Assembly: GCA_003023195.1 (NCBI GenBank)
Contig: PXRX01000043.1
Coordinates: forward strand, 16,643-80,642
Direction of reading: 5' to 3'
Source: Halobacteriales archaeon QS_8_69_26
GTDB taxonomy: Archaea; Halobacteriota; Halobacteria; Halobacteriales; SW-7-71-33
DNA: 64,000 nucleotides
In this document: in pieces, positions 1-64,000 of the stretch
Layout of the letters: the number at the start of each line of letters is the position of its first letter
How positions within the stretch are numbered: position 1 is the stretch's first letter
Position numbers and translations under genes: made by a program
The notes under the pieces: generated by a model
Database searches by the model: none
The model's input: the letters and a program-made list of their open reading frames with translations, nothing else
What the model was told of the DNA's origin: nothing

Positions 1-716
1 TGGTAGACCCCCGCCGCGTTGACCATCTCGATTTCCACGAGGACCGGGCGCCCGTCGCCCTCCTTCAGCGAGACCTTCCGGATCGCACGGCTCGACAGGG
101 TGTCGATGCTCCGCCCGCCGCGCTGGTAGGGGATCCGGGACCGGCCACGCTCCATGTCGAGGGCGTCGGCGACCCTGACCACGCCGGCCTCGGTGGTCAG
201 CGGCTCCTCGGGCGTGTGGTGACAGAGGATCGCGTGGAGCACCTCCGCCTTGACCCGGACCGCCTCGGGCGTGTCGTAGAACTCCGGGAGGATCCGGTCC
301 ATCACGTCCGACGCCAGCGGGATGGAGTAGTAGGGGTGGTCGTCGCGGTGGACGACGTGGCCGATGTCGTGGAGTTCGGCCGCGAGCGCGATGACGACCG
401 CCTCGTCGGCCTCGTCCAGGCCCTGCCCGGTGGCGCCGTTGAACTCGACCCCGCCGCGCTTGAGCAGGTCGTACAGACACAGCGCCCTGTTTCGGACGAT
501 CCAGATGTGCTTCTTGCCGTGGTCGTTGTACCCCTTTCGCTTGACCGGGTTGACGTTCTGGGCCTCCAGGAGCGCGGTAATCTCTTCGTCGTCGGTCAGC
601 GCCGGGAGGATCCGGTTGACCTTCTCGTCGGGAAAGGCGTGGTCGTCGTCGGGGTCGTAGACCCGGCCCCCCTCGCCGGCCTCCCCGTCGTTTCCGACGT
701 CGTCGCGTTCACTCAT
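1..716 (-). CDS. HD-domain metal-dependent phosphohydrolase (C-terminus runs off the left edge)
   Basis: Absent from the ORF track because no stop lies inside the window. My reverse-strand translation from the ATG (cat at 714-716) gives MSERDDVGNDGEAGEGGRVYDPDDDHAFPDEKVNRILPALTDDEEITALLEAQNVNPVKRKGYNDHGKKHIWIVRNRAL...LAAELHDIGHVVHRDDH...HAILCHHTPEE. These are HD-superfamily His/Asp ligands, and third codon positions are G/C-rich. The + ORF 216..875 is its antisense shadow. Confidence 0.75.
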   Translation of the reverse strand, partial: MSERDDVGNDGEAGEGGRVYDPDDDHAFPDEKVNRILPALTDDEEITALLEAQNVNPVKRKGYNDHGKKHIWIVRNRALCLYDLLKRGGVEFNGATGQGLDEADEAVVIALAAELHDIGHVVHRDDHPYYSIPLASDVMDRILPEFYDTPEAVRVKAEVLHAILCHHTPEEPLTTEAGVVRVADALDMERGRSRIPYQRGGRSIDTLSSRAIRKVSLKEGDGRPVLVEIEMVNAAGVY

Positions 717-954
717 GTTTTCCATTCGTTACCCGAGAAGAAAAAATCGGGGGATCACCCAACTTCACGCGGTTTCCGTGCGGACCCCCGCGAGCGAGGT
801 GCGGATCGGGCGAGGTCACTGGTCCGGGGACCACCCTGCCCGCCCCGTCAGATGGACGGAGTCCCTGCTGGGTGACCGGATCGACGAAACCCTCGCCGTG
901 GGATCGACGGAAGGAACGACGGTACCGGACGGGTCGGAGAGCGGCGACCTGGGA

Positions 955-1545
955 TCAGTCCTCGTCCTCTTCCTCGACGACCTCGGGGTCCGCGAGCGCC
1001 GACTGGAGGCTGTCGAGTCCGTTGAGCCACTCGGTGACGTAGCCGTAGTCCAGCGACTCGGCGATGGACATGTCCAGGTCCTGTTCGGCCGCGACGAGGG
1101 TGCCCGCCTGGGCCACGTAGCCGAAGGCGGCGTCGAGGTCCTCCTCCGCCTCGGCGTCGGCGGCGGCCCGCAGGTACTCCTCGATGGACGCCTCCTCGGC
1201 CGGTCCGCCGGTGACGTAGCGCATCGCGCTCTCGAAGACGCAGGTCAGGGAGGTCTGGACTCCCTCGACCAGCATCGCGGTGTCCTCGTCGTCGACGGCC
1301 ACGTCGTCGAGGACGATGGCCCGCATCTCGTCGAGTTCTTCGAGGGTCTCCTCCTCGTCGAGTTCGCCGTCGTCGTAGGCCATCAACACCTTCGCGACGG
1401 CCAGGGCGGTGTCGTCCTGCATGTTCAACAGGAGCCGCGCCGAGTCTTCGTCCTCCGGGTCGACCTCGGTATCGCGGATCCGTTCGACCCAGTTCTGCCA
1501 CCGCTCCTCCGAGTAGAACTCGTTCGGGGAGGTGCTCATACTCAA
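955..1545 (-). CDS. conserved acidic cytoplasmic protein, function unknown
   Basis: 196-aa track ORF, strongly D/E-rich (ends EVVEEEDED), with high GC3 and no overlap conflict. I cannot name a motif. Confidence 0.65.
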   Translation of the reverse strand: MSMSTSPNEFYSEERWQNWVERIRDTEVDPEDEDSARLLLNMQDDTALAVAKVLMAYDDGELDEEETLEELDEMRAIVLDDVAVDDEDTAMLVEGVQTSLTCVFESAMRYVTGGPAEEASIEEYLRAAADAEAEEDLDAAFGYVAQAGTLVAAEQDLDMSIAESLDYGYVTEWLNGLDSLQSALADPEVVEEEDED

Positions 1546-1711
1546 GGGTGATCAGGCCCGTTGAAAATCCTTTCTCTCGCGGTCCGGATCCTGCCGGTCG
1601 CCGGTGGGCTGTACGCGCCGAATCGCCAGTTTCCACCAGGGATCGCCCCGAGATTTTCCCCCTCGGGTGAGCCGTCGCTCGCCCGCCGACTGCTGAAGCC
1701 AGGAGACAGTA

Positions 1712-2554
1712 TCACTCCAGCGTCGCCTCGGTGTCGATCCCGTACACATCGCGGGGCGTCTCGACGTGGGCGGTGCGGACCGCCTCGTCGTACCCCTCCT
1801 CCAGCAGCCACCGCACCCGCCGGGGGACCGTCCTGGGCCCCATCACCGCGCCCGGCTTGTCCGGGTCGTCGACGAAGTCGGTCTCCATCAGGAACGGATC
1901 GCCGGCCTCGGCCGCCCGTTCCAGCCGGTCTTTCTCGCTCATCACGCTCGGGACCGCCCCCGCCAGGCGGCCGTACGCGTAGTGCTTGACGACGTTTCCC
2001 GGATCCAGCCCGGCTTCGCTCGCCAGGTCCGCGATGTCGGTCAGGTCCTCGCTGGCCTCGGTGTGGAGCTGGACCGCACAGCCCACCTCGGCGCCCAGTT
2101 CGAAGGCGTGGGCCATCACGTCGTTCGAGGCCGCCCAGACGGCGTCGGACACGTCGTAGTGCGGGCGGCCGGACTTCAGCGCCAGCGCCCGGCCGTCCTC
2201 GACGTACTCCGCGGCGACCGACAGGCCGTCCTGCATGAGGTTCCTTGCCTCCGCCGGGTCGTGCCCCTCGTCGTCGACCAGTTTCGAGACGAGTCCGGGG
2301 TGGACGCCGAGCACCGGCCACGCCCGGCCGTCCAGCACCCCCGTCGCGCGCTCGACGGCCTCGATGGTCGCCTCGAAGACCGGCCGCCAGTCGTCGCCCC
2401 GTTCCGGGACCGGCCCGAGGTGCCAGGACGGCTTGTTCACCACCAGCAGGTGGGTGCCGCCGCTGCGGGCGAAGTCCTCGACGGCGTCGATCCCCCTCCC
2501 GTGTTCGGGGTCGAGGTGGAGGTGGTCGTCCAGCACCGGCGTGTCCAGGTCCAT
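1712..2554 (-). CDS. TatD-family metal-dependent hydrolase
   Basis: Track ORF 1712..3379 is a composite. Its first ~275 aa are R/P/T-rich and overlap the methyltransferase gene. From the internal ATG (cat 2552-2554) the product reads MDLDTPVLDDHLHLDPEHGRG...VQLHTEASED...LMETDFVDD. This has the N-terminal HxH and the later His/Asp ligands typical of TatD/amidohydrolases. The 843 nt are in frame. Confidence 0.75.
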   Translation of the reverse strand: MDLDTPVLDDHLHLDPEHGRGIDAVEDFARSGGTHLLVVNKPSWHLGPVPERGDDWRPVFEATIEAVERATGVLDGRAWPVLGVHPGLVSKLVDDEGHDPAEARNLMQDGLSVAAEYVEDGRALALKSGRPHYDVSDAVWAASNDVMAHAFELGAEVGCAVQLHTEASEDLTDIADLASEAGLDPGNVVKHYAYGRLAGAVPSVMSEKDRLERAAEAGDPFLMETDFVDDPDKPGAVMGPRTVPRRVRWLLEEGYDEAVRTAHVETPRDVYGIDTEATLE

Positions 2555-2642
2555 GCCTGATCGGGGGTGGATAGGGTCCCGCGCCGCCTTATGTCGCGTG
2601 GTTCGACGGCCCGCCGACCGGAGGGTCGTGTCCGGACCCCCC

Positions 2643-3407
2643 TCAGTCCCCGGCCCCGGATCCAGGTTCGACCTCGGCGTAACAGTTGCCGCTGGAGACC
2701 CACGACTCCCGGACGCGGAGGTCGCTCGCCGCCAGGTCCGCCGCGAACTCGTCGGGGTCGTAGACGTGGTAGAACCGGTCGACCGTCTGCCCGTCCGGGA
2801 GCGTCCAGTCGACGGTGGTGTCGAACCCCTCCTCGCGGTCGAACCGGTCGTGGGTCGTGGCCCAGGCCGACACCAGCGCCCGACCCCCCGGGGCCAGTAC
2901 CCGGCCGAGTTCGTCGAGGCTCGCGACCCGGCGCGACCGGTCCGGGAGGTGGTGGACCGTCGCGACGTAGGCCGCCAGGTCCACCCGGTCGTCCCTGACC
3001 GGGAGGGTCGCGGCGTCGGCCTGGATCCGATCGAACCGTGCGGCGTCGGCCGCCTCGCCGTCGGCCAGTCGGTCCCCGGCGACCGCCAGGAGCGGCCTGC
3101 TGACGTCGACACAGAGGACCCGCCCGACCCGTTCGGCCAGGACCGCGGCGTGGCGGCCGTTCCCACAGCCGACGTCGAGGCCGACTGTCCCGTCGGGGCT
3201 GGCGTCCACGAACTCCCGCACCTCGGGCCAGGGGCTGTGGCGGGTCTTCGCGAAGTGTTCCGCGATGCGGTCGTAGGTCTCCCGGACGGTCGCCGGATCG
3301 CGGGGCAGGTTCCCGGCGTCGGCGGTCCGGTCGCGGTCCGGTTCGTCGGCGTCGTCGGCCCCGTCTCGGCGCGGTTCACCGGCGCCGGGAGGGGTGTCGG
3401 GGGCCAT
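2643..3407 (-). CDS. class I SAM-dependent methyltransferase (Trm9/type-11-like)
   Basis: 254-aa ORF with motif I VGLDVGCGNGR and post-I CVDVS. The remaining layout (RVLAPGGRALVS) is typical of small RNA/small-molecule methyltransferases. Confidence 0.8.
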   Translation of the reverse strand: MAPDTPPGAGEPRRDGADDADEPDRDRTADAGNLPRDPATVRETYDRIAEHFAKTRHSPWPEVREFVDASPDGTVGLDVGCGNGRHAAVLAERVGRVLCVDVSRPLLAVAGDRLADGEAADAARFDRIQADAATLPVRDDRVDLAAYVATVHHLPDRSRRVASLDELGRVLAPGGRALVSAWATTHDRFDREEGFDTTVDWTLPDGQTVDRFYHVYDPDEFAADLAASDLRVRESWVSSGNCYAEVEPGSGAGD

Positions 3408-3413
3408 CGGGGG

Positions 3414-5717
3414 CTACAGCAGGAGGAGGAAGGTCACGTAGCCGATGGCGACCAGGACGGTCACGTGTTTCGCACCGTTGCGGACGTCGCCGGCGCTCAA
3501 CTGGCCGCCGATGAGCCCGGAGCAGGCACCCTGGATGACGGCGGTGTGGAGGAACAGTTGCTGGTAGGCCGCCTCGTCGAGTTCGCCGAGTTGCGAGACG
3601 ACCGGGACCGGGTTCGTCTCTCCGCCGGCACCCGACCCCGCGGTGACCGACGACTCGGGGAGGCTGGGGATCAGCACCTCGTTGAGCACGCCGACGATGA
3701 ACAGGAACACGAAGAAGGCGACGTAGACGACCATCAGGTAGGTCAGCATCTCCTGGCGGCGGTCGCGCTTGAGCCGCCGGTCGGCCTTGGCCTGGTTGGC
3801 CGCGATCCGCAGGACGGTTCCGAGGTTGCCCGAGGCCTTCATCGCCTCGGTCATCAGCGTGACCACTCGCGAGACGCTCTCGGTCCTGATCCGCGACTCG
3901 AAGCGCTTGAGTGCCGTCTCGACGTCGGCCCCCCACTGGATGTCGTGCCAGACGATGTCGAGTTCGTCGTCCAGTGCCCCGAGTTCGGTCCCCCGGACCC
4001 GGCGGAGACTCTCGACGACGGTCATGCCGGCCTCGTTGAGACTCGCCAGCCTGTCCAGGAAGTCCGGGATGGTGCGCTCGATGGCCTCTATCCGGCGAGT
4101 GTGGATCTCGTAGGCGATGGCGAAGGTCCCCGACAGGAAGAGCAGCGACTGGATCAGCAGGTCGTCGAGTTCGCCGACCGTGAGCGTCCCGTCGGCGATG
4201 AGCGTGGGAAGCCGGATCCCGACCAGGAACACCGCCAGCGGGAAGGTCACCCACAGGAGACTGGTCGGCCGGCGGATCACGGTCCTGATGGGCTGGCCGA
4301 GGCGGCGCTGTAGTTCCCGGAACCGCTTGTAGGCCTCGAGCCGTTCGATGTTGGCCCGGTCGCGCTGGACGGTCTCGGTGTCGCGGTAGCCCGCGCCCGA
4401 CCGGCCGTCCCTGTCGTCGTCCTCGGCACCGGACCGGTCCGTTCCGGTGTCGGTGGACTGGTCCGTCCCGGTGGTGCCGGACTGGTCCATACCGGCGGTG
4501 TCCGACGGCTCCGCTCCCGGGTCGGTGCCGCCGTCGGCGATCCGGGGGGGAGCCGCGGTCCCGGCGGCGTCGGACGGGTCGAGGCCCGCCTCGTCGGCCA
4601 CGTCGTCGACCCTGCGCACCCCCTCGGGACGCATCGCTATCTCTATCTCCTCCTCGGTCGGGTCCCGTCGCGAGAGGTTGTCGACGACCGTCGAGAGGTA
4701 GACGATGAACCCGAGGTTCCCCAGGGGGATGACGACGTAGGTGATGAGCCGCAGGATCGGCAGGGCGTCGCCGATCGTTATCCCGATAACGACGAGGAGG
4801 GTGATGAGAAAGAGCGGGCCGGCGACGCCGAGGGTGACGTAGGCCTCGGCCAGCGTCGCCAGCAACTCCAGGAGCCGCTCCTGCTGTGCCTCGGCCTCCT
4901 GGCGGTACTCGTTGTACTGGCGGTGGAGGAACTCGGAGAGGGACCCGCCTGTCTGGAGGACCGAGGAGAGGTTCTCGGCGAACTCCCGGAACTTCCCGGA
5001 CGGGGAGCGCCGGGCCATCGTCTGGACCGCGGTGACGACGTCCATCCCGAACACGTCGATGTTCCGGACGGCGACCCCGACCTCCTCGGCGGCGTGCCCG
5101 TAGACGTGGTCGTTCTCGGCCAGGATCCGCATCACCTGCGGAAACGCCATCCCCGACCGGGAGAGCGCGTAGATGAACGAGACGGTCATCGGCATGCTGA
5201 TGTCGATCTGTCGCTCGCGCTCGTCGGCGACGTACCTGGGGACGTACCACCGGTAGCCGATGACCGACACCGCAGTGAGCAGTCCCAGTAGTAGCCCTGC
5301 CCCGACGTTGTAGGCGGTCAGCGTCGGTCCGTCCGGGGTCGTCGCCCCCATGTGGACCGCCAGGAACTGGAGGCTGTCGGGGAGGTACTCGACCCCGGTC
5401 GCCTCGGGCAACCCGAGCAGGATGAACAGTCCCCACATGAGGTAGATCCCCGCGATACCGCCGAAAACTCCCCAGACCAGCCCACGGAGGCCGGTCTCGG
5501 CGGCGTACTGCCGGTAGGTGGTGGCCATGTGCGCCGCCCTGAGGTTCGCCCGCCGCTGCTGGCGACGCCGCTCGGAGACGGTGTCCGCGAGGTTCCCGAA
5601 CAGGAGTATCGCCAGCCGGGTCGTGAACCGGTCCAGGGGCGGCCAGGCCGGCGCCAGCACCACCGGCAGGACGAGGAGGACCGCGAGCGCCAGCGGGAAG
5701 AACTGGATCGCGCCCAT
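3414..5717 (-). CDS. pilC: type IV pilus/archaellum-type membrane platform protein (T2SS-F / FlaJ / TadC / PilC family)
   Basis: 767-aa polytopic membrane protein with two T2SSF-like halves. The halves are joined by a D/T/G/S-rich linker (…DPSDAAGTAAPP…GTDQSTDTGTDRSG…). It starts 2 nt after the ATPase gene stop, which indicates an operon. Confidence 0.8.
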   Translation of the reverse strand: MGAIQFFPLALAVLLVLPVVLAPAWPPLDRFTTRLAILLFGNLADTVSERRRQQRRANLRAAHMATTYRQYAAETGLRGLVWGVFGGIAGIYLMWGLFILLGLPEATGVEYLPDSLQFLAVHMGATTPDGPTLTAYNVGAGLLLGLLTAVSVIGYRWYVPRYVADERERQIDISMPMTVSFIYALSRSGMAFPQVMRILAENDHVYGHAAEEVGVAVRNIDVFGMDVVTAVQTMARRSPSGKFREFAENLSSVLQTGGSLSEFLHRQYNEYRQEAEAQQERLLELLATLAEAYVTLGVAGPLFLITLLVVIGITIGDALPILRLITYVVIPLGNLGFIVYLSTVVDNLSRRDPTEEEIEIAMRPEGVRRVDDVADEAGLDPSDAAGTAAPPRIADGGTDPGAEPSDTAGMDQSGTTGTDQSTDTGTDRSGAEDDDRDGRSGAGYRDTETVQRDRANIERLEAYKRFRELQRRLGQPIRTVIRRPTSLLWVTFPLAVFLVGIRLPTLIADGTLTVGELDDLLIQSLLFLSGTFAIAYEIHTRRIEAIERTIPDFLDRLASLNEAGMTVVESLRRVRGTELGALDDELDIVWHDIQWGADVETALKRFESRIRTESVSRVVTLMTEAMKASGNLGTVLRIAANQAKADRRLKRDRRQEMLTYLMVVYVAFFVFLFIVGVLNEVLIPSLPESSVTAGSGAGGETNPVPVVSQLGELDEAAYQQLFLHTAVIQGACSGLIGGQLSAGDVRNGAKHVTVLVAIGYVTFLLLL

Positions 5718-5718
5718 C

Positions 5719-7410
5719 TCAGTCCGACCCCGCCAGCCCCACGCTGGGTTCGTCCTCCTCTATCATCGTCATGACCGTCTCCGAGTCGGCGTAGTACTCG
5801 TTGATCATGGCGGTGAACCGGCGGTAGTCGGTGACGCCCCGGTCCCAGAGGTACCGGAGCACCCGCCGGCGGTCCCGCAGTTCCGAGAGGAGTTCGCCCT
5901 GGCTCCACCCTTCGTCGTCGCGTATCTCCTTGAGCACCTCCGAGCCGCTGGAGTTGAACGTGTCCTCGTCGGCGTCCCAGGTGAACGCCGTCGAGTAGTC
6001 CAGTTCTCCTGTCCGCTGGTCGATGCCCTCTATCTCCGCGACGGACTTGTTCCGGCGGACCCGCTCGCCCTCCAGGCGGGTGAGTTGCTGGACGCAGAGC
6101 ACGTCCAGGGACTGCACCATCGCCCGCGGGACGTTGATCGGTTCGTTCTCCAGGCGGTTGATGGTCGTGCGCACCGAGTCGGCGTGCATCGTCGAGTAGG
6201 TGGTGTGACCGGTGTTCATCGCCTGGAACAGGGTAATGGCCTCCTCGCCGCGCACCTCGCCGACGATGATGTACTCCGGGCGGTGGCGCAGCGCCGACCG
6301 CAGGAGGTCGTACATGGTGATGTCCGACCCCTCGTGGATCCGCTCGCGGGTCACCGAGGACAGCCAGTTGTCGTGGTACAGCGAGAGTTCGCGGGTGTCC
6401 TCGATGGACAGCACCTTCGCCCGCGGGGGGATGAACATCGAGACGGCGTTCATGCTCGTGGTCTTGCCCGACGCCGTCCCGCCCGCGAAGATGAGCGAGC
6501 GGTTGTGCTCGATGCAGAGCCACAGGTAGGCCATCTGCTCGACGTCGAACGTGCCGTACTCCAGCAGGTCGATGGGGGTGAACGGCTCGTCCGAGTACTT
6601 CCGGACCGTGAAGGCCGACCCCCGGGGGGTCACCTCCTTGCCGAGCGCGAGTTCGGCCCGGGAGCCGTCCGGGAGGGTCGTCTCGACCAGGGGTTCGCCG
6701 ATGGAGATGTGCCGGCCCGACTGCTGGGCGAGTCTGACCACGAAGTCGTCGAGTTCCTGCTGGGTGAACGAGACGTTGGTCTCGATGTCGGTGTGCTCGT
6801 CGTGGTAGACGAAGATAGGGAGGTCGTAGCCGTCACAGGAGACGTCCTCGACGTGCGGGTCGTGCATGATCGGATCCAGCTTTCCGAACCCGCGAAAGGA
6901 CCGGTAGAGGTAGTAGAACAGCCGGTAGAACGTGTTCAGGTCCACGTCGACGCCGTAGCGTTCGAGGTGGTCCTCCAGGCCCTCCTTGAGCGTCGCCTCG
7001 ATGTCTATCTGGCGCTCGGAGAAGTCGTCCCGGTAGATGAGCGGGTCGCGGATGTCCTCGAACAGCGTCTCAAGGAGTTCGTACTCGGCCTCGTTCAGTT
7101 CGGGCTCGACGACGTAGTAGAGGTGGGCGCTCCCCTCGGGGTCGTAGTTGATGGAGACGAACGCGAAGGGCGCGTTCAGCCAGTAGCGCTCCACCTCCTC
7201 GTACCCGCCCAGTCCCTCGAAGTTCACCACCGGACCGTGCACGGTCGGGTCGTAGTTGACCACCTCCAGGGACGTGCCACGGAGCATCTCGAACGCCCGG
7301 ACGATCCGCCGCCACGGGGCGAACCCCTCCGTCTCCTCGTCGGCCTCCGGCCGCACCGTGTCCTCGCGAGACGGTACGCCGGTCGGGTCCTCGTTTCGTT
7401 CTCTCGACAT
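5719..7410 (-). CDS. pilB: type II/IV secretion-system ATPase (FlaI / PilB / VirB11 family)
   Basis: 563-aa ORF with Walker A GGTASGKTT, Walker B/Asp box (LSIEDTRE) and His box (MNTGHTTYSTMHA). It lies immediately upstream of the platform gene. Confidence 0.9.
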   Translation of the reverse strand: MSRERNEDPTGVPSREDTVRPEADEETEGFAPWRRIVRAFEMLRGTSLEVVNYDPTVHGPVVNFEGLGGYEEVERYWLNAPFAFVSINYDPEGSAHLYYVVEPELNEAEYELLETLFEDIRDPLIYRDDFSERQIDIEATLKEGLEDHLERYGVDVDLNTFYRLFYYLYRSFRGFGKLDPIMHDPHVEDVSCDGYDLPIFVYHDEHTDIETNVSFTQQELDDFVVRLAQQSGRHISIGEPLVETTLPDGSRAELALGKEVTPRGSAFTVRKYSDEPFTPIDLLEYGTFDVEQMAYLWLCIEHNRSLIFAGGTASGKTTSMNAVSMFIPPRAKVLSIEDTRELSLYHDNWLSSVTRERIHEGSDITMYDLLRSALRHRPEYIIVGEVRGEEAITLFQAMNTGHTTYSTMHADSVRTTINRLENEPINVPRAMVQSLDVLCVQQLTRLEGERVRRNKSVAEIEGIDQRTGELDYSTAFTWDADEDTFNSSGSEVLKEIRDDEGWSQGELLSELRDRRRVLRYLWDRGVTDYRRFTAMINEYYADSETVMTMIEEDEPSVGLAGSD

Positions 7411-7549
7411 TTGATCCCCGCCCGCGCTCTGCCCGTCGCGGGCGATTTGTACCGGACGTAGCTCCGCGAAGACTTAAATGGGGTGGCCGGACCGGAGTGG
7501 CGTCCCGTTCGGGGACGCGCGAGACCCCTTTCGCGGTACTCCGGTCGCG

Positions 7550-8179
7550 CTACTCGGGGTCGGTCCCGGCGTCGCTCCCCTCGTCCAGGTCGCCGTCACT
7601 CTCGACGGCCGTCTCCGTGGCCGGCGCGCGTTCGACCGTCAGCAACGTGTACGCGAACACCCACAGCAGGGCGGTCCCGACCGGGATCGGGAACCCCGGG
7701 AGGTCGCTCTGGACGAACAGCCAGGTCGCCCAGGTCAGCACCAGTGCCCCGACTCCCAGCAGTGCCCCCATCGTCCGGACGGGGTCGACCGGGAGTCGCT
7801 CATCGACGCCGTCCTCGTCGGCGTACATCGCGAGGCTCAACAGGACCGCCAGGCCGACGACCCCCGCTCCGATCGCCCAGGTGACGTTGACCCCGACGAT
7901 GTTCAGGCCGACGCCCTCCGGGGAGGTGGCCGCCGTAACGGGGTCCGCCACCCAGATCCCCTGGACGAGTTCGAACCCGGTCTGGCGGAACGACTGGACC
8001 TCGCCGTCCACCTCGACGGTCGGGAGCCAGGTGAACTGGACCTGGAGGAACGGGAACCGGACGAACAGCGTGCTCCCCAGCGGCCCGAACTCCGAGTAGG
8101 TGACGTTCCAGGGTAACAGCGCCGACAGCCAGGCCGACAGGACGGCGAGTTCCCCGGCGTACTCCGATCTGACCCACAT
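7550..8179 (-). CDS. polytopic membrane protein with acidic tail, function unknown
   Basis: 209-aa ORF with about 5 hydrophobic segments (AVLSAWLSALLPW, AIGAGVVGLAVLLSLA, ALLGVGALVLTWATWLF, GTALLWVFAYTLL) and a DGDLDEGSDAGTDPE tail. Same strand as, and directly upstream of, pilB. Confidence 0.65.
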   Translation of the reverse strand: MWVRSEYAGELAVLSAWLSALLPWNVTYSEFGPLGSTLFVRFPFLQVQFTWLPTVEVDGEVQSFRQTGFELVQGIWVADPVTAATSPEGVGLNIVGVNVTWAIGAGVVGLAVLLSLAMYADEDGVDERLPVDPVRTMGALLGVGALVLTWATWLFVQSDLPGFPIPVGTALLWVFAYTLLTVERAPATETAVESDGDLDEGSDAGTDPE

Positions 8180-8241
8180 GCCCGGAGGGGAGTGCCGGGC
8201 GAGTATAAATCCTCCCCACCCCGACGACGGGGCGTGGCCGT

Positions 8242-8832
8242 TCAGTCGGTGGTCGTCCCGGCGTCCCCCTCGGTCGTCCCCGCTGGATCGTCCGGCGCAT
8301 CCGTCGTCCCCGCTGGATCGTCCGGCGCATCCGTCGTCCCCGCTCCTTCGTCCAGGGTCTCCGTCCCCTCGACGGTCGATCCGGTGGGATCGTCGGCTCC
8401 GTCCGTCCTCCGGGCGGCCTCGTCTCCGTCCGTCCTCCGGGCGGCCTCGTCTCCGGCGTCGCTCCCGGTCGCCTCGTCTCCGTCCGTCCTCCGGGCGGCC
8501 TCGTCTCCGGCGTCGCTCCCGGTCGCCTCGCCGAGGGGACCGTGGATGGTTTCGTGGAACCCGATCACCAGTGCGGGCACCACCACCATGAAAATGTGCT
8601 CCTCGATGGGGATCCCCAGGAGGTCTATTCCGGTCCGGGCGACGATGTCGAACACCCCGACTTCCAGGGTGTACCAGTCCCAGACGTACGCGATGGGGTA
8701 CAGCGCTGCGACGGTCCTGGCGGCCCGGCGGACCGCACCGGCCCTGACCAGGAGCGCCAGGGCGACGCTCCCGAAGACCACCTCGGTGACGATGTAGGTG
8801 TACGGGCCGAGCACCGTGATGTCCGGGAGCAC
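8242..8832 (-). CDS. single lycopene-cyclase-domain (CrtYc/Yd-like) membrane protein with repetitive acidic C-terminal tail
   Basis: Track ORF 8242..9273 overlaps the permease gene. I place the start at GTG (cac 8830-8832), giving MLPDITVLGPYTYIVTEVVFGSVALALLV...YPIAYVWDWYTLEVGVFD...GIPIEEHIFMVVVPALVIGFHE. The WDxxxxxxG...PxEE pattern matches heterodimeric-type lycopene cyclase domains. The last ~95 aa are tandem repeats. Confidence 0.55.
   Translation of the reverse strand: MLPDITVLGPYTYIVTEVVFGSVALALLVRAGAVRRAARTVAALYPIAYVWDWYTLEVGVFDIVARTGIDLLGIPIEEHIFMVVVPALVIGFHETIHGPLGEATGSDAGDEAARRTDGDEATGSDAGDEAARRTDGDEAARRTDGADDPTGSTVEGTETLDEGAGTTDAPDDPAGTTDAPDDPAGTTEGDAGTTTD
8273..8344. repeat. 30-bp tandem repeat x2.4 inside the tail of the cyclase-domain gene
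   Basis: gtcgtccccgctggatcgtccggcgcatcc occurs at 8273 and 8303, with a partial copy at 8333. It encodes GTTDAPDDPA repeats. Confidence 0.9.
8411..8542. repeat. nested 27/54-bp tandem repeats inside the same tail
   Basis: gtccgtcctccgggcggcctcgtctcc occurs at 8411, 8438 and 8492. It alternates with ggcgtcgctcccggtcgcctcgtctcc at 8465 and 8519. Together they encode (ATGSDAGDEAARRTDGDE)n. Confidence 0.9.
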
Positions 8833-8917
8833 GCCCGGACTTGGGTGGGCGGTCGCAAAAACCCTGGCCCGGGCAGTTACAGTAAGATTACAGTATGGGC
8901 CGTTCGGGGGAGCGCGT

Positions 8918-10090
8918 TCACTCCTCGCCGGACTCGTAGTGCTCGCCGGCGGCGGCGGGCAGGCGGGTCCGACCCACGAGCACGAGTGCGACGATGACGG
9001 TGACGAAGGGGATGGTCTGGACCAGCGACTCGGGGATGTCGTAGGCCGGGAGTTGCTGGAGGCGGATCTGGAGGGCGTCCAGGCCCGCGAACAGGACCGA
9101 GGCCCCGAACGCGCCGAACGGGTTGTAGTTGCCGAACAGGTAGGCGGTGATGGCGATGAACCCCTTCCCGTTGACCATCGTCTGGCCGTTGCCGATGAAC
9201 AGGCCGACGTGCCCCAGCGAGAGGCCGGCCCCGCCGATCCCAGACAACACCCCCGAGAGGAGGACCCCCGCATAGCGCACCCGGTGGACGCTCACGCCCG
9301 CCGTGTCGAGGGCCTTCGGGTTCTCGCCGCTGGCCCGGACCCACCGGCCGAAGGTCGTCCGGTTGAGCAGGTACCACGAGGCGGGAACCGCGACGAGCAA
9401 CATCAGCACCGTCGGCGCGGCCTGGAAGAGGATCGGCCCGACGACCGGGAGCGCCGACAGCCCCGGGACCGTCCAGGTCCCCAGCGTCCCGACGCCGTCG
9501 GAGTTGACCGTCCCGTAGACGACCCGCGAGGCGAACGGCGCCAGCCCCAGCGCGATCAGCCACACCGCCAGTCCGGCGATGATCTGGTCGGCCCGGAACT
9601 CGATGCAGACGACCGCGAAGAGCAGTGCGAGGAGGGTACTCGCCAGCACGGCGGCGAGAAAGCCGATCCAGATGCTCGGCATGGCGATCGCGGGGAGCGG
9701 ACCGATCGCGGGGACCAGCAGCCACCCGGTCCCCGGCCCCAGGAGGTCCGTGACGAGGACCCCCGTGAACGCCGAGATGATCAACAGTCCCTCCAGGCCG
9801 ATGTTGATGACGCCGCTCTTCTCGGCGAAGATGCCGCCCAGCGCCGCGAACCCGATCGGGACCGAGAGCCGCAGGGCCGCGCGGATGGTGCTCTCCCGCG
9901 TCCCGATCCGGACCGCGTCGGCGGTCAGGCCCAGCGTCCACCAGAACGCCCCGCCGACGGCAGAAGAGGGGAGCACTACCCCGACCAGCGCCCACAGGAC
10001 CACCGCCGCGAGGACCGCAAGCCCGGCTATCCGCCGCTTCGTGTCGGCCCAGTCCCCGACCGCCCGCCGGACGTCGGTCGCGCTACTCAT
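8918..10090 (-). CDS. ABC transporter permease (BMP/nucleoside-type, YufQ/NupQ-like)
   Basis: Polytopic membrane ORF (track 8918..10111). I prefer the ATG at 10088-10090 (MSSATDVRRAVGDW...), which overlaps the upstream permease stop by 8 nt. It is the last gene of the ATPase-permease-permease run. Confidence 0.8.
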   Translation of the reverse strand: MSSATDVRRAVGDWADTKRRIAGLAVLAAVVLWALVGVVLPSSAVGGAFWWTLGLTADAVRIGTRESTIRAALRLSVPIGFAALGGIFAEKSGVINIGLEGLLIISAFTGVLVTDLLGPGTGWLLVPAIGPLPAIAMPSIWIGFLAAVLASTLLALLFAVVCIEFRADQIIAGLAVWLIALGLAPFASRVVYGTVNSDGVGTLGTWTVPGLSALPVVGPILFQAAPTVLMLLVAVPASWYLLNRTTFGRWVRASGENPKALDTAGVSVHRVRYAGVLLSGVLSGIGGAGLSLGHVGLFIGNGQTMVNGKGFIAITAYLFGNYNPFGAFGASVLFAGLDALQIRLQQLPAYDIPESLVQTIPFVTVIVALVLVGRTRLPAAAGEHYESGEE

Positions 10091-11594
10091 CGCGGCCACC
10101 CCCCGGGGCACCGCCGTCTGCGGGGTCAGCTCCGTCGCCAGGGTCGGTCCCGTCGCCAGGATCTGTCCCGTCGCCAGGGTCGGTCCCGTCGCCGGGGTCA
10201 GTTCCGTCGCCGGGGTCGGTCCCGTCGCCGGGTCCCGTCGCGTCGAACCCGTTCTCGTCCCCGTCCTCGTCCGCCGTGGCCCCCGGCGACCGGCCGCCGT
10301 CGGTGGCCGCCACGCGGCGGTCCCGGTCCGGGACGACGGTGCGACGGCCGATCATCCGGAAGAACTCGGGCATGGCGACGAAGAGGATCACGAGTCCCCG
10401 GAGCACGCCGACGAGTTGCCGGGGGACCGCGGTCGCGGATTCGATCTGGAGGGAGCCGCTCTTGAGGACGCCGAACAGCAGGGCCGCGAGGCCGGCCCCG
10501 AGCGGGTGGTTGCCCGCGAGGATGGAGACGGTGATGCCGTCGAACCCCAGGGCGGGAACGTCGGTGACGTACCTGCCGTGGACCATCAACACCCAGACGG
10601 CTCCGCCGACCCCGCCCAGTGCCCCCGAGAGAGTCATCGCGGCCACCATCGTCCGCGGGGCGTTCACCCCGCCGTAGGTCGCCGCCTCGGGCTGGATCCC
10701 GCCGGTCCGGAGGTCGAACCCGAACCTCGTGTTCCAGAGCAGGTAGAAGACGCCGACGGCCAGCGCCACCGCCAGTACCAGCGCGACCAGCGAGAAGTCA
10801 CCACCGTCGGGGAACACCACCGGCGAGAGGCGCGCGTTCTCGGGGATCGGCCTCGTCTGGACCGCCTGCCGGTTGGGGTCCTTGAACACCTCGGCGGTGA
10901 GGACGAACGCCACCTTGATCGCGATGAAGTTGAGCATGATGGTGGTGATGACCTCGTTGGCGTCGGCGTACGCCTTCAGCGCCCCCGGGATCGCGCCGTA
11001 GATCCCGCCGACGACCGCCCCGGCGACCAGGGCGACGGGGATCAGCACGAACGACCCCGCCAGGCCCGCCGGGGCGAACGGTTCGATGTAGAGCACGGCG
11101 ACGGCACTGGCGAGTGCGCCGAACACCAACTGCCCCTGGGTGCCGATGTTGAACAGGCCCGCGCGGAACGCCACGACGACCGACAGCCCGGTGAACACCA
11201 GCAGGGTCGTCTCCTTGAAGGTCAGCCCGGTCGCGAAGTTCAGCGGCCCCCACCCGCCGGCGAACGGGTCGCCGAACGCACCCAGGAACAGCCTGGTGTA
11301 GACCTGGATCGGGTCGTAACAGAACCCCACGTCGAACACCACCAGCGCCGCCTCCCGGCAGGTCGCCAGCCACCCGGACACGAGAACGATCACCGCACCG
11401 ACGAGGATGGACAGCACCAGCGCGGCCACGCTGATGAGCAGTCGCTCCAGCGGCGAGGTGGTCGCAAGGCGGTAGAGCCGCCCTCGCCACCCCTCGTCCG
11501 GCGGCCCGGATCCCTCCGGGCTACCACCGTCGGGGGCCGGAGCGGCGTCCGGTCCGTCCCCGGGGTTCGACCCCGGATCGCCCGGGTCGCTCAC
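10083..11594 (-). CDS. ABC transporter permease (BMP/nucleoside-type, YufP/NupP-like) with disordered N- and C-terminal extensions
   Basis: 503-aa ORF. Its GTG start overlaps the ATPase stop (GTGA at 11591-11594). The core is polytopic, and the C-terminal tail carries six GDGTDP-type hexapeptides. Confidence 0.8.
   Translation of the reverse strand: MSDPGDPGSNPGDGPDAAPAPDGGSPEGSGPPDEGWRGRLYRLATTSPLERLLISVAALVLSILVGAVIVLVSGWLATCREAALVVFDVGFCYDPIQVYTRLFLGAFGDPFAGGWGPLNFATGLTFKETTLLVFTGLSVVVAFRAGLFNIGTQGQLVFGALASAVAVLYIEPFAPAGLAGSFVLIPVALVAGAVVGGIYGAIPGALKAYADANEVITTIMLNFIAIKVAFVLTAEVFKDPNRQAVQTRPIPENARLSPVVFPDGGDFSLVALVLAVALAVGVFYLLWNTRFGFDLRTGGIQPEAATYGGVNAPRTMVAAMTLSGALGGVGGAVWVLMVHGRYVTDVPALGFDGITVSILAGNHPLGAGLAALLFGVLKSGSLQIESATAVPRQLVGVLRGLVILFVAMPEFFRMIGRRTVVPDRDRRVAATDGGRSPGATADEDGDENGFDATGPGDGTDPGDGTDPGDGTDPGDGTDPGDGTDPGDGADPADGGAPGGGRDE
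10122..10240. repeat. 18-bp tandem repeat x~6.5 (in-frame hexapeptide GDGTDP repeats)
   Basis: Variants of gggtcggtcccgtcgcca/g occur at 10123, 10141, 10159, 10177, 10195 and 10213. Confidence 0.9.
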
Positions 11595-13387
11595 TCCTCG
11601 TCCCCCCTCCGGGTGGCCCCGGCGTCGGACCCCTCGTCGGGGGTCGGCGTGCCGACGTCTTCACTCTCACCGGCGTCGCCGTCGGACGGTTCTCCCTCGT
11701 CCAGTCTCTCGCTCCCGTCGGATCCGGGTGCGGCGACGGCGTCCTCGTTCGTGGTCGTCCCCACCGGTCCCGGCCCGTCGCTGCCGGCCGGCCCCGTGAC
11801 CTCGGGGGCCCGATCCCCCTCACCGTCACCGGGACCGGGCGACACCGGGACCGTCAGGTCCTCGACCCCGTCGGGTCGCTCCCCGGCCATCAGCAGGCCG
11901 AGTTCCTCCTCGCTCACCGCGTCGGGGTCGACGGTCCCGACGAACTCGCCCTCGTACATCACCGCAAGGCGGTCCGATAGCTGTCGGACCTCGTCGAGTT
12001 TCGAGGAGACGAGCACGACCGCCCGCCCGTCGTCGCGCATCTCCAGCAACTGGCGGTGGATGAACTCGATGGAGCCGATGTCGACGCCCCGCGTGGGGTG
12101 GGAGGCGACGATGAGCGCGGGGTCGCGGCTGAACTCCCGGCCCACGACGAACTTCTGCTGGTTGCCACCGGACAGCGACTCGGCCTCGGCGTCGGGGTCA
12201 CCGGGTCGCACGTCGAAGGTTTCGATGACCGCCTCGGCGTGGTCGCGGCTCCGGTCCCAGTCGATCACGCCGCCGCTGGCGAACGGGGGGGAGTGCTGGC
12301 TCCCGAGGAGGCCGTTCTCGACGAGGTCGAAGTCCATCACCAGGCCCCGCTCCTGTCGGTCCTCGGGGACGTATGCCATCCCGGCGTCGATGCGCTCCCG
12401 GCGGGACGCCCGGGTCACGTCGACCCCGAGGAACCCGACGGTCCCGTCGTCCGGGACGCGCATCCCGGTTATCGCCTCGACGAGTTCGGCCTGGCCGTTC
12501 CCGTCGACGCCGGCGATGCCGAACACCTCGCCCTCGCGCACCGAGAAGTCCACGCCGTCGACCACGTCGACGCCGCGGTGGTCCTCGACGCGGATCCCCT
12601 CGGCCGCGAGGGCGACGTCGCCCGGCCGGGCGGGGTCGGAGTCGACCTCCAGGAGCACCTCCCGGCCGACCATCAGTTCCGCGAGTTCCTCGCGTGTCGT
12701 CTCCGCGGCCGGGACCGTCCCGACTGCCTCCCCGTCCCGAAGGACGGTGATGTCGTCGGCGGCCTCCATCGCCTCGCCCAGTTTGTGGGTGATGAAGACC
12801 ACCGTCTTCCCCTCCGCCGTGAGTTCCTCCAGGACGGCGAACAGGTCCTCCACCTCCTGGGGCGTCAGTACTGCGGTGGGCTCGTCGAGTATCAGCACGT
12901 CCGCGCCCCGGTACAGCGCCTTGAGTATCTCGACTCGCTGCTGGACGCCGACGCTTTCCTCCTCGATGGTGGCGGTCGGGTCGACGTCGAACCCGTAGGC
13001 CTCGGCCAGTTCGCGGACCTCCCTGGTGGCCCGCTCCCGGTCGACCGCCAGGCCGAACCACTTGCTCGGCTCGTTCCCCAGGACGACGTTCTCGGCGACG
13101 GTCATCGGGTCGACCAGCATGAAGTGCTGGTGGATCATCCCGACGCCCGCGTCGATGGCGTCCCGCGGGGTGTCGAACGACCGCTCCTCCCCGTCGACGA
13201 GGATCCGCCCCGCGTCGGGGTCGTAGAGCCCGTAGAGGACGTTCATCAGCGTCGTCTTCCCCGCGCCGTTCTCCCCGAGCAACGCGTGGACCGTGCCCCG
13301 TTCGACCCGGAAGTCCACCGCGTCGTTGGCGACCACGCCCGGGAACCGCTTCGTGATCCCCTCCATAACCACGGCCGGTTCGCTCAT
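11591..13387 (-). CDS. ABC transporter ATP-binding protein, duplicated ATPase (sugar/nucleoside uptake type)
   Basis: 598 aa with two nucleotide-binding domains. Walker A motifs are GENGAGKTT and GVDGNGQ, signature motifs are LSVGVQQRVEI and LSGGNQQK, and a Walker B is ILILDEPT. It also has a ~90-aa P/G/D/E-rich C-terminal tail. Confidence 0.9.
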   Translation of the reverse strand: MSEPAVVMEGITKRFPGVVANDAVDFRVERGTVHALLGENGAGKTTLMNVLYGLYDPDAGRILVDGEERSFDTPRDAIDAGVGMIHQHFMLVDPMTVAENVVLGNEPSKWFGLAVDRERATREVRELAEAYGFDVDPTATIEEESVGVQQRVEILKALYRGADVLILDEPTAVLTPQEVEDLFAVLEELTAEGKTVVFITHKLGEAMEAADDITVLRDGEAVGTVPAAETTREELAELMVGREVLLEVDSDPARPGDVALAAEGIRVEDHRGVDVVDGVDFSVREGEVFGIAGVDGNGQAELVEAITGMRVPDDGTVGFLGVDVTRASRRERIDAGMAYVPEDRQERGLVMDFDLVENGLLGSQHSPPFASGGVIDWDRSRDHAEAVIETFDVRPGDPDAEAESLSGGNQQKFVVGREFSRDPALIVASHPTRGVDIGSIEFIHRQLLEMRDDGRAVVLVSSKLDEVRQLSDRLAVMYEGEFVGTVDPDAVSEEELGLLMAGERPDGVEDLTVPVSPGPGDGEGDRAPEVTGPAGSDGPGPVGTTTNEDAVAAPGSDGSERLDEGEPSDGDAGESEDVGTPTPDEGSDAGATRRGDEE

Positions 13388-13525
13388 CTGTCACCCGCTT
13401 TCCGTGCCGGGAAGATAAATGCACCCCCGTCGGTCCGGCCGGTTCCGGGTGTCAAGTGGCAGGGATCCGGTGTTCATCCAGCAAGTACCCTGTCGGCATT
13501 TCCGTCGGCGTCGGGAAGCGACCCC

Positions 13526-13684
13526 TCGGGACGGGGATCGGTCGGGGTCGGCTTGGCTCAGGTCAGGGATCGGTCGGGGTCGGCGCGGCCAGCCCAGGGA
13601 TCGGTCGGGGTCGGCGCGGCTCAGGCCAGGGATCGGCCGGGGTCGGCGCGGCTCAGGCCAGGGATCGCTCGGGGTCGCCGTGGA
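13526..13684. repeat. ~32-bp tandem repeat x5 that starts inside the 3' end (stop codon included) of the nucleoside hydrolase gene
   Basis: Variants of tcaggccagggatcggYcggggtcggcgcggc occur at 13526, 13558, 13590, 13621 and 13653. The last copy is the true gene end (…GDPERSLA*). Confidence 0.9.
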
Positions 13685-14621
13685 TCACGGCGTCGAGGAA
13701 CAGGCGGCGGAACCCCTCGGCGTCGATGGACTCAACCACCCGGGCGTTCGCGGGTTCGTCCAGCACGCCCGTCTCGTCGACGAGCGTGTAGCCGCGGGTC
13801 ATCCCCTCGCGCTCGTCGACGTCGACGTGGTACTCGCCCGATTCCTCTATCAGGTCCGGTTCGATCAGGCAGGCCACGACCAGCGAGTCCGGCTGGGTGG
13901 TCGCGTCCTCGCCCATCTCCTCGCGGTTGAACGCCCGGACCTGCTGGGTGATGGTGTCGTAGAACGCCGCGAACTCCGAGTCCTCCGCCGCGTCCTCGAT
14001 CCGTCCCAGGGTGTCCGGGCCGAACGTCGAGTCGCGGACGGTTACGCCCCAGTCCACTATCGTCGTGGAGAGTTCCCGCAGGACGACGTTGGCGGCGTCG
14101 GGGTCGACCCAGAAGTTGTACTCCGCCGCCGGGGTGACGTTCCCGAGGCAGTTGACGTTGCCACCCATCACCCACACCTCGTCGAGCAACTCGTCGAGGT
14201 CGGGTTCGCGCTTGCAGGCCATCGCCACGTTCGTCAGCGGCCCGATACAGACAAGGGTGACCTCGCCGGGGTTCTCGCGGGCCGTCTCGACGATGTAGTC
14301 CACCGCGTGGGCGTCGGCCGACTCGATGCCGGTGTCGGGGAACAACTCCCCACCCAGGCCGCCCTCGCCGTGGACGTACTCGGCGGTCTCGTACTCCTTC
14401 TGGAGTGGCGAGCGGATTCCCTCGTGGACCGGTACCTCGTCGGCCTTCCCCGCCAGGCCGAGCGTGTACTTGGCGTTCTCCACCTCGTGGTCGAACTCGA
14501 CGTTGCCCGCGACGATGGTCAGCCCCTCGACCTCGATGCGGTCAGAGAGCGCCGCCAGCACCAGCGCCTGGGTGTCGTCGCCAGCCGTGTCCGTGTCGAT
14601 GATGACGCGCCGCCGGTCCAT
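13653..14621 (-). CDS. iunH: nucleoside hydrolase (inosine/uridine-preferring family)
   Basis: 322 aa. The N-terminal fingerprint VIIDTDTAGDDTQAL (DxDxxxDD) is present, with family-typical length and acidic composition. Confidence 0.85.
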   Translation of the reverse strand: MDRRRVIIDTDTAGDDTQALVLAALSDRIEVEGLTIVAGNVEFDHEVENAKYTLGLAGKADEVPVHEGIRSPLQKEYETAEYVHGEGGLGGELFPDTGIESADAHAVDYIVETARENPGEVTLVCIGPLTNVAMACKREPDLDELLDEVWVMGGNVNCLGNVTPAAEYNFWVDPDAANVVLRELSTTIVDWGVTVRDSTFGPDTLGRIEDAAEDSEFAAFYDTITQQVRAFNREEMGEDATTQPDSLVVACLIEPDLIEESGEYHVDVDEREGMTRGYTLVDETGVLDEPANARVVESIDAEGFRRLFLDAVIHGDPERSLA

Positions 14622-14726
14622 GCTCCCACCTCCGGCGGGCCGGGCATCAGTGTTTGCCCCGCATCACCCCTGACCGGGGATCCGCGTCGGCGATGGCTTT
14701 TTGCCCGCGGTCGGGGACGCACCGGT

Positions 14727-15407
14727 ATGGATCGCTCACCCTCAGACGTGGCAGCGACCATCCAGCACACCGAGGTGGGTCCCACGGCGGACCGCGACCG
14801 GATCCGCGAACTCTGCGAGGAGTGTGCGGAGTACGGCTTCGACGGCGCGATGGTCCTGCCGTGCTGGGTGCCCCTGGCCCGCGAGGAACTGGCGGGGACC
14901 GACGTCACCGTCTGTTCGGCCGCCGGCTTCCCGATGGGCGGGGACGGACGGATCGCCAAGGCCGTCGCGGTGCGGGACGCGGTCGCCGCCGGTGCCGCCG
15001 AGGTGGACGTGATGCCCAACGTCGGCTTCCTGAAGTCGGGGCTGGACGACCGCCTGCTGGCCGAGATGGAACTGGTCGTCGAGGCCAGCGGGGACGCCAC
15101 CTGCAAGGCGATGTGCGAACTCGGGGCCCTGGACGACGACGAGGCAGGACGGATGGTGGACCTGGCCGTCGAGGCCGGGTTCGACTACGTCAAGACCTCC
15201 AGCGGCTGGGGGGAGGGCGGGAAGGCAACCGTCGAGCGCGTCCGGTTCCTCCGGGAGCGCGTCCCGGAGCACGTCGGCGTCAAGGCCAGCGGCGGGATCC
15301 GCACCCTCGACGACGCCAACGACCTGCTGGACGCCGGCGCGGAGCTACTGGGATCGTCGAGCGGGGTGGCGATCGTCTCCGGAGGCGAGGGCGATGGGGA
15401 GTACTGA
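14727..15407 (+). CDS. deoC: deoxyribose-phosphate aldolase
   Basis: Track ORF 13419..15407 is a composite. From the ATG at 14727 the product is MDRSPSDVAATIQHTEVGP...VCSAAGFPMGG...EVDVMPNVG...DYVKTSSGW...VGVKASGGIR. This is the DERA class I aldolase pattern with both lysines. Confidence 0.85.
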   Translation: MDRSPSDVAATIQHTEVGPTADRDRIRELCEECAEYGFDGAMVLPCWVPLAREELAGTDVTVCSAAGFPMGGDGRIAKAVAVRDAVAAGAAEVDVMPNVGFLKSGLDDRLLAEMELVVEASGDATCKAMCELGALDDDEAGRMVDLAVEAGFDYVKTSSGWGEGGKATVERVRFLRERVPEHVGVKASGGIRTLDDANDLLDAGAELLGSSSGVAIVSGGEGDGEY

Positions 15408-16407
15408 CGGACCCTCCGGGAACGGTGAGGCAGGGGGCGACGGGTCCGCTACGGACGCGGATCCGTCCCCCGACCGGGACGGATCCCCCACCGTCGCCGT
15501 CGTCGGCAGCTACAACGCCGGCTTCGTGGTCGAGATGCCGCGCTTCCCGGTCCCCGGCGAGACGGTCACCGGGTCGAACTTCGAGGAAGTCGTGGGCGGG
15601 AAGGGGTCGAACCAGGCCGTCGGGGCGGCCCGCCTCGGGGCCGACGCCAGGTTCGTCGGCTGCGTCGGCGACGACCGTCACGCCGAAATCGCGCGTGACC
15701 TCTGGGACCGCGAGGGCGTCGACGCGAGTGCCGTCCAGCAAGTGGACGACCACACCGGCGTCGGCGTCGTCTTCGTCGACGAGGACGGCGAGAACGAGAT
15801 AGCAGTCGTCCCGGGTGCCAACGGGCGGGTCGACCGCGGGACGGTCGGGGGTGCCGCCGACGAACTGGCCGCGGCCGACGTACTCCTGACCCAGCTAGAG
15901 ATCCCCGACGGTCCGGTCGCCGCCGCCGTCGAGGCGGCGGACGACGCCGGCCTGGACGTCGTGCTCAACCCCGCTCCGGCGCGGGAACTCCCCCCGGAGG
16001 TGCTGTCGGGGGTCGACTACCTGACGCCGAACGAGACGGAGGCACGGATCCTCGCGGGCCTCGATCCGGACGCCGACGCCGACGACGAGGCCGTCGCCGC
16101 TCGCCTCCGCGAACTGGGGGTCGGGACGGTGGTACTCACCCTCGGCGACGACGGCGCCCTGGTCGACGACGGGGCGACCCCCGAACGGGTGCCGGCCCCC
16201 TCCGTCGATCCGGTGGACACGACCGGTGCCGGCGACGCGTTCAACGCGGGATTCGCCGTCGCCCTGGCGGAGGGGCGATCGCCCGTCGACGCCGCCCGCT
16301 TCGGGTGTGCCGCCGGGGCGCTGTCGGTGACGGAGTTCGACGTGGTCCCGTCGCTCCCGGAGCGTCCGGCCGCCGACGAACTCCTCGGCCAGAACGACGG
16401 AGGGTAG
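15394..16407 (+). CDS. rbsK: ribokinase (PfkB family)
   Basis: 337 aa with GGKGSNQAVGAARLG and DTTGAGDAFNAGFAVAL motifs. It overlaps the deoC stop by 14 nt. Confidence 0.85.
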   Translation: MGSTDGPSGNGEAGGDGSATDADPSPDRDGSPTVAVVGSYNAGFVVEMPRFPVPGETVTGSNFEEVVGGKGSNQAVGAARLGADARFVGCVGDDRHAEIARDLWDREGVDASAVQQVDDHTGVGVVFVDEDGENEIAVVPGANGRVDRGTVGGAADELAAADVLLTQLEIPDGPVAAAVEAADDAGLDVVLNPAPARELPPEVLSGVDYLTPNETEARILAGLDPDADADDEAVAARLRELGVGTVVLTLGDDGALVDDGATPERVPAPSVDPVDTTGAGDAFNAGFAVALAEGRSPVDAARFGCAAGALSVTEFDVVPSLPERPAADELLGQNDGG

Positions 16408-16423
16408 CCCTCCGTCGAGCGTC

Positions 16424-18007
16424 TCACGGGACTGTTCGCCCGGAGCGTCGTCCGATCCGACCGCCGTCTCCCTCCGTCGCCTCCGTCGGCGTAGTCTCTT
16501 CCACGAAGACGAGCCCGTCCGCGTCCGCCCGCGGTCGGAACTCGTTCACGTCGACGCTCCCTCCCCACGTGAGTCCCACGTTGTGCAGGCCGTGTGTCCG
16601 ATCGAGCCAGGTCGCGACGTCGGTGTCGGCGCTCACCGCCTCGAAGTCGAGGAAGAACCGTGGGTGCTCCACCTCGGCGCACACCTCGGCGACCGTTCCG
16701 TCGACCGGATCCTCGACCTCGGGACGACCGAGGGCGCCGCCCCGCAGACGCGCCGCGAACGACCCCCGGGCGAACGTCAGGACGAGCGGGTAGTAGTCGG
16801 ACCCGTAGGCCCTCGCGAGGAACTCCCCCTGGGTCGGCGGGGGGTCGCCGTCGGGACCCTCGTCCCGAGTCCCTCGGGCGACGTGGGTGTTGTGTGCCCA
16901 GAACGCGACCGGTCCGTCGACGAACTCCGCGACCCAGCGTGCGTTCTCGGCCATCGTCCGCTCGCGGACCTCGAACCCCAGTCGGAGCTTCTCCCTGGCC
17001 GTCGATCCCTCCAGCATGGCCTCGCCCCGGAGCCCGCTCTGTTCGATCACCCGGACGTTCCGGAGTGCGAGCTCCCACTCCGCCCGCGAACTCGCGGCGA
17101 CGTACGACGCGCGACGGTTCTCGAACCGGGCTCGAAGGTCAGCGGCGAGGTCGAGTAGCGTCTCCACCTCTCCCTCGTCGAACTGGCGGTCGTCCGACGC
17201 CACGACCCCGTCCAGTCGCTCGTCGACGTCGTCGAGGTACGCCCGATCGACCTCCTGGAGGTACGCCCGGATCCGCCCGGTCGCGTCGCCGGCGGTCTGC
17301 ATGTCGAGGCCGTACACGCCGACGCGGTCGCGGGGCGGTCGGCCGTCGTTGTACGATCGCAGCCACGCGAGCATGCGCCGGACCTCCTCCGTGTGGAAGA
17401 TGTAGTCCCCGAACGCGTCCATCGCGGCGTCGAGGTCGCCCTCGCCGTGCCTGACGTACTCGTCGACCGGCCGGAGGCCCGCGAAGTTGTCCTCGAACGC
17501 GACCGCCCCGAGCCCGTGCTCGGCGACGAGCGTCCTGACCAGACGGTGCCGGATCGCCTGGAACTCCCAGGTTCCGTGGGTCGCCTCGCCCATCCCGACG
17601 ACGGTGGCGTCGGCGAGGACGTCCGCGACGGCGGAGAGGTCGTCTCCCGACGTATCGGGGTCGACCCCTTCGATGGGCACCGCCCGCCGCTCGATACCGG
17701 CGACGACCGCCGGATCGATCCCTCGGTCGCCACCGCCGGGGGTATCCGTCGGAGTGTCGTCGGTCCCCCGGTCGGTGGTCGTCTGCCGGTCGGTCGCAGT
17801 CCGACGGTCCGTATCCGTCTCCCGGTCCGTGGTCGTCCGCGTCGGACTCGTGACGGTCGCGGTTCGGTCGGTTCGCCCCGGACTGCCGTCGTCACCGCCC
17901 CCACCACAGCCAGCGACGGTCGCAAGGCCCGCCGCCGCCAGGGTTCGCAGGAACCGTCGCCGAGCGGTGCGGGGTTCGTCTATCCGAGCGGCGCGGGATT
18001 CGTCCAT
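16424..18007 (-). CDS. erythromycin-esterase-family protein, Tat/lipobox secreted
   Basis: Track ORF 16424..18256 trimmed to the ATG (cat 18005-18007). The N-terminus MDESRAARIDEPRTARRRFLRTLAAAGLATVAGC carries a twin-arginine motif and a lipobox Cys. The body (GMGEATHGTWEF...FWAHNTHV) matches the erythromycin esterase/ChaN-like pattern. Confidence 0.75.
   Translation of the reverse strand: MDESRAARIDEPRTARRRFLRTLAAAGLATVAGCGGGGDDGSPGRTDRTATVTSPTRTTTDRETDTDRRTATDRQTTTDRGTDDTPTDTPGGGDRGIDPAVVAGIERRAVPIEGVDPDTSGDDLSAVADVLADATVVGMGEATHGTWEFQAIRHRLVRTLVAEHGLGAVAFEDNFAGLRPVDEYVRHGEGDLDAAMDAFGDYIFHTEEVRRMLAWLRSYNDGRPPRDRVGVYGLDMQTAGDATGRIRAYLQEVDRAYLDDVDERLDGVVASDDRQFDEGEVETLLDLAADLRARFENRRASYVAASSRAEWELALRNVRVIEQSGLRGEAMLEGSTAREKLRLGFEVRERTMAENARWVAEFVDGPVAFWAHNTHVARGTRDEGPDGDPPPTQGEFLARAYGSDYYPLVLTFARGSFAARLRGGALGRPEVEDPVDGTVAEVCAEVEHPRFFLDFEAVSADTDVATWLDRTHGLHNVGLTWGGSVDVNEFRPRADADGLVFVEETTPTEATEGDGGRIGRRSGRTVP
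17960..18007. repeat. 24-bp tandem duplication covering the start codon of the esterase gene
   Basis: On the minus strand, ATGGACGAATCCCGCGCCGCTCGG is followed by ATAGACGAACCCCGCACCGCTCGG. The second copy carries ATA where the first has ATG. Confidence 0.85.
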
Positions 18008-18068
18008 CCGGGTGGCTTGGGGGGAGGAGTCCGCGCGGAAAAAGCTTGTGCGGTTGCCCCGGGGCGCC

Positions 18069-19241
18069 TCAGACGTCGTCGGGGTCCGTCGGGACGGAGA
18101 TCTCCCCGGCGACGATCCGTTGCCTGGACTCGTCCAGGGCGTCGAGGGCGTCCTGGGGGATCGCCGAGCCGAGTTGGGAGCCCATGACGGCCTCGACCCC
18201 GCCACGCTCCAGGCCGAGGGCGACGTTGTTCCCGCCCTGGAAGTTGTCCTCGACAACGTTTTCGATAGACGTGAAGACGGCGTTGTCCACGCGCTTGACC
18301 ATCGAGGCGACGATCACGTCCCCGAACTCCGTGCTGACCGACTGGTCCGAGTCGACGCCGATGGCGTAGCGCTCCTCCTCGCGGGCCGCCTGGAAGACGC
18401 CCGCACCGGTTCCGCCGGCGGCGTGGTAGATGACGTCCACGCCCTCGTCGTACATCGAGAGTGCGGTTTCCTTCCCGACGTCCGGGGCCGAGAAGTCGCC
18501 GGCGTAGGACGACGAGACGTCGACGTTCTCGTTGGCGTACTGGACGCCGGCCCTGTACCCCGCCTCGAACCGCTCGATCAGCGGTGCCTCGACGCCGCCG
18601 ACGAACCCGACCTTCGTCTCGTTCGGGTCGGTCTCGCCGCCGCCTGCCGACAGTTCCTCGGTCGTCAACAGTCCGGCGAGGTGCCCGACCTGGAACGACC
18701 CCTCGTGTTCCTTGAACGTGTAGCTGGCGACGTTGTCGAACTGCTCGTCGCCCTCGTCGTCGCCGTCGGTGTCCCGCATCGGGACGAAGTCGACGGTCAT
18801 GAACTGCTGGTCCGGGTAGTTGTCGGCGTTCTCCGTCAGCGCCTCGTTCTGCAGGAACCCGATACAGCAGACCAGGTCGTAGTCGGGGTTGCTCTCCGTC
18901 GCGAAGTTCCGCTGGAGCGTGCTGAACTCCGAGACGGTCTCTGGCTGGCTGTTCTGGTACGATATCCCCAGTTGGCACTCGGTCCGCTGGACGCCACGGT
19001 GAGCCGAGTCGTTGAAGGACTGGTCCCCCAGGCCACCCGTCGCGTACACCATCCCGACGTCGACGTCTATCGAGTCGGCGCACCTCTGGGTCGTCTGGGT
19101 CGTGCCCTCGGTCGTGGTGGCTCCACCGTCGCCGTCGTCGCCACCGTCACCGCCGGTCTGGGTACACCCCGCCAGTATCCCTCCGATCCCGACTGTTCCG
19201 ACGCCCTTCAACACCGTCCGCCTGTCCGGTTCCCTCGACAT
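18069..19241 (-). CDS. BMP-family ABC substrate-binding lipoprotein (nucleoside-binding type)
   Basis: Start set at MSREPDRRTVLKGVGTVGIGGILAGC (Tat-like RR plus lipobox). The body (GMVYATGGLGDQSFNDSA...GFVGGVEAPLI) is typical of Med/PnrA basic membrane proteins. Confidence 0.8.
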   Translation of the reverse strand: MSREPDRRTVLKGVGTVGIGGILAGCTQTGGDGGDDGDGGATTTEGTTQTTQRCADSIDVDVGMVYATGGLGDQSFNDSAHRGVQRTECQLGISYQNSQPETVSEFSTLQRNFATESNPDYDLVCCIGFLQNEALTENADNYPDQQFMTVDFVPMRDTDGDDEGDEQFDNVASYTFKEHEGSFQVGHLAGLLTTEELSAGGGETDPNETKVGFVGGVEAPLIERFEAGYRAGVQYANENVDVSSSYAGDFSAPDVGKETALSMYDEGVDVIYHAAGGTGAGVFQAAREEERYAIGVDSDQSVSTEFGDVIVASMVKRVDNAVFTSIENVVEDNFQGGNNVALGLERGGVEAVMGSQLGSAIPQDALDALDESRQRIVAGEISVPTDPDDV

Positions 19242-19483
19242 CGTTCGACCGAACGCAGGACGCGGTTGTAAAACCGTCGTTTCACACGTGATCACATACC
19301 AAGGGCTACCGGGTCTCCCCGAAACCTCCCGAACCGTCGGGGTGGGAGACGCTGTGACCTGGCGCGAGCACGCCTCGCTGTACCGGAACTGGGGGCTCCC
19401 CCGTCAACCCGGAACGTCGGTCCGATCCCCGTCACTGACTGGTTTTCGTGCCTGATCCCGCTCACTCCGGACCGTCGTCGTGC

Positions 19484-20899
19484 TCACTCGCCGGCGGCCG
19501 CCACGGCCGCCTCGACGGTGGCGCTCGCCTCTTCGACGAGTTCGTCCACGTCGTCGCTCTCGGCGTAGACCCGGACGTACGGTTCGGTGCCGCTTGGCCT
19601 GACCAGCACCCACGACCCGTCCGGCAGGTCCACCCGGACGCCGTACTCGGTGTCGACGTCGCCCTCGGGGAACAGGTCGGGGAGCGCGGTCTCCAGGCGG
19701 TCCATCACCTCGCCCTTCAGCGCGTCCGGACACTCGACGCTGACCTTCCGGTAGGGACGCTCCGTCACGGGGTCCCGGAGCGGGCCGATCCCCCCGGCGT
19801 CGGCGACCAGGCACGACACCACGGCGGCGCTGGTCACGCCGTCGATCCACCCGCCGAATGCGGTGTGAACGTGCTTCCAGGGCTCGCCGGCGAAGACGAC
19901 CGTTCCCCCGCCGTCCTCGGCGGCCGCGACCCCCTCGTGGAGCGCACCCAGTCGGACCCGTTCGACCCGCCCGCCCGCGGCTTCGACCCGTTCGTCGATC
20001 CGGCCGGAGGCGTTGGGCGTGGTCACGACCACCGGATCCGCGACGTCGGCCACGTCGACGTAGTGCTCTGCGAGGACGGCCAGGACGGTGTCCTCGTGGA
20101 CCACCTCGCCGTCCCCGTCGATGACGACGGTCCGGTCGGCGTCGCCGTCGTGGCCGATGCCCAGGTCGAACTCGCCCTCCTCGACGTACCGCCGGGCGTC
20201 GGCGAGGCTCTCCGGGGTCGGCTTGGACTCGCGGGCCGGGAAGTGGCCGTCGACGCTGGCGTTCAGGGCGTCCACCTCCGCCCCCAGCGAGGTCAGTACC
20301 TGCGGGGTGGCCAGCGACCCCATCCCGTTGCCGCAGTCGACGACGACCGCCAGGCCGTCCAGGGGGTTCTCCCCTTCGCCCTCCTCGCCGGACTCCGTGA
20401 CGGATCCGGCCCCGAACGCGACCGCCCCGGTCGCCGCCCGGCGGGCGTAGTCGGCCACGGCGTCGCGGTACTCGCCGATCACGTCGACCGTGCCGGGCTT
20501 GCCCCACTCGTCGAAGGTCGTCGGGGGGTCGCCACCCCCGACCCGGTTCTCGATCCGTCGCTCGCCCTCGCGGTCGTACTCGACGCCGTCCTCGAAGACC
20601 TTGATCCCGTTGTCCTGCGGCGGGTTGTGGCTCGCGGTGACCATCACGCCGTGACGACCCCGCGACGCGAACGCGAGCGCCGGGGTCGGTAGCTGTCCCG
20701 CCCGGTAGACGTCCGCGCCCGCGCTCTCGATGCCCACCTCGACGGCGGCCACCAGTGCTGGTCCCGTCTCGCGACCGTCGCGCGCGAGGACGAACGCGTC
20801 CCCGTCGCGCCCGGCCGCCCGCCCCACCTGCAGGGCGAGTTCCGGCGTCACCGTCTCCCGGACCGGACCACGGATCCCGGCCGTACCGAACAGCGTCAT
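19484..20899 (-). CDS. glmM: phosphohexomutase family enzyme (phosphoglucosamine / phosphomanno- / possibly phosphopento-mutase)
   Basis: 471 aa with the phosphoserine loop TASHNPPQDNG, the Mg loop GHDGDADR, and GEPWKH in domain 3. Confidence 0.85.
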   Translation of the reverse strand: MTLFGTAGIRGPVRETVTPELALQVGRAAGRDGDAFVLARDGRETGPALVAAVEVGIESAGADVYRAGQLPTPALAFASRGRHGVMVTASHNPPQDNGIKVFEDGVEYDREGERRIENRVGGGDPPTTFDEWGKPGTVDVIGEYRDAVADYARRAATGAVAFGAGSVTESGEEGEGENPLDGLAVVVDCGNGMGSLATPQVLTSLGAEVDALNASVDGHFPARESKPTPESLADARRYVEEGEFDLGIGHDGDADRTVVIDGDGEVVHEDTVLAVLAEHYVDVADVADPVVVTTPNASGRIDERVEAAGGRVERVRLGALHEGVAAAEDGGGTVVFAGEPWKHVHTAFGGWIDGVTSAAVVSCLVADAGGIGPLRDPVTERPYRKVSVECPDALKGEVMDRLETALPDLFPEGDVDTEYGVRVDLPDGSWVLVRPSGTEPYVRVYAESDDVDELVEEASATVEAAVAAAGE

Positions 20900-21089
20900 T
20901 GGCCGACCCTCCGACCGGGGAGTACTTAGCTTCCCGCTTCACGGATCGCCGTTCCGGTCCGGATCCACGGATCGTGGGCCATCGCCGTTCCGGTCGGGGT
21001 CCCCGAATGGCGGGCCTCGCGGGATCGCTCGTCGCTCGGGACCCGTGGCGAACGCGAGAATATCCCGTCTGGAACCGCCCTGGGGTGGT

Positions 21090-21326
21090 CTACACCGCGC
21101 CGTCGGCGGGAACGCCCGGCTTGGGCGCCTCCGCCCCTTCGATGGCCTCGTCGAGGGCGGCCTCCGTCGCCGACTCCACCTCGTCGGTCCCGTCGTCCGT
21201 GCCGTCGACCGCCTCGTAGGACGGGCCCTCCTCCTGGTGTTCGGTGACCGTCCCGTCGCCGCTGACGGTCATGAAGATCTCCCGCAGTTCGTCCGCCTTC
21301 TCCCGATCTTCGGTCTCTTCGTCCAT
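21090..21326 (-). CDS. small acidic protein, function unknown
   Basis: 78-aa ORF, D/E/T-rich with high GC3. It stands alone between two intergenic stretches. Confidence 0.5.
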   Translation of the reverse strand: MDEETEDREKADELREIFMTVSGDGTVTEHQEEGPSYEAVDGTDDGTDEVESATEAALDEAIEGAEAPKPGVPADGAV

Positions 21327-21461
21327 GTCCGATCCAGGGGTCGAACCTCCCTATACCCGGTGCCTAACTGGGTAGGTGGTTCGAGGGGTCCGCGAGCGGT
21401 CCCGAGAACCGGGCGAGAGTGGGGACCCTGGCCGATCACTCGGACTCCGGGAGTGAGTCGC

Positions 21462-24400
21462 TCACTCCGGCTCCGCGAGCGCGTCCGCGAGCACCTCGAC
21501 CGGGTGGGGCGGTGTTCCGTCGTCGTACTCCTCCAGCTGGGTCCGGCACGAGGCGCCGGGGGCGACGACCCGGTCGGCGGGGGACCGGTCTAGCTGGTCG
21601 AACAGCAGGTCGGCGATGGCCATGCTCATCGAGTAGTGCTCCGCCTCGTACCCGAAGCTCCCGGCCATGCCACAGCACCCGGAGTCCAGGGGGTCGACCG
21701 CGAAGCCGGCACGGCGGAGGACGCCGACGGCGTGGTGGTCCTTCTTCGTCGCCTTCTGCTGGCAGTGGCCGTGGTAGGCGAGGGATCCGCCGGCGGAGTC
21801 GACGGTCAGCGACCCGTCCAGCCCGAACACGTCGAGGTACTCCACGACGCCGTAGGTGTTGTTCGCGACGGCCTCGACGTCGGGGACCGCTTCTCGGGGG
21901 TCGTCGCGCCCGTTCGATCCCGCCGGTTCCGTCTCCCTCCGGGAGTATCCGCCGTCGGCGGCGGCAGAACCCTCCGGTTCGTCCTCCTCGCCGGGCCGCG
22001 GGACGTCGGTATCGCCGCCGACCGGGAACAGGTCGGGGTAGTCCACCTGGTACATCACCGCCTCCGATGGCTCGACGGTCACGACGTCCCAGCCCTCCCG
22101 GATCCGGGGGGCCAGGGCCGCGACGTTCTCCCGGGCCGTCTCCCGGGCGTCGTCGAGCAGTCCCATCGAGTAGGCGGGGCGGCCGCTGTCGGAGACGCCG
22201 TTCGGCCTTGACGTCGTGGCGCCCCCCGACGAGTACGAGACTCTCGAGGCGCTGGTCGACGACGCCGCCTTCGAGGGAAGGTGTTGCGCCGGAAGGCGGG
22301 GAACGATCGCTCGTGGGCGACGCCGACGGTCTTCTCCATCGCCCACCCTGCGCCCGGAAGATCCATCGCCCAGTTCGAGGCCGGTGCGAGCGCGCTCCCC
22401 AGCGAGAGGACCCGCTCGACGTCGGCGAACAGGCGCTCCCGGAGGGACACCCCCTCCCGCCGGTGGTACTCGTGGACCACCTCGGCCTTCAGCTTCGCCA
22501 TGTCGACGCCGCTGGGGCAGTCGCGCTTGCAGCCCTTGCAGCCCACACAGAGGTCCAGCACCTCGTTGACGAATTCGTCGGTGAACGGGTCGTCGGGCAG
22601 GTCGCCGTCCATCGCCGCACGGAGCATGTTCGCCCGGCCCCGGGTGGTGGTCACCTCCTCCTCGGCGGCCCGGTAGGTCGGGCACATCACGCCGCCGGTT
22701 GTGTCCTGGTGACCGGCACAGCCGGCACAGCCGTGACAGAGTTCGACCATCCCCTGGAAGCCGTTCTCGTTCTCCCAGGCCAGGACCGGGTCGAAGCCGG
22801 CGTCGAACTCGTAGTCCGGGTCGAACCGGAGGTGTTCGGTCGGCTCCGTCGGGTCGCGCTCCGGGTAGACCACCTGGCCGGGGTTGAGGATCCAGTCCGG
22901 GTCGAAGGCGGTTTTCAGGTCCCGGAACGTCTCCCAGAGGTCGTCCCCGTAGAGCTTCCTGTTGAACTTCGTCCGTGCCCGTCCGTCGCCGTGTTCGCCC
23001 GACACCGACCCCCCGTACTCCAGGACGAGGTCGGTCACGCCCTCGGCGATGGAGGCCATCGCCTCGACGCCCGCCTCCGTCTTGAGGTTCAGCAGGGGTC
23101 GGACGTGCAACACGCCGGGACCGGCGTGGGCGTAGTAGGCGGCGAAGGTGTCGTGGGCCGACAGCAGGTCCCGGAGGTCGGCGACGTACTCCGGGAGGCG
23201 GTCGGCCGGGACCGCGGCGTCCTCGATGAACGAGACGTGCTTCTCGTCGCCGGTCCGGGAGAGCAGGATGGGGAGGCCCGCCTTCCGCATCTTCCAAAAC
23301 CGCGCCTGCCGGTCGGGGTCGTACGCCTCCAGGGCGTCGACGGCGTGGACCGGGTCGTCGGTCGTCTCCCCGGCCCCGTCAGCGGGGTCGCGCGCGGGGT
23401 CCGCACCCGGGAGCCGGTCGGCCAGGAGGTCCGCGACCTTCCGACGCCCCTCTTCCGGCGAATCGGCGTAGAACTCGACGAGGAGGGTCGACTCCGTCCC
23501 TTCAGGGAGGTCCCGGACCAGGTCGCCGAACTCGGCGGTCTCCCGGGCCAGGTCGAGGAACACGTCGTCCATCACCTCCACCGCCGACGGGTCGTGTTCG
23601 AGGATCGGTGAAACGTCTCGCATCGCGGCCATCACGCCGTCGTAGGTGAGCATGACGACGCTCTTGGCCTCGGGTATCGGCTCCAGGGAGACGGTCGCCT
23701 CGGTGACGATCGCAAGGGTCCCCTCGCTCCCGGCCAGGAGGCGTGCCAGGTTCACCGCGCCGTGGTCCCGGGCGTCGGCCACCAGCCGGTCGAGGCCGTA
23801 CCCCGAGACGTTGCGCTTGAGGTCCGGGTAGCGGGCGTCTATCTCGTCCACCTCCTCGTCCAGTATCCGCGCCACCTCGGCGTACACTCGCTGTTCGAGG
23901 CTCGGGTCGGGCACCTCCGCGACGGCGGCCGCCCGCTTCCGGAGGTCGTCGAGGTCCAGCCACCCGAACGTGGTCACGGTCCCGTCCGCGAGGACGACCT
24001 CGCACTCCTCCAGGTAGCCGTCCGCCTTCTCGTACTTCAGCGAGTGGGAGCCGGTGGAGTTGTTGCCGATGCACCCGCCGAGGACGCTCTTGTCGCCCCA
24101 CGCCGGGTCGGGCGCGAACTTCAGCCCGTGGGGTTCGAGGCGGTCGTTCAGGCGCGCGAGCGTTATTCCCGGTCCGGCGGTCGCCTGCGCGCCGTCCGGG
24201 TCGACGGACACCAGGTCGTCCATGTGGCGCTTGCAGTCGAGCACCACGGCCTCGTTGACCGCCTGTCCGGCGAGACTCGTCCCGCCGCCCCGGGGGAGCA
24301 CCGGGATCCCTTCCCCGGCGCAGTACTCCACGACGGCGGCGACGTCGTCGGTCGAGACGGGTGCCACGACGCCGACCGGCAGGCGTTCGTAGGCGCTGGC

Positions 24401-24628
24401 GTCGGTGGCGTACAGTTGCCGGGTGTAGCTGTCGAACCTGACCTCGCCCTCCACCCTGCGCTCCAGGGCCGCCAGGAGGTCCGGGCGCTCGACCTCCCCG
24501 CCCTCGTAGTCGTAGTCGCTCCGCTCCTCGGCGGCCGGATCCTCCCAGCGTCCGGCGGCGTCGGTGGTCGGCCTCCCTCCCTCGTCCCGCGTTTCGGTCG
24601 CCCGGGAGGCCTCGGGGGTGTCGTCCAT
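21462..24628 (-). pseudogene. FAD-binding (GlcD/Dld-like) + 4Fe-4S + CCG-domain (GlcF-like) fusion oxidoreductase, reading frame broken near 22200-22285
   Basis: From the ATG (cat 24626-24628), frame 1 gives MDDTPEAS...PRGGGTSLAGQAV...CHGCAGCAGH...CVGCKGCKRDCP...MEKTVGVAHERSFPAFRRNTF and then degenerates. The C-terminal CCG part (GVSDSGRPAYSMGLLDDARE...CCGMAGSFGYE...ALAEPE*) continues in another frame (track ORF 21462..23297). The total span is 3167 nt, which is not a multiple of 3. Confidence 0.8.
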
Positions 24629-24728
24629 CCGTGTGATATCCGTCTGGTGGCCCGGACGACTAAAGCTTGGGTCGGCGTGGCCTGGGAACGCGACCGGGGT
24701 GCGGACCGATCCCGAGCATCCGGGCGTC

Positions 24729-24784
24729 GGACGTGGACCGGGGATCCCCGCCCCGGAAGATGGGACGTGGACCGGGGATCCCCG
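24729..24784. promoter_or_regulatory. perfect 22-bp direct repeat in the divergent promoter region, followed by a TATA-like ctatag
   Basis: ggacgtggaccggggatccccg occurs at 24729-24750 and again at 24763-24784. ctatag at 24795-24800 lies about 25 nt upstream of the ATG at 24824. Confidence 0.4.
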
Positions 24785-24823
24785 AGCGCAATCCCTATAG
24801 TTCGCCCATGAGTCGGGGCGCCC

Positions 24824-26014
24824 ATGCAGACTGTCGTGCTCGCGGCCGGTCGGGGGGCCGGCATGCGACCGCTGACCGACCGCCGCCCGAAGCCGATGCT
24901 CCCGGTCGGTGACCGGCCGTTGCTCGCACACGTCCTCGACGCGGCCGTCGGAGCGGGGGCCGAACGGTTCGTGGTCGTCGTCGGCTTCGAGGCCGACGCC
25001 ATCCGGGACCACTTCGGCGACGAGTACCGCGGCGTCGCAATCGACTACGCCGTCCAGCAGCGACGACGGGCCACCGCCGACGCCGTGCTCTCGGCCCGTG
25101 AACACCTCGAACCCGCGCCGTTCGTCGTGCTCAACGGCGACACCCTCTACGACCCGGCCGACCTGGCGGACCTCTACGCGGGGTCGGCGGCAGTCGCCGG
25201 GTTCCGGGTCGAGGACCCGGCGGGGCACGACGTCCTCCGCACGGACGGGGACCTCGTGACCGGCGTCGTCGGGGCACCGGAGGATCCGGCGTCGGACCTT
25301 GTCGACGCGGGAGCCTACGCCTTCCCGGCCGGGGCACTGGAGGGGGTCGCGGCCCAGGAGGCCGAACGGGGCGAACGGGACCTGACCGACGTCCTCTCGC
25401 GGGTCTGCCGCGAGAACGACGTCCGTGCGGTCCGGGTCGGCCGGTGGCGGACCGTCGACCGCCCCTGGGAGCTCCTGTCGGCCAACGAGGCGGTCCTGTC
25501 CGACCTCGACCGGTCGATCCGCGGCCGCAGGAACGTCGACGGCGACGCGGACCTCCGGGGGAACGTCGTGGTGGCAGAGGACGCGGTCGTGGAACGCGGT
25601 GCGGTCGTCGAGGGACCCGTCCTCGTCCGGGCCGGGGCAGAGGTCGGTCCGAACGCCTACGTCCGTGGACCGACGCTCCTCGGACGGGACGTCCGGGTGG
25701 GCCACGCGACCGAGGTCCACGCCAGCGTCCTCATGTCGGGGTCGACGGTCGACCGCCTCTCGTACGTGGGTCACAGCGTCGTCGGGCGGAACGCGGACTT
25801 CGGGACGGGCACCGTCGTCGACGACGAGGGGCGCGACGGCGAGGCCGTCGAGGTGGCGGTGAACAACACCCTCGTCTCCACGGGCCGGGAACGGTTCGGC
25901 ATCGTCTGTGGCGACGACGTCTCCACTGGGGTCCACACGAGCGTCGACGCCGGAGTGAAACTCTCCTCGGGCACCGGGACGGCCTCGGGAGAGGTCGTCA
26001 CCGGCGATCGCTGA
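24824..26014 (+). CDS. sugar-1-phosphate nucleotidyltransferase with C-terminal left-handed beta-helix (archaeal GlmU-like)
   Basis: 396 aa. The N-terminus VLAAGRGAGMRPLTDRRPKPMLPV has the GxGxRxxP NTP-transferase motif. The C-terminal half has hexapeptide-repeat character (VGPNAYVRGPTLLGRDVRVGHATEV...). Confidence 0.8.
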   Translation: MQTVVLAAGRGAGMRPLTDRRPKPMLPVGDRPLLAHVLDAAVGAGAERFVVVVGFEADAIRDHFGDEYRGVAIDYAVQQRRRATADAVLSAREHLEPAPFVVLNGDTLYDPADLADLYAGSAAVAGFRVEDPAGHDVLRTDGDLVTGVVGAPEDPASDLVDAGAYAFPAGALEGVAAQEAERGERDLTDVLSRVCRENDVRAVRVGRWRTVDRPWELLSANEAVLSDLDRSIRGRRNVDGDADLRGNVVVAEDAVVERGAVVEGPVLVRAGAEVGPNAYVRGPTLLGRDVRVGHATEVHASVLMSGSTVDRLSYVGHSVVGRNADFGTGTVVDDEGRDGEAVEVAVNNTLVSTGRERFGIVCGDDVSTGVHTSVDAGVKLSSGTGTASGEVVTGDR

Positions 26015-26065
26015 CTCCTCCAGGGGATATTCCCCGCAAACCGCCGGTGCCCGCCGGTAGGATCC

Positions 26066-26142
26066 GACTTCTGGATCCCACCGGATCGGTACGGTTCGAT
26101 TTCTGGATCCCGCCGGGTTCTTGAAAACTGTTATTAGAACCC
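26066..26142. promoter_or_regulatory. two 19-bp direct repeats plus an AT-rich-loop hairpin immediately upstream of the FHA gene
   Basis: gacttctggatcccaccgg lies at 26066-26084 and gatttctggatcccgccgg at 26098-26116. The stems gggttct (26115-26121) and agaaccc (26136-26142) enclose tgaaaactgttatt, the only AT-rich patch before the start. Confidence 0.4.
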
Positions 26143-26164
26143 GGTGACCATTGTTAGACGATCG

Positions 26165-28066
26165 ATGGCAGGGGACCCCTCTGGGAACGTCTCGACGAAG
26201 TCCTGCCCACACTGCGGTAGCGCCAACAGAGCCGAGGCGAACTTCTGTAAGTCGTGTGGGGAAGTGATAGAGGAAGAGGCCGGGAACGGATCGGACGAAC
26301 CGGACGGGGGGACGGACGTAGAGGAGTGTCCCGGGTGCGGTGCCGACCTCTCTCGCGTACCGCCCGAACGACTGGACGACTGCCCCGTCTGCGGGAGCGA
26401 ACTCCCCGTCGGGTCGGGTGGTGACGACGACGCCGGGGCGTCCGACGACGACCCACCCGCCGACGACGCCGGGGCACAGGAACCGGGAGGGGGTGATCCC
26501 GCGGGGTCGGACGCCTTCGAGGATCCCGATGTCGTCTCCAGCGACGCCGACGACCCCGCCACCGAGGCCTCGGACGACGACGTGAGCGTACCGGAAGCCT
26601 CGGACGACGACGTCGCCGTCCCCGAAGCGTCGGACGACGACCTGTCGGTACCGGACCCCTCCGAGGACGATAGCGACGACGACATCACAGTCCCCGACGA
26701 TCCCCCGATTTCCGACGAACCGGACGGGTTCGAGGACACGGCGATAGTGCCCGGGGATTCCGACGGCGAGGCCGACGACGGCGGTACGGGGTCGTCCGGG
26801 GGGATCGGTGGAACGACCGGGGGGATCGGCGTCGACGAATCGGCAGACGCCGGCCCCGACGACCCGGTCGGGGACGCCGCGACGGGGGGAGCGGGATCCC
26901 CGGTAGAGGACGAGGGACCGACGGACGACGAGGGACCCGCAACGATAGGTTCGCCCGGTGACGGCGGTTCGACGGGGACCTCCTCGGGCGGCGGTTCGAC
27001 GGGTCCCACGTCCGGCGGGTCCACGGGTGACGCACCCGGTGTCGGTTCGACCGGCACCCCGCCCGGCGGCGGGTCCGACACGGGCCCATCGACCGGTGGG
27101 TCCACGTCAGGCGGCGGATCCGGATCGGGTGCAGGATCCACGTCCGGCGGCGGATCCGCGTCGGCTGGCGGATCCGGCGACGAGCGGACCTGTCCCGACT
27201 GTGGGGCCGACCTCTCGCGGATCCCGCCCGACGAACTCACGCTCTGTCCCGTCTGCGGGATCGACCTCCCGGACGAGGAAGCGGAGCCCGAGGAGGAGGA
27301 GCCCGCAGCGGGCGAGATGACCACCGAGGACCTGGAGGAGTGTCCGGACTGCGGGAAGGACCTGACCTCCATCCCGGAGGAGATGCGGTTCGTCTGTCCC
27401 AACTGCCGGGTCGACCTGGAGGAGGCCATCCAGGAGATGTCCGGCGGTGCCGCGGCCGGCGGCGGTGCCGCGACCGGGGGATCCGGCGGCGGGACTGGCG
27501 GATCGGCCGGCGGTACCGGGGGGACGGGCGGCACCCCGGCGTCGGGATCCGACGCCGGCGGTCAGTCCACCGGTCCCGCCTCCCCCGGGTCGGGATCCTC
27601 CGGTTCGGGCCCGTCCGACGGGGCGGACGCGACGCCGGACCCCGCGCCGGCCATCGGTGCCGGCGAGTCCGGGTCGGACGCCGGCGGGCAACCGGGCGAT
27701 GGGGCACCGGACCCCGCACCGGCCATCGGCGACCCGACCGGCAAGGAGGGGCGCGAATCGGTGCCCACCGAGGTCGTCATCCGGGTCGTGGGCCGCGAGA
27801 TCCGTGCCAGCGACGGGGACAAGGTCGGCGGCGAGGTCCGCCAGGCGATGATCGACGGCGGCATGCCCGAACAGAAGTCCCGGTACGTCCACCGGGAGCA
27901 CGTCCGGTTCGACCGCGAGGACGGCGAGTTCTTCGCCACCAAGATCGGGCGGAACACCCTGGAGGTCAACGGCAAGGAAATCGACCAGGGCGAACGGGTC
28001 CGCGTCGTCGACGGCGACGAGATGACCTTCTCGAAACAGATCACCGCGGACGTCCGCCTGGAGTAG
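26165..28066 (+). CDS. multi-zinc-ribbon protein with long disordered linkers and a C-terminal FHA domain
   Basis: ATG at 26165 (the track starts at GTG 26144). There are four CxxC...CxxC ribbons: CPHCGS..CKSCG, CPGCGADLSRVPPERLDDCPVCG, CPDCGADLSRIPPDELTLCPVCG and CPDCGKDLTSIPEEMRFVCPNCR. The C-terminus VVGREI...SRYVHREHVRF...GRNTLEVNGKEI...VVDGDEMTF shows the FHA GR...SxxH...NG pattern. Confidence 0.8.
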   Translation: MAGDPSGNVSTKSCPHCGSANRAEANFCKSCGEVIEEEAGNGSDEPDGGTDVEECPGCGADLSRVPPERLDDCPVCGSELPVGSGGDDDAGASDDDPPADDAGAQEPGGGDPAGSDAFEDPDVVSSDADDPATEASDDDVSVPEASDDDVAVPEASDDDLSVPDPSEDDSDDDITVPDDPPISDEPDGFEDTAIVPGDSDGEADDGGTGSSGGIGGTTGGIGVDESADAGPDDPVGDAATGGAGSPVEDEGPTDDEGPATIGSPGDGGSTGTSSGGGSTGPTSGGSTGDAPGVGSTGTPPGGGSDTGPSTGGSTSGGGSGSGAGSTSGGGSASAGGSGDERTCPDCGADLSRIPPDELTLCPVCGIDLPDEEAEPEEEEPAAGEMTTEDLEECPDCGKDLTSIPEEMRFVCPNCRVDLEEAIQEMSGGAAAGGGAATGGSGGGTGGSAGGTGGTGGTPASGSDAGGQSTGPASPGSGSSGSGPSDGADATPDPAPAIGAGESGSDAGGQPGDGAPDPAPAIGDPTGKEGRESVPTEVVIRVVGREIRASDGDKVGGEVRQAMIDGGMPEQKSRYVHREHVRFDREDGEFFATKIGRNTLEVNGKEIDQGERVRVVDGDEMTFSKQITADVRLE

Positions 28067-28167
28067 GTCCCGGGGACGTCCGTTCGCAGTCGGTTTCGAC
28101 CGTCCGCAAGCAACGGGATCCGGCACCCGTCGCGTCGGACCCGCCCGGATCTGGATCGGTACTGTCT

Positions 28168-28227
28168 CTTCTCATCCCCGATAGCCTCTTCTCATCCCCG
28201 ATAGCCCCTTCTCACCCCCGATACCCC
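28168..28227. repeat. 20-bp tandem repeat x3 between convergent genes
   Basis: cttctcatccccgatagcct is at 28168, cttctcatccccgatagccc at 28188 and cttctcacccccgataccccc at 28208. The array ends 20 nt from the stop of the minus-strand nuclease gene. Confidence 0.9.
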
Positions 28228-28247
28228 CTCCGTCCCGGACCGCCGGA

Positions 28248-28715
28248 CTACCGGAACCGGTCCTCGGGGTCGCTCCGGTCGTCCTCCACGTCGAACTCGG
28301 TCGCCGGTCGTCCGGCCTCCTCGACCACGTCGTCCGCGACGACGATCGGACAGTCGACCCGGAGCGCCAGCGCTATCCCGTCGCTGGGCCGGGCGTCGAA
28401 GACGAACGAGTCGCGCTCGCCCCCCTCGTACTTCTCGGCGTCGACCTTCGCGTAGAAGGTGCCGTCGGCCAGGTCGTCGACGCGGACCCGGTCTATCGCG
28501 CCGCCGAACTCGGTGAGCAGTTCCACGAACAGGTCGTGAGTGAGCGGTCGTTCGTACTGGATCCCGTCCCTAGCGAGTCGCATCGAGTGGGCCTGCTCGG
28601 GACTCACGAAGATGGGGACGATCCGGTCGTCGACCTCCAGAACGACCGCGGGCGCGCCGGGGCCCTCCTCCCCGACGCTGACCCCGACGCCCCGTACCTC
28701 CGCCTCGTGTTCCAT
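28248..28715 (-). CDS. bifunctional-nuclease (BFN / DUF151) domain protein
   Basis: Track ORF trimmed to the ATG (cat 28713-28715), giving MEHEAEVRGVGVSVGEEGPGAPAVVLEVDDRIVPIFVSPEQAHSMRLA...RPLTHDLFVELL...DGTFYAKV...ARPSDGIALALR. This is the typical DUF151 layout. Confidence 0.75.
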   Translation of the reverse strand: MEHEAEVRGVGVSVGEEGPGAPAVVLEVDDRIVPIFVSPEQAHSMRLARDGIQYERPLTHDLFVELLTEFGGAIDRVRVDDLADGTFYAKVDAEKYEGGERDSFVFDARPSDGIALALRVDCPIVVADDVVEEAGRPATEFDVEDDRSDPEDRFR

Positions 28716-28899
28716 GGGGCAGGCAATGGACACCAGGAGTATAAGCCCTCGGGCGGCCCGTGCCGGTTCGCTCGTCCCGCCCGCCGCCCGGTTACTGTAC
28801 GCTTGCGGCGTCCCACCGGAGTCGTCGGATCTGTCAGGGGTCTCGTCCTCGCTCCCCGTCGTCGCCGGACTTTTCGGCCCGGGATCCGGCGTGGTGTCC

Positions 28900-29376
28900 A
28901 TGGAGAAGGTGGCCATCGAGGACGTCGAGAACGAACCGAACCCCCTGCAGGTCCACGAGGTGCGCAAGCCGGTCTCGCGGGTGCTGGGGACCGAGCACTT
29001 CGCGATGAACTACTTCGAACTCGGTCCCGGCGAGTCCTTCTCGGGCGGTCTGCACCGCCACAACGACCAGGAGGAGGTCTTCTACGTCGAGACGGGGACC
29101 GCGACCTTCGAGGTCGGGACGGACCGCGACCGGGTGACGGTCGAGGCGGGGGAACTGATCCGGTTCCCGCCGGGGGAGTTCCAGACCGGCCGGAACGAGG
29201 GCGAGGAGCGGGTCCGGGGGTGGGCCCTCGGCGGCCCCGGTGCGATGCACGACTGGGACGAACTCCAGTCGCGGACCCACTGCCCGGAGTGCGAGACCGA
29301 ACGCACCCACGACGTGGGGTTCGCAGGCGGTCGCTTCGAGTTGACCTGCACCGAGTGCGGCCACGAACAGGGGTGA
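28900..29376 (+). CDS. cupin-domain protein with C-terminal zinc-ribbon
   Basis: From the ATG at 28900 the product is MEKVAIEDVENEPNPL...GGLHRHNDQEEVFYVETG...IRFPPGEFQTG (cupin motifs 1 and 2). It ends with CPECETER...CTECGHEQG. Confidence 0.75.
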   Translation: MEKVAIEDVENEPNPLQVHEVRKPVSRVLGTEHFAMNYFELGPGESFSGGLHRHNDQEEVFYVETGTATFEVGTDRDRVTVEAGELIRFPPGEFQTGRNEGEERVRGWALGGPGAMHDWDELQSRTHCPECETERTHDVGFAGGRFELTCTECGHEQG

Positions 29377-29467
29377 CCTGGTCCCGGGGTCGGATCCCGA
29401 TCGGCGTCCGACCCGGTCGTCCCCGGCGACGGCCGGACTTTTATTGCAGGTAATTCTATCCACCGGC

Positions 29468-30478
29468 GTGATCGAGATCGACGGCGGGATCGGCGGCGGG
29501 CAGGTCGTGCGGACGGCCCTGGCGCTGTCGGCGGTCACGGGCGAACCGGTGACCGTCGAGGACGTCCGCGGGAACCGGTCGGAACCGGGCCTCGAGCACC
29601 AGCACCTCGCGGCGGTCAGGGTGCTGGGACGGATCGCGGACGCCGACGTAGAGGGGGACGAACTCGGATCCGGGCGGGTCGTCTTCGAACCGGGCGCGGT
29701 CCGGGGCGGCGAGTACGAGGTCGACATTCCCACCGCCGGGAGCGTGACGCTTCTGTTCGACGCAGTGTTGCCCCTCGCGGTCGCCACGCCGGACCCCATC
29801 GCCGTGACGGCCACCGGCGGAACCGCGGTGAAGTGGTCGCCGACGATGGCCTACTACCGTCGGGTGAAGCTCCCGCTCCTCCGGCGGGCGGGGCTCCAGG
29901 CCGCCGTCGACGTCGACCGCGTCGGCTACTACCCGACGGGTGGCGGGCGGGCGCGCCTCTCGCTGGCACCGTCGACGGTGACGCCCACCCTCGGCGATCG
30001 GGGAGAACGAGAGGTGGCCCGCGTCTACTCGGCGGCCGACTGGCGGCTCTCGGACGACGACGTCGCACGGTGCCAGGCCGAGGCGGCCGCCGAGGCACTC
30101 CGCGAGTCGGGCGTGGACGTCGCGGACGTCACGACTGCGTCCGTCGCGGCCGACTGTCCCGGGTCCTCCGTCGCGGTCCGGGTCGACTACGGGACCGCCA
30201 TCGCCGGCTTCGACTCGCTGGGCGAACCGGGCCGGCCGGCCGAGGCGGTGGGCGAGGCGGCCGCCGGGGCGGCCCGTGAGTTCCACGCCGGGCCCGGGGC
30301 CGTCGACGAGCACATGGCTGACCAGCTCCTCCCGTTCCTCGGGCTCTGCGGTGGGCGGGTCCTGATCCCCGAGGTGACCGACCACGTCGAGTCCTCCATC
30401 GAACTGCTCGGTGCGTTCGACCGGGGTATCGCTGTCAGGGAGTCCGGGGACGGGTGGCTTCTCGTCGGCGACGACTGA
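29468..30478 (+). CDS. rtcA: RNA 3'-terminal phosphate cyclase
   Basis: IEIDGGIGGGQVVRTALALSAVTGEPV...TAGSVTLLFDAVLPLA...DEHMADQLLPFL contains the adenylated-His motif. I prefer GTG 29468 over the track's TTG 29444, because ttttattgcaggtaattcta (29439-29458) looks like the TATA region of a leaderless mRNA. Confidence 0.8.
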   Translation: MIEIDGGIGGGQVVRTALALSAVTGEPVTVEDVRGNRSEPGLEHQHLAAVRVLGRIADADVEGDELGSGRVVFEPGAVRGGEYEVDIPTAGSVTLLFDAVLPLAVATPDPIAVTATGGTAVKWSPTMAYYRRVKLPLLRRAGLQAAVDVDRVGYYPTGGGRARLSLAPSTVTPTLGDRGEREVARVYSAADWRLSDDDVARCQAEAAAEALRESGVDVADVTTASVAADCPGSSVAVRVDYGTAIAGFDSLGEPGRPAEAVGEAAAGAAREFHAGPGAVDEHMADQLLPFLGLCGGRVLIPEVTDHVESSIELLGAFDRGIAVRESGDGWLLVGDD

Positions 30479-30613
30479 TCCGAACCCCGGGGTCGCTGTG
30501 ACCCGCCCCTCGGGATCATCGGGGGCCCCGCGACCGGGTCGAAGTAGTCGGGGCGACCCGGCGACCGGATCCCCCGGGCCGACGCTCAATAGGTGGGACG
30601 TGCTAGCGGGGCC

Positions 30614-31368
30614 ATGGCAACCGATCCCTCCTTCGAGGTGTCCGTCCCGGCGGACGCGACCACGGCGACTGACTGGTCGTCGGCGTCTCGATCCCCGCGC
30701 TTGCCGGACTGGCGGCGGCGGACTACCTCGTCGAACACATCGACGTCGACCCCATCGGCCACGTTTCGGCCCACGGCGTTCCCTCGCTGGCCCCGTTCAG
30801 CGAGGGCCGCCCCCGGCCCCACACGAGGCTCTACGGCGCTCCCGGGTCCGACCTGACGGTCCTGGTCGGGGAACTGTTCGTCCCCGTCGGCCCCTCCGAG
30901 GCGTACGCCGATGGGATCCTCGCCTGGGCGGAGGAGGCAGGGATCGAGGAGGTGACGTTGCTGGCCGGCGTCCCCTATCCCCACGCCCCGGAGGAACACG
31001 CCGTCTACTACGTCGCGACCGACGAGTACCGGGAGCGCAGGCTCTCGGACACCGACGTCCAGGCGCTCGGCGGGGGCTTCCTCGACGGGGCCCACGGCGA
31101 ACTACTGAGCCGTACGGCCGAGGGATCGGCGCCACCGACCGGGGCGCTGGTCACCCCGAGTCACCCGCCCGGCCCGGACCTGGAGGCCGCTCTGCTGTTC
31201 GTCGGTGCCCTGGAGGGGATCTACGGCCTCACCGTGGACGCGGGGGAACTGGAGCGGCTCTCGGCCGACGTCAGGCGCCACTACGAGGAGATGGCGAAGC
31301 GCCTGGAGGCGATGACGGAGGGGAGCGCGACGATGGAGGGCCGGGACCTCCCCGAGGACCGGGCGTAG
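30614..31368 (+). pseudogene. proteasome-assembly-chaperone (PAC2) family protein, frameshifted after ~19 codons
   Basis: From ATG 30614 the product is MATDPSFEVSVPADATTATD, and this frame then decays to a stop at 30854. The family-like sequence LVVGVSIPALAGLAAADYLVEHIDVDPIGHV...TLLAGVPYPHAPEEHAVYYV...MEGRDLPEDRA* runs in the frame of track ORF 30952..31368. That frame is closed by TGA at 30670-30672 and has no start codon until 30952. Confidence 0.7.
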
Positions 31369-31405
31369 ATGTAGGGGGATCGAGGGCCCGTCTTTGTGGG
31401 CCCCC

Positions 31406-31543
31406 GTCGGCGTCCCTGCGGCCGTCGGCGTCCCTGCGGCCGTCGGCGTCCCTGCGGCCGGCGGATCACCGCTGCCTCTCGTGGTCGGCGTACCCGCGGC
31501 CGGCAGATCACCGCTGGCTCTCGTGGTCGGCGTACCCGTGGCC
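31406..31543. repeat. 18-bp x3 plus 42-bp x2 tandem repeats; the last copy is the 3' end (with stop) of the small membrane gene
   Basis: gtcggcgtccctgcggcc occurs at 31406, 31424 and 31442. ggcggatcaccgctgcctctcgtggtcggcgtacccgcggcc spans 31460-31501, and ggcagatcaccgctggctctcgtggtcggcgtacccgtggcc spans 31502-31543. The stop codon complement tca is at 31508. Confidence 0.9.
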
Positions 31544-31759
31544 GGCGAGGAGGGCCGTCCCGTTGACGCCGACCAGCAACAGGAAGGTCGCGACGTCGGT
31601 CGGTCGCTCGATGCCGCCGGCGAGCAACGCGACGAGGGCCACCGGAAGCGCGACCGCCACCCAGAACGCGGCCGCGGCACCGATCCGGGCCGCAACGGCG
31701 GCGACGCCGTCGCTCGGGGCGGCGGTACCGGCGGCGTCGTGGGTGTCGTCTCGGGTCAC
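31508..31759 (-). CDS. small two-helix membrane protein, function unknown
   Basis: 83-aa ORF with hydrophobic stretches AAAAFWVAVALPVALVALLAGG and VATFLLLVGVNGTALLAG. GC3 is high. Confidence 0.5.
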   Translation of the reverse strand: MTRDDTHDAAGTAAPSDGVAAVAARIGAAAAFWVAVALPVALVALLAGGIERPTDVATFLLLVGVNGTALLAGHGYADHESQR

Positions 31760-31846
31760 GTCTAAGTCGTCGACGCCTGCCCACTAAATACGACCTCTAG
31801 CTAAAGCGTCTCTTTAGGATACTGCGGCTTCCTCGACGGTGACCGG

Positions 31847-32560
31847 CTACCGCCTCGCGACGGGTCCGATCCGCACCCACCCCGCCACCTCGCCGGCGGG
31901 CGAGTCGTCCTCGTAGGTCGTTCCCTCGACCCGGACTTCGTCGGGGTCCGTACCGTCGGGGAGGTCCCACCGGATGACGACCGACTGGGACTCCCCGGCC
32001 GGGATCCGTCCGGTCGAGCGCTCCCCCGCGACGGTCGGGCCGTCGACGGTCCGGAGGTCACCGATCCGCAGTTCGTAGGGGCGCTCGCCGGCGTTCTCGA
32101 CGGTGACCGCCAGGGTGAACGTGCGGGTGCCGCCCGCCGTCGAGACGAACGCGTCCTTGACGGTCTCCGACTGGGGGGTCGAGGACAGGAGGTCGTCCCC
32201 GACCCCGACCCCGCCCCCACGGGTGGTCGTCCCCGGGTCGCTCCCGTCGCCGCCGCCCCCGAAGAGCCCGCGCTCGACCAGTCCGATCAGCGTCCGGCCC
32301 TCTATCGCTACCGGGATGCCGATGGCCAGTGCGATCATCAGGCGGATCAACCACCGGGGGGAGGGGTCGCCGTCGGACTCCGGCGGGTCCGGGGCCTCCG
32401 GCCGGGACCCCTCCGGCTCCGACTCCGGGGGGTCGATCGGGTCCCCGTCCTCCGCGTCCGGTTCGGCGTCCGGGGTCGGTTGGTCGGCGTCCCCGTCGCC
32501 GGATCCCTGGCCGTCGCTCCTGGCGGGTCTCGTCCTCGTCCGTGGCTGGTTTCCGGTCAT
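31847..32560 (-). CDS. N-terminally anchored secreted/membrane protein, function unknown
   Basis: 237 aa. It has an acidic P-rich N-terminus, one TM segment (WLIRLMIALAIGIPVAI), a G-rich linker, and then a beta-rich ~130-aa domain. Confidence 0.6.
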   Translation of the reverse strand: MTGNQPRTRTRPARSDGQGSGDGDADQPTPDAEPDAEDGDPIDPPESEPEGSRPEAPDPPESDGDPSPRWLIRLMIALAIGIPVAIEGRTLIGLVERGLFGGGGDGSDPGTTTRGGGVGVGDDLLSSTPQSETVKDAFVSTAGGTRTFTLAVTVENAGERPYELRIGDLRTVDGPTVAGERSTGRIPAGESQSVVIRWDLPDGTDPDEVRVEGTTYEDDSPAGEVAGWVRIGPVARR

Positions 32561-32633
32561 TCGGGGGTTCGTGGTTCGTGGGCGGCGGTCGGTTGACGCT
32601 TCGTCCGTCGGAATCCCGGGAACGGTCCCGGGA

Positions 32634-32894
32634 TCAGACGCCGATGGGCGCGCTCCCGGGGTTCAGGATCCCGTTGCTGATCATGTCGTAGATGGGGAGC
32701 CCGTAGGCCAGCACCACGAGCAAGACGGCGATCCCGAGCCAGATCCGCATGTCGTCGAGGACCGGGGACTCGCCTCTGGCCCCGAGAGGGCGGGAGGGTG
32801 CCGTCGACGTCGATGGTCCTGGTGCGGCTCCCGAACCGGGCGGCCGTGACCACGACGAGGAACAGCGCCAGCGAGACGAACAGCAGGATCGCAC
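32634..32894 (-). CDS. possible small 2-TM membrane protein whose two halves lie in different frames
   Basis: The distal half of the track ORF reads ESPVLDDMRIWLGIAVLLVVLAYGLPIYDMISNGILNPGSAPIGV* and looks real. The proximal half looks real only in the neighbouring frame (GAILLFVSLALFLVVVTAARFGSRTRTIDVDGTLPPSRG). A minimal intact alternative is the 38-aa ORF from the ATG at 32748-32750. Confidence 0.3.
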   Translation of the reverse strand: MRSCCSSRWRCSSSWSRPPGSGAAPGPSTSTAPSRPLGARGESPVLDDMRIWLGIAVLLVVLAYGLPIYDMISNGILNPGSAPIGV

Positions 32895-32926
32895 CCCTTA
32901 CGTCGACCCGACCCGGATCCGGACCA

Positions 32927-34069
32927 GTGACCGACGACCACGAGTTCCTGGCGACGACCAACCCCGGTCTCGAGCGAGTCGCCTGCCGCGAAATCGAGGA
33001 ACTCGTGGGCGCGGACGCGGAGCGGGTCTACCGCGGAGCGGTCGGCTTCTCGGCCCCGGCGTCGGCGGCCTTCGCGCTCAACCGCCGGTCGCGGGGCCTC
33101 CACCGGGTACTCGTCCAGGTGGCCGACGGGCGGGTCGACGCCATCGAGGACGTCTACGACGCGACCCGGGCGGTCCCGTTCGAGGAGTACTTCGATCCGG
33201 AGCGGTCGTTCGGAGTGCGCGCCACCCGCCACGGCCACCACGAGTTCACCAGCGTCGACGTCGGCGACCGGGCCGGCCAGGCCGTCGTCGACCGCCTGCG
33301 GGAGACGGCCGGAACACGGATCCCCGTCGACCTGGACGACCCCGACCAGGTCCTCCGGGCGTTCGTCCGCGACGACCGCTACCTCCTGGGGATCGACACG
33401 ACGGGCGAGCGGTCGCTCCACCGGCGGCCCTACCGCGTCTGCGAGCACGACGCCCCCCTGCGACCGACCATCGCCCACCAGCTACTGCGCCTCGCGGGGT
33501 TCGAACCGGGCGACGACGTGCTGGACCCGATGTGTGGATCGGCGACCATCCCCACCGAGGCGGCACTCTGGGCCGCCGGCCGGCCGCCCGACCCCGACCG
33601 GGGGTACGCCTACGAGCGGTTGCCGTTCCTGGACCCGTCCGACTCCGATCCCGTCCAGGATCCGCCCGGCGACGCTCCATCGCGGGAGGACGACCCCGAC
33701 GACGAGGGGGCGATCCCCGGCTCCTACCGGGGGATCGACGAGCAGTCGCGGTGGGTGCGGTGTGGCCGGGTCAACGCCGAGGCCGCGGGGCTGGACGGGG
33801 TGGTCGAGGTGGAGGAGGGCGACGCCACCGAGGTAGACGTCGACGCCGACGTGGTCGTCTCGAACCTCCCCTTCGGGATCCGGACGGTCGGCGACATGGC
33901 GGCGCTCTACGAGTCGTTCTCCGAGAACCTCGGGGCGGGCCGGTGGCGTACGGCCGCCCTCCTGACGACAAGTCCCGACCTGCTGGACCTGCCGGTCGAG
34001 CGCGAAATTCCGGTGACCTACGGGCGCCTCGACGCGACCATCGTGATCGCAGACGGTCCCGGGCGCTGA
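32927..34069 (+). CDS. THUMP-domain RNA (guanine-N2) methyltransferase (Trm14/UPF0020-like)
   Basis: The GTG at 32927 gives (M)TDDHEFLATTNPGLERVACREIEEL, followed by a THUMP-like region. The SAM motif is VLDPMCGSATIPTEAA and the catalytic motif is VVSNLPFG. Confidence 0.75.
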   Translation: MTDDHEFLATTNPGLERVACREIEELVGADAERVYRGAVGFSAPASAAFALNRRSRGLHRVLVQVADGRVDAIEDVYDATRAVPFEEYFDPERSFGVRATRHGHHEFTSVDVGDRAGQAVVDRLRETAGTRIPVDLDDPDQVLRAFVRDDRYLLGIDTTGERSLHRRPYRVCEHDAPLRPTIAHQLLRLAGFEPGDDVLDPMCGSATIPTEAALWAAGRPPDPDRGYAYERLPFLDPSDSDPVQDPPGDAPSREDDPDDEGAIPGSYRGIDEQSRWVRCGRVNAEAAGLDGVVEVEEGDATEVDVDADVVVSNLPFGIRTVGDMAALYESFSENLGAGRWRTAALLTTSPDLLDLPVEREIPVTYGRLDATIVIADGPGR

Positions 34070-34106
34070 GGGACCGCCGACGCTCGGATCCGTCCGGACC
34101 GGGGTC

Positions 34107-34589
34107 TCAGATCCGTTCCGCTATCCGGTCTCTCAGAACCGTCCTGTGGCACCGCTTGCTGTCGGTGTTCTCGTAGCAGACGAGTGCGACATCCTCGCCG
34201 GATCGGACGCGGTCGGCCAGGTCTTCCATCACTCCCTGGGCCTCGTCGCTCCCGTCGAGGTACTCGCGGTACTCTTCGACGAAGTCGAGTTCCTCCCAGG
34301 CGGCGTTGTGGGTGCCCTCGTCGCACATCCCCCGCACCTCGAGGTCCTCCCGGTGGTCCTGGAACTCCGAGAGCATCCCCTCGGGCGGCCCCAGGGCCGG
34401 GTGGTTCTCGTCGACGAGGGGGTGGAACCACGCCGTCGGGGTGCGGACGACCCCGGCCAGGGTCGCGCCGTCGGGCACGTCGGCGATGTCGTGCTGGATC
34501 GCCGCCGCGTAGGTGTCCGAGAGGGTACCGGCCCCGCCGTCGGCCGACTCGTCCGCGTCGGTCGGCCCCTCCGCGTCCGGTTCGGTCAC
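34107..34589 (-). CDS. DUF488-family protein
   Basis: 160 aa. The pattern ...VALVCYENTDSKRCHRTVLRDRIAERI at the C-terminus and the overall size match the DUF488 family. Confidence 0.7.
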   Translation of the reverse strand: MTEPDAEGPTDADESADGGAGTLSDTYAAAIQHDIADVPDGATLAGVVRTPTAWFHPLVDENHPALGPPEGMLSEFQDHREDLEVRGMCDEGTHNAAWEELDFVEEYREYLDGSDEAQGVMEDLADRVRSGEDVALVCYENTDSKRCHRTVLRDRIAERI

Positions 34590-34673
34590 GGTCGATCGAA
34601 GGGCACGACGGCTATTGAGTTCCCGGGGTGGTTCGTTGCCAACGAACGGTTCGGTGACGGGGTCGCCGCAGGA

Positions 34674-36440
34674 TCACTCCGCCCAGTCGGCGTCGGTGAG
34701 GGTCCGCTGGACCGCCGTCTCGCCGACGGCCCGGGCGAGGGCCTCGAAGCCGGCCCGCTCCTGGCTGGTGTCGGAGTCGGCGAGCAACCGGGAGACGATG
34801 AACTCGGGGGTGGACTTCCCGACGGTTCCGAAGCGGGGCTGGTAGTCGACCTCTAGCTGGAGGTCCTGGTCGAGTCCCTGGGCGAAGATGCCGTCGGTCC
34901 GGGCCGCCTCGGGCAGAGGCTCCAGGTCGTCCGCGAGGTGGGTGACGAACGCGCCCAGGGACTCCCGGTCGACGGTCAGGGTGACCAGGCCGTGCAGCAG
35001 GTCGGCGGCCCGTCCCGGCTCCGTTATCGCCTCGAACTCGTCGACGAGCATCAGCGTCCGGTCGCGCTCGGTCAGGGGCGGGACGATGGTCCGCAGCGTG
35101 GATTCGAGGACGCCGGCGTTGAACGAGGCGTGTCGCCGGTGGAAGACGACGGCGTCGACGAGACTCACCTCGGCCGCCTCGGCGGGGACCGGCAGACCCA
35201 TGTGCGCCAGCAGTGCCACCTGGCAGAGCGTCTCCAGGAGTGTGGTCTTCCCACCGCTGTTGGCCCCGGTGACGACCGTCACGCGGTCGCCGCTGGGCGG
35301 GCGCGAGGGGGTCGTCCCCGACAGCGAGTGGTCACCGATCCCGTAGGAGACGGGCTGGACGTCGCCGTCTCCGGCCGCCAGGGCGAGGTTCCGGGCCTCC
35401 AGGACCGCCAGCGCGTCCCGGTCCTCGACGTAGGTCGGACGGGTGAGGTCGAACGCGGCCGCGAACCGGCCCAGCGAGAGGAGGAAGGTGGCGTCGTCGA
35501 CCGCCGCGTCGGCCGCCGCCACCTCCTCGCGCGATTCGTCGAGGGTGTCGGCCAGGCGCTCGCGCACCTCGGCCTCGCGGTCCTCGACGGCGGCGCTCAG
35601 GTCCTCGACCAGCCCCCGGAGGGTCCGGCTCACGAAGTCCGTCGCGTCGGCGGCGTCGCCGGGCGCGGCCTCCCGGAGCCGTGCGGCGTCGACGCCCGTC
35701 TCCTCGACGACGTGGCGCCGGAGTGCGGTGCGGAACCGCTCCGGGTCGGCCGCGCCGGCCCCGCCGACCTCCTCGACGACGGCGGCCGGCCGCCCCGCGA
35801 GGTCGTCGACCGCCCGCAGGGTCGCCCGGAGGTCGTCCAGGCGGTCGTCGGCCCCATCGGCCACCTCTCCGTCGGCGTCCCCGCCCAGGGCCCGGAGCGC
35901 CTCGGCCCCGGCCCGGAGCAGGTCGCCGTCCAGGTCGGTCACCGATTCGAAGACGCCGCCCTCGACGCCGGCCTCCCGGAGCGCCAGCGCCGCCTCGACG
36001 GCCGCCAGGTCGCCGCCCTCGCTCTCGTCGTAGGCCTCGAACGCCGCGAGCACCGCCTCGCGGGTCGGCCCGTCCAGCCCCTCCCAGGACTCCCGGGCGA
36101 GGTCCACCTCGTCGAGTCGGTCATCCATGTCGGCCCGGTCCGCCAGCGGCGTCAACACGCGGATCCGGTCGGCCGCCCGCCGCGTGACGGCGTAGTCGGC
36201 CGCCAGGTCGACCAGGTCCTTGTAGACCGACCGCGCGTCGCGGGTCGCCAGCAGGTCCATGCCCGCCTCGCCCTTGGCGTGCCGGAGGATCCGCGTGGCG
36301 CGCCCCCGGCCGAGGCCGGCGTCGGTCAGCGCCCGCACGTCGGCGGACTCGATGGCCTCGACGGCGGTCCCGACGCCGAGTTCCTCGGACAGCAGCGCCG
36401 AGGTCTTGGGCCCGACTCCCCAGTAGTTCTCCAGTCGCAT
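34674..36440 (-). CDS. MutS-related ATPase with N-terminal helix-hairpin-helix (archaeal MutS2-like)
   Basis: 588 aa. The N-terminal HhH is YWGVGPKTSALLSEELGV. Walker A is TGANSGGKTTLLET and Walker B is LMLVDEFEAITEP, typical of MutS domain V. Confidence 0.8.
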   Translation of the reverse strand: MRLENYWGVGPKTSALLSEELGVGTAVEAIESADVRALTDAGLGRGRATRILRHAKGEAGMDLLATRDARSVYKDLVDLAADYAVTRRAADRIRVLTPLADRADMDDRLDEVDLARESWEGLDGPTREAVLAAFEAYDESEGGDLAAVEAALALREAGVEGGVFESVTDLDGDLLRAGAEALRALGGDADGEVADGADDRLDDLRATLRAVDDLAGRPAAVVEEVGGAGAADPERFRTALRRHVVEETGVDAARLREAAPGDAADATDFVSRTLRGLVEDLSAAVEDREAEVRERLADTLDESREEVAAADAAVDDATFLLSLGRFAAAFDLTRPTYVEDRDALAVLEARNLALAAGDGDVQPVSYGIGDHSLSGTTPSRPPSGDRVTVVTGANSGGKTTLLETLCQVALLAHMGLPVPAEAAEVSLVDAVVFHRRHASFNAGVLESTLRTIVPPLTERDRTLMLVDEFEAITEPGRAADLLHGLVTLTVDRESLGAFVTHLADDLEPLPEAARTDGIFAQGLDQDLQLEVDYQPRFGTVGKSTPEFIVSRLLADSDTSQERAGFEALARAVGETAVQRTLTDADWAE

Positions 36441-36606
36441 CGTGCCCGGACAGGGAGGGCGCTCCCTTAACGGTTACCAGGTCGCCGCGGCCGGTTGCGG
36501 CTCCGACCGGCCCCGGATCCCGACCCGACGTCTCCCCGGAAACTCAACCGTTAAGTGGCTCCCTGTGCCGGGGTACGCACATGGACGCGATGCCGGGACC
36601 GAACGG

Positions 36607-37155
36607 ATGTGGCTTGCCGTGACGGATCTCCTGAACCGGCTGGTCGTGCCCGTGGCCGAGGAGGACGACGCCCGGAGGACGGCCCGTGGCCTGCGGCGAC
36701 ACGTCGACGGCGACCGGCCGTCGGAACTGACGGTTGTCTACGTCGTCGAGAAGGCCGGCGGTGCCCCCGACGCGGCCTCCGTCGAACAGCGAGAGCAGGC
36801 CGCAGAGGAGGCGTTTGCGGCCTTCCGGGAGGCGGTCGGCGACCTGGGCGACGTCGTCGAGACGGAGGTGCTGTACGGCACCGACGTCGCCGAGACTATC
36901 TTCGAGGCCGCGGAGGAGCACGACGCGACGGCCATCGCCTTCACACCGCGTGGCGGCGGACGGTTGATCCGCCTGCTGACCGGGGACGTGGCGCTGTCGC
37001 TTATCACGGAGACGGACCGGCCCGTCGTGGTCCTGCCCGACGAGGGCGACCAGCCCGAGGTTCCCGAACGCACCGACTCGCCGGACGAGACGGAGTCGCC
37101 GGAGGGCCCCGACTCGCCCTCGGACTCCGACGACTCGGACGAGGAATCCGTATGA
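36607..37155 (+). CDS. universal stress protein (UspA family) with acidic S/D/E/P tail
   Basis: From ATG 36607 the product is MWLAVTDLLNRLVVPVAEEDD...ATAIAFTPRGGGRLIRLLTGDVALSLITETDRPVVVLP. This shows the Usp alpha/beta fold pattern. Confidence 0.75.
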   Translation: MWLAVTDLLNRLVVPVAEEDDARRTARGLRRHVDGDRPSELTVVYVVEKAGGAPDAASVEQREQAAEEAFAAFREAVGDLGDVVETEVLYGTDVAETIFEAAEEHDATAIAFTPRGGGRLIRLLTGDVALSLITETDRPVVVLPDEGDQPEVPERTDSPDETESPEGPDSPSDSDDSDEESV

Positions 37156-37178
37156 ACGGGGATCCGACGACCGTGACG

Positions 37179-37264
37179 GTGAGGGTATCGCCGACCGACC
37201 CGATCAGCGACCGTTCCGTGAGGATATCGCCGACCGACCCGATCAGCGACCGTTCCGTGAGGGG
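37179..37264. repeat. 39-bp tandem repeat x2.2 running into the start codon region of the permease gene
   Basis: gtgagggtatcgccgaccgacccgatcagcgaccgttcc is at 37179 and gtgaggatatcgccgaccgacccgatcagcgaccgttcc at 37218. A third partial copy, gtgagggg, starts at 37257 directly before the GTG at 37264. Confidence 0.9.
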
Positions 37265-39555
37265 TGGTCGCCGTGAGTGACCAGGACCTCGCCCGGGACC
37301 TGGGCGTCCTGGAGGCGTACACCATCGGCCTGGGGACGATGATCGGTGCCGGCATCTTCGTCCTGCCGAGCATCGTCGCGGAGCAGGCGGGACCGGCGAG
37401 CATGGTGTCGTTCACCGTCGGCGGGATGGTCTCGCTGCTCGCGGCGCTGTCGCTGTCGGAACTGGCGACCGGGATGCCCCGGGCTGGCGGGAGCTACTAC
37501 TACATCAATCGGGCACTGGGCAACTTCTTCGGGAGCATCGTCGGCTGGGGCATGTGGGCCGGGCTGATGTTCGCCTCGGCGTTCTACATGCTCGGGTTCG
37601 GGCAGTACCTCACCTTCTTCCTCGACATGGGCCCGACCGGCGTCGCCATCGCCGCCCTGATCGGTGCGGCCGCCCTGACCGGCATCAACTACTACGGCGT
37701 CAAGGAGACGGGGGCGCTCCAGAACGTCATCGTCCTCGCGCTGGTGGGATTGATCATCGTCTTCCTCACCTTCGGCTTCCTCGACCAGCCGAGTTACGAC
37801 GAGTTCAACCCCTTCGGCTGGGGGAGCGTCGCCGTGACCGTCGGGACCGTCTACGTGACCTTCATCGGGTTCGAGGTCATCGCCACCTCCGCCGAGGAGA
37901 TCAAAGATCCCAGCCGGAACCTCCCGCTCTCGATGATAGCGGCGGTGCTGACCCCGACGCTGCTGTACGTGATGGTGATGTACGTAAGCACCGGGACGCT
38001 GTCCATCGACGCGCTGGCCGACTCGAACATCCCGGTGGCGGCGGTCGCCGAGCAGTTCACCCCGACCGTCCGGTTGCCCGACCTCCCGCTGGTCGGGTCG
38101 GTCGCGTTCAACCTCGGTGCCCTCGCGATGGTGCTCGGCGCGGTGCTGGCGACGGTTTCCAGCGCGAACGCGTCCATCCTCTCGGCCGCCCGCGTCAACT
38201 TCGCGATGGGCAGGGACGGCATCCTGATGCAGTGGCTCAACGAGGTCCACGGGCGGTTCCGCACGCCCTACCGGTCCATCGTCGCCACCGGCATCGTCAT
38301 CGTCGCGCTCATCGTGGTGGGCGTCGGCATCGACACCCTCGCGGAAGTGGCGTCGTTCATGTACCTGGTGACCTACTCGCTGGTCCACGTCGCGGTGGTC
38401 GTGATGCGGTACGCCGACCCCGAGGACTACGACCCGGCGTTCACGCTGCCGGTCGTGGCCTTCCCGGTGGTCCCCATCCTCGGGTTCGTCGCCTCGGTGG
38501 TCATCCTCGTCTTCGCGATGAAACCCACGGTCCAGCTCATCGGCGCCGTCATCGTCCTGGGCGGGATCATCTGGTACGCCGGATACGCGCGGACCCGTGG
38601 GACGCGCGAGAGCCTCCTCGGCGAGGCCATCGCGCCGTCGGAGACGGTCGCGGCAAACGGCAACGACGTCTACCGGATCGTCGTCCCCGTCGCCAACCCC
38701 GACACCGAGCGCCAGTTGCTCGAACTGGCCGCCGCCAGCGCCAACGCCCACGACGGTCCCGCCGAACTGGTCGCGGTCAACGTCATCGAGGTGCCGCCCC
38801 AGACCTCCCTCGAACAGGACGTCACCTTCGAGGAGGAACGAGTCGCGGCCCAGCAGGAACTGCTGGACGCCGCCCGCGACATCGCCGACGACCTCGACAT
38901 CGGGATCCGGACCCGGGCGGTCGTCGGCCGGGACGTCGGCGACGTGGTGCTCGACGTCGTCGAGGACGAGGACGCCGACCAGGTGTTGCTCGGCTGGCGG
39001 GGGTCCCGCAGCGCCCGCGAACACGTCCTCGGGTCGAACATCGACCCCATCGTCGGCGAGGCTCCCTGCGAGGCGACGCTAATCAAGCTGACCCCGGACG
39101 GCGAGGTGCGGAACCCGGTCGCGCTGGCGGGGGAAGGCCCGCACGCCCCCGTCGCGGCGCGGCGCGCCAACGAGTTCGGCGCGGTCGGCGAGGACGCTAT
39201 GCTGACCCTGCTGAACGTCCAGGAACCCGACGACGACGCGACCGAGACCGAACTCGAGGACCGCGGGATGGACGTCATCCGGGCGGTCGCCGAGGAGGCC
39301 GGCATCGACGAGGGCGACTACGTCCCGTCGGTCGTCGTTGCGGAGGACGTCGAGGACGCCATCCTGGAGGAAGTCGAGGAGTACGACACCGTCTGCGTCG
39401 GCGCGACCCGTTCCGGCCCGGTCGCCCAGGCCCTGTTCGGGTCGATCCCCGAGCGGATCGGTGCCGAGGCGTCGGGGACCGTCGCGATGGTCCGGGGAAG
39501 CGAACGATCGCCGATGTCGATCCGCGAGGCCATCGTCGAGCGCCTGGGCGGGTGA
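37264..39555 (+). CDS. APC-superfamily amino-acid/polyamine permease fused to two C-terminal Usp domains
   Basis: 763 aa. The N-terminal half has ~12 TM segments (GLGTMIGAGIFVLPS...) and the C-terminal ~290 aa form two Usp-like modules (YRIVVPVANPD..., VALAGEGPHAPVAARRA...). The start could alternatively be the GTG at 37273. Confidence 0.85.
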   Translation: MVAVSDQDLARDLGVLEAYTIGLGTMIGAGIFVLPSIVAEQAGPASMVSFTVGGMVSLLAALSLSELATGMPRAGGSYYYINRALGNFFGSIVGWGMWAGLMFASAFYMLGFGQYLTFFLDMGPTGVAIAALIGAAALTGINYYGVKETGALQNVIVLALVGLIIVFLTFGFLDQPSYDEFNPFGWGSVAVTVGTVYVTFIGFEVIATSAEEIKDPSRNLPLSMIAAVLTPTLLYVMVMYVSTGTLSIDALADSNIPVAAVAEQFTPTVRLPDLPLVGSVAFNLGALAMVLGAVLATVSSANASILSAARVNFAMGRDGILMQWLNEVHGRFRTPYRSIVATGIVIVALIVVGVGIDTLAEVASFMYLVTYSLVHVAVVVMRYADPEDYDPAFTLPVVAFPVVPILGFVASVVILVFAMKPTVQLIGAVIVLGGIIWYAGYARTRGTRESLLGEAIAPSETVAANGNDVYRIVVPVANPDTERQLLELAAASANAHDGPAELVAVNVIEVPPQTSLEQDVTFEEERVAAQQELLDAARDIADDLDIGIRTRAVVGRDVGDVVLDVVEDEDADQVLLGWRGSRSAREHVLGSNIDPIVGEAPCEATLIKLTPDGEVRNPVALAGEGPHAPVAARRANEFGAVGEDAMLTLLNVQEPDDDATETELEDRGMDVIRAVAEEAGIDEGDYVPSVVVAEDVEDAILEEVEEYDTVCVGATRSGPVAQALFGSIPERIGAEASGTVAMVRGSERSPMSIREAIVERLGG

Positions 39556-39817
39556 CCGCGGCCTCCCGGTCCCTCTTCGCCCGTTCGCGCAGTACCGCCG
39601 GGGGTGGTGACAGGCAGGAGCTTCCCGGACCGCCGATCCCCGGGGAGTTCGCCGGTCCGCCGAGCCGCGGGGGTAGGGTGGACCGCCGATCCGTGGATGC
39701 GGACGGGGGCCGCGGCGGCCGTCCCGGTCTCCGTCACCGGTCCAGGCCCCTCGCCACCGGGTGGCCGATCCCGTCACCGCTCCCGACCGCCGGATTACGT
39801 GTGACCGATCCCCGCCG

Positions 39818-40030
39818 CTACTCCCCGCTGACGAACCCCTTGTAGAGCACGTACCCGCAGAACGCGGCGAGGTACGCGGACGCGACCCCGGCGGAGACCA
39901 CGTTCTCCCGCCCGAGCAGTGCCACGAGCCCGACCACGAGGGGCCCAGACAGCAACAACACGTCGAACACCCTGTCGTTCGGTCCCGCCTCGATCACCCC
40001 GTGGATCACGGGGAGGTCGCGTGGCCTCAT
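39818..40030 (-). CDS. 70-aa two-helix membrane protein translationally coupled to trkH
   Basis: The ATG (cat 40028-40030) overlaps the trkH stop (tca 40027-40029), giving an ATGA overlap. The product is MRPRDLPVIHGVIEAGPNDRVFDVLLLSGPLVVGLVALLGRENVVSAGVASAYLAAFCGYVLYKGFVSGE. GC3 is high. Confidence 0.55.
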   Translation of the reverse strand: MRPRDLPVIHGVIEAGPNDRVFDVLLLSGPLVVGLVALLGRENVVSAGVASAYLAAFCGYVLYKGFVSGE

Positions 40031-41586
40031 CGGTACAGCCCCCCACGACTGAAGACCCCCCGGAGCAACACCAGCACCGGGATTATCTCCAGGCGGCCGA
40101 TCCACATGTTGAACAGGAACGCCACCTTCGCGACCGTGGGCATCGAGGGGCCGGTGATGCCCGTCGAGAGGCCGACGTTGCCCTGGGCGCTCGCTATCTC
40201 GAAGACGGCGTTCTCCAGGGTGTACTCGCCGGGCGGGAGGACCGCCAGGAGGACGAACAGGCCGAGGCCGAGGAACGCGACCCAGAGGAACGTGATGATG
40301 GCGGCCTCCTCGAACTCCCGGCGGACCTCCTCGTCGGAGAGGCGGCGGTCGTCTATGGTCAGTCGCCGGACCGCGGTGTCGGGGTAGAACACCCCGGCGA
40401 CCCGGTGGCGCGTCCCCTTCAGCAGGGTCGCCAGTCGGATCACCTTGATGCCGCCGACGGTGGACCCGGCGGCCCCGCCGACGACCATCCCGAAGGTAAC
40501 CGTCAACTGCCCCATCGCAGGCCAGTTCCCCAGCGCCACGTTCTCCGGGTTCTTCACGGGTCCCACCGCGGTCTGGAACCCGGTACAGGTCAGCGCCGAG
40601 ACGAACTGGAAGGTACCGTACCGGAAGGCGGCGAACGCCGAGTCGATGGTTCCCGTGAAGTACAGTACCCCGACCAGCAGTCCGGACCCGAGGACGAACA
40701 GCACCAGCAGCCACCGGGTCTGGAGGTCGGTGTAGAAGTTTCTGAGATCGCCCCGGAGGATCAGGAAGTGCACCGGGAACGCGATGGACCCGAGCACCAT
40801 CACCGGGAGCATCACGAAGTCGATGGACACGCTGTCGTAGGTCGCGATGGAGTTGTCGGTGATGGAGAACCCGCCCGTCGAGAGTCCGGTCATCCCGTGG
40901 TTTATCGCCCCCCAGACCGGCATCCCGGCCAGCCACAGCGCCAGGATCGCGACGAACGTGAACAGGACGAAGATCCACCAGATGGTCCGGACCGTCGAGA
41001 CGATGCTGGGGTGGATCTTCTCCGACCTGGCCTCGCTCTCGTAGAGGGTTAGCGACCCGCTACCGGGCCGGGCCAGCACTGCGGTCGTCAGGACGATGAC
41101 GCCGACGCCACCGATCCACTCGCTGAAGGTCCGCCACCACTGGAGGGTGCGCGGGAGGACCTCCTCGTCGTCGGTCATCGTCAGCCCCGTCCCGGTGAAG
41201 CCGCTGGTGCTCTCGAAGAGGGCGTTCAGGGGGTCCCGGAACGCCGCCAGGGTCGGGGTCATCTCCGGCGTCGCCAGCATCGCGGGCGAGAGTTCGACGG
41301 TCCAGGCCAGCGTCAGGAACGGGAGCGACCCGAAGACGCCGACGGCGGCCCACCCGCCGGCAGCGATCATCATCCCGTGGAGTTTCCCCGGTTCGTCGGC
41401 GCCACCGTAGCGCCTCGTGAGCACCCGGCCGATCCCGAGCGGGACCAGTCCCGACAGGACCATCCCGGGGACCGCCCAGAACTCCCGCCAGGCGAGCGAG
41501 ACGGCCACCGAGGCGAACATCAGCCCCGCCAGCGCCTGGAGGATCCGTCCGAGGTCCCGGCCGATGGTCGCCCGTGCCCCGTTCAT
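40027..41586 (-). CDS. trkH: TrkH-family potassium uptake membrane protein
   Basis: 519 aa, polytopic, with repeated selectivity-filter-like GFTGTGL, TGLSTGGF, CTGFQT and NVGLSTG motifs. Confidence 0.9.
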   Translation of the reverse strand: MNGARATIGRDLGRILQALAGLMFASVAVSLAWREFWAVPGMVLSGLVPLGIGRVLTRRYGGADEPGKLHGMMIAAGGWAAVGVFGSLPFLTLAWTVELSPAMLATPEMTPTLAAFRDPLNALFESTSGFTGTGLTMTDDEEVLPRTLQWWRTFSEWIGGVGVIVLTTAVLARPGSGSLTLYESEARSEKIHPSIVSTVRTIWWIFVLFTFVAILALWLAGMPVWGAINHGMTGLSTGGFSITDNSIATYDSVSIDFVMLPVMVLGSIAFPVHFLILRGDLRNFYTDLQTRWLLVLFVLGSGLLVGVLYFTGTIDSAFAAFRYGTFQFVSALTCTGFQTAVGPVKNPENVALGNWPAMGQLTVTFGMVVGGAAGSTVGGIKVIRLATLLKGTRHRVAGVFYPDTAVRRLTIDDRRLSDEEVRREFEEAAIITFLWVAFLGLGLFVLLAVLPPGEYTLENAVFEIASAQGNVGLSTGITGPSMPTVAKVAFLFNMWIGRLEIIPVLVLLRGVFSRGGLYR

Positions 41587-41655
41587 GCCTCTGCGCGCGG
41601 CCGGTTCGTCGGTCCCGTCGCCGCGACGGGCGGTCCGGCTCTGTCCCGCATCGAC

Positions 41656-42342
41656 TCACTCCCCCCGGTCCTCGTAGTGGCCGAACAGGTCGGTCACCTC
41701 CGGGGTCGCCCCGCGCGCGGAGTAGACCGTCAGGAGGTCGCCGGGCCGGATCCGCGTCTCCCCTCGTGGGGTGATCGGTGACCCCTCCCCGTTGCGCTCG
41801 ACGGCGACCACGAGGAGGTCGTCCGGGAGTATCCCTTCCTCGCCGGCCTCTATCAGGGACTTGCCCGCGATGGGCGGCTCCTCGGTGACCGTAATCTCAA
41901 ACACTTCGGCCTCCTCGCCGATGCGCATGTAGTCGACGATGGCCGGGCGGGCGGCCGCCCGGTAGAGGTACTCCGCGATGAGTTGCTGGGGGTTCTGGAT
42001 GGTGTTCACGCCGATCCGCCGGAACAGGGCCATGTGCTCGGGGTTGTGGACGACAGAGACGATCCGCGTGACCTCCAGTTCCTTCGCGAGCAGACAGACC
42101 ATGACGTTCGTCGCGTCCTGGTCGGTGGTCGAGATGATGACGTCGGCGCGGTCGGCCCCCGCGTCCTCCAGGGTCTCCATTACCGTCGCGTCGGCGTTGA
42201 GGACCAGGCAGTCGTGCTCGTCCGCGACCGCGTCGGCGCGGTCCTCGTCGCGTTCGACGACGACGACCTCGTTGCCCGACCGGGTCGCGGTGTCGATGAG
42301 GGGCGTCCCGATGTCGCCCGCCCCGACGATGACGATGTACAT
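41656..42342 (-). CDS. trkA: TrkA potassium-uptake NAD-binding (RCK) protein
   Basis: Track ORF trimmed to the ATG (cat 42340-42342), giving MYIVIVGAGDIGTPLI (GxGxxG Rossmann). A C-terminal RCK_C-like segment follows. Confidence 0.9.
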   Translation of the reverse strand: MYIVIVGAGDIGTPLIDTATRSGNEVVVVERDEDRADAVADEHDCLVLNADATVMETLEDAGADRADVIISTTDQDATNVMVCLLAKELEVTRIVSVVHNPEHMALFRRIGVNTIQNPQQLIAEYLYRAAARPAIVDYMRIGEEAEVFEITVTEEPPIAGKSLIEAGEEGILPDDLLVVAVERNGEGSPITPRGETRIRPGDLLTVYSARGATPEVTDLFGHYEDRGE

Positions 42343-42436
42343 GTGCGGCCCGCTTCGGCGGCCCCCCCCGAAAACGTGTCCCTTTCGATTCGTGGAGGTC
42401 TCGGGGATTCTCACCCGAGACGACCGCCAGACGCGG

Positions 42437-44813
42437 TCAGGACTCGACGGGTTCGGCCCGCTTTGACGGCGAGGTGAATAGCCCACGGAGGTAGACGTAC
42501 ACCGGGAAGAGGTAGTCCTCCAGGCGCCCCTGAACGCCGCCGGGGCTGGCGTAGACGAGGACGGGGACGCCTTCTCCGGCAGCCAGGTCGATCACCCTGT
42601 CCGGGGTGCTCCCGAGCACCCACTGGCGAAGCCGCCGGTCCCGGGAGGCACCGATGATCAGGACCCCGCCGTTCTCGCTGGCCTGGGAGACCAGCCCCTC
42701 CGCGACGCTGGGCGCGGAGACGTTGTGGACCTGGACCGATTCGACGCCGCCGAGTTCGGAGAGCGTCTCGGCCGGGTCCTCGGCCTTGTGGCGCGGTCCC
42801 TGCTCCGGGTCGACGCTTATCAGGTGGGTCGCCAGGCCGGACGCCCCGAGTGCGTTCACCAGGGGGAGCAACGCCCGGTGGTGGGGGCCGCCGCCGACGC
42901 CGACGTTGACCGTGTCGACGGCCGGATCGTCCCGGAACCCGTTCGCGTACACCACGTCGCAGGGGGTCTTGTACTCGACGTGTTCGGCCACCTCGGGATG
43001 TTCCTCCGGGTAGCCCATCAGGATCATGTCGGCCTCGTCGTTGCGGGCCGTCTGCACGATGTCGAACCCGACGTCCCGCGAGACGTGGCCCTCGACCGTG
43101 TACTCGGCGTCGGGGTCGGCCTCGGAGAGGGCGTTCCGGATGCGGTCTGCGCGCCCCTGCGCGGTGTCGATGACCAGTTCGTTCGGCGTCTGGTCGGGTA
43201 TCTGTGTGACCGTGACGACCTGGACCAGTGGCGTACCCTCGCGGACCCGCCCGAGGATCCCCGCGAGGCGGACGTACCGGGCCGCCCGGTTCGGTCGGGC
43301 GACGGGGACGAGGATCCGGTAGACGTCTTCCCCCGCGACCTCGGGAGTGCCGGGTTCGGCCGTTCCCTCGTCGCTCCCCGCACCGGCCGCTACCTCCTCC
43401 TGACCCGGGCCGGCCGGCGACGGCGGGCCGGTGGGCTCGGACACCCGCTCGTACAGCTCCTCGACGTCCGGGGCGCCCCCCCACGCCCGGTAGGCCGCCA
43501 GCAGGATCCCGACCAGCAGCAGGCCGGTGACGATCCCCTTCGGCGGGAGGCGTGCGATCAGCGCGATGTTCGCCAGGATGCCGATGATCGGCACGAGCGG
43601 CACGAGCGGAACCCTGACCGGGCGGTCCATCTCGGGGAAGTGGCGCCGCGAGTAGATGAGCGCGATGTTGACCAGCGACAGCGGAACCAGCAAGTTCAGC
43701 GTCGCGAACCCCGTCAGGGTCGTCAGCCCCAGGGTCAGGTGCGGGAGCGGCGTCGCCTCGCCGATCAGCGCCCCGACCCCGCCCTCGGCCGGGAATATCG
43801 CGATGAACGTCACGATGAGTGCGACGATGGTCGCCGTGGCCGTCGTGACGCTCCAGAACGGCGTGCCGTAGTCGGGGTGGATCCGCGAGAACCGGCGTGG
43901 TGCCTGGCCCTGGCGGCCCATCAGCGACCCGATCCCCGAGGCGGCGAGGATCGACGCGTTCGAGGCCGACACCATCGAGAAGACGGCACCGGCGACGATC
44001 AGGCCCCGGCCGGCCGGCCCGATGAATCCGGCGGCGACCCGGCCCATCGCCGTCTCGCCCTCCTCGGCGATGACCTCGGGGGGGACCGGCGAGTTGACCA
44101 TCGCGACGATCACCAGCGCGTAGAGGACGGTGACGGTGAGGATGCTGGCGGCGATGGCCCGCGGGACCACCCGCCGGGGCTCGATTATCTCGCCGGCCGA
44201 GGCGGCGATGGCCGAGAACCCGAAGAAGGTGATGAACGCCAGCGCGGCGATGGAGACGATGCCGGGGAGGTCGGCCTGGAAGCTGTCGACGAAGGTCCCG
44301 GTCGCCGCCGCCGGCCCCTTGAACGCGAACGCGCCGGCGATGAAGGCCAGCAGGACGGCGACCTTCGCGCCGGTGACGATGAGCTGGAAGGTCCCGCTCT
44401 CCTCGGTCCCGCGGGCGTTCAGGACCCCGAGCAACAGGGCCGCCCCCACCCCGGCGGTCCCGTGGGGGAGGAAGTGCAGCGACTCCGGGATGATGAACCG
44501 GAAGAACCACTCGTCCATCGTCGCCAGGTAGAACGCCGTCGTCCCCGTGTACCCCAGGAACAGCGAGACGCCGATCCGTGCGCGAGGAGAAGAGGTAGCC
44601 GCCGCCGTTCTCGGAATAGATGGAGGCGAACTCCGAGTAGGACGCGGCGGTGAGACTCGCGACGATGGCCGCGATGACGAACGCGATCACCGCACTCGAC
44701 CCGATCTCCGCGACCGCGGTCCCGGACAGCGAGAAGATGCCGGCCGCGATCATCGTCCCGAGACCGAGCGCGAACGCGATCTTGAAGTCGAGCGTCCGGG
44801 TGTGTTCGACCAT
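42437..44813 (-). pseudogene. second APC permease-Usp fusion, frameshifted after ~80 codons
   Basis: From the ATG (cat 44811-44813) the product is MVEHTRTLDFKIAFALGLGTMIAAGIFSLSGTAVAEIGSSAVIAFVIAAIVASLTAASYSEFASIYSENGGGYLFSSR, after which the frame degenerates. The rest (RIGVSLFLGYTGTTAFYLATMDEWFFRF... through two Usp modules, track ORF 42437..44518) is in the +1 frame. The span is 2377 nt, not a multiple of 3. Confidence 0.8.
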
Positions 44814-44875
44814 TGTCACACGGTAGCTACCCGAAAATAAAAAATGCACCCGGATCTGTCCGACGCTGCTCCGGC

Positions 44876-45328
44876 CTACCCGCCCGTCGCAGAGTCGGGA
44901 GCCTCCCGGGACCGGTGGACCGTCAGCACCGGCACGGTCGCCGTCCTGACGACCTTCTCGGTGACGCTGCCGATCAGGTAGCGTTCCAGTCCCTGCCGGC
45001 CGTGGGTACCCATGACGATCAGGTCGACGTCTTGCTCCTCGGCGTAGTCGACGATGGAGCGGTGGACGGCCCCGTGGACGACGTCGGTCACCACCTCGAT
45101 CCCCCGGCCTTCGGCCGCCTCGGAGACCGTTCCGGTGGCGTCGGTCGCGGCCTCCTCCAGGGCCCGGTCGACGTTCCTGGCGTCGATGGTCCGCGGGACG
45201 GAGGCGGTGTCGACCACGTAGAGGGCGTGGAGCGTCGCGTCGAACCGCTCGGCCAGGGCCAGGGCCTCCCGGGTCGCCGTCTCGGCCCCCTCGCTCCCGT
45301 CGGTCGGGACCAGGATGGTCCGGTACAT
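44876..45328 (-). CDS. universal stress protein (UspA family)
   Basis: From the ATG (cat 45326-45328) the product is MYRTILVPTDGSEGAETATREAL...DLIVMGTHGRQGLERYLIGSVTEKVVRTATVPVLTV. This is the classical Usp ATP-binding motif G-2x-G-9x-G(S/T). Confidence 0.85.
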   Translation of the reverse strand: MYRTILVPTDGSEGAETATREALALAERFDATLHALYVVDTASVPRTIDARNVDRALEEAATDATGTVSEAAEGRGIEVVTDVVHGAVHRSIVDYAEEQDVDLIVMGTHGRQGLERYLIGSVTEKVVRTATVPVLTVHRSREAPDSATGG

Positions 45329-45498
45329 GTCGGTAGATCTGAACTCCACGGTGAAATACCCCCACCACGGTCCCGGCGGGATCGGGGGTGGTCGCACACG
45401 ATACTCGAAACTGGCGACCGGAGAGGCGGGAACCCGGAACTGGTGGCGTGCGGGACCCGGATCGCAACCGGCGACGGGAGGAGTAGAGAACCGGGGGA

Positions 45499-45996
45499 TC
45501 AGTCGTCCGGGTACTCGACGGCGGACGCCGACCCCGACCCGGCGCTGGGTGTGGCGGTGGCCGCGAGGCCGTCGAGTGCGTCCTCGACGGTGCGGGTGCG
45601 GTCGACGTCGGTGTGGGGGTAGACGGCGACGAGGTCCTCGCCGTCGTAGGCGGCGAGGCAGGCGACGGGCGTCACCAGCATCCGGCGGCTCTCGCCGGTG
45701 AACTCGGAGGTGATTTCCTTGCGGTCGAACGCGGGCCGGAGGGTCACGTCCTCGCCCTCGGCCCACTCCTCGAAGCGCTCGCAGGCGTCGACGAGGTCGT
45801 CCTGGCCCGTCGAGAAATCGATCCGCGAGGGCCAGGTAGTGACGTCGATGTCGGCGACGACGCCGTCCTCGCGGAGGTCCTCGAGGCGGTTCGCGTACCT
45901 GTCGACGGCGCTCGCGGTCGTCGTCGACGCACGGCAGAACAGTTCCACGTCGAGGCCGTCGTCGGGGGCGGCGTCCGGGAGGGGGCTGGGGCTCAT
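45499..45996 (-). CDS. conserved haloarchaeal hypothetical protein
   Basis: 165-aa acidic ORF with high GC3. A TATA-like aaatatagg sits about 30 nt upstream of the ATG. I cannot name a motif with confidence. Confidence 0.65.
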   Translation of the reverse strand: MSPSPLPDAAPDDGLDVELFCRASTTTASAVDRYANRLEDLREDGVVADIDVTTWPSRIDFSTGQDDLVDACERFEEWAEGEDVTLRPAFDRKEITSEFTGESRRMLVTPVACLAAYDGEDLVAVYPHTDVDRTRTVEDALDGLAATATPSAGSGSASAVEYPDD

Positions 45997-46247
45997 GGCC
46001 TACTAGATACTACGACAACAGGTCCTATATTTGTCCTCCGGATCCCCGAACGTTGGGGACGGGTTGGCACGGGTACGGATCGCACGGGCCCGGACGAACG
46101 GAGGGCCAGGACCTGGTCCCGTCTGCGGTCGTGTGGACGGCCCCGGACCCGAACGAAGGAAAACGATGGGACGGAAAGCAGGGGGGATCGGTTCCCGGAT
46201 ACGCGACCCGGGAACCCGGGAGTGGAAACCGGGACCGCTCCCGGTGG

Positions 46248-46778
46248 TCAGCCCAGCAGGAGCTTCAGCCACTCGTTGTTCCGGACGAACCCGGTGTCCT
46301 CGACGTACTGGTCGAGGCCGAAGATCCGCCCGGCGCCGAACGCCCCGAGGCCGAACAGGATCAGCGCGTAGACGACGTGGTCGTCGATTATGATAGCGTG
46401 CTCCAGGGGCAGGCTAGCTGCCCAGAAGAACAGCATCATCACGGCGGCCCAGAAGGCGTTCCAGCGGACGAACGCCCCCAGGACGAGGCCGAGGCCGGTC
46501 AGGGTCAGCCCCGCCATCACGAGGGGGTCGATCAGCCAGAGCCACTCGCCCGCCATCGTGGCCCAGACGCCGCCGAAGGGGTTCCCCTCGGGGATCCCGT
46601 GCAGGAGGAACCCTTCGGCGGACCAGTCGCCGGCGAGGACCGTGTCGATGCCCGCGTAGAACAGTACCCAGCCCATCACGACCCGGAGGGTCAGCAGGGA
46701 GTAGCCGACCCAGGTCTCGGAGTACTGGAACCTCGCCTCGCGGCCGAACAGTTCGGCCTCCATCTCGTTGGTTGCCAT
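46248..46778 (-). CDS. DoxX-family membrane protein
   Basis: 176 aa with 4 TM segments. The layout (RVVMGWVLFYAGIDTV...GLTLTGLGLVLG...ALILFGLGAFGAGRIFGLD) is typical of DoxX/TQO small-subunit proteins. Confidence 0.75.
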   Translation of the reverse strand: MATNEMEAELFGREARFQYSETWVGYSLLTLRVVMGWVLFYAGIDTVLAGDWSAEGFLLHGIPEGNPFGGVWATMAGEWLWLIDPLVMAGLTLTGLGLVLGAFVRWNAFWAAVMMLFFWAASLPLEHAIIIDDHVVYALILFGLGAFGAGRIFGLDQYVEDTGFVRNNEWLKLLLG

Positions 46779-46967
46779 GGTTGGTCACCTCTACGTGAGA
46801 ATATCGCCGTGGAAACTCCCTAAATACCGGAGCGGATTCCTACGCCGTGGGAATCCCGGCGAACGGCCGGGTCCACCCGCGATCCGGATCGTCCCGACTA
46901 CCCGGCGGGACCGCGGAAGCGATCCGAACCGCCGCCGCTTAACTCTGTGGCCCTCGTTCTGTCCGAC

Positions 46968-47546
46968 ATGGACGGACTCGACCGTCTCCGCGCGACACTC
47001 CGGGACGCACCGGTCGTCGACATGGGCGACTACGACTACGTGGTCACCCCCGTCACCGACGGGATCCCGCCGGTCGAGCCCGAACTGCTCCGCGAGATCG
47101 CGACGGCGGTCGCCGAGGTTGCCGACGTCGAGGCCGCCGACAAGATAGTGGCGCCGGAGGCGATGGGGATCCACCACGCGACTGCGCTCTCCCTGGAGAC
47201 GGGGACGCCCTTCGTGGTGGTGCGAAAGCGCTCCTACGGCCTCCCGGGCGAGGTGAACGTCCACCAGGAGACCGGCTACGCGGAGTCGGAGCTCTACGTC
47301 AACTACGTCGACGAGGGCGACCGGGTCGTCGTCGTCGACGACATGTTCTCGACGGGCGGTACCCTGACCGCCGTCTGTGACGCCCTCGAATCGATCGGGG
47401 CTGACATTCTCGACGCCGTCACCGTCCTCTCTCGGGGGGACCCGGACCCCGACTTGCCGACCGACCTCGCTCACTTGCTGTGGATCGACCTCCAGGACGG
47501 CAAGGTGGTCGTCCGGGAGGAGCCACCGGCGGACGCCGGGGACTGA
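46968..47546 (+). CDS. hpt: archaeal hypoxanthine/guanine phosphoribosyltransferase
   Basis: From ATG 46968 the product is MDGLDRLRATLRDAPVVDMGDYDYVVTPVTDGIP... The PRPP-binding loop is VVVVDDMFSTGGT. The track start GTG 46947 is less likely. Confidence 0.85.
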   Translation: MDGLDRLRATLRDAPVVDMGDYDYVVTPVTDGIPPVEPELLREIATAVAEVADVEAADKIVAPEAMGIHHATALSLETGTPFVVVRKRSYGLPGEVNVHQETGYAESELYVNYVDEGDRVVVVDDMFSTGGTLTAVCDALESIGADILDAVTVLSRGDPDPDLPTDLAHLLWIDLQDGKVVVREEPPADAGD

Positions 47547-47617
47547 CCCTGGGACCGCCGCCGACCGATCCCGGGGCCGGGGACTGACCCTGGGACCGCC
47601 GCCGACCGATCCCGGGA
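47536..47617. repeat. 41-bp tandem duplication whose first copy contains the hpt stop codon
   Basis: ccggggactgaccctgggaccgccgccgaccgatcccgggg spans 47536-47576 (TGA at 47544-47546). It is repeated at 47577-47617 with one change at the last base. Confidence 0.9.
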
Positions 47618-47687
47618 CCGGGGGATCCCCGGTCGTCCGGGGACCGGGGTCGACAGCCATTTGCCCGCGCCGGTCGACACCGGGTGT

Positions 47688-48395
47688 ATGACACGCGGCC
47701 CGCGCCGGCAACTCGCCGAACGGATCGCCGGCGAGATAACCCTCAGCGAGGAACCGGGCGCGACCATCCGCAAGTGGCGCACCGACTTCGGCGTCTCCCA
47801 GACCGAACTGGCCGAGCGCCTGGACGTCTCCTCGTCGGTCGTCAGCGACTACGAGAGCGGCCGCCGGAGTTCCCCCGGGATCGGGGTGGTGCGACGGCTG
47901 GTCGAGGCCCTCCTCGACGTGGACGAGGAGCGGGGCGGCGACCGGATCCGACAGTACGCCAGGGTGCTGTCGGCGGGCTTTTCCGGGGACGTGGTCCACG
48001 ACCTCCGGGAGTACCCCGCCGTCGTCCCGCACCGACGGATCTACGACGCCATCGGTGCCACGGAACTGGTGGCCGGCGAGCGCGACCGCTCGTCGGGCCA
48101 CACCGTCATCGACAGCGTGGGGGCGATAACCAGCCTCTCGACGGCCGAGTTCTACCGGCTCTACGGCCAGTCGACCAACCGGGTCCTCGTCTTCACCGGG
48201 ATCACCCGGGGAGAGTCGCCGCTGGTGGCGATGCGCGTGGTCTCGCCGACCCCCAACGCCGTCGTCCTCCACGGGATCGGGGTCGACGAACTCTGGGACC
48301 ACGCCCCCGACCTGGCGCGGATCGACGGCATCTCGCTGGCGGTCACCGAGACCGACCGCGAGGAGATGGTCGACGCCCTCCGGGACCTTCCCTGA
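47688..48395 (+). CDS. HTH (XRE-type) transcriptional regulator with C-terminal domain, usual archaeal neighbour of hpt
   Basis: From ATG 47688 the product is MTRGPRRQLAERIAGEITLSEEPGATIRKWRTDFGVSQTELAERLDVSSSVVSDYESGRR (HTH_3 pattern). A ~170-aa conserved domain follows. Confidence 0.75.
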   Translation: MTRGPRRQLAERIAGEITLSEEPGATIRKWRTDFGVSQTELAERLDVSSSVVSDYESGRRSSPGIGVVRRLVEALLDVDEERGGDRIRQYARVLSAGFSGDVVHDLREYPAVVPHRRIYDAIGATELVAGERDRSSGHTVIDSVGAITSLSTAEFYRLYGQSTNRVLVFTGITRGESPLVAMRVVSPTPNAVVLHGIGVDELWDHAPDLARIDGISLAVTETDREEMVDALRDLP

Positions 48396-48485
48396 GTACC
48401 GGATCGACGCGGATCCACCTCCGGGCGATCCATCGGTGGACCGGATCGCAAAACCGCTTTCCGTTCTCCGGTCCGAGACCGGACC

Positions 48486-49499
48486 ATGAGCGACGGCGGC
48501 AAGGTCGACCGGGCCTTCTTCGAGCGGTACCTCCGTCCCCGACTCGGCGCGGACCGGGACGACGTCGCCCTCGGACCGGCCTACGGCGTCGACTTCGGCG
48601 TCGTTGAGGTCGGAGGCAGGGCGGTCGTCACCGCGACGGATCCCCTCTCGATCCTGCCGGACCTGGGCTGGGAGCGGGCGGGCCGGTTCGCCCTCCAGGT
48701 GGTACTCGCCGACGTGGCCGTCTCGGGGCTGGTACCGACCCACCTCTCGGTCGCGTTCCACCTGCCACCGGACCTGAGCGACGAGGCGTTCTCGGCGGTC
48801 TGGGAGGGGATCCACGCCGAGGCCGAGGACCTCGGGGCCGCGATCGTCACGGGTCACACCGGCCGCTACGAGGGGTGTTCGCTGCCGTGGGTCGGCGGCG
48901 CCACGGCGATGGCCGTCGGCGACCCCGACGACGTCGTCCGGCCGGACGGCGCCCGGCCCGGCGACCGACTGCTCGTGACCAAGGGCCCCGCCGTCGAGAC
49001 GGCCGCCCTCCTCGCGACCCTGTTCGGCGACCGGATCGACCTGCCCGCCGGGGACCTGCGGGCGGCCCGGGACCGGGTCGACGACCTCTCGCCGGTCCGG
49101 GACGCACTCGTCGCCGCCGCGGCCGGCCCGGTAACCGCGATGCACGACGCGACCGAACGGGGGATCGCGAACGCCCTCGTCGAGATGGCCGACGCCGCGG
49201 GGGTGCGTATCGAGGCCGGGCGCTCGTCCGCGCCGCTGCTGGACGGCGTCGGGCCGGTCTGTGCGCACTTCGGGATCGACCCCTGGGTCGCCGGGAGCGC
49301 CGGAACGCTTCTGGTGACGGTTCGCCCCGAAGGGGTCGAGGCGGTACTCGGTGCTCTGGAATCCGAGGGGATCCCCGCCGCCGAGGTCGGTCGAGTGCGG
49401 GACGGCGAGGGTGCGACCCTGGACGGCGACCCCGTCAACGTTCCCGACACCGACCCCTTCGCGGCGGTCTACGCGGACCTCCTGGATGGGGGATCCTGA
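48486..49499 (+). CDS. AIR-synthase-related (PurM/ThiL/HypE superfamily) protein
   Basis: 337 aa. It contains DFGVVEVGGRAVVTATDPL, ADVAVSGLVP and IVTGHTGRY, followed by a C-terminal PurM_C-like half. Confidence 0.75.
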   Translation: MSDGGKVDRAFFERYLRPRLGADRDDVALGPAYGVDFGVVEVGGRAVVTATDPLSILPDLGWERAGRFALQVVLADVAVSGLVPTHLSVAFHLPPDLSDEAFSAVWEGIHAEAEDLGAAIVTGHTGRYEGCSLPWVGGATAMAVGDPDDVVRPDGARPGDRLLVTKGPAVETAALLATLFGDRIDLPAGDLRAARDRVDDLSPVRDALVAAAAGPVTAMHDATERGIANALVEMADAAGVRIEAGRSSAPLLDGVGPVCAHFGIDPWVAGSAGTLLVTVRPEGVEAVLGALESEGIPAAEVGRVRDGEGATLDGDPVNVPDTDPFAAVYADLLDGGS

Positions 49500-49526
49500 T
49501 CCGTTTCGGCGGGATCCCGGATCAGG
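49495..49526. terminator. hairpin between convergent genes (9-bp stem, 14-nt loop)
   Basis: cctgatccg (49495-49503) pairs with cggatcagg (49518-49526). The upstream stop codon TGA 49497-49499 lies in the stem. Function as a terminator is an inference only. Confidence 0.3.
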
Positions 49527-49535
49527 TCCGGGCGG

Positions 49536-49811
49536 CTACTTCTCCCGGTCGGTTACGCGGATGTCGATGCCGCCGTCGCTCCAGATACTCACGGTGACGT
49601 CGGGCAGGTCGATGGTCACCGACACCTCGATGTCGGCGGTGTCGTGGAACAGCATGTCGATCGCCCTGGGATTCACGTGCTCATAGAGATCGAACTCGTC
49701 GACGCTGATGGAGTCGTCCCGGTGCGCCTCGACCGCCTCGAGGACGGCCTCGCTGAGCGGAGCGTCCTCCTCGTCGGGGTAGTACCGTCGGCGCTCGGGC
49801 CGTTCGTCCAT
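49536..49811 (-). CDS. HalOD1 (halobacterial output domain 1) protein
   Basis: 91 aa. ...PLSEAVLEAVEAHRDDSISVDEFDLYEHVNPRAIDMLFHDTADIEVSVTIDLPDVTVSIWSDGGIDI matches the HalOD1 pattern (LYDxIDPDALDxLF-like). Confidence 0.7.
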   Translation of the reverse strand: MDERPERRRYYPDEEDAPLSEAVLEAVEAHRDDSISVDEFDLYEHVNPRAIDMLFHDTADIEVSVTIDLPDVTVSIWSDGGIDIRVTDREK

Positions 49812-49980
49812 GGTCTGGTCCTCCGGGATCCCTAGGTGACGGAGCCGGAAATGGGTTCCTCGGATGAGTCCGGAGCGAGGGGAACGGGTCTTGGGAAGCC
49901 GGAAGCGGATCGACGTGGCGGAGACGGATCGCCGGGTCGATCGGTCGAAACGGCCGGGAGAAGCCGGGCAACGGGGTCGA

Positions 49981-51318
49981 CTACTCGACGTACGTGTACT
50001 TCCGCTCGCCCATCCGGCCCCAGCCGTCGAAGACGAACTCGCCCTCGGGCGTGGTCATCGGTTCGACGTCGGTGTCGGTGTCGTGGTTGTGGGTGTCGTG
50101 GATCTTCCCGTACTCCTCGAAGGCGAGGTCGTACCGGCGCTCGAGCTGTTCGAGGACGTTGAGGTGAGCTATCTCCTCCTTCCAGCCGGGCTGGACGACC
50201 TCGGTGTGGACCTCGGCCTGCGCGCCGCTCCCGTAGGAGGCGACCGCGAGGCGCTTGCCGGTCAGGTCCCAGTCGTTCTCCAGGGCGTGTTGCAGGCCGC
50301 TGGCACGGGCGACGTGGACGCTCCCGGTGTACCAGTTGCCGACTTCCCTGCTCAGGTCGAGGGTGGGCTCGACGACGCGGTCGTACCACTCGCCGTAGGT
50401 GTCGGTCTCGACGAGGCGCTCGGTGTACTCGCCCATCGCGTCGAGGTACTCGTCCTCGCTGTCGAACGCCTCGGGCCGGGGCTGGCGACCGATCTCGTCG
50501 GCCAGGTCCTCCTCGATGCTCGTGTCGCGGATGGTGTGCCGGTAGGCCAGCGAGGCGGCCCGCCGGACCATCCCGGGGAACGGGGTGTGGAACGGCAGCA
50601 ACTCGAAGTCGTCGGGGTGGAGGTCGCCGCCGACGCTCTCGTAGTCCTCGACGGCCTCGCGCATCCGGGCCAGGTAGACCTGGATGGACCGCTTGCCGTC
50701 GACGCTGGGGAACTGCTGGTTGGGCTTGAGGAAGTCCGTCTCGTCCATCGACCCGTACCCCTGTTCGGGGCTCAGTTCGACGAGGTCCGGGTCCTCGGAG
50801 ATGTACATCGCCACTGCGCCCGCGCCCTGGGTCGCCTCCCCGCTGTCGCCCCGTTCGTAGAGTGCGGTGTCGGTCGCGACCACCAGGGCACCGCGGTCGC
50901 GGTTGCGCCCGGCGCGGATCCAGTTGTAGGCGTCGTCGATGCTCTGGGTGCCGGCCACGCAGGCGAACTTCCGTTCGCCCTTGTTGGCGTACCGGAAGTC
51001 ACCGTCGAACACCTGTTCAAGGCACCCGGCGATGTACGTCGAGACGGGCTTGGAGTTGTCGAACGCGGACTCGGTGGCGACGTCGATCCGTCCGACGTCC
51101 TCGGGGGTCAGCCCCTTTCGCTCCATCAGGCGCTTGCAGGCGTTGGCCCCCATCGTGACGATGTCCTCGTAACTGTCGGGCAGCGAGGAGGCGTACAGCC
51201 CCAGCCCCTTGGTGTACTTCTCGGGATCCTCGCCCTTGGCCGGGGCGAACGTGCCCGGCAGGTCGAGTTTCAGCTTCCCCGTCCATATCTCGATGGCGTC
51301 GATACCGACCGATGTCAT
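49981..51318 (-). CDS. hmgB: hydroxymethylglutaryl-CoA synthase
   Basis: 445 aa. Motifs include GIDAIEIWTG, ATESAFDNSKP, FACVAGTQ (catalytic Cys), GAGAVAM, PFHTPFPGM and NWYTGS. These are typical of the HMG-CoA synthases used by haloarchaea for the mevalonate pathway. Confidence 0.9.
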   Translation of the reverse strand: MTSVGIDAIEIWTGKLKLDLPGTFAPAKGEDPEKYTKGLGLYASSLPDSYEDIVTMGANACKRLMERKGLTPEDVGRIDVATESAFDNSKPVSTYIAGCLEQVFDGDFRYANKGERKFACVAGTQSIDDAYNWIRAGRNRDRGALVVATDTALYERGDSGEATQGAGAVAMYISEDPDLVELSPEQGYGSMDETDFLKPNQQFPSVDGKRSIQVYLARMREAVEDYESVGGDLHPDDFELLPFHTPFPGMVRRAASLAYRHTIRDTSIEEDLADEIGRQPRPEAFDSEDEYLDAMGEYTERLVETDTYGEWYDRVVEPTLDLSREVGNWYTGSVHVARASGLQHALENDWDLTGKRLAVASYGSGAQAEVHTEVVQPGWKEEIAHLNVLEQLERRYDLAFEEYGKIHDTHNHDTDTDVEPMTTPEGEFVFDGWGRMGERKYTYVE

Positions 51319-51420
51319 GCTACACGTAAGTCAGTGAAACCGGTATAAGATATTGTCGACTCACAGTTCGACGATCGTCGATAGGACCAGGGTCGACGGA
51401 ACCGACGCCGACGCGGACGG

Positions 51421-54400
51421 TCAGTCGTCGCTCGTCGCAACCCGCACGTGGAAGATGTCGTACAGGGTCGCCCGCCCGTCGTCGGGGTCAGCGTCCTCGA
51501 AGACCAGGTACAGGTTTCCGGTCCGGTTGACGTAGGCCCGTTCCTCGGGCGAGAGTCGGAAGCTTGCGGTTTCGATGGAGCCGTCGGTCGCCGGAAGGGT
51601 GTAGGTATTACCGGTGATCGGCGTCCCGTTCGGGTAGACGACGGTCACCACGTAGTCCTCGTTGTTCGGATCGGGGCCTCGCTCGGTATTCATGTTCGTG
51701 CGATACCGAATCTCCACGGTCTGGTTGGTTCCGGAGGGGATCCCGTACGTGGCGACGCCGACGCTGACGTTCCACTCGGAATTGCCGACGCCGGGACCGC
51801 CGTAGTTGACCTCGTCGAGCCATCCGAAGTTGTCGTCCGCGACTTGGTAGTCGGCGAAGTCGTTGACGTTTCCTTCGGCGTTGTCGGGCGTAAGGGAGCT
51901 GTTCTCATTGGGTTCGTCGGGTCCGCCGCAGGTCCCACACTCGTCGTCGTCGAACTCGCTAACGTACGTGCGAACGACTATCCACGCCGTGTCGCTCTGT
52001 CCGCTGGCCCCCTCGTTGCCGACGGCGTCCTTGGCTTCCAGCAACGTTGCCGTGAACTGTCCGGTGGATCCCGTCGTCGTGGTGGCGGTGTAGGTGTACT
52101 CGCCGCCGCTGACGTCTTCGTTGAAGTCGGCCCTGGTGAGCCTCGCGACGGTGTTCCCGTCGCCGTCGGTTATCTCCACGAGGATGTCCGCCAGCGCCTC
52201 GTCCGACGCGAACTCGACTTCGAGGTCTGTTCCGCTCGGATTCGTCAGCGTGAAGTTCGATATCGCCGGGGCGACGGTGTCCTTGGTCCGGTTGTTGGCG
52301 CTGGCGGTGTAGCCGCTGGGGTTCTCGTTGCCGTAGTCGTCCACGACGCGAGCCTCGGGCTTGATGGCGTCCACGCCGTCCGACAGCGAGGAAACGTCGA
52401 TGTTCTGGAAGACCTGGGTGTAGCTGCCGGTATCCACGGCCTGGCTGACGACCACGGTGTTACCGTCGGGCCCCGTCAGCCGGAGGTAGACCGTCCCCGA
52501 CTCGCGCGGGGACGGCAGGTCCACCTCGGCGGTGACGTCGTTCTGGTTGCTGATGTTTATCGGGCTCGTGAGGATCCGCGCCTCGTCGGGGTCCTGCGGC
52601 CGCTTGGTGTCGACGTAGAACTGGTTCGACGTGTCGGGGTTGGGCGTCTGGAGGTTGCCCGCGTCGTCCTCAGCGCCCTCCACGTGGATGGTCGCGTTGC
52701 TCTCGTCCGAGTTCCTCGGTAGGTCGACCGTCCCCTCCCAGGTCGTCCCGTCGACGTAGGTGCCGCTGACGGTCACGTCGTTGGACTCCGGGAGGTCCGT
52801 TATCTTCACCGTCGGGTCGACGCTCTGGTCCATCGACTCGTTGAACGTGACGGTCACGACCTGCGTGTTCCCCGCGTCCGAGTAGTTGATCGGAGCGTTG
52901 GTGATGCTCGCGTCCGTCACCGAGGGCGGGCCCGTGTCGGACGACCCGACCGAGACGACCTCCGTCGTCGTGTCCTTCGCCGTGTCGTTGTCGGTGACCG
53001 TCAGTTCCACGGTGTAATTGCCCGGCGAGGCGTAACTGTGGCTGACCACCTCTCCGGTCGCCGTCGTGCCGTCGCCGAACTCCCAGTCGTAGGAGACGAT
53101 GACCCCGTCCCTGTCTCCGGAGTTCGAGGCGTCGAACGTCACCGTCTCGCCCGTGGCCGGGTTGGAGGGCGAGTAGTCGAACCTCGCGGTCGGGTCCCGG
53201 TTGTTGACCGTTATCGTCTTCGTCGTCGAGTCCGTCGCGCTCCCGTCGTCGACGGTCAGGGTCACGGTGTAGGTGCCGTCGTCGGCGTAGTCGTGGACGA
53301 CCACCTGTCCGCTGTCGGACGTCCCGTCGTCGAACGTCCAGGAGTAGTTCAGCGAGTCGCCGTCGGGATCGCTGGACCCCGAGGCGTTGAACTCGATGTC
53401 CTCCAGGGTCAGGACCGTGCTCTCGTTGGTCGAGAACGACGCCGTCGGCGGCGAGTTCCCGGGCGGCACGTTCTGGACGGTGATCTGGATCACGTCGACG
53501 CTCGTGCCGGACCTGACGGTCACGTTGACCGTGCCGTTCGCCTTCGGCGTGAGGGTCGTCCACACCTCGCCGGCGCCGTTGGTCGTGTTCGTCGATGGGG
53601 TCACGGACGCGACGGAGGTGTCGTCGAGGTTGAAGTTCGCGGAGACGCCGCTCGTCGACGGCGCAGTGGCCGCGCGCAGGTCCAGGACCCCGTCGCTGTC
53701 GGCCCCGGCGTCCCAGGTACACTGGTTGCCGTTGCAGGTGCCGACCATGGCACCGTTGTCGTCGGTCTGCCTCGGGCTATCCCAGGCGATGCTGTAGCTC
53801 CCACCGGCCGCCGGCTGGACGTTCACGGTGAAGTTGACGTGGCGGCGGTCGGAGCCGTTGGGATCGGTCCCGAACCACGCCTGGACCGTGGCGGTCCCCG
53901 CGGAGGTCGCGCGGTAGTCGAACGCGACCCGGCCGTCGGCGTCGCTGGTCGCGTTCGCCGGGCTGACGGTCCCCGGTCCGGAGACGACCGAGGCGTTGAC
54001 CAGTTCCCCGGCGACGGGGTTGTTGAACCGGTCGCGCACCTCGGCGACCAGGGTCACGTTCGTCCCGGTCGTCACCGTCTCGCCGTCGCCCTCCACCTCG
54101 GTGAGGTAGGTCGACTCCGGTTCGGTCACTCCCGATCCCACCCCCACCTTCGCCATCTGGAGGGAGTACTCGACCCCGGCCTCCAGGCGGATGTGGACCA
54201 GGTTGAACGGTTCGGAGGGGACGTCCGTGGACGAGACGGACTTGACGTGACCCCCTTCGGAAACGAACTCCTCTTCGAGGAGCTCCCGCCAGTCGTCCTC
54301 GGAGAGCCGGGTCGGGAGCGTGATCGTGATCGGGTCGTCGCTGGCGTTGCGGACCGTGACGACGTTGTCGGAGGTGCTGACGTCCCGCAGGTCCACCGAG

Positions 54401-54978
54401 ACGGTTTCGCTGGAGGACTCCTGGTAGGTGCCGTTCAGCGTCCCGAGGGTGATCCGGCGGCCGTCGACCACCCGCTGTTCGGACTGGAGCAGGGTCTTGT
54501 CGTCCTGGACGTCGTAGACGACGGTGTTCTCGTAGACGCTCACCGGCCCCGACTGGTACTCGTAGTAGGTCGGCCGGTAGGCCAGGCCCCTGGTGGTGTA
54601 GGTGCGGTTCGTCCCGTTCCAGAAGTCGCCGACCTCGCCGGTGGCCCTCGCGTTCTCGACGACGACCGTCCCCGGCGGTCCGGTCCGCAACTCCCCGGTC
54701 GGTCGTGGCGGGTTGCGGAAGATGGTTCGCTCGGGGTAGCTGGTGCCCAGCGTCACCGACACGGACGTCCCCTCCCCGCCACCCGGAACGGAGACGACCC
54801 CGTTGCGGAGGTCCTGCATCTCCCCGCGCACCTGCTGGTTGTGGTTGTACTCCACCTCCGCGTTCTGCGCCGGCACCACCTGCGCCTGGTAGGCCGCGAT
54901 GGCGAGAACCACGAACGCCAGGAGGATGACCACCCCTATCTGAACGGCCGCCCCCCGATCGTCCTCCCGAAAGTTCAT
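51421..54978 (-). CDS. large surface protein: type-IV-pilin-like (class III) signal/anchor, Ig-like domains and two PKD domains
   Basis: Start set at the ATG (cat 54976-54978), giving MNFREDDRGAAVQIGVVILLAFVVLAIAAYQAQVVP (charged stretch, RG/A, ~22 hydrophobic residues). A Big_1-like segment (VTLVAEVRDRFNNPVAGELVNASVVSGPGTVSP...DADGRVAFDY) follows. Two PKD units are present (SGSSDPDGDSLNYSWTFDDGTSDSG..YTVTLTVDDG and SNSGDRDGVIVSYDWEFGDGTTATG..YTVELTVTDN), then further Ig-like modules. There is no C-terminal anchor. Confidence 0.8.
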   Translation of the reverse strand: MNFREDDRGAAVQIGVVILLAFVVLAIAAYQAQVVPAQNAEVEYNHNQQVRGEMQDLRNGVVSVPGGGEGTSVSVTLGTSYPERTIFRNPPRPTGELRTGPPGTVVVENARATGEVGDFWNGTNRTYTTRGLAYRPTYYEYQSGPVSVYENTVVYDVQDDKTLLQSEQRVVDGRRITLGTLNGTYQESSSETVSVDLRDVSTSDNVVTVRNASDDPITITLPTRLSEDDWRELLEEEFVSEGGHVKSVSSTDVPSEPFNLVHIRLEAGVEYSLQMAKVGVGSGVTEPESTYLTEVEGDGETVTTGTNVTLVAEVRDRFNNPVAGELVNASVVSGPGTVSPANATSDADGRVAFDYRATSAGTATVQAWFGTDPNGSDRRHVNFTVNVQPAAGGSYSIAWDSPRQTDDNGAMVGTCNGNQCTWDAGADSDGVLDLRAATAPSTSGVSANFNLDDTSVASVTPSTNTTNGAGEVWTTLTPKANGTVNVTVRSGTSVDVIQITVQNVPPGNSPPTASFSTNESTVLTLEDIEFNASGSSDPDGDSLNYSWTFDDGTSDSGQVVVHDYADDGTYTVTLTVDDGSATDSTTKTITVNNRDPTARFDYSPSNPATGETVTFDASNSGDRDGVIVSYDWEFGDGTTATGEVVSHSYASPGNYTVELTVTDNDTAKDTTTEVVSVGSSDTGPPSVTDASITNAPINYSDAGNTQVVTVTFNESMDQSVDPTVKITDLPESNDVTVSGTYVDGTTWEGTVDLPRNSDESNATIHVEGAEDDAGNLQTPNPDTSNQFYVDTKRPQDPDEARILTSPINISNQNDVTAEVDLPSPRESGTVYLRLTGPDGNTVVVSQAVDTGSYTQVFQNIDVSSLSDGVDAIKPEARVVDDYGNENPSGYTASANNRTKDTVAPAISNFTLTNPSGTDLEVEFASDEALADILVEITDGDGNTVARLTRADFNEDVSGGEYTYTATTTTGSTGQFTATLLEAKDAVGNEGASGQSDTAWIVVRTYVSEFDDDECGTCGGPDEPNENSSLTPDNAEGNVNDFADYQVADDNFGWLDEVNYGGPGVGNSEWNVSVGVATYGIPSGTNQTVEIRYRTNMNTERGPDPNNEDYVVTVVYPNGTPITGNTYTLPATDGSIETASFRLSPEERAYVNRTGNLYLVFEDADPDDGRATLYDIFHVRVATSDD

Positions 54979-55079
54979 TGCGGCGCGGTAAGCGCGAGAG
55001 CCGTAAAACGCTTGTTGCCGACGCCGACGGCTCGGGTAAGCCCTCCTTACCGAGCATGGGCCGGGGAGTCCGACCCTTC

Positions 55080-55136
55080 CGTCCGTCAAAAGGCTCTGCT
55101 CCGGATTTCTCGTCCGTCAGAAGGCACCGCTCTGGA
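55080..55136. promoter_or_regulatory. two 26-bp direct repeats ~100-160 nt upstream of the large surface-protein gene
   Basis: cgtccgtcaaaaggctctgctccgga lies at 55080-55105 and cgtccgtcagaaggcaccgctctgga at 55111-55136. A TATA-like gttttac (complement of 54998-55007) sits about 25 nt upstream of the ATG. Confidence 0.35.
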
Positions 55137-55239
55137 ACCCGCGCTGGATCGTCACGGATCGGTCACCGCTGGATCGCGCAGGCCGAAGTTAGTACCGTTC
55201 CGCGGCCTCCGGTGGACTGGGCGCGCTACGGCGAGGGGG

Positions 55240-55668
55240 TCACTCGGCGTGACGGTCGATAAGCCGGAGCAGGGACTCCTTCCGTTGCATCCCGACCAAC
55301 CGTTCGACCGGGTCGCCGTCCGCGAACAGGACCAGCGTCGGGACGCCACGGACGCCGTACTCCGCGGCGAGACGCTGGTGCTCGTCGACGTCCACCTTCG
55401 CCACCGTGGCCGGAGACTCGGCGGCCACGTCCGCCAGGACCGGTTCGAGCGCCTGGCAGGGCCCACACCAGTCCGCGTAGAAGTCCGCGAGGACGACGTC
55501 GCCGGACCCGACGAGATCCGAGAGGTGGTCGGGCCCCTCGACGTGGACCGGTTCGTCGCCGTCCGGGGACGCGGTGCCCCCGGCGTCTCCCTCGCCGTCG
55601 CCGGGTTCGTCGATCATCTCCGCTATCTTCTCCTGTCGGATCCGTTCGAGTTCGTCCGGGTCGGCCAT
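55240..55668 (-). CDS. trxA: thioredoxin
   Basis: 142 aa with a WCGPC active site in ADFYADWCGPCQALEPV. It also has an acidic ~45-aa N-terminal extension. Confidence 0.9.
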   Translation of the reverse strand: MADPDELERIRQEKIAEMIDEPGDGEGDAGGTASPDGDEPVHVEGPDHLSDLVGSGDVVLADFYADWCGPCQALEPVLADVAAESPATVAKVDVDEHQRLAAEYGVRGVPTLVLFADGDPVERLVGMQRKESLLRLIDRHAE

Positions 55669-55785
55669 ATTCCCACTAACATTTCCACGGCCATAACGGA
55701 ACGGGAGGAGTGCGGGCGACGTGGACGACCGATCCCGGGCGGGCTTGCCGGTACCGCGGTTTCCGACGCGCCGGGTGGCCCCGTC

Positions 55786-56751
55786 TCACTCCAGCGGTTC
55801 GGCCACCCGGACCAGCGCCTGGCCGGCGGTGACCGTCGCCTCCCGCGTCAGCGTGTAGAGGATCCCGGCACGGTCCGTGCGGACTTCCTGGAGGACCTCG
55901 TAGGTCGTCGGGTCGTGGAGGGTCCCGACGTGTTCGTCCGCCCCGACAGACTCCCCGACCGTCCGGTCGGGGTCGGCCCGGAACAGGCCGGAGTCGGCCG
56001 CGCTCACGCGCCCCAGGTGGTTTGTCGCCTTCCGGCGCGCGCCGTTGTCGACGACGTCCCCCGGCAGCATCCCCCGGTCCCGGAGCACGTTCAGGAACCC
56101 CGTGACGCCCGTCCGGATCGCCGGTTCGACGAGTTGTTTGTTGTGGGCGAGTTCCGGCGTTATCGAGGGGACATCCGCGTCCGTCGCGGCGACCCTGAGC
56201 TTCCCCGAGAAGTCCCGGTCGTGCCACTCCTCGTCGGCGTCGTCGCCGGCGGCCTCCGCGAGGAGCAGGTCGGTCCCGAACGCCTCCGCCAGCGCCCGCG
56301 ACCGGTCGTCGTCGCGGCGGTAGACGACGTGGGTCGCCATGTCCGGGCTCCCGGTGTGGAGGTCGACGATGGCGTCGGCCTCGCCCGCGTACGTCCAGAG
56401 GCGGTCGGCCATCCGCTCGTGGATCGACCCCTCGGGGTCGCCCGGCCAGACGCGGTTCATGTTGTCGTTGACGCTGTCCAGGGCCTCCGGCGTGGTGTAG
56501 GACACCCGGTCGAAGGTCAGCGGATCCGCGACCGGCACCGCGACCACCCGCCCCGGCAGCTCGGTGGGATCGATCCGGTCGTGGACCCGGCGCAGGACCT
56601 CGGTCCCGTTCACCTCCCGGCCGTGCTGGGCCGCCTGGACGTACACCGTCGGGCCGTCCTCGCTTCCCTCGTAGGTGTGGACCGTCGTCTCGATGGCGAC
56701 CCCCGACGGGAGCCGTGCCAGCGTGACCCGCTCGGCGGTGTGTCCGGTCAT
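55786..56751 (-). CDS. succinylglutamate desuccinylase / aspartoacylase (AstE/AspA, M14-like) family protein
   Basis: 321 aa. It contains PTVYVQAAQHGREVNG (Zn ligands H..E), VDLHTG (third His) and a C-terminal beta domain. Confidence 0.75.
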   Translation of the reverse strand: MTGHTAERVTLARLPSGVAIETTVHTYEGSEDGPTVYVQAAQHGREVNGTEVLRRVHDRIDPTELPGRVVAVPVADPLTFDRVSYTTPEALDSVNDNMNRVWPGDPEGSIHERMADRLWTYAGEADAIVDLHTGSPDMATHVVYRRDDDRSRALAEAFGTDLLLAEAAGDDADEEWHDRDFSGKLRVAATDADVPSITPELAHNKQLVEPAIRTGVTGFLNVLRDRGMLPGDVVDNGARRKATNHLGRVSAADSGLFRADPDRTVGESVGADEHVGTLHDPTTYEVLQEVRTDRAGILYTLTREATVTAGQALVRVAEPLE

Positions 56752-56907
56752 GGACCGATCCTCGGCCCCAGGGGTATCAAGGCTGTCGGGTGCGGGACCC
56801 GTCCGTGGGGTCGGTGTGGTGTCGGTCCGGAGTCGAACCGTCGAGAGAGACGATGGGTTCGCCGGGTGGCGAAGGAATAACGACCGGTTATCGATGGTCC
56901 GCGGCGA

Positions 56908-57801
56908 TCACCAGAACTTGAGACTCTCCTTGACGGCCTCGCGCTTGAGTTCCTGGATGTGCTCGGTGAGCGGGATGTCCTTCGGGCAGACCTCGGTGCA
57001 GGAGAACTGGGTCTGGCACCGCCAGACGCCGTGTTCGTCGGCGAGGACGTTCATGCGGTGTTCCTTGACCTCGTCCTCCTCGCGTTCGTCCATCGCGAAG
57101 CGGTAGGCCTTGTTGATGGCGGCGGGGCCGAGGTACTGGTTGTCGCCGGCCGCGATGTTACAGGAGGACATGCAGGCCGCACACCAGATACACCGGGTGG
57201 ACATCTTTATCTTCTCGCGGTTCTCGCGGCTCTGGCGCTGCTCCTCCAGGTCCTCCACCTCGGGAGTGTCGATGGCCTGGAAGTACGGTTCGACGGCTTC
57301 CATCTGGTCGTAGAAGTGCTCCATGTCGACGACCAGGTCCTTGACGACCTCCTGGTGGGGGAGGGGTTCGATCCGCACCGGCTCGTCGAGTTCGTTCAAC
57401 TGCGTCTTGCAACAGAGCGTCTGGCGGCCGTTGACGAACATCGCGTCCGAGCCACAGACGGCCTGCTGGCAGGAGTGCCGGAAGGTGAGCGACGGGTCGT
57501 AGTGGTCGCGGGCGTAGATGAGGGCGTCCAGCACCGTCATCCCCTGTTCGTAGGGGACGTGGAAGTCGTCGAAGTAGGGGTCGCCCTTGCCGTCGACGTC
57601 CGGGTCGTACCGGAACACCCGGAGGTGGTAGGTTTCCTCGTCCTCCGCGACCCGGTCGCGTTTCTCGCGGGTTCGCGCCCGCTCCTCGGCGCGGCGGGCC
57701 TTCTCGGCCATCCGGCGCTGCTGGTGTTCGGACTCCGGTTCGGCTTCCTCGGCCTCCTCGGCGGGTTGTTCGGTCTCGGCGTCCTGTGGTTGCGTGCTCA
57801 T
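56908..57801 (-). CDS. sdhB: succinate dehydrogenase iron-sulfur subunit
   Basis: Track ORF trimmed to the ATG (cat 57799-57801). The Cys clusters are RHSCQQAVCGSDAMFVNGRQTLCC, CIWCAACMSSC and CQTQFSCTEVCP. There is a charged ~50-aa N-terminal extension. Confidence 0.9.
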   Translation of the reverse strand: MSTQPQDAETEQPAEEAEEAEPESEHQQRRMAEKARRAEERARTREKRDRVAEDEETYHLRVFRYDPDVDGKGDPYFDDFHVPYEQGMTVLDALIYARDHYDPSLTFRHSCQQAVCGSDAMFVNGRQTLCCKTQLNELDEPVRIEPLPHQEVVKDLVVDMEHFYDQMEAVEPYFQAIDTPEVEDLEEQRQSRENREKIKMSTRCIWCAACMSSCNIAAGDNQYLGPAAINKAYRFAMDEREEDEVKEHRMNVLADEHGVWRCQTQFSCTEVCPKDIPLTEHIQELKREAVKESLKFW

Positions 57802-57824
57802 GTGTTGTGGAGTAGGTTGACGGC

Positions 57825-58190
57825 TCAGATCAGCGTGCTCATCGCCATCGCCACGCGGGTTCCCTGCACGATCAGTAGCAGTCCGGCGACCCCGAGCACC
57901 ACTTGCACCACGCGTTTCGTGGTGCCCGTGAGCCCCTGGTTGATCAGCGCGTTGTAGACGCCGTTGACGCCGTGGAACGTCGCGGTCACCAGGAACAGCC
58001 ACATCGTCGCGAAGTAGCCGACGTCGCTCATCCGGGCCTCGGTGCCGGCGAAGGTCACCTCGTAGGCGTGGTTGAGGAAGTGCAGGTTGAAGAAGTGGAA
58101 GGCCAGCACCACGACGAGGAACGCGGCGGTCACCCGCTGGAGGAACCAGCCGGTCCCACCGCGCTCGAACGAGCGGTACTCCTCGGCCAT
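57825..58190 (-). CDS. sdhD: succinate dehydrogenase membrane subunit D
   Basis: From the ATG (cat 58188-58190) the product is [38 protein letters not shown]..., with three TM helices. It abuts the sdhC stop. Confidence 0.8.
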   Translation of the reverse strand: MAEEYRSFERGGTGWFLQRVTAAFLVVVLAFHFFNLHFLNHAYEVTFAGTEARMSDVGYFATMWLFLVTATFHGVNGVYNALINQGLTGTTKRVVQVVLGVAGLLLIVQGTRVAMAMSTLI

Positions 58191-58591
58191 CACGCACCAC
58201 CTCCCAGGCCCGAGAGGAACGTGGGGACGCTCGCGACCACGATGGCACCGGTGATCACCAGCGAGGCGTAGAAGCTCCGGTCCTGTGCCTCGAGCCCGAT
58301 CCCCAGGTCGACCATCAGCAGGCGGATCCCGTTGAGGATGTGGAAGACGGCCGCCGCGAGGAGGCCGACCTCCATGACCCGCACGACGAACAGTCCCTCG
58401 AGGGTCTGGATCGTCTCTGTGTAGACGGCGCCGCCCTGCATGGCGGAACTCAGCACGGCGATGTGGGTGAACAGGTAGCCCACCAGCACCCAGCCGGTGA
58501 ACTTGTGCAGGATCCAGGCCCACATGCCGGCCGAGAACTCCGTCCATCGCCCGAAGTCCTCGACGGCGCCCCGGTCGTACGACTGACTCAT
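58190..58591 (-). CDS. sdhC: succinate dehydrogenase cytochrome b subunit C
   Basis: 133 aa: [44 protein letters not shown]..., with three TM helices and conserved His residues. Confidence 0.85.
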
Positions 58592-58780
58592 GGACGCCGG
58601 GAACTCGGACCGCCGCCGGTAAAGTAGTTTCTACCGCGGTAGCGGCACCGCTCGCCGGACCTCCCCGGCTCGCAGTGGCGTCCGCCCTCCAGCCCTCCGG
58701 ATCGCCGGGGAGTCCAACGTCCCACCCGCCGGATCGACGGACATACGTCCCCACGGACACGACCGGATCCCGAGGAAGCC

Positions 58781-58960
58781 ATGGAGGACCGGACCCGGCG
58801 GTACGCGTGCCTGGCGATCGGAGTGGGACTCATCCTGACGGGGACCTTCGCGACCGGCCTGCTCCCCTCGACGACGCTCTACCAGGTGTTCGCAGGGGGG
58901 ATCATCGTCCTCGGGTTCGCCGTCGTCTGGGCCTGTCTCGGGAGCCTCGACGTCGAGTAG
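58781..58960 (+). CDS. 59-aa two-helix membrane protein (below the ORF-track length cut-off)
   Basis: My own translation is MEDRTRRYACLAIGVGLILTGTFATGLLPSTTLYQVFAGGIIVLGFAVVWACLGSLDVE*. Third positions are almost all G/C. The gene is divergent from sdhC. Confidence 0.5.
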   Translation: MEDRTRRYACLAIGVGLILTGTFATGLLPSTTLYQVFAGGIIVLGFAVVWACLGSLDVE

Positions 58961-59060
58961 TCCTTCCCGGCGCGTACGACTCCGAGTGCTCACTGCCGCC
59001 ACCCGGGTGCGGTCCGGGAACGTGGGGTTTTACCGTGGCGCGCTCGTCCGTCGAGAGGAG

Positions 59061-59210
59061 ATGCGCGAGGCGACGATCCGGATCCCCGACGGGGCGCTGG
59101 AGGAACTCGGGATCGACCCCTCGACAGTGCGGGAGCACCGCCAGCGTGCCCAGCGAAACCTCGTCGGCGGGGTGCTGGCGTCGGATCGGGGGCGATCGGG
59201 GGACGGGTAA
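59061..59210 (+). CDS. possible 49-aa remnant or mini-protein resembling the C-terminal half of a bat-type HTH_10 domain
   Basis: The product MREATIRIPDGALEELGIDPSTVREHRQRAQRNLVGGVLASDRGRSGDG* contains LGIxxSTVxEHxRxAxxxL, the recognition-helix pattern of halobacterial HTH_10 regulators. GC3 is high, but the first half of the domain is missing. Confidence 0.3.
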   Translation: MREATIRIPDGALEELGIDPSTVREHRQRAQRNLVGGVLASDRGRSGDG

Positions 59211-59308
59211 ACTGGTATCGGGTCAGGGGCGATCGAGCGGCGGGTAAAAACCTCCCCACGCACGTGGGAGATAGGCCCAGTGTCGCCCCGCTCCTCCGTC
59301 TAGGTGGG

Positions 59309-59938
59309 ATGAGCGACAAACGACCCGCCGCCGACCGCATCGACGAGGAGTTCGCCAGCCACGTCCAGCGCGCCTTCGGCTTCGACGAACCGCCCGGGAC
59401 CTACGGGGAGTTCTGGGAGGAGATGACGACGACGTTCGCGACTGCCCTGGACCGCGACGTCAGTCTCGACGACCTCTGTACGACCGACGAGTCGCCGCAC
59501 TGGGCCTCGGTGGACGGCGAGCGCCAGTACTACCAGTGCGTGACCGACGCGTTCGTGGTCGGTGCGACCCTCGACGACCCCGTGACCGTCCGGACCGTCT
59601 CCCCGGTGAGCGGGACCGAGATAGTCGTCGAGTTCGACAGGGACGGCGTCGTCTCCGCACCCGAGGATGCCGTCCTCTCGTTCGGCGTGGAGCGGTCCGT
59701 CGAGCGACCCGACGGGCCGATCACCCCACAGAAGATGTACGGCCGGTTCTGTCCGTACAACGAGGCGTTCGCCTCCCCCGAAGAGTACGAGGAGTGGGCG
59801 GCCGACAACCCGGATGTCGTCTCCGACGACAAGTCCCTCGGTCGCTCGCTCGATACGCTGGCGCGGGTCGTCCCCGACGCCGGCTTGGCCGACGACGGCG
59901 AACTTTCCCAAGAGTCGGGCCGGGGCTGTGGCTGCTGA
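59309..59938 (+). CDS. alkylmercury-lyase (MerB)-like family protein
   Basis: Starts at ATG 59309 (MSDKRPAADRIDEEF...). RQYYQCVTDAFVVGATL...VRTVSPVSGTEIVVEF...MYGRFCPYNEAFASPEEYEEWAA aligns by eye with the MerB blocks YAWCALDTLIFP...V.S.C..TG..V.L.V...FCCHVHFFAS...W. The Cys/Asp and second Cys are conserved. The protein ends GRGCGC. Confidence 0.6.
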   Translation: MSDKRPAADRIDEEFASHVQRAFGFDEPPGTYGEFWEEMTTTFATALDRDVSLDDLCTTDESPHWASVDGERQYYQCVTDAFVVGATLDDPVTVRTVSPVSGTEIVVEFDRDGVVSAPEDAVLSFGVERSVERPDGPITPQKMYGRFCPYNEAFASPEEYEEWAADNPDVVSDDKSLGRSLDTLARVVPDAGLADDGELSQESGRGCGC

Positions 59939-60430
59939 GGACCCCGTCTGCGTGGTCCTCCGGGAGTTCCGTCCCACCGTCGCGGCCGGAGTCACCCGCC
60001 AACCGACTGACTCCCTCACTCCCCGCTGACCCCCCGAACTGCTCCGCCCCGCTGGACACTTCCGGCCCTGCATGGCTCGTACTACACCAGTCGGAATCAC
60101 CCGCAGTGACGCCGGAACCAGGCCCGTTCGCCGACCGGCGACTCTCCCCCCTCCAGGTCGACCCGGTCGTCCCGTGGTCCGCTGGCGACGACCAGCGATC
60201 TCGGCCTGGCGGGTTCCGGACGTTTTTTCTCCTTCCGGGACGGGTCCCGACGACCACCGGAGAGTAAGACGATCCTATACGCAACGGAAGGCGGTTCGGC
60301 CGGGCCCACCCCGCCTCCGCCACCGTGTTCGGTTGCGGATCGGTCCGTATCGACCGGCGAGAAGCCGCGGTCCTCGCTGCCCCCGACGCGGTGCATGAGC
60401 GGGCGTGACGCCGTCACGGTAGCAACGGGG

Positions 60431-60470
60431 TACCGATAATAGGTAAAAACTTACATTACTGTCACTTGTG
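60431..60470 (+). promoter_or_regulatory. AT-rich promoter region of the rhodopsin gene
   Basis: taccgataataggtaaaaacttacattactgtcacttgtg is by far the most AT-rich stretch for hundreds of bp. It ends ~17 nt before the ATG at 60487, consistent with a TATA box and a very short leader. Confidence 0.45.
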
Positions 60471-60486
60471 GACGATCGGGTGTACC

Positions 60487-61278
60487 ATGCCAACACCAGG
60501 CGACGAGGGGATATGGCTCTGGATCGGCACGGCCGGAATGCTCCTGGGAATGCTGTACTTCATCGCCCGTGGCTGGGGCGACGAGGACGAACGACGCCAG
60601 GAGTTCTACATCGTCACGATATTCATCACGGCCATCGCGTTCGTGAACTACCTCGCGATGGCGCTGGGGTTCGGCCTCACGACGGTCGAGGTCGGCGGGG
60701 AGGAACTCCCCATCTACTGGGCCCGGTACACCGACTGGTTCTTCACGACGCCGCTGCTGCTGATCGACCTGGGCCTGCTCGCCGGCGCGAACCGGAACCA
60801 GCTCTCGGCCCTCGTCGGCATCGACATGCTGATGATCGCGACCGGCGCCCTGGCGACCCTGTCGGGCGGCGAGGGACCACTGGACGCGGGCACCCGCCGA
60901 CTCATCTGGTGGGGGGTCAGCACGGGGCTGTTGCTCGTGCTGCTGTACTTCCTGTACGGTGCGCTCGGGCGGCAGGTACGGCAACTGAGCGGTGACGTGC
61001 AGTCGAAGTTCGGCACCTTGCGCACGCTCATCGTAGTCGTGTGGCTGGTCTACCCGGTCTGGTGGCTGCTCGGCACGGAGGGGTTCGAAATCATCGGGCT
61101 CTACATCGAGACGGCCGGGTTCATGGTCATCGACCTGATCGCCAAGGTCGGGTTCGGGATCATCCTGCTGTCGAGCCGGGAGGTACTCGACGCGGCCGGG
61201 ACCGACCGACCCGAGACCCCGCCAGCGAGGGACGACGCCCCTCCGGAGTCCGATCGGGCGGTCGACCCGGAAGCCTGA
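60487..61278 (+). CDS. bop: bacteriorhodopsin-type light-driven proton pump (cruxrhodopsin-like)
   Basis: From ATG 60487 the product is [30 protein letters not shown]... Helix C is [24 protein letters not shown], giving R82, D85, T89 and D96 equivalents (the DTD motif). Also present are WLVYPVWW (W182/Y185/P186/W189), TEG and IET (E194/E204), and [13 protein letters not shown] (D212/K216 Schiff-base lysine). Confidence 0.9.
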
Positions 61279-61379
61279 CCGGCCCGGGTCGGACGTCACC
61301 CGGACTGTCGACGGGGCCGGCCCTCGGGGAGGCCGTCCCGGCGGTCAGAGTTCACGGGTCCCTCCGCGCCGGGCCAGGG

Positions 61380-61770
61380 GCCTCGTCAACTGGACTCGGA
61401 GAAGTGCGTAGGCCGGGATCTGAACCCGATGGCGAGACGGTCCTGCTCGCTCGCTGCGCTCGCTTGCAGACTGCGACTCGCGTGGTTCGAATCCAGTACG
61501 CACTTCTCTCTCCGTTGCTGATTCGCGCCGCTCCGCGTTGCTGCGCGGCGCTCATCGACGGACTTCGAGAGAAGTGCGTTGGCCGGGATTTGAACCCGAT
61601 GGCGAGACGGTCCTGCTCGCTCGCTGCGCTCGCTTGCAGGCTGCGACTCGCGTGGTTCGAATCCAGTACGCACTTCTCTCTCCGTAGCTGATTCGCGCCG
61701 CTCCGCGTTGCTGCGCGGCGCTCATCGACGGACTTCGAGAGAAGTGCGTTGGCCGGGATTTGAACCCGGG
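61380..61770. repeat. 170-bp tandem units x2 (plus the partial third unit that is the real tRNA 3' end)
   Basis: The period is measured from gacttcgagagaagtgcgtt at 61561 and 61731, and from the diverged ggactcggagaagtgcgta at 61391. Each unit begins with a copy of the last 24 nt of tRNA-Gly. See findings. Confidence 0.9.
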
Positions 61771-61815
61771 TTATGTCCGTGGCAGGGACATGTGATACCG
61801 CTACACCACCAACGC
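61745..61815 (-). tRNA. tRNA-Gly (anticodon GCC), no intron, CCA not encoded
   Basis: The reverse complement is GCGTTGG TG GTGTAGCGGTATCAC A TGTCC CTGCCAC GGACA TAAC CCGGG TTCAAAT CCCGG CCAACGC A. It has a 7-bp acceptor stem, a 5-bp anticodon stem with loop CUGCCAC, and a canonical T arm. Confidence 0.9.
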
Positions 61816-61932
61816 TCGGCACGAAATCGTTCGACGAGGGACGGAATAAGCCTTCCGAAATGCCGTCGGTGCGACCGATCCGACCCACCATTTTGACGGT
61901 CGATCGCCCGCGTGTGCGAGGTTACGAGGAAT

Positions 61933-61954
61933 GTTACAGTAACGTTACTGTAAC
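61933..61954. promoter_or_regulatory. perfect 22-bp AT-rich palindrome
   Basis: gttacagtaac|gttactgtaac is exactly self-complementary. It lies ~120 bp upstream of the tRNA-Gly 5' end in a locally low-GC non-coding stretch. Confidence 0.5.
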
Positions 61955-62191
61955 GGTGGAAGGCCGACGGATCGGGGTACCGTCCCGGTGCCCCTCTTGT
62001 CACTCCGTCACGTGGCGGGGCAACGGTTAATGGATAGACGGGCGTCGTCACTCCCGATGGATTGATCCGCCAGGTCGGGGGTTGCCCGCCACGCGTTTCG
62101 CGGCCGTCGCTCACCGGTAGCCGTACGGAGGACCGCGCGGCACGGTAGCGGCCGGACCCCCGATCCACTCGTTTTTCGATTCGCCCTCGGT

Positions 62192-62275
62192 GGGACCCGT
62201 CGGTTCGACCGGTCACCACTCGTCGGTTCGACTGGTCACCACTCGTCGGTTCGACTGGTCACCACCCGACGGTCC
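62192..62275. repeat. 23-bp tandem repeat x~3
   Basis: ggtcaccactcgtcggttcgact occurs at 62211 and 62234. A partial copy ggtcaccacccgacggtc lies at 62257 and a partial leading copy at 62192. Confidence 0.9.
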
Positions 62276-62425
62276 CGCCGCTGGCGGGTCGCACGAACCA
62301 TCACCGACGGACGCCAGTTCACATCGACTACCCACACGACCGATGGACCACGACCGACCCCGGAGACGGGAACCGGACGAGACGAATCGAACGCGAACCG
62401 ACCGATCCGAGACGCCACGCATCCG

Positions 62426-63490
62426 ATGACCGACCGAACCATCCCGCGCGACCACATCGAACGAACAGTAGCGACGATCGACCCCGACTGGCGAGTCCTC
62501 GCGGCCGACCCGGCCGAGGGCGGGGCGCTCCCGGTCTACCGCCTCTCCGTCGAGACGCACGCTGGGACCCGGGAGTGCTACCTGAAGGCCAGCCCCGAGG
62601 GCGAGGACCCCTGGATCGACGTCGAGGCCCGCCTCCTCTCGTTGATCGGCGGGGCCACGTCGGTCCCGGTCCCCGAGGTGTACGGCGCGATAGACGAGGG
62701 CGGTGACCTCCCGGCGCCGTGTTTCCTGATGTCGGCCGTCGACGGACGGATCGTCGAGCGACCCGACTTCGGGACGGTCGACCCGTCGGTCCACGAAGGG
62801 ATCGCCCGCTCCGTCGGGGAACACCTGGCCGCCGTCCACGCGCTGGAGCCCTTCGAGGCCTACGGCTACCTGGAGGTGGCCGACGGCGAACCGCTTCGAG
62901 GGGAACGCCCGCCCGCCGACCCGTCGACCGTCCGCGTCGCGGACCCGACGGAGGACTGGCGCGAGCGGATGCGCCTGGAGGGCGACCACGAACTGGAGAA
63001 GGCCGCGGACACCCGCTTCGGCGACGCCGCGGACGGAGTGGCGTCGGTCCTCCACGAGCGCATCGACTGGCTCTCGGGGCCGTTTGAACCGCGGATCTGT
63101 CACGTGGACTTCGCCCTGGAGAACCTGCCCCACGACCCGGAGACGGGCGAGGTGCGGGGAATGATCGACTGGGCCTTCACCGTCGCCGCGCCGCCGGACT
63201 ACGACCTGCTCTACGCCGTCCGGAGTCTCTCCGGGGGGCACCTGCGTCTCGTCCCGGACACCCCGGACCGGCGCGACCTGGTCCGGTCGGCAGTAATCGA
63301 GGGCTACGAGTCGGCGGGATCGACGGCAGTCGTCGAACGCTACCGGGAGAACCGGGACGCCTACAGCCTGCTGGCCAAGGTCCGGGAGGCGAACATCTTC
63401 GAGTCGGCGTTCGACCACCCGGGGATCGGTGGGCAGCGACGGGAGGCGGCCGCCGAGCGCCTCGCGTCCGAACTGGCCGACCCGGGCTGA
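62426..63490 (+). CDS. aminoglycoside-phosphotransferase-fold (APH/choline-kinase family) kinase
   Basis: 354 aa. The Brenner motif is ICHVDFALENL (HxDxxxxN), followed by IDWAF (DxW metal-binding). Confidence 0.75.
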   Translation: MTDRTIPRDHIERTVATIDPDWRVLAADPAEGGALPVYRLSVETHAGTRECYLKASPEGEDPWIDVEARLLSLIGGATSVPVPEVYGAIDEGGDLPAPCFLMSAVDGRIVERPDFGTVDPSVHEGIARSVGEHLAAVHALEPFEAYGYLEVADGEPLRGERPPADPSTVRVADPTEDWRERMRLEGDHELEKAADTRFGDAADGVASVLHERIDWLSGPFEPRICHVDFALENLPHDPETGEVRGMIDWAFTVAAPPDYDLLYAVRSLSGGHLRLVPDTPDRRDLVRSAVIEGYESAGSTAVVERYRENRDAYSLLAKVREANIFESAFDHPGIGGQRREAAAERLASELADPG

Positions 63491-63706
63491 CCCGGTCCTG
63501 CCCTCGCTGATCCGGCTCGAACCGATCGAGTTCGTCCCGTCCTGAACCGGTCCGACCGCCGGGGGTGCCATGGTATCTCCGGGACGGCGACGGCCGACCT
63601 AGGCGTGCGATCGCGTCCCAACCCGGGGACGGATCCGCCACCCTTATACCGTCCCGCAGGCGAGGTACCGGCACAGTCTAGTGACACGGCGTGGACGCGC
63701 CCCGGC

Positions 63707-64000
63707 ATGACAGTCAGCGTACTCGTGCCCTCGTCCCTCGTCAGGGAGGCCGAGGACAAGCGGGAGGCGACCCGGAAGTTGGGATCCGTCGCCCGCGCGG
63801 CCACGGTCTTCCGGTGCGACCGCCTCGTGGTCTTCCCGGACCCCGAGGGGGAGCGACGATGGGGCGGCGGGTTCGTCGAAACCGTACTGTCGTACGCCGC
63901 GACGCCCCCCTACCTCCGAAAGGAGGTGTGGGGCGAGCGGGACGAACTGGAGTACGCGGGCGTCCTGCCGCCGCTCCGCGCCGCGTCACGGACCGGCTCC
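63707..64000 (+). CDS. putative SPOUT-fold RNA methyltransferase (DUF171-like), N-terminal part only
   Basis: My translation from ATG 63707 is MTVSVLVPSSLVREAEDKREATRKLGSVARAATVFRCDRLVVFPDPEGERRWGGGFVETVLSYAATPPYLRKEVWGERDELEYAGVLPPLR... This has the pattern of the archaeal DUF171 family. The gene runs off the right edge. Confidence 0.6.
   Translation, partial: MTVSVLVPSSLVREAEDKREATRKLGSVARAATVFRCDRLVVFPDPEGERRWGGGFVETVLSYAATPPYLRKEVWGERDELEYAGVLPPLRAASRTGS

Follow-up and report, generated by a model that had tools for sequence, protein, structure and literature searches.

Within the window, by which we mean the whole analysed stretch of 64,000 nucleotides, an open reading frame on the plus strand (26165..28066) encodes a zinc-ribbon/FHA protein of 633 amino acids, counted from the ATG at 26165, which is preferred as start codon over a GTG at 26144. 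The GC content at third codon positions (GC3) is 0.84 for the complete CDS, 0.95 for the FHA segment and 0.90 for ribbons 3-4, which identifies the plus frame as the coding frame; homologues, among which an orthologue with the same layout, support the same CDS. Long overlapping open reading frames on the minus strand (e.g. 26134-27534) were rejected as high-GC artefacts, as both homology and GC3 back the plus frame. The gene is real; its haloarchaeal product is disordered over most of its length, carries four zinc ribbons and ends in a tail that has the FHA fold. The product is cytoplasmic, very acidic (pI 4.05 over its whole length) and, according to disorder prediction, largely disordered.

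The length, the four ribbons, the three 30-bp repeats and the low-complexity linkers rich in D, G, S, T and P that were reported in a preliminary description of this DNA were all borne out when the sequence was re-checked. The ribbons are of the C4 type and the Pfam DZR model matches four stretches of the protein (E 1.3e-12). Ribbon 1 (26204..26257; this and all further features lie on the plus strand) has the spacing C14-x2-C17-x10-C28-x2-C31 and is recognized by DZR, Zn_ribbon_3 and DUF7575. Ribbon 2 (C55...C76, ECPGCGADLSRVPPERLDDCPVC; 26327..26392) follows from Pfam, the Cys pattern and internal DNA repeats, ribbon 3 (C343...C364, TCPDCGADLSRIPPDELTLCPVC; 27191..27256) from a DNA repeat and the Cys pattern, and ribbon 4 (C393...C414, ECPDCGKDLTSIPEEMRFVCPNC; 27341..27406) from Pfam, the alignment with a paralogue and the Cys pattern. 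Ribbons 2-4 are built on one template, (E/T)CPxCGxDLxxIPxE...CPxC, and ribbon 3 is a duplicate of the ribbon-2 type, with 74% DNA identity over 85 nt. The linkers measure 253 and 111 residues. Linker 1 (residues 86-338; 26420..27178), delimited by composition, disorder prediction and paralogue alignment, begins acidic and rich in D/P and continues as a G/S/T stretch (24% G, 20% D, 14% S and 10% P overall). The three 30-bp tandem coding repeats (26564..26653), recovered in a DNA repeat search and by translation, specify EASDDD(V/L)xVP. Linker 2 contains two PDPAPAIG motifs (27635..27730; at 27635-27658 and 27707-27730) that are shared with the sole known orthologue.

The region upstream of the gene holds two direct repeats of 20 nt, the first (26065..26084, CGACTTCTGGATCCCACCGG) at about -100 from the ATG and the second (26097..26116, CGATTTCTGGATCCCGCCGG) 32 bp from copy 1. 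The copies are identical at 18/20 positions, whereas the best of 300 intergenic shuffles reached 15/20 (0/300 reach 18/20), and no further copy was found in the 3.29-Mb genome, including the surroundings of the cassette on contig C8 discussed below. Folding of the 116-nt upstream region (z -3.0) yields a hairpin (26112..26145) with 10-bp arms (26112-26121 / 26136-26145) and a 14-nt loop (TGAAAACTGTTATT). The loop overlaps TTATTA (26131-26136), the only TATA-like hexamer upstream, located 29-34 nt 5' of the ATG; this spacing fits a leaderless or near-leaderless transcript, with TTATTA as putative promoter element. The earlier account of direct repeats and a hairpin around the only TATA-like sequence was thus confirmed, with the repeat at 20 nt; the tight regulation that it read from these elements is conjectural.

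The FHA-fold domain comprises residues 535-633 (27767..28063) and was recognized by Pfam, AF2, Foldseek and the family profile. A Pfam scan of the full-length protein gave no FHA match at E<=1, probably due to the biased composition. The isolated C-terminal 103 amino acids score 27.1 bits against PF00498 (E 5.5e-6; cut-off 20.7) and cover profile positions 15-66 of 67; a relative encoded at locus L010 scores 33.5 bits for FHA. The AF2 model of the domain has a pLDDT of 93 and a pTM of 0.82, and the top 50 Foldseek matches are all FHA domains (probability 1.0, TM 0.6-0.7). A search of PDB with the family profile returned FHA chains exclusively, down to an E of about 0.1, and the single domain yielded only chance matches by sequence. 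The C-terminus thus scores as FHA, in agreement with the preliminary description; its being a 'clear' phosphothreonine-binding domain did not hold up. With the residue register set by a profile alignment to the FHA domain of SLMAP, the canonical pThr contacts are replaced, the Arg of GR by Gly556, the Ser of SxxH by His576 and the Thr preceding Asn by Arg596. Retained in the pocket are His579, Asn597 and Arg577 (equivalent to ArnA R147), and the family-invariant residues G555, R559, R577, H579, N597 and G617 (G28, R32, R50, H52, N70 and G90 of the domain) are all present. Across the family, the canonical Arg is retained in only 53% and the canonical Ser in only 21%, which makes a classical pThr reading doubtful for the whole family. 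In ST0829 of S. tokodaii, mutating the equivalent R/S/T/N residues abolished the interaction with a kinase (PMC5007285). Considering the fact that the canonical Arg and Ser are replaced in both the window protein and its sole known orthologue, the mode of binding has probably changed in the window copy, towards lower strength or independence from phosphorylation. The ligand of such an FHA variant, with the pThr-binding Ser largely changed to His throughout the family and the Arg often replaced as well, is a clear biochemical question.

The C-terminal domain defines a haloarchaeal zinc-ribbon/FHA family of about 124 representative clusters, a number obtained in a representative search without length filter (a length-filtered search recovered one relative). 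The family is patchy, being found in 7/61 related genomes. Many members carry the helix-hairpin-helix (HhH) domain PF14520 and one, encoded at G037:C3, has an Mrr-type restriction endonuclease domain fused to it. Residues 1-84 and 341-633 of the window protein align with a paralogue from the same genome, relative to which linker 1 is an insertion. In the tree, the window protein and its orthologue form a clade (97/96 support) on a long stem branch (0.42), nested within the subfamily encoded in a signalling cassette (see below). Alignment and tree together identify the window gene as a paralogue of the cassette's zinc-ribbon/FHA adaptor that lies apart from the cassette and has expanded linkers. 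One orthologue is known. It derives from another metagenome, is around 51% identical and likewise has the additional ribbon, a G/S/T linker and PDPAPAIG motifs, which indicates that the gene is maintained. The contig carrying the orthologue is merely 1.1 kb long, so that its neighbours are not visible. One could argue that the long stem branch, the loss of canonical pocket residues and the repeat-driven growth of the linkers betray a duplicate that is decaying or has no function, its low-complexity segments having expanded under relaxed selection. We consider this highly improbable, as the frame is intact with a GC3 of 0.90-0.95 in the folded parts, none of the six family-invariant FHA residues or of the 16 ribbon cysteines has been lost, and the orthologue shows the same layout and linker motifs at such a distance. 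The window gene shows that the adaptor can duplicate, leave its cassette and gain extra ribbons and long S/T-rich linkers; a duplicated and remodelled adaptor of this kind is a natural experiment in adaptor diversification.

The cassette in question has the order STK-FHA, ZnR-FHA, vWA, STK-FHA, PP2C, in which STK is a Hanks-type Ser/Thr kinase and ZnR-FHA a member of the family. It occurs with this order at four loci, of which three (L010, L011 and L012) came from a related-locus search with a 9-sequence alignment and one (L013) from the own genome, where it is the only cassette and lies on contig C8. The more distant members (in G022, G037, G002, G012, G028 and G043) likewise have a vWA and/or STK gene adjoining, in G022 in the order vWA-STK-PP2C-ZnR/FHA. 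In general, FHA-bearing Hanks kinases flank the vWA and ZnR-FHA genes and usually a PP2C phosphatase does too. In all family-bearing genomes (7/7) a ZnR-FHA copy and a vWA gene are no more than about 4 kb apart. A phylogenetic profile over 61 genomes showed ZnR-FHA in 7 and vWA in the same 7 plus one weak match (Fisher p = 1.8e-8, not corrected for phylogeny). Only two of the copies at 9 loci are unlinked, the window gene and the Mrr-fused copy in G037:C3. The absence of an adjacent ArnB-like vWA partner or Ser/Thr kinase, mentioned in the preliminary description, extends to the whole window contig (C43), on which no such gene was found, and the window gene and the cassette loci have no neighbours in common. 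Around the cassettes of the distant genomes we observed no conserved output genes, only unrelated housekeeping functions (cytochrome oxidase, ABC transporter, hydrolase).

The model of the vWA partner consists of a vWA domain, a beta-sandwich and a four-helix bundle, and its best PDB matches are 4fx5, ArnB (8S05_A/B) and ArnE (5A8J). The match to ArnB runs end to end (TM 0.70/0.73 to 8S05_A/B over 401 columns), and 8S05_A is also the top match by sequence (E 5e-8). The resemblance of the window protein to ArnA, which had been proposed on the basis of its zinc fingers and FHA domain, stands as far as the architecture is concerned and as far as the family lies beside ArnB-type vWA, kinase and PP2C genes; a sequence relationship to ArnA was not found. 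ArnA (Saci_1210 / SisArnA; arCOG05332, Sulfolobales) has the same N-terminal C4 ribbon, flexible low-complexity linker and C-terminal FHA fold (PMC6509490, PMC10470591), and its ZnF cysteines (C21/C24/C35/C38; PMC12852372) follow the C-x2-C-x10-C-x2-C spacing of window ribbon 1. Its partner ArnB is a vWA protein, and in the haloarchaeal family the gene immediately downstream codes for a vWA protein with the three-domain architecture of ArnB; Hanks-type kinases are part of both systems. There are differences as well. ArnA has one ribbon, whereas the window protein has four and linkers of 253 and 111 residues; R132/S146/T167 of ArnA correspond to G/H/R; the haloarchaeal kinases themselves bear FHA domains and are accompanied by a PP2C phosphatase, whereas the Sulfolobus papers name PP2A and PTP; and no link to archaellum genes as in the ArnA system was seen for the haloarchaeal family. 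ArnA-type genes often form an operon with an ArnB-type vWA gene (PMC4858521), and such a neighbour is present for the C8 paralogue and in six other genomes, unlike for the window copy. ArnA chains (5A8I and the ArnA chain of 8S05) were absent from the profile matches at E<=1 and from the paralogue matches at E<=10, and 5A8I was not in the top 50 structural matches of the FHA domain. Sequence homology to ArnA beyond the generic FHA fold was not detected in these searches. The analogy is supported at the level of the family, including the same-genome paralogue in the cassette; for the window copy itself, both ArnA membership and phospho-dependence are hypothetical.

Given the above, we assign a probability of around 60% to the reading that the window protein is a paralogue, unlinked and with expanded linkers, of the zinc-ribbon/FHA adaptor in an ArnA/ArnB-like phospho-signalling cassette of haloarchaea. 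The cassette, with its FHA-kinase, zinc-ribbon/FHA protein, ArnB-architecture vWA protein, second FHA-kinase and PP2C, would then mediate Ser/Thr phospho-signalling, corresponding in haloarchaea to the ArnA/ArnB module of Sulfolobus and to the bacterial vWA-STPK-FHA-PP2C operons. By analogy with the ArnA ZnF, for which the docking surface on ArnB is formed by the beta-sandwich and helical domains, the ribbons would dock on a protein partner. The FHA domain would hold a peptide from this partner or from a kinase, while the long S/T-rich linkers would serve as tethers and might in addition be phosphorylated as kinase substrates. The window copy may be an accessory or competing adaptor and not a duplicate of the cassette-encoded protein; its tie to the cassette, physical or functional, its phospho-dependence and its output are what we infer from this analogy (PMC6509490, PMC12852372, PMC10470591, bioRxiv 10.64898/2026.01.23.701218). 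FHA proteins are missing from most archaeal genomes analysed and only the ArnA family of Sulfolobales has been studied (PMC6509490). In line with the preliminary description, the searchable literature holds no characterized equivalent in Halobacteria, although ArnB-like structures of Halorubrum have already been mentioned (PMC12852372). The present finding points to an ArnA/ArnB-like cassette in part of the Halobacteria, which are well suited to genetic work; the cassette is compact and brings along kinases and a phosphatase of its own.

SisArnA is a broad transcriptional repressor (PMC10470591), and together with the replaced canonical Arg, Ser and Thr of the pThr pocket, the frequent PF14520 HhH domains in the family, the one fusion to an Mrr-type nuclease domain and the location of the gene away from the cassette with an elaborate promoter region of its own, this could suggest a phospho-independent zinc-ribbon scaffold or nucleic-acid-associated regulator. 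Such a protein would use the FHA fold as an ordinary protein-protein module and act on DNA, RNA or chromatin-linked targets, apart from the C8 cassette. It seems unlikely, as the Pfam scan of the full-length window protein found no HhH or nuclease domain, while the 2026 work on ArnAB reports the ZnF as a protein-binding element and gives no evidence of direct DNA binding (PMC12852372). Moreover, with R577, H579 and N597 kept and R559 family-invariant, a charged-ligand site may persist.

Among the closest known systems are bacterial vWA-STPK-FHA-PP2C operons, like DRA0331-DRA0334 of Deinococcus radiodurans, which bring together these four functions and in which FHA domains are likewise both free and enzyme-fused. 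In the haloarchaeal cassette, however, FHA domains occur on the kinases and not on PP2C, the free FHA protein has several ribbons, often HhH and a divergent HREH for SxxH, and the window gene is not part of an operon of this type. The FHA folds of small regulators of the GarA/OdhI type (Actinobacteria) are among the best structural matches to the window domain. Cassette-encoded members have a conserved Thr motif, ET(Q/R/K)(I/V)Q, just N-terminal of the FHA domain that resembles the self-binding phospho-motif of GarA/OdhI; the window protein lacks this motif and, unlike GarA/OdhI, has zinc ribbons and a degenerate pThr pocket.

In the lineage of the window the cassette adjoins an archaeal T6SS-like cluster. 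More explicitly, in the own genome (L013) and at L010 and L012 it directly follows the genes for CIS13, the sheath, two tube proteins and DUF6760 of a contractile injection system (CIS). Haloarchaeal CISs work as T6SSs, and the 2024 paper on these systems describes them without kinase, phosphatase, FHA or vWA component (PMC11566945). In bacteria, threonine phosphorylation of T6SSs (PpkA/PppA) involves Fha1/TagH, an FHA adaptor that is encoded with a Hanks kinase and PP2C beside the sheath/tube cluster. This likeness concerns the locus of the paralogue and not that of the window gene, and outside the FHA domain Fha1/TagH and the haloarchaeal family differ in domain content. The gene order, the function of the haloarchaeal CISs and weak matches to the TagH model might nevertheless indicate that the window protein is an accessory FHA regulator of the genome's CIS, acting with the adjacent cassette like Fha1/TagH. 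We regard this as quite improbable, since the TagH model (TIGR03354) scores 16.7 bits on the window protein, far below the 120.25 bits of its cut-off, the window gene is located on another contig, and sheath and ZnR-FHA occur together in the own genome only among the 61 relatives (Fisher p = 1), the sheath gene being absent from the six other cassette-bearing genomes. A general CIS-cassette link was rejected on the same grounds, as the two do not travel together across these relatives. Likewise improbable is a link confined to some Halobacteria, in which an ArnA/ArnB-type threonine-phosphorylation switch, made up of a zinc-ribbon/FHA adaptor, a vWA protein of ArnB architecture, two FHA-kinases and a PP2C, would gate the T6SS-like CIS, with the window protein as a second, pocket-altered adaptor that tunes or competes. 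If true, this would constitute an archaeal parallel to the bacterial PpkA/PppA/Fha1 pathway, made of Arn-like parts.

The four-ribbon/FHA feature in the window is real. The plus-strand ORF at 26144/26165-28066 encodes, when read from the ATG at 26165, the 633-aa protein of the preliminary description. Given the GC3 values (0.95 for the C-terminal domain, 0.90 for ribbons 3 and 4) this is the coding frame, and the long antisense ORFs over the gene were rejected as high-GC artefacts. The four CxxC-(n)-CxxC zinc ribbons described earlier were recovered at residues 14-31 (10-residue spacing), 55-76, 343-364 and 393-414 (14-residue spacing each) and matched Pfam DZR in four stretches (E 1.3e-12). 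The latter three share the template (E/T)CPxCGxDLxxIPxE...CPxC, as had been claimed; for ribbon 1 there were additional matches to Zn_ribbon_3 and DUF7575. The linkers are rich in G/D/S/P/A/T (whole-protein pI 4.05), and the three 30-bp coding repeats reported before were present, encoding EASDDD(V/L)xVP. The disordered linker preceding the FHA domain carries twin PDPAPAIG motifs (27635-27730), kept in the sole known orthologue (L021), that may constitute a short linear binding motif.

FHA was absent from the Pfam listing of the full-length protein; the C-terminal 103 residues alone scored 27.1 bits against a cut-off of 20.7, with profile positions 15-66 aligned. The AF2 model of this domain, built from a 33-sequence family alignment, reached a pLDDT of 93. 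The best 50 Foldseek matches in the PDB were all FHA domains (probability 1.0), including those of DgcB, GarA/OdhI, Rad53, Rv0020c and PNKP, and up to E values near 0.1 every PDB chain retrieved with the family profile was an FHA chain. The domain thus has an FHA fold, which is the outcome of the Pfam and structure-prediction checks proposed earlier. The preliminary description had announced a 'clear' phosphothreonine-binding FHA domain; the fold stands, but the Arg, Ser and Thr of the pocket have been replaced. In the register set by profile alignment to the SLMAP FHA (family positions 28-29 = GR, 49-52 = SRxH), Gly556 takes the place of Arg, His576 that of Ser and Arg596 that of the Thr before Asn, and Arg577, His579, Asn597 and the family-invariant Arg559 are retained. 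Of 101 family domains, 53% have Arg at the Arg position; at the Ser position 76% have His and 21% have Ser, so that the family represents a divergent FHA subtype. The window copy diverges more than most of its members.

An exhaustive homologue search yielded 124 representative clusters. All inspected sequences combined N-terminal ribbons and acidic or G/Q-rich linkers with the same C-terminal domain, frequently with a helix-hairpin-helix (HhH) insert. The architecture of P0020 (335 aa) is unlike the rest: its FHA-like domain lies near the N-terminus, and the C-terminal half is hydrophobic and apparently spans the membrane. At three MAG loci (Haloarculaceae JAZKRS010000027, Halobacteriales CAYYHG010000092 and PXQN01000038) a vWA gene comes after the adaptor gene, with overlapping stop and start at L010. 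Genes for two Pkinase+FHA proteins and for a PP2C flank the pair, those for HEAT-repeat proteins lie farther out, and the same syntenic block surrounds the 332-aa paralogue on contig C8 of the own genome. The extended cassette there includes a HEAT-repeat protein with a terminal DUF7575-type zinc ribbon (L013:14189-15433, minus strand); HEAT-repeat proteins are also found close to the cassette in L010-L012 and G002. Distant family members keep the vWA link, usually a kinase and sometimes PP2C: the adaptor lies directly upstream of the vWA gene in G002, G012, G028 and G043, and the order is vWA-STK-PP2C-adaptor in G022 and vWA-STK-x-adaptor in G037. The phylogenetic profile suggested earlier placed the FHA-type domain in 7 of 61 related Halobacteriales genomes and the vWA gene in the same seven plus one weak match (Fisher p = 1.8e-8, uncorrected for phylogeny).

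The modelled cassette vWA protein consists of a vWA domain, a beta-sandwich and a four-helix bundle. Its best full-length PDB matches were 4fx5, cited as ArnB-like in the ArnB papers themselves, ArnB in the ArnA-ZnF/ArnB co-crystal (8S05, TM 0.70/0.73; PMC12852372) and ArnE/vWA2 (5A8J), the next ones being well behind. In the cassette kinases the catalytic Lys and Asp are conserved, with DFN instead of DFG. This substitution is present in both own-genome kinases (L013, 7791-9170 minus and 11486-12718 plus), one of which also has YLD for HRD, and their C-terminal FHA domains carry canonical GR, SxxH-like and (S)xNGT motifs versus the HREH variant of the adaptor. Because the vWA model matches ArnB, adaptor and vWA are linked, and kinases and PP2C are encoded alongside, the cassette is an ArnA/ArnB-like module, equipped with kinases and a phosphatase of its own. 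Bacterial operons of the vWA-STPK-FHA-PP2C type are close to it as well (bioRxiv 10.64898/2026.01.23.701218). The ArnA analogy drawn earlier is therefore largely right as regards the family and its ArnB-type vWA. The window protein itself, however, has no adjacent vWA gene, key residues of its pocket are replaced, and no sequence relation of its family to ArnA was detected; it may be likened to ArnA in its way of working, but membership of the ArnA family is unsupported. ArnB-like structures have been noted in Halorubrum (PMC12852372) and ArnA/ArnB arCOGs are often paired (PMC4858521). In agreement with the earlier statement, the literature searched contained no characterisation of a zinc-ribbon/FHA-vWA module in Halobacteria.

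The neighbours of the window gene are housekeeping genes (FAD-linked oxidase/Fe-S protein, sugar nucleotidyltransferase, bifunctional nuclease, cupin, RtcA, PAC2), none shared with the cassette, which bears out the absence of an adjacent vWA or kinase partner. The own genome has one ArnB-type vWA gene and two cassette kinases, and a search of it revealed no adaptor copies beyond the window gene and the C8 paralogue. Against the latter, the window protein aligns over residues 1-84 and 341-633; its residues 85-340 (linker 1 and a duplicated ribbon) are extra. In the domain tree it groups with one metagenomic sequence in a long-stemmed clade (support 97/96) within the cassette-encoded subfamily. 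The G/S/T linker, the extra ribbon and both PDPAPAIG motifs recur in this orthologue (51% identity), which likewise has no canonical FHA Arg. Since it keeps this layout, the orphan lineage has been maintained and is neither a fresh nor a decaying duplicate, making loss of function highly improbable.

In the unphosphorylated state, the ArnA ZnF is bound to the beta-sandwich and C-terminal domain of ArnB, and the phosphorylated helical bundle is the ligand of the FHA domain (PMC6509490, PMC12852372). By analogy, the grip of the cassette-encoded adaptor on its vWA protein would most likely change with kinase/PP2C activity. The window protein, with more docking ribbons, long Ser/Thr-rich tethers and an altered pocket, would then be an accessory or competing adaptor (probability around 0.6). 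A phospho-independent or nucleic-acid-linked role, to which the HhH and Mrr_cat fusions among its relatives point, is unlikely. The Mrr-type domain (PF04471, E 2e-27) occurs with a zinc ribbon and an FHA-like domain in a second unlinked member (L009/L017, G037:C3:72130-72426 region, 80-kb contig). Cassette-encoded adaptors (L010:8819-10294, L011:1393-2781, L012 about 9000-10294, P0004-P0019) share a conserved 'ET(Q/R/K)(I/V)Q' around 10 residues before the FHA domain, and in the vWA proteins of L010-L012 the C-terminal region contains ETQIR/ETRIR repeats. All of these are candidates for phospho-acceptor sites or FHA ligands; the window protein lacks them.

Outside the window, at L013 (G000:C8:198500-218400), a Tail_P2_I-like protein, CIS13, sheath, two gp19-type tube proteins and DUF6760 of a T6SS-like contractile injection system (CIS) directly precede STK-FHA, ZnR-FHA, ArnB-type vWA, STK-FHA, PP2C and HEAT-repeat genes, in an order syntenic with L010 and L012, where the cassette likewise directly follows CIS13, sheath, both tube proteins and DUF6760. 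Haloarchaeal CISs function as T6SSs, for which kinase, phosphatase, FHA and vWA components are unmentioned (PMC11566945). That an ArnA/ArnB-type phosphorylation switch gates the CIS in some Halobacteria, with the window protein as a second adaptor tuning or competing, is quite unlikely, and that the window protein helps to control the CIS adjoining the C8 cassette is very doubtful. Sheath and cassette co-occurred, among 61 relatives, in the own genome only, and their adjacency may reflect shared ancestry of one clade.

The upstream direct repeats described earlier with 32-bp spacing were found as 20-nt units (26065-26084 and 26097-26116) identical at 18 of 20 positions, versus at most 15/20 in intergenic shuffles; no further copies occur elsewhere in the 3.29-Mb genome. 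The hairpin around a TATA-like hexamer was likewise recovered, its 10-bp stem (26112-26145) enclosing TTATTA at 26131-26136, 29-34 nt upstream of the ATG. The TATA box of a leaderless haloarchaeal mRNA is expected at this distance, and ATG 26165 is therefore preferred over GTG 26144. Downstream, the convergent gap between the zinc-ribbon/FHA and bifunctional-nuclease genes holds a 20-bp tandem repeat (28166-28225), CTCTTCTCATCCCCGATAGC, with two copies exact and a third at 85%.

Follow-up and report, generated by a model that had tools for sequence, protein, structure and literature searches.

The 178-bp repeats of the E. coli tyrT operon yield rtT RNA. The repeats and their RNA have been known for decades and treated as an enterobacterial oddity, and to our knowledge their function was never settled. 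Partial tRNA mimics located within longer transcripts could recruit tRNA end-processing enzymes. Another described source of tRNA duplication is integration: in H. salinarum 91-R6, a 7.5-kb integrase insert duplicates a tRNA-Gly (PMC7002104). The locus presented here, found in a window of 64 kb (the whole stretch of DNA that was analysed), consists of a tRNA-Gly(GCC) gene followed by tandem repeats that carry copies of its 3' end, and its closest known parallel is the tyrT-tyrV repeats of E. coli and the RtT RNA (Rfam RF00391; gene rttR).

The tRNA-Gly(GCC) gene is encoded on the minus strand at 61745-61815 (start 61744/61745), with the discriminator A at 61745 and no CCA encoded in the gene. 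It was identified by ARAGORN and by the Rfam tRNA model (66 bits, E 1e-13). TRF placed a tandem array with a period of 170 at 61392-61768 (2.2 copies, 97% matches), and a repeat search of the window resolved two 170-nt copies with 98% identity, 61399-61568 and 61569-61738, and found GAGAAGTGCGTTGGCCGGGATTTGAACCCG three times, starting at 61399, 61569, and 61739. These four analyses showed that the two tandem 170-bp units given in a preliminary description of this DNA are real. As described, the tRNA-derived part of the unit is exactly 24 nt (tRNA positions 50-73); the match to the real tRNA ends where the T-stem begins, at its first base. Between the two units there are four differences in total, rather than about five: the two substitutions reported in the tRNA-derived part (61410 and 61420) were found, while elsewhere there were two (61470 and 61516), not about three.

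The 13-nt inverted-repeat arms that had been described were present, but with a spacing of 88 nt rather than about 84 nt, and both GGTTCGAATCC on the plus strand and the GC hairpin gcgccgc...gcggcgc were found as reported. The arm GAGAGAAGTGCGT was located at 61737-61749 and 61567-61579, and the arms complementary to it at 61668-61680 and 61498-61510, making four matches in the window where 0.1 were expected. Because these arms alternate along the array, each unit contains two abutting hairpins, with spacings of 88 nt and 56 nt. The repeat, arm, and T-loop strings had no further occurrence in the 64-kb window (0-0.1 expected by chance). None of the ORFs overlapping the array was an integrase. 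A protein-coding role, by analogy to tpr, was rejected: 170 is not divisible by 3, modules vary in length between 92 and 194 nt, and the ORFs that overlap the array resemble artefacts of high GC content.

The two hairpins, H1 and H2, together make up a module. H1 is a hairpin in the tRNA trailer, in which the first trailer nucleotides (YTTCT...) pair with a complementary stretch about 50 nt onward. H2 is a rod-like hairpin of 70-130 nt. In its 5' arm (GGGAUUUGAAC) it carries the antisense of the tRNA's T-loop and 3' T-stem, in its 3' arm it repeats the final 20-24 nt of the tRNA-Gly of the same host, and the purine motif GA-NN-NNN-N'N'-GA caps its inner helices. In the window, the proximal H1 (61673-61744, minus strand) is the trailer of the tRNA and is predicted to fold into a GC hairpin enclosed by an outer stem, CUUCUCUC/GAGAGAAG (MFE -34.5 kcal/mol, z -3.05); the 13-nt arm described above is made up of 8 nt of this outer stem and the tRNA end TGCGT. 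The proximal H2 (61575-61672, minus strand) was assigned from a match to the covariance model R1 (61575-61678, minus strand, 67.4 bits, E 9e-16), from its fold, and from its cap motif. Read 5' to 3', it comprises the GUGCGU/ACGCAC pairs, the T-loop/T-stem antisense arm, the inner helices, and the tRNA-copy 3' arm, and its cap, GA-GC-GCA-GC-GA, closes covarying inner helices. It terminates in the proximal pseudo-3' end (61575-61598, minus strand), all 24 nt of which match tRNA positions 50-73. The second module, on the same strand, comprises the distal H1 (61503-61574, MFE -34.5 kcal/mol, z -3.61) and the distal H2 (61405-61502), supported by its fold and by an R1 match at 61405-61508 with 58.9 bits. 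Its terminal pseudo-3' end (61405-61428) carries the substitutions in the tRNA-derived part noted above. Alignment of the minus-strand sequence after the array (61350-61404) showed a start like that of an H1 trailer (CUUCUC-CGA-GUCC...) and divergence thereafter; this segment is probably the old native trailer. The module bodies of the two units are 99% identical, and the two units are a recent local duplication.

Known tRNA-related and RNA folds did not describe the module. A cloverleaf or a split or permuted tRNA was rejected after negative ARAGORN and Rfam results and after threading of the T-arm and anticodon arms by hand failed: ARAGORN called the real tRNA alone, and Rfam added a sub-threshold tRNA-Sec-like match (23 bits against a threshold of 47 bits). 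A bulge-helix-bulge at the base of H2, considered in view of the fall of tRNA-Gly HVO_2566 in an endA knock-down (PMC7714728), was rejected because the loops are 1x3 or 3x1 nt rather than two 3-nt bulges with four base pairs between them, and a K-turn or K-loop for the GA cap because the 3-nt bulge is missing. No promoter-like element was evident within the modules.

The gene order around this tRNA (tRNA-Gly, RNA methyltransferase, rpl3 operon) was conserved at orthologous loci, as determined by tblastn and from 80 metagenome loci. Modules were found in Haloferax, Natronoarchaeum, Natronorubrum, and about 35 metagenomic lineages, so that the architecture spans three named families (Haloferacaceae, Natronoarchaeaceae, and Natrialbaceae). 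Arrays contained zero to three modules of 92-194 bp, with intervals of 65-180 nt between the copies of the tRNA tail, or pseudo-3' ends, that follow the tRNA. In the complete genome of Natronorubrum bangense, the tRNA plus two modules was present twice, and intact tRNA-Gly genes in tandem were also found at this locus. Forty of about 75 tRNA-bearing loci had sense-strand R1 matches above 30 bits, each directly behind tRNA-Gly, and there were no R1 matches away from this tRNA in 659 kb of related loci. Specificity for tRNA-Gly(GCC) was weakly sampled, with four other tRNA genes checked for the module. The H1 design was seen in 38 distinct sequences of other lineages (mean z -3.3, median of 10 outer base pairs), and the sequences of its stem varied from lineage to lineage. 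Many lineages keep H1 alone or fragments and have lost intact modules, which indicates that the module is dispensable. A description of the haloarchaeal module was not found in the literature.

Analysis of H2 across lineages pointed to a conserved structure. RNAalifold on a plain MAFFT alignment recovered the outer helix alone, which made it necessary to annotate a seed by hand and to build a covariance model; the covariation alignment was fitted to the model, and its sequences are mutually related. In this alignment 83.8% of the H2 cells were paired (shuffles reached 73.8%, slid controls 24-42%), and two-sided changes were found in 107 cells compared with 36 +/- 5 in shuffles (0 of 500 shuffles reached 107). 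Helix 1 was 86% paired across the 45 sequences, compensatory changes were found in six of eight and five of five pairs of the inner helices, and a U.U mismatch was conserved. The cap motif was present on the tRNA-sense strand of 37 of the 45 H2 sequences and on the antisense strand of none, with 2.6 expected from shuffles, and the sense strand gave the better fold in 35 of the 45. Assignment of the strand by G-U versus A-C counts in the helices was attempted and abandoned, as the counts (45 and 39) gave no strand bias. For the window's own H1 and H2, the plus strand folds at least equally well.

Copy number differed among closely related strains. The window has two units and locus L001 has one, with flanks that are 99.99% identical, while L038 has three modules and L039 has one, the 265-nt indel between them being two unlike modules. 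The preliminary description had named copy number that simply varies by slippage between strains as a sign against a mobile element, and between near-identical strains the number was seen to differ, in whole units. Presence and absence between close strains took the form of whole-module indels, for which homologous recombination between repeats accounts as well as integration does. Proximal pseudo-3' ends differed from their own tRNA at 1.3 of 20 nt and from the tRNA tails of other lineages at 3.7. In multi-copy arrays the first copy had 0.64 mismatches and the last 2.27, and the most decayed copy was the terminal one in 8 of 11 arrays. Within arrays, the tRNA-derived ends were about 96% identical and the module bodies about 68% on average. 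Conserved ends, divergent bodies, and decaying terminal copies fit homologous recombination at the tRNA-derived joints.

On balance, it is somewhat probable that the window contains two copies of a native trailer module of tRNA-Gly(GCC), next to the rpl3 operon, whose number changes by recombination and which give rise to a putative cis-acting read-through RNA. All modules end in tRNA sequence followed by the same trailer start, so misaligned recombination can gain or lose whole modules. At these joints, misalignment during homologous recombination, or slippage, would add, delete, and shuffle whole modules while the internal joints stay tRNA-like, and the pair in the window would be the result of one recent duplication of this type. 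Read-through from the tRNA-Gly promoter would transcribe the module, and the structured RNA would work in cis. Read-through is plausible, as only 9 of 66 trailers contained a T4 run. H2 together with the YTTCT tract would recreate the context of the tRNA's own 3' end and may provide a fail-safe site for termination or processing, with hairpin RNAs as its products, comparable to the E. coli tyrT operon. Judged from sequence comparison, the likely role of the module would be that of a read-through trailer RNA with a cis effect on termination or processing. In H. volcanii, tRNA trailers that are stable and termination associated with hairpins have been documented (PMC3495736; PMC7237163). An array of tRNA-like small RNAs, one of the possibilities raised previously, comes close to what the comparative data favour. 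Similarly, the suggestion of a local tandem duplication holds for the pair in the window, while the unit itself is an old, structured module found across the family and not a mere chance repeat.

Template-switch "quasipalindrome correction" of DNA could in principle preserve the complementarity of palindromes without selection. One alternative makes use of this process: the modules may be functionless relics of a tRNA-Gly gene that was copied in tandem, leader and trailer included; the copies would have decayed, would expand and contract by unequal recombination, and would retain their palindromes through such correction. Intact tRNA-Gly genes do occur in tandem at this locus, a GAATGCG-like motif before H2 is also present in the leader of the real tRNAs, and type-A H2 plus this motif equals leader plus tRNA in length. 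The lineages without intact modules, the lack of strand bias in G-U versus A-C, and the plain recent duplication in the window also agree with a relic. However, the conserved U.U mismatch and the tandem G.A cap, seen in 37 of 45 sequences on one strand only, should vanish under palindrome correction, and the covarying inner helices have no counterpart in a tRNA. Furthermore, the architecture has been kept in three named families despite frequent deletion between repeats, and the pseudo-3' ends hold 96% identity while the bodies fall to 44-70%. A neutral relic is considered unlikely. It is quite improbable that H1 and H2 act at the DNA level instead, as folded single strands or cruciforms that serve as attC-like recombination substrates or as replication or recombination hot spots. 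The equal folding of both strands of the window's units and the absence of a G-U versus A-C bias would be expected of such sites, the core of the H2 cap, GCGAAGC, is a very stable DNA mini-hairpin, and the arrays act like cassettes joined at a conserved core; but the locus has no associated recombinase, the 20-30 nt of plain homology at the joints suffice for homologous recombination, a highly expressed gene has the modules directly in its path of transcription, and the closest analogue, RtT, is an RNA.

The preliminary description had favoured two insertions of a miniature, non-autonomous element that targets tRNA genes, or att sites that have decayed. In this explanation, a tyrosine integrase put each unit, as a miniature integrative element or remnant, into the 3' end of tRNA-Gly, and the pseudo-3' ends are displaced att sites. 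Integration classically leaves direct repeats of a tRNA 3' end as its scar, such a repeat flanks the units here, and tRNA-Gly was also the site of the H. salinarum insert. This tRNA is itself an integration hot spot, with PF00589 genes beginning 25-215 nt past it in loci L022, L024, L042/43, L052, and L056/57, a junction sequence in L059 resembling those of the integrase-bearing loci, and a 1.3-kb insert in L061. Serial insertion beside the tRNA also predicts older distal copies and unlike modules within arrays. However, the cargo of the units is 70-170 bp, without an integrase, and no relative of the tRNA-Gly-targeting integrase was found within the window. H1 has no relation to the junctions of real integrase elements (TATCGGCTCTACGAGCC...); the attP arms of these elements at the same tRNA were compared with both H1 and H2 and rejected as a source. 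The 1.3-kb insert has a direct repeat of about 45 nt, which starts in the anticodon loop, and a native H1-H2 lies beyond the displaced end. The dispersed copies expected of an element were absent from the window, from the rest of 659 kb of related loci, and from plasmids, phages, and IMG/VR, and an exact-pattern scan of GTDB gave tRNA-linked single matches alone. A viral or plasmid origin was likewise rejected, since phage and plasmid blastn gave a tRNA match alone and the IMG/VR pattern scan gave 0 matches. Without dispersed copies, with copy-number changes in whole units, with little resemblance to genuine insertions, and with a module that keeps its synteny and structure across three named halobacterial families, the miniature-element and att reading of the units is largely refuted and is very improbable.

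Returning to the native trailer module, we tentatively suggest that it represents an undescribed structured RNA family that several halobacterial families have made from the trailer of tRNA-Gly(GCC), in which a copy of the tRNA 3' end is locked to an antisense arm and which co-evolves with its tRNA, and that it may be an archaeal counterpart of RtT for termination or maturation of tRNA-Gly. In H. volcanii, tRNA-Gly HVO_2566 shows an unexplained 14-fold drop on depletion of the splicing endonuclease (endA) (PMC7714728). HVO_2566 is the first gene of the tRNA pair HVO_2566->HVO_2567, which by inference corresponds to the tandem tRNA-Gly pair found at this locus in other Haloferax species, and a link between its drop and the module is possible. 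Haloferax is a genetically tractable archaeal model in which an RtT-like design can be tested.

Several known systems share some features with the module. Tyrosine-integrase att duplications, such as the H. salinarum 91-R6 insert and those of SNJ2-type integrases, likewise place a tRNA 3' repeat downstream of an intact gene, and integrase-bearing elements use the same tRNA-Gly(GCC). In contrast to the modules, which are 92-194 bp, syntenic, structured, and without an integrase, real insertions have kilobases of cargo, an integrase, and unrelated junctions, with a repeat of about 45 nt where both ends are visible. Duplications of tRNA 3' ends are thus not always integrase scars, and the modules will confuse callers of att sites and genomic islands. 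MITEs and other miniature inverted-repeat elements are also short and have inverted repeats at their termini, which in the window measure 13 nt, but dispersed copies were absent from the 64-kb window, the 659 kb, and the exact-pattern scan of GTDB, and the inverted repeats in the window are hairpin stems common to two abutting hairpins. As for a target-site duplication, no short direct repeat was common to the flanks of either palindrome. The tRNA-like processing elements, including the t-element 5' of the H. volcanii 5S rRNA, plant mitochondrial t-elements, and mascRNA, are partial tRNA mimics inside a longer transcript as well; unlike the module, in which the T-loop of H2 is sequestered in a long helix and tRNA models do not match, they have cloverleaf- or minihelix-like folds.

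The E. coli tyrT locus, which was examined directly and in which rttR is annotated, was most similar. In both cases a tRNA gene is followed at once by tandem units, which measure 178 bp x 3.1 in E. coli and 170 bp x 2.2 in the window, and the tRNA 3' terminus is copied at the end of every unit (19 nt of tRNA-Tyr in E. coli, 24 nt in the window). In both, an upstream antisense arm and the tRNA-derived segment form the outermost helix of a long hairpin, which in the Rfam RtT consensus is GgGaaGGAU...AUCCuuCcC. One copy lies between tandem tRNA genes (in E. coli, an extra copy in the tyrT-tyrV spacer), and the final copy is partial or decayed. There are also differences: RtT is bacterial and follows tRNA-Tyr, whereas the module is archaeal and follows tRNA-Gly; the E. 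coli copy contains the encoded CCA, which the archaeal gene lacks; the haloarchaeal module has an additional hairpin, H1, and the GA cap motif; and the annotated tpr ORF of E. coli has no haloarchaeal counterpart. The RtT model (threshold 45 bits) had no match in 60800-62400 even at E <= 10, R1 had none on the E. coli locus at E <= 1, and homology between the two is undetectable. An RtT-like design is now seen behind another tRNA, in another domain, and in dozens of lineages with clear compensatory evolution, and the shared design suggests a general, convergent answer to a problem of tRNA expression, be it termination, end processing, or insulation of neighbouring genes.

The tRNA-Gly(GCC) gene lies on the minus strand at 61745-61815 (ARAGORN; Rfam tRNA, 66 bits). 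On its downstream side (lower coordinates), TRF reported a 170-bp period at 61392-61768 with 2.2 copies and 97% matches, and a repeat search found two 170-nt copies (98%) and three copies of a 30-mer containing the last 24 nt of tRNA-Gly. The tandem repeat restarting with these 24 nt, as given in the preliminary description, is therefore real. The proximal unit, nearer the tRNA, and the distal unit differed at 61410, 61420, 61470, and 61516; two substitutions in the tRNA-derived part had been described correctly, but of about three claimed elsewhere only two were seen (61470 and 61516). The 13-bp inverted repeat attributed to each unit was also present, but its arms (GAGAGAAGTGCGT/ACGCACTTCTCTC) occurred four times in the array in alternating orientation, so each unit consists of two abutting hairpins. 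H1 (minus strand, 61673-61744 proximal and 61503-61574 distal) is the trailer hairpin, directly following tRNA-Gly in the proximal unit, and H2 (minus strand, 61575-61672 proximal and 61405-61502 distal) ends in the tRNA copy. Compared to dinucleotide shuffles, H1 folded about 3 SD below (z -3.05 proximal, -3.61 distal) and H2 about 2 SD below (z -2.40 and -1.94). No unit-like sequence was found elsewhere in the 64-kb window, and a search of the unit against Rfam returned no matching family. Short tandem repeats with an 18-63-bp period were unusually abundant across the window as a whole (63 TRF rows; for example 8273-8530, 13534-13677, 31404-31547, and 47535-47623).

The tRNA gene is flanked by a bacteriorhodopsin-family gene (60466-61278, plus strand) and an APH-family kinase gene (62426-63490, plus strand), past which are an RNA methyltransferase (PF02598) and then the rpl3-rpl4 operon. 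A perfect 22-bp palindrome (GTTACAGTAAC|GTTACTGTAAC, 61933-61954), lying upstream of tRNA-Gly at about 120-140 nt from its 5' end, could from its sequence be a candidate regulator binding site. L001, a metagenome contig with an identical kinase and 99.99% identity across 9.4 kb left of the array, had one unit where the window has two. It also had one copy fewer of the 23-bp tandem repeat CGTCGGTTCGACTGGTCACCACT upstream of the kinase gene (62198-62273; 2.4 copies versus 3.3 in the window). Because the identical stretch that an assembly collapse must span is 82 nt (52 + 30), less than the k of 119 in the contig name, the difference in unit number appears to be a real strain difference.

Copies in other Halobacteria, which the preliminary description had proposed looking for, were present at orthologous loci. 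A single GTDB scan gave matches at the tRNA-Gly loci of four Haloferax species and Natronoarchaeum, in each case in the order tRNA-Gly, trailer hairpin, and long hairpin terminating with the species' own tRNA 3' end in copy. Analysis by tblastn showed that these loci and that of the window are orthologous, with tRNA-Gly divergently upstream of the methyltransferase-rpl3 operon. With the methyltransferase as bait, 80 metagenomic loci were collected, giving 90 sources altogether. About 75 of the 90 contained tRNA-Gly, and roughly half of these had pseudo-3' ends (copies of the tRNA 3' end), one to three per locus, spaced 65-180 nt apart. The complete Natronorubrum bangense JCM 10635 genome contained two instances of tRNA-Gly with two modules; Haloferax, Natronoarchaeum, and Natronorubrum represent three separate families. 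Although labelled 'plasmid unnamed1', the Natronorubrum bangense replicon NZ_CP031306.1 (827 kb) contains the ribosomal-protein operon rpl3-rpl4 together with two tRNA-Gly genes, and in this respect behaves as a chromosome or an essential replicon would.

Individual folding of 39 H2 sequences yielded one common rod. At its base, short base pairs adjoin the 3' CGCA; next, helix S1 (pairing GGGAUUUGAAC and GUUCAAAUCCC) is separated by an internal loop from helix S2, in which a U.U mismatch is conserved. Beyond S2 come a small loop, also conserved (in one subtype UCGCAG / ACCGU), helix S4, and finally a GA-NN-NNN-N'N'-GA cap. R1, a covariance model of H2 built on nine aligned sequences (alignment A4), had sense-strand matches above 30 bits in 40 sources, every one directly behind tRNA-Gly, and no match away from that locus in 659 kb. 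In an alignment of 45 H2 sequences, 83.8% of paired cells could pair, versus 73.8% when shuffled and 24-42% with slid partners. Changes on both sides of a pair occurred in 107 cells, versus 36 +/- 5 in shuffles (0 of 500 as high), and compensatory changes were seen in six of the eight S2 pairs and all five S4 pairs. The 38 distinct H1 sequences averaged a z of -3.3, with 10 outer base pairs as the median, and their stem sequences varied by lineage (for example CCGAUUUC/GAAAUCGG, UCGACGCC/GGCGUCGA, and UUUUCAGGAUUC/GAAUCCUGAAAA).

Counts of G-U versus A-C (45 versus 39) gave no answer as to strand, and the plus strand of the window's own H1 and H2 folded equally well. Across the family, the tRNA-sense strand is favoured by two features: it folded better in 35 of the 45 H2 sequences and carried the purine cap motif in 37 of 45 (antisense 0 of 45; chance expectation 2.6). 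The motif was also found in 14 of 38 H1 sequences and, in the window, in both hairpins (for example GAGCGAAGCGA; minus strand, 61461, 61533, 61631, and 61703). It tops H1 and H2 at most loci, on the tRNA-sense strand only, and its 2-bp helix covaries; no established motif could be confidently assigned to it. As modelled, the cap would comprise tandem G.A pairs around this helix and a triloop. Such conserved non-Watson-Crick features argue against simple maintenance of a palindrome at the DNA level.

The preliminary description had suggested a miniature, non-autonomous tRNA-targeting element inserted twice, or decayed att sites. tRNA-Gly(GCC) is indeed a genuine integration hot spot. Several of the compared loci (L022, L024, L042/43, L052, and L056/57) were identical to sister loci up to exactly the point where tRNA-Gly ends, and an integrase of the tyrosine type (PF00589) began 25-215 nt past it; the junction of another, L059, resembled theirs. 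In these loci, the integrase family was noted within the first 0.1-1.3 kb past tRNA-Gly. In L061/L065 (locus 2300-3754), an AT-rich insert of 1.3 kb that contained small ORFs lay between two tRNA-Gly matches, flanked by a repeat of about 45 nt of the tRNA starting in the anticodon loop, with the native H1-H2 beyond the displaced copy. In H. salinarum 91-R6, a 7.5-kb integrase insert is reported to duplicate a tRNA-Gly (PMC7002104). However, the junctions of these integrase elements (TATCGGCTCTACGAGCC...) were unrelated to H1, the window contained no relative of the integrase found at this tRNA-Gly in other loci, and the module was absent from the phage, plasmid, and IMG/VR collections searched. 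Nor did a check beside other tRNA genes reveal comparable modules, which were absent from the four inspected in the compared loci. On these comparisons, the interpretation of the modules as mobile elements or insertion scars was rejected. Separately, a copy of the tRNA-Glu(TTC) 3' end with two mismatches, 563 nt downstream of its gene in L026, is probably an ordinary integration scar.

There were 15 different tRNA-Gly tails among the loci, and proximal pseudo-ends had 1.3 mismatches per 20 nt to their own tRNA versus 3.7 to tRNA tails from other lineages. Eleven arrays had at least two copies; mismatches averaged 0.64 in their first copy and 2.27 in their last, which was the worse of the two in eight arrays and the better in one. 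Within arrays, module bodies averaged 68% identity (44-99%) and the 20-nt ends 96%. Two loci with flanks 98-99.6% identical (L038 and L039) differed by 265 nt, consisting of two unlike modules. The tRNA-derived segment and the common YTTCT trailer start probably serve as a homologous-recombination joint, at which misaligned exchange, in a polyploid cell or between strains, would add, remove, and shuffle modules and refresh internal joints; the terminal joint would never be refreshed and so would decay. The window pair, with bodies 99% identical and a terminal end at 90%, probably reflects one recent event of this kind. A GAATGCG-like motif precedes H2 and is also found in real tRNA leaders, about 25 nt after TATA boxes, and the locus can also hold intact tRNA-Gly genes in tandem. 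Duplication of leader, tRNA, and trailer, with the body replaced by the hairpin, may therefore have given rise to the module.

In H. volcanii, HVO_2564 is presumably rpl3, which would place HVO_2566->HVO_2567 at this locus as the tandem tRNA-Gly pair. These two genes form a bicistron with one transcription start site (PMC4983044). Intergenic termination in this species uses T-stretch/TC motifs, hairpins being able to terminate with partial efficiency (PMC7237163), and stable tRNA trailers exist (PMC3495736). As only 9 of 66 trailers contained a T4 run, these observations together make read-through from tRNA-Gly into H1 and H2 plausible. H2 with the YTTCT tract would recreate the context of a tRNA 3' end and its trailer, and we propose that the modules act in cis, in fail-safe termination or processing, with hairpin RNAs as products. 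The antisense arm could pair with either the real tRNA 3' half or the pseudo-end, so that an effect on tRNA-Gly maturation is conceivable. Although HVO_2566 has no intron, it was among the most down-regulated genes on repression of the splicing endonuclease, dropping 14-fold (log2 -3.8) on its depletion, an unexplained published effect (PMC7714728). This drop may be related to the modules, in which no canonical BHB motif was found.

A similar arrangement is present in E. coli K-12 tyrT-tyrV, where a 178-bp unit in 3.1 copies directly follows tRNA-Tyr, with a fourth RtT copy in the tyrT-tyrV spacer; the locus is annotated with the sRNA RttR and tpr. The 19 nt that close tRNA-Tyr, AATCCTTCCCCCACCACCA, also close each of these units, with GGGGAAGGAT about 100 nt upstream, and in the Rfam RtT consensus this antisense arm and the tRNA-derived segment form the outermost helix. 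Sequence relation was undetectable in both directions (Rfam on the window, R1 on the E. coli locus). rtT RNA is described as having a role in tyrT transcript processing and possibly in the stringent response, its mode of action being unknown (bioRxiv 10.1101/2024.07.17.603846). The repeats, the tRNA-end copies, and the antisense outer helix thus make up the same design as the haloarchaeal module. Judged from sequence, the unit belongs to a widespread family of haloarchaeal modules that trail tRNA-Gly; the family is apparently undescribed and is a structural analogue of bacterial RtT.
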